32,000 bases of DNA from Mycolicibacterium smegmatis (lineage in GTDB: Bacteria > Actinomycetota > Actinomycetes > Mycobacteriales > Mycobacteriaceae): positions 5,640,001-5,672,000 of the forward strand of contig NZ_LN831039.1 of the NCBI RefSeq assembly GCF_001457595.1. Direction: 5' to 3'. Under the pieces are notes generated by a model, which worked only from the letters and a program-made list of their open reading frames with translations, searched no databases and was not told the DNA's origin. A program made the position numbers and the translations under genes. Shown here one piece after another: positions 1 to 32,000 of the stretch (its first letter is position 1; the number at the start of each line of letters is the position of its first letter).

Positions 1-204
1 CGGGGATCACGCCGGTCGCACCGTCAGGTCCGGCGGTACCGGCCGGTCCACCGGGGATGGAGCCCGTTGCGCCGTCGGGTCCTGCGGCACCTCCCGGACC
101 ACCGGGGATGGCACCGCTGGCGCCGCCCGGTCCGGCCGTGCCACCCGGACCACCGGGGATCTGACCGGTCGCGCCGCCGGGACCGGCGGTGCCGATGTCC
201 GAGC
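1..204 (-). repeat. 51-nt (17-codon) tandem repeat, about 4 copies, inside the Gly-rich CDS
   Basis: The motif cggggat recurs at 1, 52, 103 and 154 (period 51). The units encode IPGGPGGxAGPxGAxGx. Confidence 0.85.
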
Positions 205-328
205 ACGGTGTGCCGTCAGCGTTGACACACGGCGGCGGGGCCGGCTCGGCCATCGCCATGGGAGCAAAGGCCAGAGCCCCTGCCGCCGCGCCTGCAAAAA
301 TCATCGAGGTGAGCGTCTTTGAGGTCAT
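1..328 (-). CDS. Secreted Gly/Pro-rich tandem-repeat protein, N-terminal part only (runs off the window start)
   Basis: It is absent from the ORF track because there is no stop in the window. My translation from the ATG at 328..326 gives MTSKTLTSMIFAGAAAAGALAFAPMAMA|EPAPPPCVNADGTPCSDIGTAGPGGATGQ. This is followed by the units IPGGPGGTAGPGGASGA, IPGGPGGAAGPDGATGS and IPGGPAGTAGPDGATGV. An in-frame TAG lies upstream at 340..338. The N-terminus is a signal peptide with an AxA cleavage site. Confidence 0.7.
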   Translation of the reverse strand, partial: MTSKTLTSMIFAGAAAGALAFAPMAMAEPAPPPCVNADGTPCSDIGTAGPGGATGQIPGGPGGTAGPGGASGAIPGGPGGAAGPDGATGSIPGGPAGTAGPDGATGVIP

Positions 329-378
329 GCATGAGGTCTACCCAGCCTTCACGCATGTCGAAACGCACAACAGGCGAA

Positions 379-1128
379 CTATGCGAAGCGCTTGGTGTAC
401 TTAGGTGGCAACAGCCGCATGACCTGGGTCAGCGGCGCCCACGGCCAGCGCGGCACGACGGCGCGCCCCTTCTCCTTCTCGATGGCCTCGACCATGGCGC
501 GCACGCCGGTCTCGTTGTCGACCATGAGCATCGTCGAGTTGGCCTTGGCCGTCATCTCGGATTCGATGTACCCCGGTTCGACGACCGTGACCCTGATGGG
601 GCCCTTGTCGTACTCCGCGCGCAGGGACTCGCCCAGCGACGTCATACCGGCCTTGCTCGCACAGTAGGCGGCCTTGCCGCCGGGGACACCCGTGTTGCCC
701 AGCACCGAGGAGATCAGCACCAGGTGTCCACCGCCTGCCTTCTTGAACATCTCCAGTGCGGCCTCGATCTGCACCAGACCGGCGACCAGGTTGGTCTCGA
801 GCGTGGCCTTGTTGGCCCACGGCTTGCCCTCGCCCAGCGGCCAGCCCTTGCCGATGCCCGCGTTGACGATGACGCGGTCGATACCGCCGAGTTCCTCGGA
901 CAGTTCGTTGAACACCCGGGGCACGGCCTCGTGATCGTTGACGTCCAGCGCGGCGATGGCCACCTTGATGTACGGGTGTCGGTCGGCGATCTCGGCCTTG
1001 AGCTCCTCCAGACGATCCGTGCGGCGCGCGCACAGCGCCAGGTTGCGGCCTCTGGCTGCGAATTGACGGGCCATACCGGCGCCCAGGCCTGAGCTGGCAC
1101 CGGTGATGAGGATGTTCTGACGGGTCAC
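379..1128 (-). CDS. Short-chain dehydrogenase/reductase (SDR family oxidoreductase)
   Basis: The 249-aa ORF has the N-terminal ITGASSGLGAGMA motif (TGxxxGxG Rossmann), NAGIG, and the catalytic YCASK (YxxxK). Confidence 0.9.
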   Translation of the reverse strand: MTRQNILITGASSGLGAGMARQFAARGRNLALCARRTDRLEELKAEIADRHPYIKVAIAALDVNDHEAVPRVFNELSEELGGIDRVIVNAGIGKGWPLGEGKPWANKATLETNLVAGLVQIEAALEMFKKAGGGHLVLISSVLGNTGVPGGKAAYCASKAGMTSLGESLRAEYDKGPIRVTVVEPGYIESEMTAKANSTMLMVDNETGVRAMVEAIEKEKGRAVVPRWPWAPLTQVMRLLPPKYTKRFA

Positions 1129-1172
1129 CGCAGCAGGATAACCGGGTTAGACAACTGTCAAGAATCCGCCCG

Positions 1173-2039
1173 CTATTTGAGCAGGCGCGACATCCGCCGG
1201 TCGGCCAGCACCTTACCGCCGGTCTGGCAGGTCGGGCAGTACTGGAAGGACTTGTCGGCGAACGAGACCTCCCGCACGGTGTCGCCGCACACCGGGCACG
1301 GCAGGCCGGTGCGCGCGTGGACCCGTAGGCCCGAGCGTTTCTCGCCCTTCAACGTCGCGGCCTGCTGCCCCACCGAGCGGCTCACGGCATCGGTGAGCAC
1401 CGTGATCATGGCGTCGTGCAGCGCACCGAGTTGCGCATCGGTGAGCTTGCCCGCGGTCGCGAACGGCGACAGCTTGGCCACGTGCAGGATCTCGTCACTG
1501 TAGGCGTTGCCGATGCCCGCCATCACCTTCTGGTCGGTGATCACGGTCTTGATGCGCCCGGAGTTGCCCGCGAGCACCCCGGCCAGGGCCGTCGAATCCA
1601 GCGACAGCGCGTCGGGACCGAGACTCGCGATCTGCGGGACGTCCATCGGATCGCGGACCACCCACACCGCGAGCCGCTTCTGCGTGCCCGCCTCGGTGAG
1701 GTCGAAGCCCTGGGAGTCCCCCAAATGCACGCGCAGGGCGATCGGCCCCTTCCCCGGCTTGAGCGGCGTGGGTGCGAGTTTGTCCGACCACCGCAGCCAC
1801 CCCGCGCGTGACAGGTGCGTGATGAGGTGCAGCGGCGCGCCGCCGGATTCGACTTCCATACCGAGGTACTTGCCCCAGCGATGGGCCGCCGTGACGGTGC
1901 TGCCGTGCAGCGCCGCGACCGGCGGATCGAACGTCTTGAGCACCGACAACGCGGACACGTCGACGCGTGACACCACCCGGCCGACCGCGTGCCGGCGCAG
2001 GTGATCGGCCAGTGCCTCGACCTCGGGCAGTTCGGGCAT
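1173..2039 (-). CDS. Fpg/Nei family DNA glycosylase / AP lyase (288 aa)
   Basis: The internal Met of the 548-aa ORF begins MPELPEVE, the hallmark N-terminus with catalytic Pro2/Glu3. The C-terminal zinc finger reads CPVCGDTV...YCPTCQ. I counted 289 codons back from the stop, which gives 'cat' at 2037..2039. The upstream 260 aa are Arg/His/Pro-rich shadow sequence. Confidence 0.9.
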   Translation of the reverse strand: MPELPEVEALADHLRRHAVGRVVSRVDVSALSVLKTFDPPVAALHGSTVTAAHRWGKYLGMEVESGGAPLHLITHLSRAGWLRWSDKLAPTPLKPGKGPIALRVHLGDSQGFDLTEAGTQKRLAVWVVRDPMDVPQIASLGPDALSLDSTALAGVLAGNSGRIKTVITDQKVMAGIGNAYSDEILHVAKLSPFATAGKLTDAQLGALHDAMITVLTDAVSRSVGQQAATLKGEKRSGLRVHARTGLPCPVCGDTVREVSFADKSFQYCPTCQTGGKVLADRRMSRLLK

Positions 2040-2069
2040 GCCTTCCAGTGTGTCAGCCGAACGCCGACC

Positions 2070-3830
2070 ATGCTGGTAACCATGTCCGAACGGCACGCGC
2101 CGGAACCCGTCGGTAATCCCCTGCGCGGCATCTTCGTGGTCAACCGGGTCGCGGGGCGCTGGCCGTTCGCGCTGCGTGCGGCGATCTGCATGGCGGTGCC
2201 GGTGCTGGTCGGCTGGTCGGCCGGGAACACGTCCGCCGGCCTGATCGCCACCATCGGCGGGTTCACGTCGCTCTACGGCAGCGGACGGCCCTACCTCAAT
2301 CGCGGTGTGTTCCTCGGCGGCGTGGCGGTGACGTTCGCGGTGGTGGTGGCCCTCGGCGACTGGGCGTCGCGGCACGTGTGGCTCGGCGTGGCCACAGTGA
2401 CCGTGATCGCGATGGTCACGGTGCTGGTGTGCCACGCGTTGTCGGTCGGGCCGCCAGGGGCGTACATGTTCGTGCTGGCCTGCGCGGCGGGGACCGGCGC
2501 GCCCGGCACCGCCGACCTGGGCCCGGTGCGGATGGCGTTGCTGGTGCTCGCGGGTGGATCGTTCGCGTGGTGCGTGCACATGCTGGGTGCCCTGATCCGC
2601 CCGCGCGGTCCGGAGAGGGCCGCGGTGCGCGACGCCGCGCTGGCGATCGCCGAGTACATCGACAGCATCGGCGGCGACGCGAATGCCGAAGGGCAGGCCC
2701 GCCACCGCGCGGCCACGCTGCTGCACACCGCATGGGTGACGCTCGTGACGTTCCAGCCCGTGCAACCGAAACCCGATCAGGCGCTGTACCGGCTGCGGGT
2801 GGTCAACCGGCGGTTGCATGTGCTTTTAGCCGACGCGATGCGCGCCGCCGACGCAGGCACCGCTCCCCCACCCGGCGGTGCCGCGTTCGCCCGCGAACTC
2901 GCGGCCATCCCCCCGCTCACCGATGAGCATGGCGCTGAAGGCGTTCCGCTCGGCAGGCCCGGCGCGGGCCAACTGCTGCGCCAGGCGCTGCGCCCGGGGT
3001 CGATGTCGCTGCGACTGGCCGCGAGAGTCGCTGTGGCCGTGGCGATCTCAGGGGCCATCGCGGTCGGGTTCGCCGAGGCGCTCGCGATCGACCGCGCCTA
3101 CTGGGCGATGGCCGCGGCAGTGCTCATGCTGCACCAGGGTTTCGCGTGGGTGCGCACCGTGACCCGCAGCGTCGAACGCATGGTGGGCACATGGCTGGGC
3201 CTCGGTGTCGCGGGCGCGATCCTCGCGGTGCATCCGCAGGGCGTCTGGCTCGCGCTGACCATCGGGGTGCTGCAGTTCGTCATCGAGATGTACGTGGTGC
3301 GCAACTACACCCTGGCCGTCGTGTTCATCACCCCGGCCGCGCTGACCATCTCGTCCGGCGGTGCGGCGATCACCGATCTCGGTGCGCTCCTGTGGGCCCG
3401 CGGTGTGGACACGCTGATCGGTTGTGCGGTGGCGCTTCTCGCCTACCGGGCGACGCAGCGAATGCGCGCCCCGACGGCATTGTCGACGGCGATCACGCGG
3501 ACCCTCGACGCGGTCGACGCGACCCTGCCCCACCTCGGCGCCGGCGCGGCGACCACCGGTGCGGCCCGCACCCACCGCCGCGACCTCCACGTGCGCGCGA
3601 TGGCGCTGCTGCCGTCATACGACGCCGCGGTCGGCGGTTCGGCCGCCCAACGGCGCGCGGCAGAACGGTTGTGGCCCACGGTCGTCGCCGCCGAGCAGCT
3701 GGCGTACCGCACGCTGGCGGCGTGCTGGGCACTCGAACGCGACGGCGACGTCGACGCGGCGCGCGACACTGCCGACGCACTGGCCGAGCAGGCCTCAGAC
3801 GTTCGCGGCCGCCTTGACGAGGGACAGTAG
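2070..3830 (+). CDS. FUSC / aromatic-acid-exporter family integral membrane protein
   Basis: It has multiple TM segments in two blocks (AICMAVPVLVGW..., AVAVAISGAIAVGF...) and a C-terminal soluble helical region. The start is uncertain: ATG 2070, ATG 2082 or GTG 1989. 2070 leaves a 30-nt divergent gap to the glycosylase gene. Confidence 0.75.
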   Translation: MLVTMSERHAPEPVGNPLRGIFVVNRVAGRWPFALRAAICMAVPVLVGWSAGNTSAGLIATIGGFTSLYGSGRPYLNRGVFLGGVAVTFAVVVALGDWASRHVWLGVATVTVIAMVTVLVCHALSVGPPGAYMFVLACAAGTGAPGTADLGPVRMALLVLAGGSFAWCVHMLGALIRPRGPERAAVRDAALAIAEYIDSIGGDANAEGQARHRAATLLHTAWVTLVTFQPVQPKPDQALYRLRVVNRRLHVLLADAMRAADAGTAPPPGGAAFARELAAIPPLTDEHGAEGVPLGRPGAGQLLRQALRPGSMSLRLAARVAVAVAISGAIAVGFAEALAIDRAYWAMAAAVLMLHQGFAWVRTVTRSVERMVGTWLGLGVAGAILAVHPQGVWLALTIGVLQFVIEMYVVRNYTLAVVFITPAALTISSGGAAITDLGALLWARGVDTLIGCAVALLAYRATQRMRAPTALSTAITRTLDAVDATLPHLGAGAATTGAARTHRRDLHVRAMALLPSYDAAVGGSAAQRRAAERLWPTVVAAEQLAYRTLAACWALERDGDVDAARDTADALAEQASDVRGRLDEGQ

Positions 3831-4184
3831 CCAACTGACGACCGACAGCACGATGGCCGCCCAGATCGCGGTCCACCAGAAGTCGTCGATGTGCAGACCC
3901 CAGTGCGTGGTGTGGTCGGTGATCTGCGACGTGATCCACAGCATCAGCGCGTTGATGACGATGTGGAACAGTCCGAGCGTGAGGATGTAGAGCGGGATCG
4001 ACAGGATCTGCACGATCGGCTTGATGATCGCGTTGACCAACCCGAAGATCACCGCGACCACGAAGATGATGCCGACCCGTGTCAGCGTCGAGTCACCACC
4101 GACGAAGCTCATCCCCGGGACGATGAGAGTGACCACCCAGAGCGCGAATCCGGTCAGTGCGGCGCGCAACAGAAATGAGCTCAT
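3795..4184 (-). CDS. Small 4-TM membrane protein, phage-holin-4-like family (Pfam PF04020-like)
   Basis: The 129-aa protein contains LVNAIIKPIVQILSIPLYILTLGLFHIVINALMLWITS, typical of this family as I remember it. It starts 6 nt downstream of the cobF stop. Confidence 0.7.
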   Translation of the reverse strand: MSSFLLRAALTGFALWVVTLIVPGMSFVGGDSTLTRVGIIFVVAVIFGLVNAIIKPIVQILSIPLYILTLGLFHIVINALMLWITSQITDHTTHWGLHIDDFWWTAIWAAIVLSVVSWLLSLVKAAANV

Positions 4185-4190
4185 GATGGC

Positions 4191-4931
4191 TCAGTCTGCC
4201 GAGCGCAGCAGGTAGGTGTCCATGATCCAGCCGTGGCGTGTCCTGGCCTCGGCGCGCATGCGCACGATGTCCTCTGCCACGTCGCCGACCGTGCCGGCCA
4301 CCAAAAGTTCGTCGGGCGTGCCCAGATAGGCGCCCCACCAGATCCGCGTGCGCGGATCGCACGTGCGGAACGAGCAGTCCGCGTCGAGCATCACCACGGC
4401 GCTGCCGGTCAGGCCGTGCTCGCGAAGGCGCCGGCCGGTGGTGATCAGGACCGGTTCGCCGACGTCGTTGAGCGGGATGCGGTGACGCGCCGTGAGTGCC
4501 TGGATCGCGGTCACACCGGGAATCACGTCGTAGTCGAATTCGACGTGCTCGCCGACCATCTCGAGGATGCGCAGGGTGCTGTCGTACAGCGACGGGTCGC
4601 CCCACGCCAGGAACGCGCCCACGCCGTCGGGTCCGAGTTCGCTCTCGATCGCGCGCGCCCAGATGCGTGCGCGTTCGGCATGCCAGTCCGCGACGATCTG
4701 CCGGTAGTCACCATCTTCGGCCCGTTTCGGGTCGGCGAGTTCGACGAAGCGGTAACGGGCCTCGGTGATGAACCGCTCGCAGATCAACCGCCGCAGCGCC
4801 ACCAGTTCGTCCTTCGATTGGCCCTTGTCCATGGCGAAGAACACCTCGGTGTCGTTGAGCGCGGCGACGGCCTGCGCGGTGACGTAGTCCGGATCTCCGG
4901 CTCCGATACCGATGACGTGGATGCGACGCAC
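4191..4931 (-). CDS. cobF: Precorrin-6A synthase (deacetylating), tetrapyrrole methylase superfamily
   Basis: The 246-aa protein has IHVIGIGAGDPDYVT, GDPSLYDS and VIPGVTA, and its length is typical of CobF. Confidence 0.8.
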   Translation of the reverse strand: MRRIHVIGIGAGDPDYVTAQAVAALNDTEVFFAMDKGQSKDELVALRRLICERFITEARYRFVELADPKRAEDGDYRQIVADWHAERARIWARAIESELGPDGVGAFLAWGDPSLYDSTLRILEMVGEHVEFDYDVIPGVTAIQALTARHRIPLNDVGEPVLITTGRRLREHGLTGSAVVMLDADCSFRTCDPRTRIWWGAYLGTPDELLVAGTVGDVAEDIVRMRAEARTRHGWIMDTYLLRSAD

Positions 4932-4986
4932 ACGCGAAGGCTAACGACCCGACCGTCGTTACCCCAAGTACCCGGTACCGCTGGTA

Positions 4987-5015
4987 TTGACTTGTCGATC
5001 TTCCTTGCCTACCTT
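4987..5015 (+). promoter_or_regulatory. Candidate SigA-type promoter for the diiron oxygenase gene
   Basis: TTGACT (4987-4992), a 17-nt spacer, then TACCTT (5010-5015, fits TANNNT), about 34 nt before the GTG at 5049. A near-palindrome cctaccttcgaagtagg (5008-5024) overlaps the -10. Confidence 0.35.
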
Positions 5016-5048
5016 CGAAGTAGGAACCCGACGAAGGGAACGTCAACG

Positions 5049-6278
5049 GTGACCACTTCGGTTCGATCTGCCGCCACCCGCGATGAGTACGCCGAACGCC
5101 TGCTGAAGGGCTCGGTGAAGAGGTCTTATGCCCCGGTCGTCGACATCGAATGGGACACGCCGCTGGAGCCCGACAAGTTCTTCCTGCCGCCCAAGCTCGT
5201 GTCGCTGTACGGAACACCGTTGTGGGAGAGCATGTCCCGCGAACAGCAGATCGAACTGTCGCGCCAGGAGCTGGCCAACACCCTGTCGGCGGGCATCTGG
5301 TTCGAGAACATCCTCAACCAGGCGCTGTTGCGCAAGATGATGCACCAGGACCCGACGGCCCGCGCGACGCACTACGAGCTCACCGAACTCGGCGACGAGA
5401 CCCGGCACATGGTGATGTTCGGCCGGGCCATCGAGCGCATAGGCGCCAAACCGGTCCGCCCGCGGCTGTACCAGCGCATGATCATCAACACGCTGCCGTT
5501 CTTCTTCCGCGGTTCGGTGTTGTGGGTGGCCGCGCTGATCGGCGAGGAGATCTTCGATTCACTGCAGCGGCAGATGATGGACGATCCCGAACTCCAGCCG
5601 TTCGTGCAGCGGGTCATGCGCATCCACGTCACCGAGGAAGCGCGGCACATCCAGTTCGCGCGCGACGGCCTGCGCAAGCGCACGTCGGACATGGGGTGGC
5701 CCACGCGCGTGTGGGTGAGCAACCTCAACGGCCTCGGCGGCCTGTTCTTCCGCCACCTGTTCAGCCACCCGATCCAGTACCGGCGCGCAGGCCTCGACGG
5801 CCGCGCGGGCCGGCGCCTCGCCAGGGCCAGCGCACACCGCCATGAGGTGCAGGTCGCCGGGTTCGCCCCGCTTGCGGCGTTCCTCGAGGAGGTCGGCCTG
5901 ATGGGCCGCATCGGGCGACGGATGTGGCGGCGCTCCGGATTCCTGCCGCAGGACCACACCCCCACCGTGCGTCACCGCGGCATCGCCGCGGGGACCGAAC
6001 CCGCGATCGACGAGGACGTGTACGACGGCTTCGCGGTCCTCGACAACGGCGATCGTGACAGCCGGGTCCGTGTCCGTCTGACCGGCCACCTCGACCCGAT
6101 CGACGGCCGGTACCACTGGCAGGGCTCGATACTCGACGCCGACATGGTCGCGGGCACCGGGCCCGTGCGGTTGACCATCGGGCAGCGCAGTGCCGACGCG
6201 CGCATCGTCGAACGCACGGCCCAGAGCACGTACACCATCGCCGGTGTCGGCGAACCCCCGTTCACGCTCGCCGAGTAA
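5049..6278 (+). CDS. AurF-like diiron oxygenase fused to a C-terminal DUF4873-like domain
   Basis: The GTG at 5049 is in frame with the 681-aa ORF and is preceded by gaaggga 8 nt upstream. The upstream part of that ORF is antisense to cobF. Two E..RH iron-ligand motifs are present (LGDETRHMVMF and HVTEEARHIQF). The C-terminus reads VYDGFAVLDNGD...LDPIDGRYHWQG...TIAGVGEPPF. Confidence 0.8.
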   Translation: MTTSVRSAATRDEYAERLLKGSVKRSYAPVVDIEWDTPLEPDKFFLPPKLVSLYGTPLWESMSREQQIELSRQELANTLSAGIWFENILNQALLRKMMHQDPTARATHYELTELGDETRHMVMFGRAIERIGAKPVRPRLYQRMIINTLPFFFRGSVLWVAALIGEEIFDSLQRQMMDDPELQPFVQRVMRIHVTEEARHIQFARDGLRKRTSDMGWPTRVWVSNLNGLGGLFFRHLFSHPIQYRRAGLDGRAGRRLARASAHRHEVQVAGFAPLAAFLEEVGLMGRIGRRMWRRSGFLPQDHTPTVRHRGIAAGTEPAIDEDVYDGFAVLDNGDRDSRVRVRLTGHLDPIDGRYHWQGSILDADMVAGTGPVRLTIGQRSADARIVERTAQSTYTIAGVGEPPFTLAE

Positions 6279-6347
6279 GAGCGCAACGCCCGAGCGCTAC
6301 CACCTGCGTCATCACTCCCGCGGTTTCAGGGATTGCCCGTCGGCGAC

Positions 6348-6371
6348 GTTTCCTGCGCGCATACTTGGGTA
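6348..6371 (+). promoter_or_regulatory. Candidate SigF-type promoter upstream of the CheB-like gene
   Basis: GTTT (6348-6351), a 15-nt spacer, then GGGTA (6367-6371). This matches the mycobacterial SigF consensus as I recall it (GTTT-N15-17-GGGTA). It lies 23 nt before the ATG at 6394, with the G-rich SD gcgggggg between them. Confidence 0.4.
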
Positions 6372-6393
6372 ACAAGAGCCCGCGGGGGGCGAT

Positions 6394-7407
6394 ATGACAA
6401 ATTTCGATTCAAAGCACGGGGTGGTCGCGATCGGCGCATCGGCCGGTGGTGTGGAAGCGTTGACTCGGTTGGCTGCCAACCTGTCTCGCGATCTTTCCTA
6501 TGCCGTCGTGGTAGTCCTCCACATGCCTGCCAATGCACCCAGCGTGCTGGCCAGAATTCTCGATCGCGCAGGGCCACTCCCGGCGGTCACCGCTGTCGAC
6601 GGCGCCTCCCTGGAGGCAGGCACGATCCACGTCGCCCGGCCCGGCCGCCACCTGATGGTGCACGACGGACACGTCGTGCTCAGCGAAGGACCCACCGAGA
6701 ACGGGCACCGTCCCGCGGTGAATGCACTTTTCCGATCGGTCGCGCTGGCGTAGGGCCCACGTGTGATCGGCGTCCTGTTGTCGGGGGTGCTCGACGACGG
6801 TGTTCTCGGTGCCGCGGCCATCAAGAGACGCGGCGGGCTGGTGATCGCGCAGTCGCCGACAGACGCGCTGTTCCCCGCGATGCCGACGAACGCCATGCAT
6901 GCCGGGGTGGTCGACCATGTTGCGGACGCGGCCGACATGGGTGGGCTGATAAAGCAGCTGAGCGAGCGGACGATCGAGGAGCGCGACATGGAGCCCGACG
7001 ATTCCATGGAACTGGAGAACCGCATCGCCATGGCCGGCAGGTTCTCGACCGATTTCGATTCCGAGGCGCTCGGTCCCCCCTCCGGTTACATCTGCCCGGA
7101 CTGCAACGGGTCACTGTCGACCGTCAGCGAGGGCAACTTCCGCTGCCGCGTGGGGCACGCCTGGACCGCGGACGCGCTGCTGCGGGCGCGGGACCAGGAG
7201 GTCGAGGGCGCGCTGTGGGTCGCGCTGCGCAGCCTGGAGGAGAAGGCGAAGCTGTCGAGGAAGCTCGCGGAGAAGGCCGGCGCAGGGCTGATGGCGCGGC
7301 GGTATGAAGAACTCGCCACAGAGGCCGAGCACGCGGTGTCGGTGCTCAGTGAACGGCTGGCGGAGGTGGGCAGGCAAGTGGGGGACCTCGGTGACCAGAT
7401 CACGTAG
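6394..7407 (+). pseudogene. CheB-type protein-glutamate methylesterase with C-terminal zinc-ribbon/coiled-coil, interrupted by an in-frame TAG at 6751-6753
   Basis: ORFs 6394-6753 and 6763-7407 share a frame (both are 1 mod 3). The catalytic motifs are intact: GASAGG (Ser), VLHMP (His) and LSGVLDDG (Asp). The reading is ...FRSVALA*GPRVIGVLLSG. Downstream there is CPDCNGSL...FRCRVGHAW. Confidence 0.85.
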
Positions 7408-8152
7408 TCCGATCACCATCTCGGTCACCTCCCGCGGCGAGATCACCCTGCTGACCGTCGACGGTGTCCTGGACAGCACCACGTACCGCGAAGTGCGCGA
7501 CACGGTGATCAAAGCCGCGTTGTCCGAACCGCGCGCGGTGGTGGTCAACGTCAGCAGGCTCGTGGTCCCCACCGAAACGGCGTGGTCGGTGTTCACCAGC
7601 GCCCGGTGGCACGTGTGCGTGTGGCCGGATGTCCCGGTGTTGCTCGTATGCGATCATCAGCAGGGTCGTGCCTCCCTATGGCGCAACGGAATTCAACGCT
7701 ACGTTCCGGTGTGCTCGACACTGGACGAGGCGTGCGCGACGGTGCTCGCCGATCGCATGAGCCCACTGCGCCGCCGAGCGCGCGCGCATCTGCCCGCCGT
7801 GCACTCCAGTGTTCGACGGTCGCGGGAATTGGTCACCGACTGGCTGCTCAACTGGTCGCTGACCAAATACATCCCGGTGACCTGCGTGGTCACCGACGCC
7901 CTGGTGGAGAACGTCCTGGAGCACACCCTGAGCGCGCCGAAGATCATGCTCGAGAACCGAGGTGACACCGTCAGCATCGCCGTGGAGGACGAGAGCCCGG
8001 CACCGGCGGTACGTCACGAGGATCCCTACCGTGGCGGCGGCAGGTTGTCGGGCCTGGCCCTGGTGGCCAGCATCGCCCGGTCCTGGGGTTGCACACCGAC
8101 CACGACCGGAAAAACGGTTTGGGCGCTGATCGGTCCCGAGAGTTGCTTCTGA
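7391..8152 (+). CDS. Fusion of a STAS (anti-sigma-antagonist) domain and an RsbW/SpoIIAB-like HATPase (anti-sigma kinase) domain
   Basis: The N-terminal half reads ITISVTSRGEITLLTVDGVLDSTTYREVRD...VVVNVSRLVVPTETAWSVF (STAS-like). The C-terminal half reads SSVRRSRELVTDWL...DALVENVLEH (N-box-like)...SIAVEDESPAP...GRLSGLALVASIARSWG. I chose the GTG at 7391 as the start. It overlaps the CheB-like stop by 17 nt, and there is no in-frame ATG nearer the domain. Confidence 0.65.
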   Translation: MTRSRSPITISVTSRGEITLLTVDGVLDSTTYREVRDTVIKAALSEPRAVVVNVSRLVVPTETAWSVFTSARWHVCVWPDVPVLLVCDHQQGRASLWRNGIQRYVPVCSTLDEACATVLADRMSPLRRRARAHLPAVHSSVRRSRELVTDWLLNWSLTKYIPVTCVVTDALVENVLEHTLSAPKIMLENRGDTVSIAVEDESPAPAVRHEDPYRGGGRLSGLALVASIARSWGCTPTTTGKTVWALIGPESCF

Positions 8153-8199
8153 CCGCTAGTAAGGTCACAGTCGCGACACACCGCGGGCGATGGGATGAG

Positions 8200-10050
8200 A
8201 TGGAACAGGCCGACGAATCGTTCGAAGCACTGCTGCGCTACATGCGTGACTCGCGTGGGTTCGACTTCACCGGTTACAAACGCACATCGTTGATGCGCCG
8301 CGTGCGGCACCGCATGGACCAGGCGGGTCACGACACGTTCGAGGAATACCTCGACGTATTGCAGGCCAGTTCCGACGAGTTCTCGGCGCTGTTCAACACG
8401 ATCCTCATCAACGTCACGGCGTTCTTCCGCGATCCGGAGGCGTGGGAGTTCATCCGCAGTGACGTGATCCCGCGCATGCTCGCCGAACGCGGACCCGACG
8501 ACCCCATCCGGGTCTGGAGCGCCGGTTGCGCGTCCGGGCAGGAGGCGTAGACGCTGGCGATGCTGCTCGCCGAGGCGCTCGGACCCGACGCCTTCCGTCA
8601 GCGCGTCAAGATCTACGCCACCGATGTCGACGAGGACGCGCTCACCGAGGCACGCGCCGCCTCGTACGACGCGAGAGCCGTCGAATCGGTGCCGCCGACG
8701 CTGTTGTCGACGTACTTCGAACATGTCAACGGCCGCTACGTCTTTCACAAGGACCTGCGACGCGCGGTGATCTTCGGCCGCAACGATCTGGTGAAGGACG
8801 CACCCATCTCGCGGGTCGACCTTCTCGTGTGCCGCAACACGCTGATGTATCTCAATGCCGAGACACAGCGAAACGTCATCAGCCGCTTGCACTTTGCGCT
8901 CGGGGCACAGGGGACGCTGTTCCTCGGCCACGCCGAGATGCTGCTGAGCCATGCCGACCGGTTCGCGCCGCTGAACCTCAAGCACCGGATCTTCCGCAAG
9001 GCCGCGGGGTCGCATTCAGGCATCGAACGTTACGACCCGACCGCCGCGATGTACGACCGTCACGGCGACCTGCCCGGGCTCACCACGGTGCGGGACCTGG
9101 CCTTCCGCGCCAGCCCTGTCGCGCAGATCGTGGTGACCGGCGAGGACACCGTCGCGATGATCAACCAGCAGGCCGAGTCCATTTTCGGGCTCTCGGCCCG
9201 AGACATCGGGCGTCTGCTGCGCGACCTCGAGATCTCCTACCGGCCGGTCGAACTGCGCGCCTACATCGAGCAGTGCAAGGTCGAGCGCCGATCCGCTCGC
9301 ATCCAGGACGTGAAGTGGCAGCGTCCTGGCTCGGAGACCGTGTGGTTCGAGATTCACGTGAACCCACTCGTGGACAACGAGAACGGCTTGCTCGGTGTGT
9401 CCATCGTGTTCTTCGACGTCTCGGCCACCCGCGCGCTGGTCGACAAGGTTGTCCAGACCAACCGCCAGCTCGAGGCGGCCTACGAGGAACTGCAGTCCAC
9501 CAACGAAGAGCTTGAGACCACCAACGAGGAACTTCAGTCGACGGTGGAGGAACTGGAGACCACCAACGAGGAACTCCAGTCCACCAACGAAGAACTCGAG
9601 ACCATGAACGAGGAGTTGCAGTCCACCAACGACGAACTGCACACCATCAACGACACGCTGCGTGACCGCAGCATCGAACTCGAGGACGCACGGACCTTCC
9701 TCGATTCGATGGTGAACTCGATCCAGCTGGGGATGGTGGTCGTCGACCGCGAGATGCACGTGGTGGTGTGGAACCGGCACTGCGAGGACCTGTGGGGTCT
9801 GCGCGCCGACGAGACCGTGGGAACCCCGTTGACGTCGCTGGACATCGGCCTGCCGCTCGATCAGGTGCGGCCGCTGATCGGGAACGCCTTCGTCGACGCC
9901 GGCGACCCGGGCGAGGTCGTCGTCGATGCGGTCAACCGGCGCGGACGTGCCGCGCGCATCCGGGTCACGTGCGCGCCGTTCCGGTCCCCCGAGGGCGGCG
10001 TGAAGGGTGCCTTGTTGTTGATGGAGGACCAGCTCGCGGCGCACTCCTAG
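8200..10050 (+). pseudogene. CheR-type SAM-dependent protein-glutamate methyltransferase with PAS - heptad coiled-coil - PAS, interrupted by an in-frame TAG at 8548-8550
   Basis: ORFs 8089-8550 and 8560-10050 share a frame. The N-terminus is FEALLRYMRDSRGFDFTGYKRTSLMRRVRHRM (CheR N-domain). The SAM motif reads IRVWSAGCASGQEA*TLAMLL where homologues have GEE(A/P)Y. DLLVCRNTLMYL follows, then two PAS-like segments. The likely start is the ATG at 8200 (MEQADESFE). Confidence 0.85.
9484..9651 (+). repeat. 8 x 21-nt (heptad) tandem repeat encoding EELQSTN/EELETTN
   Basis: The units are EELQSTN, EELETTN, EELQSTV, EELETTN, EELQSTN, EELETMN, EELQSTN and DELHTIN, read directly from 9484-9651. Confidence 0.9.
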
Positions 10051-10427
10051 CCTGCGTCACCCGCGGCCTCGTCGGCGACGGCAGCCGCTGCGTGCCGCTC
10101 GGCTTCGGCGCGGTGTACCTCGGCGGCGTTCTGGTGCATATCTGCTTCGTCGTCGTCGGCCGTGAGGGCGGCCTGCTCGTGCATCGCTGCCGCGCGCAGG
10201 TGAGCTGCTCTGGCATCCATGTGCCGCCGAGCGGCCGAGTGATGCGCGTCCAGCGCATGCTGCCTGGCCTGTTCTGCGCGTTTCCTGGCCGTTGCGACGT
10301 CATCAGCTGTCGAAGCTCGACCCTGCACAAGTGCGGTGCGGCGCTCTGCGAGCTCCTTCGCCCTCACGTCTGCAGCTTTGGCACGCGCCTCGTGTGTGGC
10401 GTCGTGAGGATCACTGGGTGCTGACAT
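10047..10427 (-). CDS. Hypothetical Ala/His-rich helical protein with heptad-spaced histidines (126 aa)
   Basis: The ATG at 10427 overlaps the upstream GAF-ANTAR stop by 17 nt, which suggests coupling. His residues sit at 62, 69, 76, 83 and at 98, 105, 112. Codon third positions are less GC-biased than in neighbouring genes, so its status as a real gene is not certain. Confidence 0.5.
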   Translation of the reverse strand: MSAPSDPHDATHEARAKAADVRAKELAERRTALVQGRASTADDVATARKRAEQARQHALDAHHSAARRHMDARAAHLRAAAMHEQAALTADDDEADMHQNAAEVHRAEAERHAAAAVADEAAGDAG

Positions 10428-11127
10428 CGGCCGGCCGTTCAGCGGTGGTGACGATCTCGCGCGCGACGTCCACCAGGGGTGTGTTGGCGCCCTGCGAAAG
10501 CTTCTTGAGGACTTCGAACGCCTGCCCGGCGTCGATCCGGTACCGCTCCATGAGCATGCCCTTGGCCTGGCCGATGAGATCGCGTGATGCCAGAGCGCTG
10601 CGGAACTGTTCGTCGCGGCGCATCAGGCTCCACATGAGCGCGGCGTGCGTCGCGATGATCAGACCCGACTCCACGGCCTCGGCATCGAAGGCGCCCGCGG
10701 TCTCGGAGTAGAAGTTCAGCGCGCCCATGGTCTGGTTGTCGGCGTAGAGCTGGAACGCGACGACCGAGCGGATCGGCGTCTCTAACAGCGCCTGGCGGCA
10801 GTACGCGGGCCAACGCTGCTCGGACTCCATGTCGTCGATCCGGATGACGTGCTGTTCCCACGCCGCGGCGAGGCATGGCCCGTTTTCGACACGCTGCTGG
10901 ATCTCGTCGAGGATCTCCGGGTACTCGCCGGTGGCTGCGGCCGTACGGACCTTTCCGTCGCGTCCGGCGATCGTGATACCCGCGTACTGAGCGCCGGCGA
11001 CATATTCGACGGCGCTCTCGGTGAGCTCGCCCAGTACGGCGTCGACGTCGGTCGCGCGACGTGTGTGCACGTCGCGGATCAGATTGCTGATCTGCTGCGA
11101 GATCGCCTCGTTCTGGCTCACCGACAT
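10411..11127 (-). CDS. GAF-domain / ANTAR-domain RNA-binding regulator
   Basis: The C-terminus RDLIGQAKGMLMERYRIDAGQAFEVLKKLSQGANTPLVDVAREIV is a canonical ANTAR motif. The N-terminal roughly 150 aa are GAF-like. I prefer the ATG at 11127 (MSVSQNEAI), which has GGAG 8 nt upstream, over the ORF-track start at 11193. Confidence 0.8.
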   Translation of the reverse strand: MSVSQNEAISQQISNLIRDVHTRRATDVDAVLGELTESAVEYVAGAQYAGITIAGRDGKVRTAAATGEYPEILDEIQQRVENGPCLAAAWEQHVIRIDDMESEQRWPAYCRQALLETPIRSVVAFQLYADNQTMGALNFYSETAGAFDAEAVESGLIIATHAALMWSLMRRDEQFRSALASRDLIGQAKGMLMERYRIDAGQAFEVLKKLSQGANTPLVDVAREIVTTAERPADVSTQ

Positions 11128-11225
11128 GTTCCACTCCGGTCGACATCGATCGATCAAGGATAACGTGGCCTGCGGGTATTCCGATCCGACCACACCGAAT
11201 TTAGAACACGTTCTAGTGTGTGCAT

Positions 11226-12110
11226 ATGCGGTTCACATATGCCGAAGCAATGACCGATCCCACCTACTACATCCCGCTCGCGCAAGCGGCCGAGGCCGCC
11301 GGATACGACGCCATGACCATTCCGGACAGCGTCGCCTATCCGCTCGAATCCGACTCCAAGTACCCGTACACCCCCGACGGCAACCGCGAGTTCCTCGACG
11401 GCAAGGCGTTCATCGAGGCGTTCGTGCTGGCGTCGGCCCTGTGCGCGGCGACCACGACGCTGAACTTCAACTTCTTCGTGCTCAAGCTGCCGATCCGCCC
11501 GCCTGCCCTGGTGGCCAAACAGGCCGGATCGCTCAACGCACTGTTCGACAACCGTCTGGGTCTCGGCGTCGGCACCAGCCCGTGGCCCGAGGATTACGAG
11601 TTGATGGGCGTGCCGTTCGCCAAACGCGGCAAACGCATGGACGAGTGCATCGACATCATCCGCGGGCTGACCACCGGCGAGTACTTCGAGTACCACGGCG
11701 AGTTCTACGACATCGCCAAGACCAAGATGACACCAGCGCCGTCCAAGCCCGTGCCGATCCTGGTCGGTGGCCACGCCGACGCCGCGCTGCGCCGTGCCGC
11801 ACGCTGCGACGGTTGGATGCACGGCGGCGGCGAGCCCGAGGAACTCGACCGACTCCTCGCGCGGCTCAAGCAGTTCCGTGAAGAGCACGCCGAAAAGACC
11901 GGCGAGGCACCGAGTGAGGACTTCCAGATCCACGTCATCTCGATCGACGCGTTCACCGTCGACGGCATCAAACGCCTTGAGGACAAAGGCGTCACGGATG
12001 TCATCGTCGGCTTCCGCATCCCCTACATCGAGGGCCAGGACACCGAGCCGCTGGACAAGAAGATCCGCAACCTCGAGTGGTTCGCCGAGAACGTGATCGC
12101 CAAGGTGTGA
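11226..12110 (+). CDS. Luciferase-like (LLM class) F420-dependent oxidoreductase
   Basis: MRFTYAEAMTDP..., LGLGVGTSPWPEDYELMGVPFAKRGKRMDECIDIIRGL and GEFYDI are typical of the LLM/F420 Rv2161c-like subfamily. A GTG two codons upstream (11220) is an alternative start. Confidence 0.8.
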   Translation: MRFTYAEAMTDPTYYIPLAQAAEAAGYDAMTIPDSVAYPLESDSKYPYTPDGNREFLDGKAFIEAFVLASALCAATTTLNFNFFVLKLPIRPPALVAKQAGSLNALFDNRLGLGVGTSPWPEDYELMGVPFAKRGKRMDECIDIIRGLTTGEYFEYHGEFYDIAKTKMTPAPSKPVPILVGGHADAALRRAARCDGWMHGGGEPEELDRLLARLKQFREEHAEKTGEAPSEDFQIHVISIDAFTVDGIKRLEDKGVTDVIVGFRIPYIEGQDTEPLDKKIRNLEWFAENVIAKV

Positions 12111-12269
12111 GTTCCAGGCTGTAGAGGTCACGGGCGACGGGCCGGTGTAATCCGAACCACGTTCATTTGTCGGAACATCGGCCCGCCCGCTAGCGTTGCA
12201 CGCGTTGTTCTCGCCAACGCCGTCCGAGAGCTCAGGAGAATTCCCCAGCAATCGGAAGAGCTGTATTTG

Positions 12270-13484
12270 ATGACGACGTCCCTGCAACCGAACCGGCCCG
12301 CCTCGGTCGTCGCCACCGACACCACCGTTCGGTGGCTTGCGGTGTTCGCACTGGCGCTCGGTGGTTTCGGCATCGGGACCGCCGAGTTCGTCGCGATGGG
12401 CCTGCTGCCCGACATCGCGACCGGTTTCGGCATCACCGAGCCGACCGCGGGTCACGTCATATCGGCCTATGCCCTCGGCGTCGTGGTCGGTGCGCCGGTG
12501 CTCGCCGCGGTGACCGCCCGCGTGCCACGCCGGGTGTTGCTGCTCGGCCTCATGGCGGTGTTCACGCTCGGCAATGTCGCGAGCATGGTCGCGCCGTCGT
12601 ACCCGACCCTCGTGGTCGCGCGCTTCGTCGCGGGCCTGCCGCACGGCGCGTACTTCGGTGTCGCCGCGCTCGCGGCCGCGCACCTGATGGGCCCCGCCAA
12701 CCGCGCCAAGGCCGTCGCGCACGTGCTGTCCGGCCTGACGATCGCCACGGTCCTGGGCGTGCCGATGGCCTCGTGGCTCGGCCAGGCGCTCGGCTGGCGC
12801 AGCGCGTTCGGGCTCGTGGTGTTCGTCGGCGTGCTGACGCTGGCCGCACTGTGGTTCTGGCTGCCCGAACAGTTGCGCACCATGCACATCTCCAGCCCCC
12901 TGACCGAACTCGGCGCGCTGCGCCGCCCGCAGGTGTGGCTCGCGGTGCTCGTCGGCATGATCGGCTTCGGCGGCATGTTCGCCGTGTACACCTACATCAG
13001 CACCACGATGACCGACGTCGCCGGCCTGTCACGCGGGCTCGTGCCGCTCGCGCTCATGGTCTTCGGCTTCGGCATGGTGATCGGCAACCTGCTCGGCGGA
13101 CGGTTGGCCGACCTCTCGGTGGTCCGCGCCCTGTACGTGTCGCTGGCAGCCCTCGGGATCTTGCTCGCGGTGTTCGTGGCGGCCTCGCATCATCCGTGGT
13201 CGGCGCTGCTGGTCCTGTTCGGCATCGGCGTCGCCGGTTCCGCGGTGGGCCCCGCGTTGCAGACGCGACTCATGGACGTCGCGCACGACGCGCAGACGCT
13301 CGCCGCCGCGCTCAACCACTCCGCGCTCAACATCGGCAATGCGACCGGTGCATGGGTCGGTGGGCTGGTGATCGCCGCGGGCTTCGGTTACACCGCACCA
13401 GCCGCCGCGGGTGCGGTGCTCGCGGTCGGCGGTCTGCTGGTGCTCACGCTGTCGGTCGCGGTGCAGCGCCGCTCGAAGACCTGA
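12270..13484 (+). CDS. MFS transporter (DHA1-like, 12 TM)
   Basis: The protein is about 404 aa. It contains GIGTAEFVAMGLLPDIA, LGNVASMVAP and FVAGLPHGAYFGV, with hydrophobic segments throughout. The ATG at 12270 immediately follows a TTG at 12267. Confidence 0.85.
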   Translation: MTTSLQPNRPASVVATDTTVRWLAVFALALGGFGIGTAEFVAMGLLPDIATGFGITEPTAGHVISAYALGVVVGAPVLAAVTARVPRRVLLLGLMAVFTLGNVASMVAPSYPTLVVARFVAGLPHGAYFGVAALAAAHLMGPANRAKAVAHVLSGLTIATVLGVPMASWLGQALGWRSAFGLVVFVGVLTLAALWFWLPEQLRTMHISSPLTELGALRRPQVWLAVLVGMIGFGGMFAVYTYISTTMTDVAGLSRGLVPLALMVFGFGMVIGNLLGGRLADLSVVRALYVSLAALGILLAVFVAASHHPWSALLVLFGIGVAGSAVGPALQTRLMDVAHDAQTLAAALNHSALNIGNATGAWVGGLVIAAGFGYTAPAAAGAVLAVGGLLVLTLSVAVQRRSKT

Positions 13485-13490
13485 GCTCGA

Positions 13491-14054
13491 CTATCTGAGC
13501 TGGTCCTCGCATCTGGAGGTCAACCCCGAGAAGTGCACGGCGGGCATGCCGTCGACCGTCGTGAAGTCGGTGCCCGGCGCCCACTCGGCACCAGGGGTGA
13601 TCCATGGCGGCACGTCGTGCGGGTATGCGATGGTCAGGTCGGAGTAGAACCGCGCGTTCGCCGGGCACGTCGGGCTTTCCGACGGTTGCGGGTTCCAGGC
13701 ATGCACCACAACGGGATTCAGCAGCCGCCTGCCCTCGGCACAGTTCGGCTGGCATTCGATCGCGTTGTCGACGCCGGTGCCGCGCGCTCCGTCCGGACCC
13801 CACTGGGTCCACGTCATCTCCTGCAGCACGCCGGTCTTGTCGCAGTTGTAGTCGAACACCTCGGGCCGCTGCGGCAGCGGATGCTCCGGGTCGTAGCACA
13901 TGCCGATCGCGTACACCTCGTTCTCGGGGATCGTGCCGCTGTCGGGTGCCACGGGTTCCGCCGAGGCCGGCCCGGCCGACAACATCAGGGCGGCGACGGC
14001 CGCAGCGGTCACAGCCGAAGTCACAGCTGTCGACTCAGCGAAGTGGCGGGTCAT
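13491..14054 (-). CDS. Secreted Cys-rich hypothetical protein (187 aa)
   Basis: GAGGAG lies 7 nt upstream of the ATG at 14054. The signal peptide reads ...AAVAALMLSAGPASA|EP. The mature part has 7 Cys. I recognise no family. Confidence 0.65.
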   Translation of the reverse strand: MTRHFAESTAVTSAVTAAAVAALMLSAGPASAEPVAPDSGTIPENEVYAIGMCYDPEHPLPQRPEVFDYNCDKTGVLQEMTWTQWGPDGARGTGVDNAIECQPNCAEGRRLLNPVVVHAWNPQPSESPTCPANARFYSDLTIAYPHDVPPWITPGAEWAPGTDFTTVDGMPAVHFSGLTSRCEDQLR

Positions 14055-14267
14055 GTGTCACTCCTCGTTGCGGCTCTCGTAACCACACTTACGGCTTTCC
14101 GGTCGACGGGGATGCTAGCAACCCGCCGGAGAGTACGCAGCACGTTCGAAAACTGCTGAGAAAAACATGTGAATTCGCGGAATTTTCTTCAGCCTTCCGA
14201 AATTGCAGTCAGTAGACGGTGATCGGGCGAGCGGGATTCCCGATCCGTCTGAAAAGAAGGGTTGGAA

Positions 14268-14579
14268 ATGAGTTCGGAGAAGACGAAGAGATACACTCTC
14301 GGCGCCCTCGGGATGGGCGCCATTGCTTCGGCGGCCCTCTGTATGGCGGGCACCGCTTCGGCCGCACCGACAGAGCAGTCGGTGGAACAAACCGTGAAGA
14401 GCCTTCAGACCAGCGGCTATCACGTCATCGTCAACAAGACCGGCGCCGCTCCCCTGTCCAGTTGCAAGGTGGTCGGGGTCCGCCCGGGCCAGACGCACTC
14501 CACCAATGATTCGCGGGGCGGGGGCTCCATCAAAACCACGATCATCTCGCAGACCGTCTATGTCGACGTCGCCTGCTGA
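14268..14579 (+). CDS. Small secreted hypothetical protein (about 103 aa)
   Basis: The signal peptide is LGALGMGAIASAALCMAGTASA|AP. There are two Cys in the mature part, one of them at the C-terminal residue. The ATG at 14268 is preceded by aaggg. The ORF-track start is a TTG at 14262. Confidence 0.6.
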   Translation: MSSEKTKRYTLGALGMGAIASAALCMAGTASAAPTEQSVEQTVKSLQTSGYHVIVNKTGAAPLSSCKVVGVRPGQTHSTNDSRGGGSIKTTIISQTVYVDVAC

Positions 14580-14651
14580 TCGGGAATAACCACCGGCGTG
14601 CATTTGTTGCAGCAATTCAAACCGTAATGCGGTTTGACAGTAAATGACGCC

Positions 14652-14697
14652 AAACAATCGGCCGCACAATGTTGTGCGGCCGATTGTTTTGTTTTTC
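14652..14697 (+). terminator. Intrinsic terminator: 18-bp perfect inverted repeat followed by a T-tract
   Basis: aaacaatcggccgcacaa (14652-14669) pairs with ttgtgcggccgattgttt (14672-14689), followed by tgtttttc. It is preceded by a smaller hairpin caaaccg-taatg-cggtttg (14617-14635). Confidence 0.7.
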
Positions 14698-14710
14698 TAT
14701 GTACCGGGTA
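14686..14710 (+). promoter_or_regulatory. Second candidate SigF-type promoter (upstream of the sugar porter)
   Basis: GTTT (14686-14689), a 16-nt spacer, then GGGTA (14706-14710). The -35 lies inside the terminator T-tract, so a chance match is plausible. Confidence 0.25.
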
Positions 14711-14751
14711 ACTTCCTGAGGCCCCAACCCGAACCTCAGGAGCCCGACCCG

Positions 14752-16168
14752 ATGAGCACCGATACCCAAGACTCGGCGGACGCGCGAGCGAAGACGCCAG
14801 GACAACTCACCGGCGCGGTCGTGATCGTCGCACTCGTGTCCGCGGTGTCGGGCATGCTCTACGGCTACGACACGGGCATCATCTCCGGAGCCCTGCTCCA
14901 GATCACCAAGGACTTCTCGATCGCCGAGGCCTGGAAACAGGTGATCGCGGCGAGCATCCTTCTCGGCGCCGTCATCGGCGCGCTGGTGTGCAGGTCACCT
15001 GTCACAGAAACGGGGCCGCAAGGGCACACTGCTGATGCTGGCCGTGGTGTTCGTGATCGGCTCGCTGTGGTGCGCGATCTCCCCCAACCCGGTGCTGCTG
15101 TCGGTCGGTCGGTTGGTGTTGGGATTCGCGGTCGGCGGCGCCACACAGACCGCGCCGATGTACGTTGCGGAACTCTCGCCGCCGAAGTACCGCGGCCGGC
15201 TGGTGCTGTGTTTCCAGATCGCGATCGGCGTGGGCATCGTGATCGCGACGATAGTCGGTGCGTCCGAACACATTCCGTGGCGCTGGTCGATCGGCGCCGC
15301 GGCTGTCCCGGCCGCGATCATGCTGGTCCTGCTACTGCGCCTGCCGGAGAGCCCGCGCTGGCTGATCAAGGACGGCGATCCCGACAAGGCACGCGAGGTG
15401 CTCGAGCGGGTGCGGCCCGACGGTTACGACATCGACGGTGAACTCGACGAGATGACCACGCTGGTGCGCAAGGAGCAGACCGCGAAGACCCGCGGCTGGC
15501 CCGGCCTGCGCGCGGCCTGGGTACGGCCCGCACTCATACTCGGTTGCGGCATAGCGATTTTCACGCAACTCAGCGGTATCGAGATGATCATCTACTACTC
15601 GCCGACCATCCTCACCGACAACGGATTCTCCGAATCGGTGGCGCTTCAGGTCTCGGTCGCGCTCGGCGTGAGCTACCTGGTGGCGCAACTCGTGGGCCTG
15701 TCGATCATCGACAAGGTCGGGCGGCGCCGGCTCACGCTCATCATGATCCCGGGTGCGGCCGTGAGCCTGTTCGTGCTCGGCACGCTGTTCGCCACCGGCC
15801 ACAGCGGCCGCGACTCGGTGCCGTTCATCGTCGCGTGCCTCGTGGTGTTCATGCTGTTCAACGCAGGCGGCCTGCAACTCATGGGTTGGCTGACCGGTTC
15901 GGAGACCTACCCGCTGGCGGTGCGTCCGGCTGGGACGGCCGCACAGTCGGCGGCCTTGTGGGGCACCAACCTGCTCATCACGCTGACCCTGCTGACGCTG
16001 ATCAGCGGGATCGGCGTGGGGCCCGCGATGTGGCTCTACGGGCTGTTCAACGTCGCGGCATGGCTTTTCGTGTACTTCCGGATGCCCGACCTGACCGGCC
16101 GCAGCCTCGAGGAGATCGAGGGCAAGCTGCGCGACGGCAAGTTCCGCCCCGCCGACTTCGCGCGCTGA
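14752..16168 (+). pseudogene. MFS sugar porter (sugar/H+ symporter family) with a +1 frameshift near 14985-14993
   Basis: The N-terminal frame reads MSTDTQ...SGMLYGYDTGIISGALLQI...ILLGAVIGALVC. It continues only in the +1 frame as (A)GHLSQKRGRKGTLLMLAVVFVIGSLWCA...GRLVLGFAVGGATQTAPMYVAELSPPKYRG...PESPRWL...PETKGRSLEEIE-like end. ORFs 14644-15441 and 15035-16168 overlap in different frames. Confidence 0.85.
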
Positions 16169-16190
16169 GGGCTCACGCCATACTCCAGGC

Positions 16191-16817
16191 ATGACGCTGA
16201 CGGTCGCCTCGATCGACATCGCCGATCCGGCCGCGGCCTGGGCACGGGCCGGTTTCACGGTCGACGACGGCGTGTGCCACGTCGGCGGGGTACGCATCCG
16301 GTTGGGTGCGGCGGGTACCGGGATCACCGGATGGGTGCTGCGGGGCGTACCCGAACGGGTGACCGATCTGGACGGCATCCCGACGTCGCCATCCGACGCA
16401 CCACCGTCGCAGCCTGCGGCCCACGCCAACGGAGTCGTCTCGATCGACCACGTCGTGCTGCTGTCGCCGAACCTGACCCGTACGGTCGGCGCCCTCGCGG
16501 AGCTCGGCGAAGCGCCTCGCCGCGAACGCGACGGCGAGCTGGGCGGGCAGCCGATCCGCCAGATCTTCTTCCGGTTCGGCGAGGTGATCATCGAGGTGGT
16601 GGGTGCACCCGACGCCGTGGGCGACGGACCGTCGTCGCTGTGGGGCATCACGTACGTGGTCGACGACATCGACGCCACCGCAGCATTTTTCGGTGACAAC
16701 GCGCTGCCGGTCAAAGATGCCGTACAGCCCGGCCGCCGGATCGCCACGCTACGTGGCGACCGGCTCGGGCTGAGCGTGCGCAGCGCGGTGATCTCAGCGC
16801 CCGCGCGTCGGTGGTGA
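16191..16817 (+). CDS. VOC/glyoxalase-like domain protein
   Basis: The protein is 208 aa. It contains VVSIDHVVLLSPNL... and IFFRFGEVIIEVVG, with the beta-alpha-beta-beta-beta type pattern. The family call is from memory only. Confidence 0.6.
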   Translation: MTLTVASIDIADPAAAWARAGFTVDDGVCHVGGVRIRLGAAGTGITGWVLRGVPERVTDLDGIPTSPSDAPPSQPAAHANGVVSIDHVVLLSPNLTRTVGALAELGEAPRRERDGELGGQPIRQIFFRFGEVIIEVVGAPDAVGDGPSSLWGITYVVDDIDATAAFFGDNALPVKDAVQPGRRIATLRGDRLGLSVRSAVISAPARRW

Positions 16818-16866
16818 TCTCGACGCCCGCGCGTCGGGGATGATCTTGACGCCCGCGCGTCGGTGA
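16789..16866 (+). repeat. 3 x 26-nt tandem repeat spanning the VOC stop codon and the rnhA leader
   Basis: The copies are tgatctcagcgcccgcgcgtcggtgg, tgatctcgacgcccgcgcgtcgggga and tgatcttgacgcccgcgcgtcggtga. Copies 2 and 3 carry the mini-hairpin gacgc-ccgc-gcgtc; copy 1 has agcgc in place of gacgc, so its stem is weaker. Confidence 0.9.
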
Positions 16867-16901
16867 ACCACCGGCACCACGCCGTTGCCTATCCTCTGAG
16901 C

Positions 16902-17381
16902 GTGAGCCAGGATCCCGTCATCATCCACACCGACGGCGGCTGCCGCCCCAACCCGGGCCCCGGCGGCTGGGGTGCGGTGCTACGGCACCGCGAGCACGTC
17001 CGCGAGATGTTCGGCGGCGAAGCGGCCGTGACCAGCAACAACCGCATGGAGCTGACGGCCCCGATCATGGCGCTCGAGGCCTTGACCCGGCCCGTCACGG
17101 TGCACCTGTACACCGACAGCACCTACGTGCGCAACGGCATCACCAAGTGGGTGCTGGGCTGGGAGCGCAACGGCTGGATGACCGCAGCCAAGCAGCCCGT
17201 GAAGAATGTCGACCTGTGGCAGCGCCTGCAGGCCGCGTGCGCGCGCCACCAGGTCGAGTGGTTCTGGGTGAAGGGGCACTCGGGCATCGGCGACAACGAG
17301 CTGGCCGACGAACTCGCGACCCGCGGACTGCAGGAGGCAGTGGGCCTCACCACCAGTAGTGCGGGTACTTCGCTCCGTTGA
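16902..17381 (+). CDS. rnhA: Ribonuclease HI
   Basis: The protein contains [38 protein letters not shown] and [18 protein letters not shown], which carry the DEDD catalytic residues. I prefer the GTG at 16902 (159 aa). The ORF track's GTG at 16863 is an alternative. Confidence 0.9.
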
Positions 17382-17907
17382 GCTTGTTGCCCGCCAGGCC
17401 GACCACCACGAGGATCACCGCGGCCGTGCCGACCAGGACGACGAACTCCCAGCGCGGGATCTCGGGCACCACGGCGATCATCGCGGTCGCCGCGGCCGGT
17501 GAGTGAGACATCCTGAGCAGCTTCATCATTCCGAGTGCCAGTGCGCCGGCCACCGCACCGGCCCACAACGCGTCGAGAGCCGTCATACCGACCATCACAC
17601 CGACGATCGCCGACATCACGTGGCCGCCGATGACGTTGCGAGGCTGCGACAGGGGGAAGTGCGCGCCTCCGACAACGAGCGCCGCGCTGGCCGCCAGCGG
17701 CGGGATCAACCACGGGTCGTGCGTGATCGCCGTCAGCGACGCGATGATGGCGAGCGCCACCAGACTCACGATGGTCTCGACCACGATGACGCTCAACCGC
17801 TGACGTGGCGGGGCAGCGCTGCGGAACCAACTGGATCGACTCGGTCCCGACGTCCCGGATGTCTCGGCATCGAGCAACTCGACCGAAGTCACCGACGGCT
17901 CCGTCAC
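17347..17907 (-). CDS. HPP-family integral membrane protein
   Basis: The protein is 186 aa with 4-5 TM segments and the motif [11 protein letters not shown] (HPP-like). The GTG start is preceded by GGGGAGG. Its 3' end overlaps rnhA by 35 nt (convergent). Confidence 0.7.
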
Positions 17908-18166
17908 AGGACCTCCCCGAATGAGAAACGCACTTTCGGGAGGCTAACGGCCCCAACGATGTTAACGGAATGTTAAGCCGGTTATCGCGTCATACATTCT
18001 GGTTATCAAGGCCCGCAACGCATTTGCTGGCGCGTCGCCGAAGGGTGATCGACACCGGTTATCGCCCGTGGTCGGACCCGGTGCGCCGGCGTCCCTTGGT
18101 CAACTGCACGGGGTCGATCTCGGTGTTCGGCCCCTCGCGGAACATGCTGCCGTCGCGGCGATGCGC

Positions 18167-19165
18167 TCAGCCGTCCCCCGATGACAGTTCGCGCCCGCGG
18201 AATGTGGCGCGGTACGCGCTCGGCGTCACGCCCATCGCGGACTGGAACAGCTGGCGCATCGCCGTGCCGCTGCCCAGGCCGGATTCGGCTGCGACCCGCT
18301 CGACCGGGAAGTCGGTCTGCTCAAGCAGTTCGCAGGCCCGGTGCAGGCGCTGTTCGGTGAGCCACTGCATCGGGGAGAGCCCCGTCTCTTCGCGGAACCG
18401 GCGGGTGAAGGTGCGCTTGCTCATCGCGCTGACGGCGGCCATGTCGTCGAGGGTGATGGCCTCATCGAGTCGTTCCGCTGCCCACGCGCGGGCCGCACCG
18501 GTCGCCGCGGTGGTGGGCTCGGGGACCAGGCGCTGGATGTACTGGGCCTGACCACCTTCGCGGTGTGGTGGCGTGACCGTGCCGCGGGCCACCTCGTTGG
18601 CCACCGCGGCTCCGAAGTCGCTTCGGATCATGTGCAGGCACAGGTCCAGGCCCGCGGCCACACCGGCCGAGGTCAGGACGTCGTCGCAATCGGTGAACAG
18701 CACGTTCGGGTCCAGTTCGATGTGGGGGAACAGGCGCCGGAAGTCGCCGGCCGAGCGCCAGTGGGTGGTGGCCCGGCGCTCGTCGAGGAACCCGGCGGCC
18801 GCGAGCACGAACGAGCCCGTGCAGATCGAGGCCATCCGGGTGCCGGGTTTGATGTGCGACAGCGCTGTGGCCAGTTCGGGGCTCAGCCGGCCCTGCGTGG
18901 GCGGTGCGTAGTCCTCGTCGGAGGCCGGAATGACGACGGTGTCGGCCTGTGCCAGCACGTCGGGCCCGTTGGCGACGTTGATGGTGAAGTCGGTGTCGGT
19001 GCGCACCGGCCCGGGTGTCAGCGTCGCCGTCACGACGTCGTACAGGCGCTCCCCGCTGGTCGATCGGGCCTGCCCGAACAGGCGGTGCGGGATCCCGACC
19101 TCCAGCGGGATCATGCCGTCGCGAACCAGGACTACTACTCGATGCATGGCCCGATTCTTGCGCAT
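18167..19165 (-). CDS. GlxA-type transcriptional regulator (DJ-1/PfpI-like domain + AraC HTH)
   Basis: The N-terminus has VVVLVRDGMIPLEVGIP...ASICTGSFVLAAAGFLD (DJ-1/PfpI nucleophile elbow). The C-terminus has MSKRTFTRRFREETGLSPMQWL...GLGSGTAMRQLFQSAMGVTPSAYR (AraC). The ATG at 19147 is an alternative start. Confidence 0.85.
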   Translation of the reverse strand: MRKNRAMHRVVVLVRDGMIPLEVGIPHRLFGQARSTSGERLYDVVTATLTPGPVRTDTDFTINVANGPDVLAQADTVVIPASDEDYAPPTQGRLSPELATALSHIKPGTRMASICTGSFVLAAAGFLDERRATTHWRSAGDFRRLFPHIELDPNVLFTDCDDVLTSAGVAAGLDLCLHMIRSDFGAAVANEVARGTVTPPHREGGQAQYIQRLVPEPTTAATGAARAWAAERLDEAITLDDMAAVSAMSKRTFTRRFREETGLSPMQWLTEQRLHRACELLEQTDFPVERVAAESGLGSGTAMRQLFQSAMGVTPSAYRATFRGRELSSGDG

Positions 19166-19231
19166 ATTGACTCGCGGGCCACTAGTGCGGCCGTGTGCGG
19201 GTCACGATGCTGGATGTCAGGAGGTGATCAC

Positions 19232-20008
19232 ATGAAGGTCCTGTGGGTGTTCGCCCATCCCGAGCAGGCGTCGCTCAACGGTTCTCTCATGCAGGAGGGT
19301 CTGGGGATCCTCGAGGAACTCGGCCACGAATACCAGGTCTCGGACCTGTACGCGATGAAGTGGAAGGCCGCGCTGGACCGAGACGACTACACGCGCGACA
19401 CCGAGGGCCGGTTCTCGGTGAGCCGGGCTTCGCAGCAGGCGTTCCGCACGGGCACGCTCAGCGCGGACATCGTTGCCGAACAGCGCAAGCTCGAATGGGC
19501 CGATCTGTTCGTCTTGCAGTTTCCGCTGTGGTGGTACAGCGTTCCGGCGATCCTCAAGGGTTGGATCGACCGTGTCTTCGTCAAGGGCTTCGCGTACGGC
19601 ATCGTCGACCCTGAGAATCCCGGCCGTACACCGCGTTACGGCGACGGTCCGCTCGCGGGCAAGAAAGCGCTGACGATCCTGACGTCTGGCAGCCCGCCTG
19701 CGGCGCTGGGACCACGCGGTATCAACGGCCAACTCGACCAAGTGCTCTTCCCGCTGTTGCACGGCACGCTGTGGTACGTCGGCATCGCTCCCCTGGCGCC
19801 CATGTGCCTCTATGGTGCCGACCGTTTCTCCGGCGATGAGTTCGCTTCGGCGACAGCGGAACTACGCCGACGGATCGAAGCGATCGACGACGAGGAGCCC
19901 ATCCCGTTCCGCCGTCAGAACGGCGGCGAGTACGACGCGGATCTCGTGTTACGGCCCGAACTGGCGCCTGGCGCCACAGGTATATCGGTGCACTATCACG
20001 ACCGGTGA
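19232..20008 (+). CDS. NAD(P)H:quinone oxidoreductase-like flavodoxin-fold protein (Flavodoxin_2 family)
   Basis: AGGAGG lies 8 nt upstream of the ATG at 19232. The protein contains MKVLWVFAHPEQASLNGSL and ADLFVLQFPLWWYSVPAILKGWIDRV. The rest of the 555-aa ORF is antisense to the GlxA gene. Confidence 0.85.
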   Translation: MKVLWVFAHPEQASLNGSLMQEGLGILEELGHEYQVSDLYAMKWKAALDRDDYTRDTEGRFSVSRASQQAFRTGTLSADIVAEQRKLEWADLFVLQFPLWWYSVPAILKGWIDRVFVKGFAYGIVDPENPGRTPRYGDGPLAGKKALTILTSGSPPAALGPRGINGQLDQVLFPLLHGTLWYVGIAPLAPMCLYGADRFSGDEFASATAELRRRIEAIDDEEPIPFRRQNGGEYDADLVLRPELAPGATGISVHYHDR

Positions 20009-20635
20009 TCAGTTGAGCCCAGAACCCGGATGGAACCGCTTGACGCGACGCAAGGTGTTCTCGTCGGTGTGATGCATCTCGGAACCGGTGGCGGCCAGTC
20101 GCAGTCGCAGATCCGACGTGTAGCTGAAGGCGCCGTCTTCGTCGAAGACGAAACTGCTGGTGAAGCCTTTGATCTCGGCACGGTCGAGCAGATAGCGGTT
20201 CTGCAGGATGCCGTAGCAGGGGTCACCGGGGGTCGCGTCGAAGTGCAGGATGCGATCGCCGATGGCGGCGTCACCGCCCGCGAGGATCGCGATACCCCGG
20301 CCGAACACCACATTGCGGATGACCTGACCATCGGCCTTGTCCCAGAGCAGAAACCCGATCTCGTCATGGAAGGGGTCCATCGCCTCTTCCCCGTGCCGCC
20401 AGGCGGTCATCGAGTAGCTGAGACCCCAGAGCACCTGCCGGCCGTTCTCCTGGAGCGGGATCGGCTTGAAGACGGCCTTTTCGAAGTAGGTGGTCCTTCC
20501 GATCTCATCGTCGTTGTTGTGGTAGCTGATGTCCACACCTTCGTCGCCCTCCCACTCACCGACCAGTGGGGTCAATGGTCCGAGTTTCTGCGGGCCGGAG
20601 ACAGTGGTGCGGTCGAGCGTCTGCGCGCTGGTCAT
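20009..20635 (-). CDS. Nitrobindin/THAP4-like heme-binding beta-barrel (DUF1794-like) protein
   Basis: From the Met at 20635 the protein reads MTSAQTL...LTPLVGEWEGDEG...WGLSY..., the family's G-x-W-x-G N-terminal motif. Its stop directly abuts the convergent gene's stop (TGATCA at 20006-20011). Confidence 0.65.
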   Translation of the reverse strand: MTSAQTLDRTTVSGPQKLGPLTPLVGEWEGDEGVDISYHNNDDEIGRTTYFEKAVFKPIPLQENGRQVLWGLSYSMTAWRHGEEAMDPFHDEIGFLLWDKADGQVIRNVVFGRGIAILAGGDAAIGDRILHFDATPGDPCYGILQNRYLLDRAEIKGFTSSFVFDEDGAFSYTSDLRLRLAATGSEMHHTDENTLRRVKRFHPGSGLN

Positions 20636-20732
20636 GACGATGCTCCGTTCAATCGATGCCTCGAGACTATCGAACGCATTTGTCTTGCACAAGACAAGTC
20701 TTGCGTCAGGCAAATCTGGAGCGAGCACCGTC

Positions 20733-21194
20733 TCAGTACGGAATTCGGGGGTCCTCGGGAGCCTGCAGCACCTCGTGCAGGCGCTCCAACGCGGCGATGC
20801 ACTGCGAGCGCTCCTCGGAGCTCAGCCGATCCAGCGCCTTACCCAATTCGCGCCGGCGACGGCTTTCCACTTTTCGCACCAAGCGCCGGCCTTCGTCGGT
20901 GAGTGCGAGCACCACCGCACTGCGGTTGGCAGGATCCGGGCGACGGACCAGGTGGCCTGAGGAGTGGAGTCGGTCGACCAGGCGGGTGATGGACGATCCC
21001 CCGATTCCCAGCATCTCCGCACATCTGGTGGCACCGGCTTCGCCCAACTCATCGAGCACCCGCAGCAGCCGAAACTGTGGCAGAGACACTTCCAGGCCGT
21101 CGACGCTGCGCAGGGCCACACCCACCAGGTCGCTGGTGACAAGCTGAACAGCGACCACCTCGCGGGCCGTTGAGTCCGCCTTCTTACTCACCAC
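20733..21194 (-). CDS. MarR-family transcriptional regulator
   Basis: The protein is 153 aa. It has the winged HTH LPQFRLLRVLDELGEAGATRCAEMLGIGGSSITRLVDRL...RRPDPANRSAVVLALTDEG. Confidence 0.85.
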   Translation of the reverse strand: MVSKKADSTAREVVAVQLVTSDLVGVALRSVDGLEVSLPQFRLLRVLDELGEAGATRCAEMLGIGGSSITRLVDRLHSSGHLVRRPDPANRSAVVLALTDEGRRLVRKVESRRRRELGKALDRLSSEERSQCIAALERLHEVLQAPEDPRIPY

Positions 21195-21234
21195 TTCGCG
21201 AGTATCGCACGCTCGGCACCGTGCTGAGCGAGCG

Positions 21235-23502
21235 TCATTCCCACACCACCTCGTCGGGTGTCTTGTCCGGACGCAGGCCGCGCCAACTCGGTTGGCGCAA
21301 CCGGCCGTCCGACGTGCGCTCGCTGTAGCGCACCTCCCCCACGAGTTCTGGGCGCACGAACGTGACGCCGCGCGCGTCGACCTTGGGCAGTGGCGCGTCG
21401 AAGGGCGATTCGTCGGTGTGCAGCGGTTTCAGCATGTCTTTGAGCTTGCCGAGTTCTTTTTCGGTGAAGCCCGTTCCGACGCGTCCCACGAACTGCAGGC
21501 CGTCGGGTCCCGGTATGCCGAGCACAAGTGCGCCGATGCCGCTGGACCGCCCGCCCTCACCCTGACGCCAGCCGCCGATCACCACCTCCTGGGTGTTCCA
21601 GATCTTGTCCTTGATCCACGACGACGAGCGTCGGCCCGGTTGGTACGTCGAGTCCCGTTTCTTGGCGACGACGCCCTCATAGCGTTTCTCACGGGCGTGT
21701 TCCATGGCCTCGGGCCCGTCACCCGACAACTGGTCCGGGACGATCAGGCTGCCACCGTCGGCCAGCGCCTCCAAGATCTTGCGGCGGTCGGAATACTTCG
21801 CGCGCAACAACGACCGGCCGTCGAGCCACAGGATGTCGAACGCCCAGAACTCGACGCGGGTCGAGCGGGCACGGTTCTGCATCTCGCCGAAGCTGGGAAT
21901 CCCGTTGTTGTCGAGGGCCACCGCCTCGCCGTCGAGCACCACATGGTGGTCGGCGAGATCTGCTGCCAGCGCCTTGAATTGGGGGTATTCACGTGTGACG
22001 TCACGACCGGTGCGTGAACGTATCTGCAGCTTCCCGTGATCCACGTGCACGATGACGCGGTAGCCGTCCCATTTGCCCTCGAACGCCCACTGCGTGGCCT
22101 TGTACTTCTGCACCGATCCCTCGGTGGCCAGCATGGGCGCGAAATCCTCTGGCCGCGTATTCTTCTGGTCTTTCATGCGGTGCGCCAGCCAGTTCTTGCC
22201 CTTGGTCTGGATCAAGGCGTAACGGCCGTCGACCTTCTCGCCGTGCAGCGTGACGATGATCTCGCCGTGCGTGTCGTCGGGGTTGTCGAGTTCCTCGGGG
22301 ACACGGAACTTCTCGGTCTCATAGGTGCCCGCATCCCAGATCACCATGTCGCCCGCGCCGTACTCGCCCTTTGGGATCGAGCCGTGGAACGTCAGGTATT
22401 CGATGGGATGGTCTTCGGTGTGCACCGCGAGACGGTTCTCGGCGGTGGTCTCGGGCAAATTCTTGGGCACCGCGAAACTCACCAGCACGCCGTCGCGTTC
22501 GAGCCGCAGGTCGTAGTGCAACCGTCGGGCGTGATGCTCCTGGATGACGAACTTGTCGTTGTTGCCCGTCGTCGGAATCTCTTTCGGGACCGGCTCGGGC
22601 GTCTTGGACGCGTCGCGCATGCTGCGGTAGGTGCTGAGCTTGTCGGCGAGCGGAGCGTCGGCGTCCAGCGGCGCGAGCAGGTCACCGTATTCGTCGAGGC
22701 GGTCCAGCACCTCGTCGAACCGCAGGTGCCGCAGTTCCGGGTCGGAGATCTCGTCCCATGTGCGCGGCGCGGCAACGGTCGGGTGGTCGCGCCCACGCAG
22801 TGAATACGGCGCGATCGTGGTCTTGGCCGCGTTGTTCTGGCTCCAGTCGAGGAACACCTTGCCGGCACGCAGGCTCTTGGTCATGGTCGCGGTGACCAGC
22901 TTCGGCATGGCCTGCTCCAACTGCTGCGCGACCCGGCGCGCGAGCACCGACGCCCCGCGTGAGCTGATCGGCTGGGCCAGCGGCACATACAGATGCAGGC
23001 CCTTGCTGCCGCTGGTGAGCGGGTACGTCTGCAGCTCCAGGTCGCTCATGAGCTCACGGACCTCGTGGGCCACCTCGCACAACTGCGTCATGGTGACGCC
23101 CTCACCGGGATCGAGGTCGAACACGATCCGGGTGGCCGGGCCCTGATCGCCGTCCTCGAACCGCCATTGCGGCACATGCACTTCCAGCGACGCCTGCTGC
23201 GCGATCCACGCCAGGCCCTCGCGCGTGTTGATGATGGGGTAGGTCGTGGTGCCCGACTTGTGCGTGATCGAGCCACGTTCCAGCCAGCTCGGCGCCGACG
23301 ACGCCAGCTGCTTTTCGAAGAACGCCTCTTCCGCGACACCGTTGGGCCAGCGTTTGCGCGTCACCGGCCGTCCCGCGATGTGCGGCAGCATCACCTGCGC
23401 GATGCTGAGGTAGTAGTCGAAGACCTCGGCCTTGGTGGTGCCCGTGGCGGGATAGAGCACCTTGTCAGGGTTCGTCAGGCGAACCCGCTCATAGCGCTCC
23501 AT
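21235..23502 (-). CDS. ligD: Multidomain NHEJ DNA ligase D (polymerase-primase / 3'-phosphoesterase / ATP-dependent ligase)
   Basis: The protein is 755 aa. The Pol domain reads VRLTNPDKVLYP...RKRWPNGV. The PE domain reads FVIQEHHARRLHYDLRLE...HTEDHPIEY. The ligase motif I is EGKWDGYR. The Pol-PE-Lig order is the mycobacterial arrangement. Confidence 0.95.
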   Translation of the reverse strand: MERYERVRLTNPDKVLYPATGTTKAEVFDYYLSIAQVMLPHIAGRPVTRKRWPNGVAEEAFFEKQLASSAPSWLERGSITHKSGTTTYPIINTREGLAWIAQQASLEVHVPQWRFEDGDQGPATRIVFDLDPGEGVTMTQLCEVAHEVRELMSDLELQTYPLTSGSKGLHLYVPLAQPISSRGASVLARRVAQQLEQAMPKLVTATMTKSLRAGKVFLDWSQNNAAKTTIAPYSLRGRDHPTVAAPRTWDEISDPELRHLRFDEVLDRLDEYGDLLAPLDADAPLADKLSTYRSMRDASKTPEPVPKEIPTTGNNDKFVIQEHHARRLHYDLRLERDGVLVSFAVPKNLPETTAENRLAVHTEDHPIEYLTFHGSIPKGEYGAGDMVIWDAGTYETEKFRVPEELDNPDDTHGEIIVTLHGEKVDGRYALIQTKGKNWLAHRMKDQKNTRPEDFAPMLATEGSVQKYKATQWAFEGKWDGYRVIVHVDHGKLQIRSRTGRDVTREYPQFKALAADLADHHVVLDGEAVALDNNGIPSFGEMQNRARSTRVEFWAFDILWLDGRSLLRAKYSDRRKILEALADGGSLIVPDQLSGDGPEAMEHAREKRYEGVVAKKRDSTYQPGRRSSSWIKDKIWNTQEVVIGGWRQGEGGRSSGIGALVLGIPGPDGLQFVGRVGTGFTEKELGKLKDMLKPLHTDESPFDAPLPKVDARGVTFVRPELVGEVRYSERTSDGRLRQPSWRGLRPDKTPDEVVWE

Positions 23503-23521
23503 CCCCCAAGGATGCCTCGTC

Positions 23522-23587
23522 GCGCCGATTTCTACACCAGGGTCGTGGTGGGCGAGTTATCCACAGCCCTGGTGCAGAAATCGGCGC
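23522..23587. repeat. 21-bp inverted repeat (1 mismatch) with a 24-nt loop between the ABC ATPase stop and the ligD start
   Basis: gcgccgatttctacaccaggg (23522-23542) pairs with ccctggtgcagaaatcggcgc (23567-23587). There is no U-tract. It could be an I-shaped terminator for the ABC operon or an operator for ligD. Confidence 0.5.
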
Positions 23588-23598
23588 AGCAGAGAAAG

Positions 23599-24395
<797 letters not shown>

Positions 24396-24425
24396 TGATC
24401 CGCCCCGGCATGTCGGGAGGTTCTC

Positions 24426-25379
24426 TTATCTGAGTGCCTCCTCGGCATGAGGGTGCCGTTGGCGATGGTAGTAGAGCGCTTCGGCCCGATCGGGGGTCAG
24501 GTCCTGGCAGTAGCCGTTGGGTCGCTGACGGTTGTAGAAGGCCACCCATTCGGCGGTCCCCAGCGCCAGTTCGGTGGCACCGGGATAGAGCGGCTGGCGG
24601 TCGATGAGTTCGGTCTTGTAGCTGCTGTTCACCGATTCGGCCAGAGCATTATCGAAACTATCCCCGACGGATCCGACTGAAGGCAGGATCCCCTCAGCGG
24701 CCAGACGTTCGGTGAACGCGACCGCGGTGTATTGCGAGCCCGCGTCGCTGTGGTGGATAAGTGAATCCAAAGATGCTGCACCCGAACGCTTTCTGGTGTC
24801 GATAGCGTGGTCGATCGCATCGGTCACCAGCTTCTGGGTCATCTCGGTAGCCACCTTCCAACCCACGATCTTGCGGGCATAGACATCGGTGACGAACGCC
24901 GTGTAGGCCCAGCCGGCACGAGTCCGGCAGTAGGTGAAATCGGCCACCCACAATCGGTCAGGCGCACCGGCGACGAAATTACGCCGGACCCGATCCGGGG
25001 CTCGCGTCGCTGCCGGATCGGCGACGGTGGTGCGCACCCGCCGGCGCTTGCACGCACCCCGCCAACCCATCTCCCGCATGACCCGTTCCACGACACAGCG
25101 CGATACGTCGATACCATTGGTGCGCAATACAATCCATGTCTTACGAGCGCCCAGGACTCGGTACAGACTCTGCGATTGGCGAAGCTGCCAGATCGCATCG
25201 ATCACCTGCGCATCGGCCCAGTCGGCTTTCGAGGGGCCCTGACGGGCGCGGTGGGCGTAATACGTCGACGGGGCGATCGTGACGCCGTACTCGGAAAGCA
25301 CAGCGCACATCGACTCGACACCCCACTTGAGACCATCAACGCCCACCCGCATGTGCTGGTGGGCGCTGATGAACTCCAC
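24426..25379 (-). CDS. IS3-family transposase OrfB (DDE integrase core)
   Basis: It contains RLWVADFTY, HSDAGSQYTA and DNALAESVNSSYKTELI (the D, D and E regions). It lies in the -1 frame relative to orfA, and that frame stays open far upstream of 25379. Confidence 0.9.
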   Translation of the reverse strand: MEFISAHQHMRVGVDGLKWGVESMCAVLSEYGVTIAPSTYYAHRARQGPSKADWADAQVIDAIWQLRQSQSLYRVLGARKTWIVLRTNGIDVSRCVVERVMREMGWRGACKRRRVRTTVADPAATRAPDRVRRNFVAGAPDRLWVADFTYCRTRAGWAYTAFVTDVYARKIVGWKVATEMTQKLVTDAIDHAIDTRKRSGAASLDSLIHHSDAGSQYTAVAFTERLAAEGILPSVGSVGDSFDNALAESVNSSYKTELIDRQPLYPGATELALGTAEWVAFYNRQRPNGYCQDLTPDRAEALYYHRQRHPHAEEALR

Positions 25380-25381
25380 GA

Positions 25382-25708
25382 CTACTGAGAGGGCCGGTCG
25401 AGCTCGGCGGCGAAGAAAACCGAGGCCGCCTTCAAGATCGCGTTGGCCCGCTTGAGTTCGGCATTCTCCCGGCGCAGCTTGCGCAGGACCTCGGATTCCT
25501 CGCTGGTCTGCCCCGCCCGAGAGCCGGCGTCGATCTCAGCCTGGCGGACCCATTTGCGCACCGTTTCGGCAGTACCGACGCCCAGCAGGTCAGCAACCCG
25601 GCCCATCGCCTCCCACTCCGAAACTGTCTCGCTGCGCAGATCGGCCACCATCTGCACCGCCCGCACCTTCAGCTCGTCTGGATACCGCCTCGATGACTTC
25701 GATCCCAC
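25382..25708 (-). CDS. IS3-family transposase OrfA (HTH + leucine-zipper)
   Basis: The protein is 108 aa with a GTG start. It contains [34 protein letters not shown] and [22 protein letters not shown]. Confidence 0.9.
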
Positions 25709-25759
25709 GTGCCCATCCTTCCCAACGGAAGAACTCTCCAGACACGCCGGGGCGGATCA

Positions 25760-26051
25760 TGTTCTCGGCGACGGTTTTGGTGGGGTACAGCGCGTAGTTC
25801 TGGAACACCATCGCGATGTCGCGGTCTTTCGACGGCACACCGCGCATGTTGCGGCCACCGATCTCGATGTCACCCTCGTCGATGTCCTCGAGGCCGGCCA
25901 GCATGCGCAGCGCCGTGCTCTTGCCGGAACCGGACGGGCCCACCAGGACCACGAACTCACCGTCGGCGATGTCGAGGTTCAGCGAGTCGACCGCGAGCTT
26001 GTCGGAGCCCTCGTAGATGCACGAGGCGTTGCGGTAAGTGATAGCAGCCAT
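25760..26051 (-). pseudogene. 5' fragment of the same ABC ATP-binding gene (Walker A, Q-loop)
   Basis: [15 protein letters not shown]...[11 protein letters not shown] (Walker A)...[21 protein letters not shown], after which the sequence switches to the IS end. The two fragments together (minus one copy of the duplication) give 1086 nt, or 361 aa. Confidence 0.9.
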
Positions 26052-26066
26052 TGCGAATATCTCCCC

Positions 26067-26942
26067 TTACTTGATGGCCCCGAAGGACAGTCCACGTACC
26101 AGCTTGTTCTGCGCGACCCAACCCGCGAGAACCACAGGAAGCGCAGCCATGGTCGACGCTGCGCACAGCTTGGCCCAATACAGACCCTCACCGGCGATGA
26201 AGCCGACCAGGAACACCGGCATGGTCTGGGCCTGTACCGCAGTCAGATTGACCGCGAAGAAGAACTCGTTCCACGCGAAGATCACACAGATCAACGCCGT
26301 GGCCGCGATACCGGGCGACACGAGCGGCAGGATCACCTCACGCATCGACCGCCATGTGCTGGCACCGTCGAGGCTTGCCGCCTCAAGGAGTTCGCCGGGC
26401 ACTTCGAGGAAGAACGAACGCATCATCCACACCGCGATCGGCAGGTTCATCGCCGTGTACAGGATGATGAGTGCCCAGATGTTGTCCAGCAGACCGATGT
26501 TCGACACGATCACGTACATCGGGATGATCGCCGCGACGATCGGCAGCATCTTGGTGCTCATGAAGAAGAACAATGCGTCCTGGGTCTTGCGCACGGGCTT
26601 GAGCGAGAGCGCGAACGCGGCCGGGATGCCGAGCACGAGCACCAGGACGGTCGACGCCGTGGTGGCGAACAGCGAGTTCAGCAGGCTGGTGCCGACCCCC
26701 TGCGAGAACACGGCACGGAACTCGTCGAGGGTGGGGACGAAGAAGAACTTCGGTGTGACGGTGTAGGCGTCGACCTCTTGTTTGAACGCGGTGAGCACCA
26801 TCCAGAACACCGGGAAGAAGAACCCGAGGCCGACGATCCAGGCCACCACGCCCCACGGATCGAACTTGCGCCGCTTGACTTTGGTCCTCGGCCCGGGAGT
26901 GGGGGCCGGAGCCGTTGTCTTGGTTGCGGTATCGGTGGTCAT
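26067..26942 (-). CDS. Carbohydrate ABC transporter permease (MalG-like)
   Basis: The protein is about 291 aa with 6 TM segments. The EAA-type loop reads LEAASLDGASTWRSMREVILPL. Its start overlaps the upstream permease stop (GTGATGA). Confidence 0.9.
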   Translation of the reverse strand: MTTDTATKTTAPAPTPGPRTKVKRRKFDPWGVVAWIVGLGFFFPVFWMVLTAFKQEVDAYTVTPKFFFVPTLDEFRAVFSQGVGTSLLNSLFATTASTVLVLVLGIPAAFALSLKPVRKTQDALFFFMSTKMLPIVAAIIPMYVIVSNIGLLDNIWALIILYTAMNLPIAVWMMRSFFLEVPGELLEAASLDGASTWRSMREVILPLVSPGIAATALICVIFAWNEFFFAVNLTAVQAQTMPVFLVGFIAGEGLYWAKLCAASTMAALPVVLAGWVAQNKLVRGLSFGAIK

Positions 26943-27904
26943 CACGCCGCCTCCTGTGCACCGGAGAATGATTTGAAGATCAGTCGCAGCGCGAACGTCG
27001 CGATGATCATCGTGAAGATCACGACGATGACGCCCATCGCGGCGGCCTGGCCGATGTCGAAGCCCAGGAACGCGCGCTGATAGATGTAGAACGGCAGGTT
27101 CGCACTGGCCGTACCCGGCCCGCCCTGCGTCATCATGTAGATCTGGTCGAACGTGTTGACCAGGTAGATGGCACCCAGCACGGTTCCCAGTTCGATGAAC
27201 CGGCGCAGGTGCGGCAGCGTCAGTTCACGGAACAGTTGGAACGCGTTGGCGCCGTCGACTCGACCGGCCTCCAGGACGTCTCGCGGCATCGACTGGAGGC
27301 CGGCGAGGATCAGCAGCATCATGAACGGCGTCCACTGCCACACCAGGGCGACGATGATCGACGCGCGCGGGAACTCACCGATGAAATCGATGCCCCCGCC
27401 GGGCAGCAGCCAGTTCACGAAGCCGAACACCGGGTCGAGCATCGCGGTCTTCCACATCAGCGCTCCCGCAACGGGTGTCACGAGGAACGGCGTGATGAGC
27501 AGTGTGCGTACGACGCCGCGGCCCAGGAACACCCGGTCGAGCAGCAGCGCCAGCAGCAGGCCCAGTACGACCGAGATCAGCACCGTCAGCACGATGAAGA
27601 ACACCGAGTTGAAGGCCGCCTGCCAGAACGTGGCGTCCTGCACGACGTCGACGTAGTTCTGCAACCCGACGAACTCGCGGGATCCGGGTCGCACCAGGTT
27701 CCACGACAGCGTCGAGTAGTACAACGTGAACAGGAACGGGATCTGGGTGACGACGATCATGAAGATCAGCGCAGGCAGCAGCGGTCCGCGGCGGCGCCAG
27801 CCTTCGGCGCGTGAAACCCCGGGGTCCTGCGTCTTCTTGATACGTGCGACGTGTTCGGCCTCGGCGGCCGCCTCGGCCGAGGCTCTCTCCTCGGTGGTTG
27901 TCAT
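26942..27904 (-). CDS. Carbohydrate ABC transporter permease (MalF-like)
   Basis: It is 320 aa from MTTTEERAS. I counted 321 codons from the stop, which gives 'cat' at 27902-27904. The EAA loop reads LEAGRVDGANAFQLFRELTLPHL. An ATGA overlap links it to the binding-protein stop. The upstream part of the 511-aa ORF is shadow sequence. Confidence 0.9.
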   Translation of the reverse strand: MTTTEERASAEAAAEAEHVARIKKTQDPGVSRAEGWRRRGPLLPALIFMIVVTQIPFLFTLYYSTLSWNLVRPGSREFVGLQNYVDVVQDATFWQAAFNSVFFIVLTVLISVVLGLLLALLLDRVFLGRGVVRTLLITPFLVTPVAGALMWKTAMLDPVFGFVNWLLPGGGIDFIGEFPRASIIVALVWQWTPFMMLLILAGLQSMPRDVLEAGRVDGANAFQLFRELTLPHLRRFIELGTVLGAIYLVNTFDQIYMMTQGGPGTASANLPFYIYQRAFLGFDIGQAAAMGVIVVIFTMIIATFALRLIFKSFSGAQEAA

Positions 27905-29244
27905 GGCTTCTCCTGGTAGCTTCGGCCGACGACTTCGGCGTACTTCTGCGCCTGCTCCAGCGCCTCGTCGACGGACTTCTGCCCGGCGATGGCCGCGCTG
28001 ATCTGTTGGCTCACACGGGTTCCGAGGTCCTGGAACTCCGGGATCGCCAGGAACTGCACACCGGTGTACGGGACCGGTTGCACCGTGGGCTTGGCCGGAT
28101 CTGCGCCCTCGATGGAGTCGAGGGTGACCTGGCCGAACGCCGCGGAAGCTTCCTTGTACTCGGGGATCTCGTAGGTCGACAGGCGGCTGCCGGGTGGCAC
28201 GCGGGCCCATCCCAGTTCCTCGCCGACGAGGTGGATGTAGTCCTTGTCGGTCATCCACGAGATGAACTTCCACGCCGCGTCGGGCTTGTCGCTGCTCTTG
28301 GGGATGCCCAGCGCCCACGTGTACAGCCAGCCCGAGTTGGGCTTCTCCATCGTCGGCGCCATCGCGTAGCCGACCTTGCCGACGACGTTGGACGACGCGG
28401 GGTCCTCCACCGTCGAGACCGCCGAGGTGGCGTCGTACCACATCGCCGCGCGGCCCTGCGCGAACTGCGTCGCGCATTCACCGAAACCGGCTGCGGATGC
28501 GCCCGGTTCGCCGTATTCCCTGACGGTGTCGACGTAGAACTGCACGGCCTTGCGCACCTCGGGGCTGGTGAGCTGGGCGTTCCAGTCCATGTCGAACCAG
28601 CGGCCGCCGAAGGTGTTGATGACGGTGTCCAGCGGCGCGAGCACCTCACCCCATCCGGGCTTGCCGCGCAGGCAGATCCCGACCATGTCGGGCCCGTTGA
28701 GCTCGGCGGCCGCGTCGGCGACCTGCTGCCAGGTCGGCGTGCGGGGCATCTCGATGCCGGCCTGCTCGAACAGGTCCTTGCGGTACATCAGGAACGACGA
28801 TTCGCCGTAGAACGGCACCGAGTACATGTCGCCCTGATAGGACAGCGAGTCCTTGAGCGACGGGATGAAGTCGTCCTCGTCGTAGCCGGGCGTGTTGCGG
28901 GCGTAATCGGAAAGGTCGACCAGCCAACCGTTCTCGGCCCACTGCGGGGTCTCGTAGTTGCTGATCATCACGACGTCGAACTCACCGCCGCCCATGGCCG
29001 TCGAAGCGGTGATCTTGGCGCGGGCCTGGTTCTCGGACAACGTGACGAACCGCAGCTTGATGTCCGGGTTCTCCGCTTCGAACCGGCTGGACAGCTCACG
29101 CGCGTCGGTCATCTGAGAGTTGGACACCATGGCGATGGTGACCGTCTGATCGGTGGCGCCGAGTGTGCCCGCTCCGGCGCATCCGGCCGTCGCCGTCAAT
29201 CCCGCGGCTGCGATGCAGGCCGCCAATCTTCTCAACCGTTTCAC
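27901..29244 (-). CDS. Extracellular sugar/polyol-binding lipoprotein of the ABC transporter
   Basis: The protein is 447 aa. It has a lipobox LTATAGC after a basic N-terminus (MKRLRRLAA), and family-1 SBP features (YGESSFLMYRKDLFE, WGLGIP-like ALGIPKSS). Confidence 0.9.
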   Translation of the reverse strand: MKRLRRLAACIAAAGLTATAGCAGAGTLGATDQTVTIAMVSNSQMTDARELSSRFEAENPDIKLRFVTLSENQARAKITASTAMGGGEFDVVMISNYETPQWAENGWLVDLSDYARNTPGYDEDDFIPSLKDSLSYQGDMYSVPFYGESSFLMYRKDLFEQAGIEMPRTPTWQQVADAAAELNGPDMVGICLRGKPGWGEVLAPLDTVINTFGGRWFDMDWNAQLTSPEVRKAVQFYVDTVREYGEPGASAAGFGECATQFAQGRAAMWYDATSAVSTVEDPASSNVVGKVGYAMAPTMEKPNSGWLYTWALGIPKSSDKPDAAWKFISWMTDKDYIHLVGEELGWARVPPGSRLSTYEIPEYKEASAAFGQVTLDSIEGADPAKPTVQPVPYTGVQFLAIPEFQDLGTRVSQQISAAIAGQKSVDEALEQAQKYAEVVGRSYQEKP

Positions 29245-29257
29245 CTCTCATCACCTC

Positions 29258-30193
29258 TCATTGGTTCAACAGCCAACGGGCGCAATCGATATCGCACACC
29301 AGAAGCCGCGCCAGCTTGCCCCGCAGGGCACCGAGGATCGCCTGGTACTTACCGGCGCCCCCGGAGATCAGGATGGTCTTCTCGCACATGCGGATGTCCT
29401 CCAACGGGACCGACATCGCACGCTGCTGCAGTTCGTCGTGCACGGGCTCGCCGTGGGCGTTGAAGAACCGCCCGCCGATCTCGCCGACGGCGCCCATCGA
29501 CATGAGCTCGTCGAGCATCCGGATGTCGAGGAAACTGCCCTCGAACAACGTCGTCGACGTCGACACCGCGCCGACACCGAAGAGCATGGCCTGCGCGCGT
29601 CGTCCGGCGTCGAGGGTCCGGGAGATCACCGAGTCCTCGCGCATCGACACCACCGTCGCCGGGTCGGCGTAGAGCGGTGCGGGCAGCCGGAAGGTCTCGG
29701 CGCGCAACGTGTCCGCGCAGCGCGTGAGGATGGTTTCCATGCCGGTCTGATACGCCGCGGTGGACATGGCGCCGTCGAGCTGCACCACCGCACGACAACT
29801 CGCGATGCCGGGCACCAGGTTTGTCGCGACGCCCACCTGCTCGGGCCCCCACGTGAACCCCAGCACGTCGTCGGCGGCGATGCGGCGCATCAACAGCGCC
29901 GCGCCGGCCCGGCCGGCGTTGGTCGCGACGACGGCCTCGGTCAGCCCGAACCGGCGTTCCAGTTCGCGCTCTTCCTCGGCGTGTAGGTCGTCTTGGATGT
30001 CGGGCGGCACCACCACCTCGATGCGCACGAGGCCGTTGGCTTTGGCTTTCGCCACCAGCCGGCCGGCGGTCGGTCGGGAGACGCCGAGCCGCGAAGCGAT
30101 CTCGGCCTGCGTGAGGCCGTCCAGGTAATACAGCGTCGCCGCGCGGAGCGCGAGCCGCAGATCCTCCGGTGTCGGTTCGGGCACTTTCACCAC
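29258..30193 (-). CDS. SorC/DeoR-type sugar-binding transcriptional regulator
   Basis: The N-terminal HTH reads LYYLDGLTQAEIASRLGVSRPTAGRLVAKAKANGLVRI. The C-terminus is a sugar-phosphate-binding SorC domain (ILISGGAGKYQAILGALRG). Confidence 0.85.
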   Translation of the reverse strand: MVKVPEPTPEDLRLALRAATLYYLDGLTQAEIASRLGVSRPTAGRLVAKAKANGLVRIEVVVPPDIQDDLHAEEERELERRFGLTEAVVATNAGRAGAALLMRRIAADDVLGFTWGPEQVGVATNLVPGIASCRAVVQLDGAMSTAAYQTGMETILTRCADTLRAETFRLPAPLYADPATVVSMREDSVISRTLDAGRRAQAMLFGVGAVSTSTTLFEGSFLDIRMLDELMSMGAVGEIGGRFFNAHGEPVHDELQQRAMSVPLEDIRMCEKTILISGGAGKYQAILGALRGKLARLLVCDIDCARWLLNQ

Positions 30194-30247
30194 TTTCTGA
30201 CCGTGAACACTTGCTCACGGGTGCGAGTAGATGCTCAACACGCTAAC

Positions 30248-31684
30248 ATGAGGGGTGTGACGTACACAACACCTCCGACGAAGCTCTCGTCGTCGACACT
30301 CGAGCAGCTGACGATCCCCCACCCCAGCTACGACCGTGCAAAGGTGCAGATCGGCATCGTCCATTTCGGTGTCGGCGGGTTCCACCGCGCTCACCAGGCG
30401 ATGTACGTCGACAAGCTGCTCGAGATGGGCCTGGCGTCCGAGTGGGGCATCTGCGGGGTCGGGTTGCTGGCGAACGACCGCCGGATGGCCGAGGTGATGG
30501 AGGCCCAGGACGGGCTCTACACACTGTTGCTCGAACATCCCGACGGCCACCGCGAGGCGCGGGTGATCGGGTCGATCGTCGACTACCGGTACGCACCCGA
30601 CGATCAAGAAGGTGTCATCGAACTGCTGGCCGCACCGACCACCAAGATCATCTCGATGACCATCACCGAGGGCGGCTACTACATCGACTCGGCCCCCGAG
30701 ATCAACGTGTTCGGCCTGGTCACCGAGGCCCTCGTGCGCCGGCGCGACCGCGGCATCGGCTCACCGACCATAGTGTCGTGCGACAACATCGAGGGCAACG
30801 GCGACGTCGCCCGCAAGGCGTTCACCACCTACGCCGAGCGTGTCCATCCCGGTCTGGGCGAATGGATGTCCGCCAACACCCGTTTTCCCAATTCGATGGT
30901 CGACCGCATCACGCCTGTGACAACTCCCGAGGTGATCAGCACCGTCGAGCGCGAGTTCGGCGTGGCCGATCAGTGGCCCGTGGTGGCCGAACCGTTCACC
31001 ACGTGGGTGCTGGAGGACTCGTTCTCCGACGGCCGACCGCCGTATGAAGAGGTCGGCGTGATGGTCGTCGACGACGTCACGCCGTATGAGCTCATGAAGT
31101 TGCGCCTGCTCAACGCGAGCCATCAGGCCCTGTGCTACTTCGGGTACCTGGCCGGCTACCGGCTGGTGCACGACGCCGCGAGCGACCCGCTGTTCGCCGA
31201 TTTCCTGCTGGCGTACATGGATTCCGAGGCCACACCCACCCTGCAACCCGTGCCCGGCATCGACCTCGACGAGTACAAGCACACACTGATCGAGCGGTTC
31301 GCCAATCCCGGCGTGCGCGACACCATCGCGCGCCTGTGCTACGGATCCTCCGACCGCATCCCGAAGTGGCTGGTGCCCGTCATCCGCGAGAACCTCAAGA
31401 CCGGTGCGCCCATCCGCCTGTCCGCGGCCGTGGTGGCAAGTTGGGCACGCTACGCCGAAGGCGTAGACGAACAGGGCGAACCCATCAACGTCGAAGATCA
31501 ACTCGCCGACACCCTGGTGCCGATCGCCCTCAGCCAGCGTGAGCATCCGACGGCGTTCATCGAGAACACCGAGGTGTTCGGCGACCTCGCGTCGTCGCAG
31601 CGGTTCGTCGACGAGTATCTGTGGGCACTGGATTCGCTACACCGCCACGGGGCGCGGGCCACCCTGGAATCATTGCGCTCATGA
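30248..31684 (+). CDS. Mannitol 2-dehydrogenase family (long-chain polyol dehydrogenase)
   Basis: From the ATG at 30248 the protein contains IVHFGVGGFHRAHQAMY, SMTITEGGY, CDNIEGNGD, FPNSMVDRITP and KLRLLNASH, all hallmarks of the MtlK/UxuB family. The upstream 85 aa of the ORF are antisense to the SorC gene. Confidence 0.85.
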   Translation: MRGVTYTTPPTKLSSSTLEQLTIPHPSYDRAKVQIGIVHFGVGGFHRAHQAMYVDKLLEMGLASEWGICGVGLLANDRRMAEVMEAQDGLYTLLLEHPDGHREARVIGSIVDYRYAPDDQEGVIELLAAPTTKIISMTITEGGYYIDSAPEINVFGLVTEALVRRRDRGIGSPTIVSCDNIEGNGDVARKAFTTYAERVHPGLGEWMSANTRFPNSMVDRITPVTTPEVISTVEREFGVADQWPVVAEPFTTWVLEDSFSDGRPPYEEVGVMVVDDVTPYELMKLRLLNASHQALCYFGYLAGYRLVHDAASDPLFADFLLAYMDSEATPTLQPVPGIDLDEYKHTLIERFANPGVRDTIARLCYGSSDRIPKWLVPVIRENLKTGAPIRLSAAVVASWARYAEGVDEQGEPINVEDQLADTLVPIALSQREHPTAFIENTEVFGDLASSQRFVDEYLWALDSLHRHGARATLESLRS

Positions 31685-32000
31685 GCCGTGCTCTGGTCAT
31701 CGGTGAGGCACTGATCGACATCGTCGAGCGAGAAGGGCAGGTCGTCGGCGAGCACGTCGGCGGCAGCCCGCTCAACGTCGCAGTCGGGCTCGGCCGGTTG
31801 GGCCGCGACGTCGACTTCCTCACCCACATCGCCGATGACCCCCGCGGCCGGCGCATCGTCGATTACCTGAAAGCCTCTGGCGTGCAGCTTGTTCCGGGAT
31901 CGACATCGGCCAAGAAGACGCCGACGGCGCAGGCCAGGCTCGACGCCGCAGGCTCGGCCACCTACGAGTTCGACATCGACTGGCAGCTCGCGGGCACGGC
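31681..32000 (+). CDS. PfkB-family carbohydrate kinase (fructokinase-like), N-terminal part, runs off the window end
   Basis: It is not in the ORF track. My translation from the ATG at 31681 (ATGA overlap with the dehydrogenase stop) reads MSRALVIGEALIDIVEREGQVVGEHVGGSPLNVAVGLGRLGRDVDFLTHIADDPRGRRIVDYLKASGV... Confidence 0.75.
   Translation, partial: MSRALVIGEALIDIVEREGQVVGEHVGGSPLNVAVGLGRLGRDVDFLTHIADDPRGRRIVDYLKASGVQLVPGSTSAKKTPTAQARLDAAGSATYEFDIDWQLAGT

Follow-up and report, generated by a model that had tools for sequence, protein, structure and literature searches.

Why does a conserved and otherwise intact CheB-like gene of Mycolicibacterium smegmatis carry an in-frame amber codon, and why does its CheR-like neighbor carry a second one? 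We addressed these questions in a 32,000-nt stretch of the genome (the window), for which the original prediction had offered three accounts of the cheB stop: a very recent nonsense mutation, a base-call error, or read-through. Only the first of the three has survived, and a sister sequence that is 99.3% identical to the window (L001) still has TAC at this codon. The cheB TAG is very probably an authentic, lineage-specific nonsense mutation, which makes the gene a pseudogene of recent origin, or a severe hypomorph at best.

The full-length cheB-like frame is interrupted in the window: the TAG lies in frame, at codon 120 counted from the ATG, just where it had been predicted (6742-6762 reads gcg ctg gcg TAG ggc cca cgt). 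The in-frame stretch beyond it is open, as had also been claimed, over 217 codons (6754-7404), and it contains a 214-aa ORF that begins with GTG. The read-through translation matches the Pfam family CheB_methylest (PF01339) over residues 11-184 (E = 1.5e-52; 178 bits, with a cutoff of 24), and the TAG falls inside this domain, between the catalytic His and Asp. The catalytic motifs on either side of the stop are intact: in alignments to solved CheB structures, S16, H43, and D135 correspond to the triad Ser164/His190/Asp286 of CheB 1A2O, and all three are invariant across 31 homologs. We found no Pfam match to a receiver domain (Response_reg, REC) in the protein, and its catalytic domain begins after 10 residues; judged by its predicted domain content, it differs from a canonical CheB in being a CheB-type esterase that stands alone. 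The 119-aa product of the N-terminal fragment is identical to AFP41838.1 (MSMEI_5397) and CKI33388.1, and the 214-aa C-terminal fragment is annotated as a CDS of its own (AFP41839.1, MSMEI_5398) and occurs on 579 contigs.

Features of the cheB-like/STAS/CheR-PAS module and of nearby elements (window coordinates unless an accession is given)
Feature	Coordinates	Strand	Remarks
SigF-type promoter motif GTTT-N15-GGGTAA	6348-6372	+	22 nt upstream of cheB-like start; putative function
CheB-type methylesterase gene, whole frame	6394-7407	+	337 codons; ATG 6394; frame closes at 7405-7407
cheB-like N-terminal fragment	6394-6753	+	119 codons + TAG; holds Ser16 and His43 of the triad
Amber codon Y120*, TAC to TAG, cheB-like gene	6751-6753	+	In frame with ATG 6394, codon 120
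Same TAG in the mc2155 genome	CP001663.1 5,641,430-5,641,432		
cheB-like C-terminal remainder	6763-7407	+	214-codon ORF; GTG start three codons past TAG; Asp135, Cys-rich motif, coiled-coil tail
STAS-domain/"ATP-binding" protein gene	7391-8152	+	GTG start; 17-nt overlap with cheB 3' end
CheR-PAS methyltransferase gene, whole frame	8200-10050	+	ATG 8200; 616 aa when intact
cheR N-terminal fragment	8200-8550	+	116 codons + TAG; product CKI33442.1, on 30 contigs
Amber codon Y117*, TAC to TAG, cheR	8548-8550	+	Invariant Tyr of G-x-E-(P/A)-Y motif
cheR C-terminal remainder	8560-10050	+	496-codon ORF; ATG three codons past TAG; rest of SAM domain, PAS, coiled coil, PAS; product CKI33462.1, 32 blocks
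Inverted-repeat partner TCTACGCC of GGCGTAGA (8544-8551)	8612-8619	+	Perfected by cheR TAC to TAG, 8 bp
Further SigF-pattern match	339-364	-	
Further SigF-pattern match	14686-14710	+	
IS3-family rve integrase, orfB	24426-25379	-	
IS3-family transposase, orfA	25382-25708	-	

The same lesion in the same GGCGTAG context had been claimed for the CheR-like gene, and this proved correct: the frame reads GAG GCG TAG ACG, and the TAG is codon 117 from the ATG. The product has the Pfam domains CheR_N (PF03705; E = 8e-15) and CheR (PF01739; E = 9.5e-53), followed by two PAS domains around a coiled coil; the linker between the PAS domains (window 9430-9640, residues about 410-480) is a striking near-repeat and forms this coiled coil. 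The claim that the lost residue belongs to a conserved Ala-Tyr-Gly position stands in full for one gene only. Tyr117 of CheR, located after the glycine-rich loop, is Tyr in all 78 species among the matches listed and in solved CheR structures as well, and the codon for this invariant residue is TAG in the window. For CheB, where the residue is aromatic, the claim stands only loosely: Tyr is found only in close relatives, and across the 80 other species among the matches listed, position 120 is Phe in 51, Tyr in 16, His in 10, and another residue in three.

The gene that lies between the two (Pfam STAS, E = 4.3e-5; named "Stas domain protein" or "ATP-binding protein" in the sources) is probably MSMEG_5551, which is described in the literature as a STAS-domain candidate anti-sigma-factor antagonist. 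MSMEG_5551 is reported to be differentially expressed, so the operon appears still to be transcribed in mc2155. With the SigF promoter consensus taken from PMC4694148 and PMC7693655, the pattern GTTT-N15-17-GGGTA has three matches in the window, compared with 0.05 expected. The match upstream of cheB suggests that the operon may be under SigF control; another, at 14686-14710, sits just upstream of a frameshifted sugar-porter gene.

The order cheB-like/STAS/CheR-PAS is syntenic and the module intact in about 80 other mycobacterial species among the matches listed, and in these matches we find no stop codon at CheB 120 (0 out of 80 species) or at CheR 117 (0 out of 78). For the best matches, cross-species identity is higher for CheR (86-88%) than for CheB (about 66-72%), and is about 48% for the STAS protein. 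Outside M. smegmatis, cheR is broken in two metagenome-assembled mycobacterial genomes, by S204* in one (L038; TAG, 7401-7403) and by several TGA codons in the other (L075; 7025-7656), which shows occasional decay of the module elsewhere. These stops were rejected as instances of the same context, since S204* lies in ATT TAG and the others are TGA, neither being GGCGTAG.

Among M. smegmatis strains, the alignment to sister strains that had been proposed as a check finds TAC in L001 at both sites and in L096 at the cheB site. L001, with 99.33% identity to the window across 13.6 kb, retains both genes intact (337 and 616 aa). That the TAG replaces a Tyr codon by a single step is likewise confirmed: the 337-aa protein of P0152 equals the window CheB save for Tyr120, and Tyr is found at this position in the P0001 and P0145 proteins also. 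The cheB TAG is common to the window, mc2155 (L004), L002, L005, L007, and L008, and by exact protein look-up the 119-aa fragment is found on 785 contigs (901 blocks of the collection), including mc2155 CP001663.1. In cheR, the TAG is seen less often (32 blocks) and only in a sub-lineage to which the window belongs: codon 117 is TAG in the window, L003, L006, L007, L008, and L096, and TAC in L001, mc2155, L002, L005, and L094. L003 and L006, both assembled from read sets, are 100% identical to the window across 16.7-20 kb, both TAGs included, and the complete genome CP082846.1 (L089) is identical to it save for one insertion sequence. From mc2155 the window differs by 15 SNPs and one indel in 16.7 kb, and it therefore represents a distinct but very close strain.

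Two further nonsense mutations are found in the same genes. In cheR of L007 and L008 (ERR14205396 and ERR4188247), W82* (TGG to TAG; window 8443-8445, L007 9884-9886) lies on top of Y117*, once more in the context GAG GCG TAG. In one mc2155-type sample (SRR11810786), K284* (AAG to TAG; L094 2060, corresponding to window 7243) interrupts the cheB remainder.

All four combinations of cheB and cheR alleles are seen if L096 is counted, a contig from a JGI metagenome (3300017658; 2915-3928 and 4640-5071) with an intact cheB (TAC) and cheR Y117*. Its cheR also has M39R, the change seen in L007 and L008. This contig may be a chimeric assembly. Since it pairs a cheB TAC with a cheR TAG, a history in which cheB died first and cheR then decayed is weakened by it, with the proviso that the contig is itself possibly chimeric. 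A 1.1-kb stretch of cheR (8358-9492) holds nine of the 15 SNPs that separate the window from mc2155, mostly synonymous ones, and L007 and L008 have mc2155-like flanks around a window-like cheR. This mosaic pattern fits recombination between strains, which may have shuffled the cheB and cheR alleles. The TAG-bearing cheB alleles of mc2155, the window, and L007/L008 are otherwise identical, so decay of the remainder cannot be demonstrated from these strains.

For the nonsense mutation in cheB, we thus observe the base change itself, its ancestral state (TAC), its reproducibility, and its phylogenetic restriction: close relatives have a sense codon at the site, and the TAG recurs in independent sequencing of the lineage. 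Nearby, the strain has two more inactivated genes: that for a sugar porter, by a frameshift, and that for an ABC transporter ATPase, by an insertion sequence that splits it. The likely course of events would begin with a C-to-G transversion that turned TAC into TAG and Tyr120 into an amber codon. Release factor 1 would then end translation after residue 119, and termination there would part Ser16 and His43 from Asp135. With its triad split by the TAG, the CheB-like esterase is most likely inactive, and from the sequence we infer loss of this activity. The sub-lineage of the window would have acquired its second TAC-to-TAG change in cheR (Y117*), and other isolates would have added W82* or K284*. 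The module appears to be in the process of loss in the clade of mc2155, ATCC 607, and the window strain, where it may be dispensable or counter-selected; selection on it is probably relaxed or negative.

The significance of these results is mainly practical. In the standard model mycobacterium, mc2155, the gene of the CheB-like esterase would be null or hypomorphic, and the type-strain-like lineage of the window has lost the CheR partner too. This is a caveat for studies of MSMEG_5551 in SigF partner switching and of mycobacterial CheR/CheB-type methylation.

The two other lesions of the window are of different kinds. The gene for a 471-aa MFS sugar porter (14752-16168) is frameshifted by a one-base insertion, an extra G at 14993 (CAG to CAGG); the complete ORF returns when this G is taken out, and mc2155, L001, L007, L008, L092, and L093 have an intact gene. 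A gene for a MalK-like ABC transporter ATPase is interrupted by an IS3-family insertion sequence about 1.36 kb long (24397-25757), which has the terminal repeats GATCCGCCCCGGC and is flanked by a duplication of (C)ATGTT. The otherwise identical CP082846.1 is without this element, and its ATPase gene is intact (361 aa). In-frame TGA codons at 12108-12110 and 16815-16817 were considered as further interruptions and rejected, as they separate neighboring genes that share a frame by chance.

Perhaps the most puzzling feature of the operon ambers is one that simple random decay does not predict: three out of the four create the same heptamer. GGCGTAG is found at 6747-6753 (cheB Y120*), 8544-8550 (cheR Y117*), and 8439-8445 (the W82* allele), having arisen from TAC, TAC, and TGG, respectively; the fourth allele, K284*, makes GGAGTAG. 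Out of the 307 one-step nonsense changes possible in the three genes, six give GGCGTAG, and the chance of two more such ambers given the first is about 2e-4, a figure to be read with the small number of events (four) and the choice of some loci for being truncated. A common mutational hotspot substrate was rejected, since the starting codons differ (TAC, TGG) and it is the product that is the same. Within cheR, the motif CTACGCC at 8613-8619 is a perfect complement of both amber sites, the arms measuring 8 bp with a 60-nt spacer for Y117* and 7 bp with a 167-nt spacer for W82*. Among the possible nonsense substitutions of cheB and cheR, 1.3% do as well as Y117* (arm of at least 8 bp within 100 nt) and 8.4% as well as W82*. 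Templating by an inverted repeat was rejected for the cheB TAG, for which no partner arm was found; here the change merely creates GGGCCC. The ambers could be non-random, either because a template-switch process writes GGCGTAG or because leaky termination makes this the only tolerated context, but we consider this unlikely. If termination were leaky in this way, M. smegmatis populations would retain segregating cheB and cheR alleles that are hypomorphic and able to revert. As the events number only four and the loci were partly fetched for being truncated, we regard the pattern as an unexplained curiosity, not as a finding.

The fragments might instead form a split working gene, with termination at the TAG, reinitiation at GTG 6763 in cheB and ATG 8560 in cheR, and reassembly of the two polypeptides. 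Termination followed by reinitiation to yield two fragments is conceivable. A start codon stands exactly three codons past the TAG in both genes, although a nearby restart codon is not unexpected, GTG and ATG being frequent in a GC-rich frame. The cheR restart is preceded by GGAGG (8541-8545), but no Shine-Dalgarno-like sequence was found before GTG 6763. When the CheB-like protein is aligned to solved CheB, its break falls between two conserved blocks, FRSVA and IGVLLSG. Against a working enzyme, each fragment would hold only part of the catalytic triad, and the four residues YGPR would be missing. The C-terminal fragment of cheR would have neither the N-terminal helical domain nor the glycine-rich SAM loop as far as the invariant Tyr. 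Deposited annotations list each half as a gene of its own. We found no supporting protein evidence for the locus: none of the locus tags of the module is present in the supplements of M. smegmatis papers on proteins, transcription starts, and the SigF regulon (PMC4821088, PMC4694148, PMC6448022). We consider a working split gene very improbable.

Functional read-through would require a suppressor or a near-cognate tRNA-Tyr, perhaps one favored by GGCG-UAG (the sites GGCGTAGG and GGCGTAGA; the native amber contexts are CTGGCGTAGGGC, GAGGCGTAGACG, and GAGGCGTAGGAG), and would give reduced amounts of full-length CheB and CheR, both alleles being tolerated hypomorphs. A near-cognate tRNA-Tyr would restore Tyr, the residue that two of the ambers replace. 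The frames downstream of the TAGs are intact, and a filter for leaky contexts would give a pattern like that of the heptamer, which three of the four alleles share. However, the stop is not conserved, with TAC in sister strains and no stop in 80 species among the matches listed, and more nonsense mutations (W82*, K284*) pile up in the same genes. ARAGORN finds no tRNA gene, suppressor included, within the 32-kb window. We found no stimulatory RNA structure downstream of either TAG: the folds are no better than those of shuffled controls (z = -0.30 for cheB and -1.50 for cheR). In M. smegmatis, a GFP reporter with Tyr151TAG stays dark unless an orthogonal suppressor tRNA and synthetase are supplied (PMC2825273). 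Read-through at the cheB and cheR TAGs, one of the three alternatives first offered, is therefore not supported, and we give it only a slim chance.

Sequencing or assembly error, with C as the true base, TAC as the codon, and an intact gene, can be dismissed as having next to no probability: the difference is a single base and the first mc2155 sequence did hold 28 interrupted genes that were sequencing errors, but those were all overcalls or undercalls (indels) and never miscalls (PMC1852416), and the identical cheB fragment recurs on its 785 contigs in NCBI complete genomes and many independent read-set assemblies, L003 and L006 matching the window across 16.7-20 kb. The PCR and Sanger resequencing that had been suggested for the locus was in fact done in 2007. 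In that study (Deshayes et al. 2007; Genome Biol 8:R20, PMC1852416), both strands of PCR products were resequenced for 73 interrupted coding sequences of mc2155, and ICDS0071 (ORFs 5527-5528), a "protein-glutamate methylesterase", was tabulated among the authentic mutations, present in mc2155 and in its progenitor ATCC 607. The gene-order numbering fits our locus: the next entry, ICDS0072 (ORFs 5533-5534), corresponds to a luciferase-like gene here, about 5 kb downstream. A base-call error is thus refuted for the cheB TAG by the contigs and by resequencing in two strains. The cheB interruption is already known: it has appeared in print as an authentic ICDS, and annotations give its two pieces as split CDSs. 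It is an ordinary, documented lesion, with no new kind of decoding.

Compared with known systems, the esterase domain of the window protein is homologous to that of the canonical chemotaxis CheB of Salmonella and E. coli (1CHD, 1A2O; E about 1e-20). In contrast to canonical CheB, the window protein has no N-terminal receiver domain and has an extra C-terminal Cys-rich and coiled-coil region, and its gene belongs to a non-flagellated mycobacterium, with a STAS-domain protein as operon partner. The residue aligned to the mutated position 120 is Ala in canonical CheB. The CheR_N and SAM-binding domains of canonical CheR (1AF7, 5FTW) match the window CheR with E-values of 1e-27 to 1e-34, and the invariant Tyr of their G-(E/Q)-E-P-Y motif aligns to the mutated Tyr; the window CheR differs in being fused to two PAS domains split by a coiled coil (616 aa) and in its interruption at codon 117.

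With programmed read-through or natural amber suppression, the locus shares an in-frame UAG within an otherwise intact conserved gene, but the stops of the window are conserved in no ortholog and have neither a suppressor tRNA nor a stimulatory structure in the window. Quasi-palindrome (template-switch) mutagenesis has been described in E. coli. The likeness here is that both cheR ambers turn an imperfect inverted repeat with CTACGCC into a perfect one; the differences are the short cheR arms, their long spacers (60 and 167 nt), and the cheB amber without a partner. The closest known counterpart is ICDS0071 of mc2155 (MSMEI_5397 and MSMEI_5398), which has the same gene, the same TAG, and the same 119-aa and 214-aa products. 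Deshayes et al. (2007) described neither the type of lesion in ICDS0071 nor the cheR allele, and to the mc2155 state the window strain adds the cheR amber, the frameshifted sugar porter, and the IS insertion.
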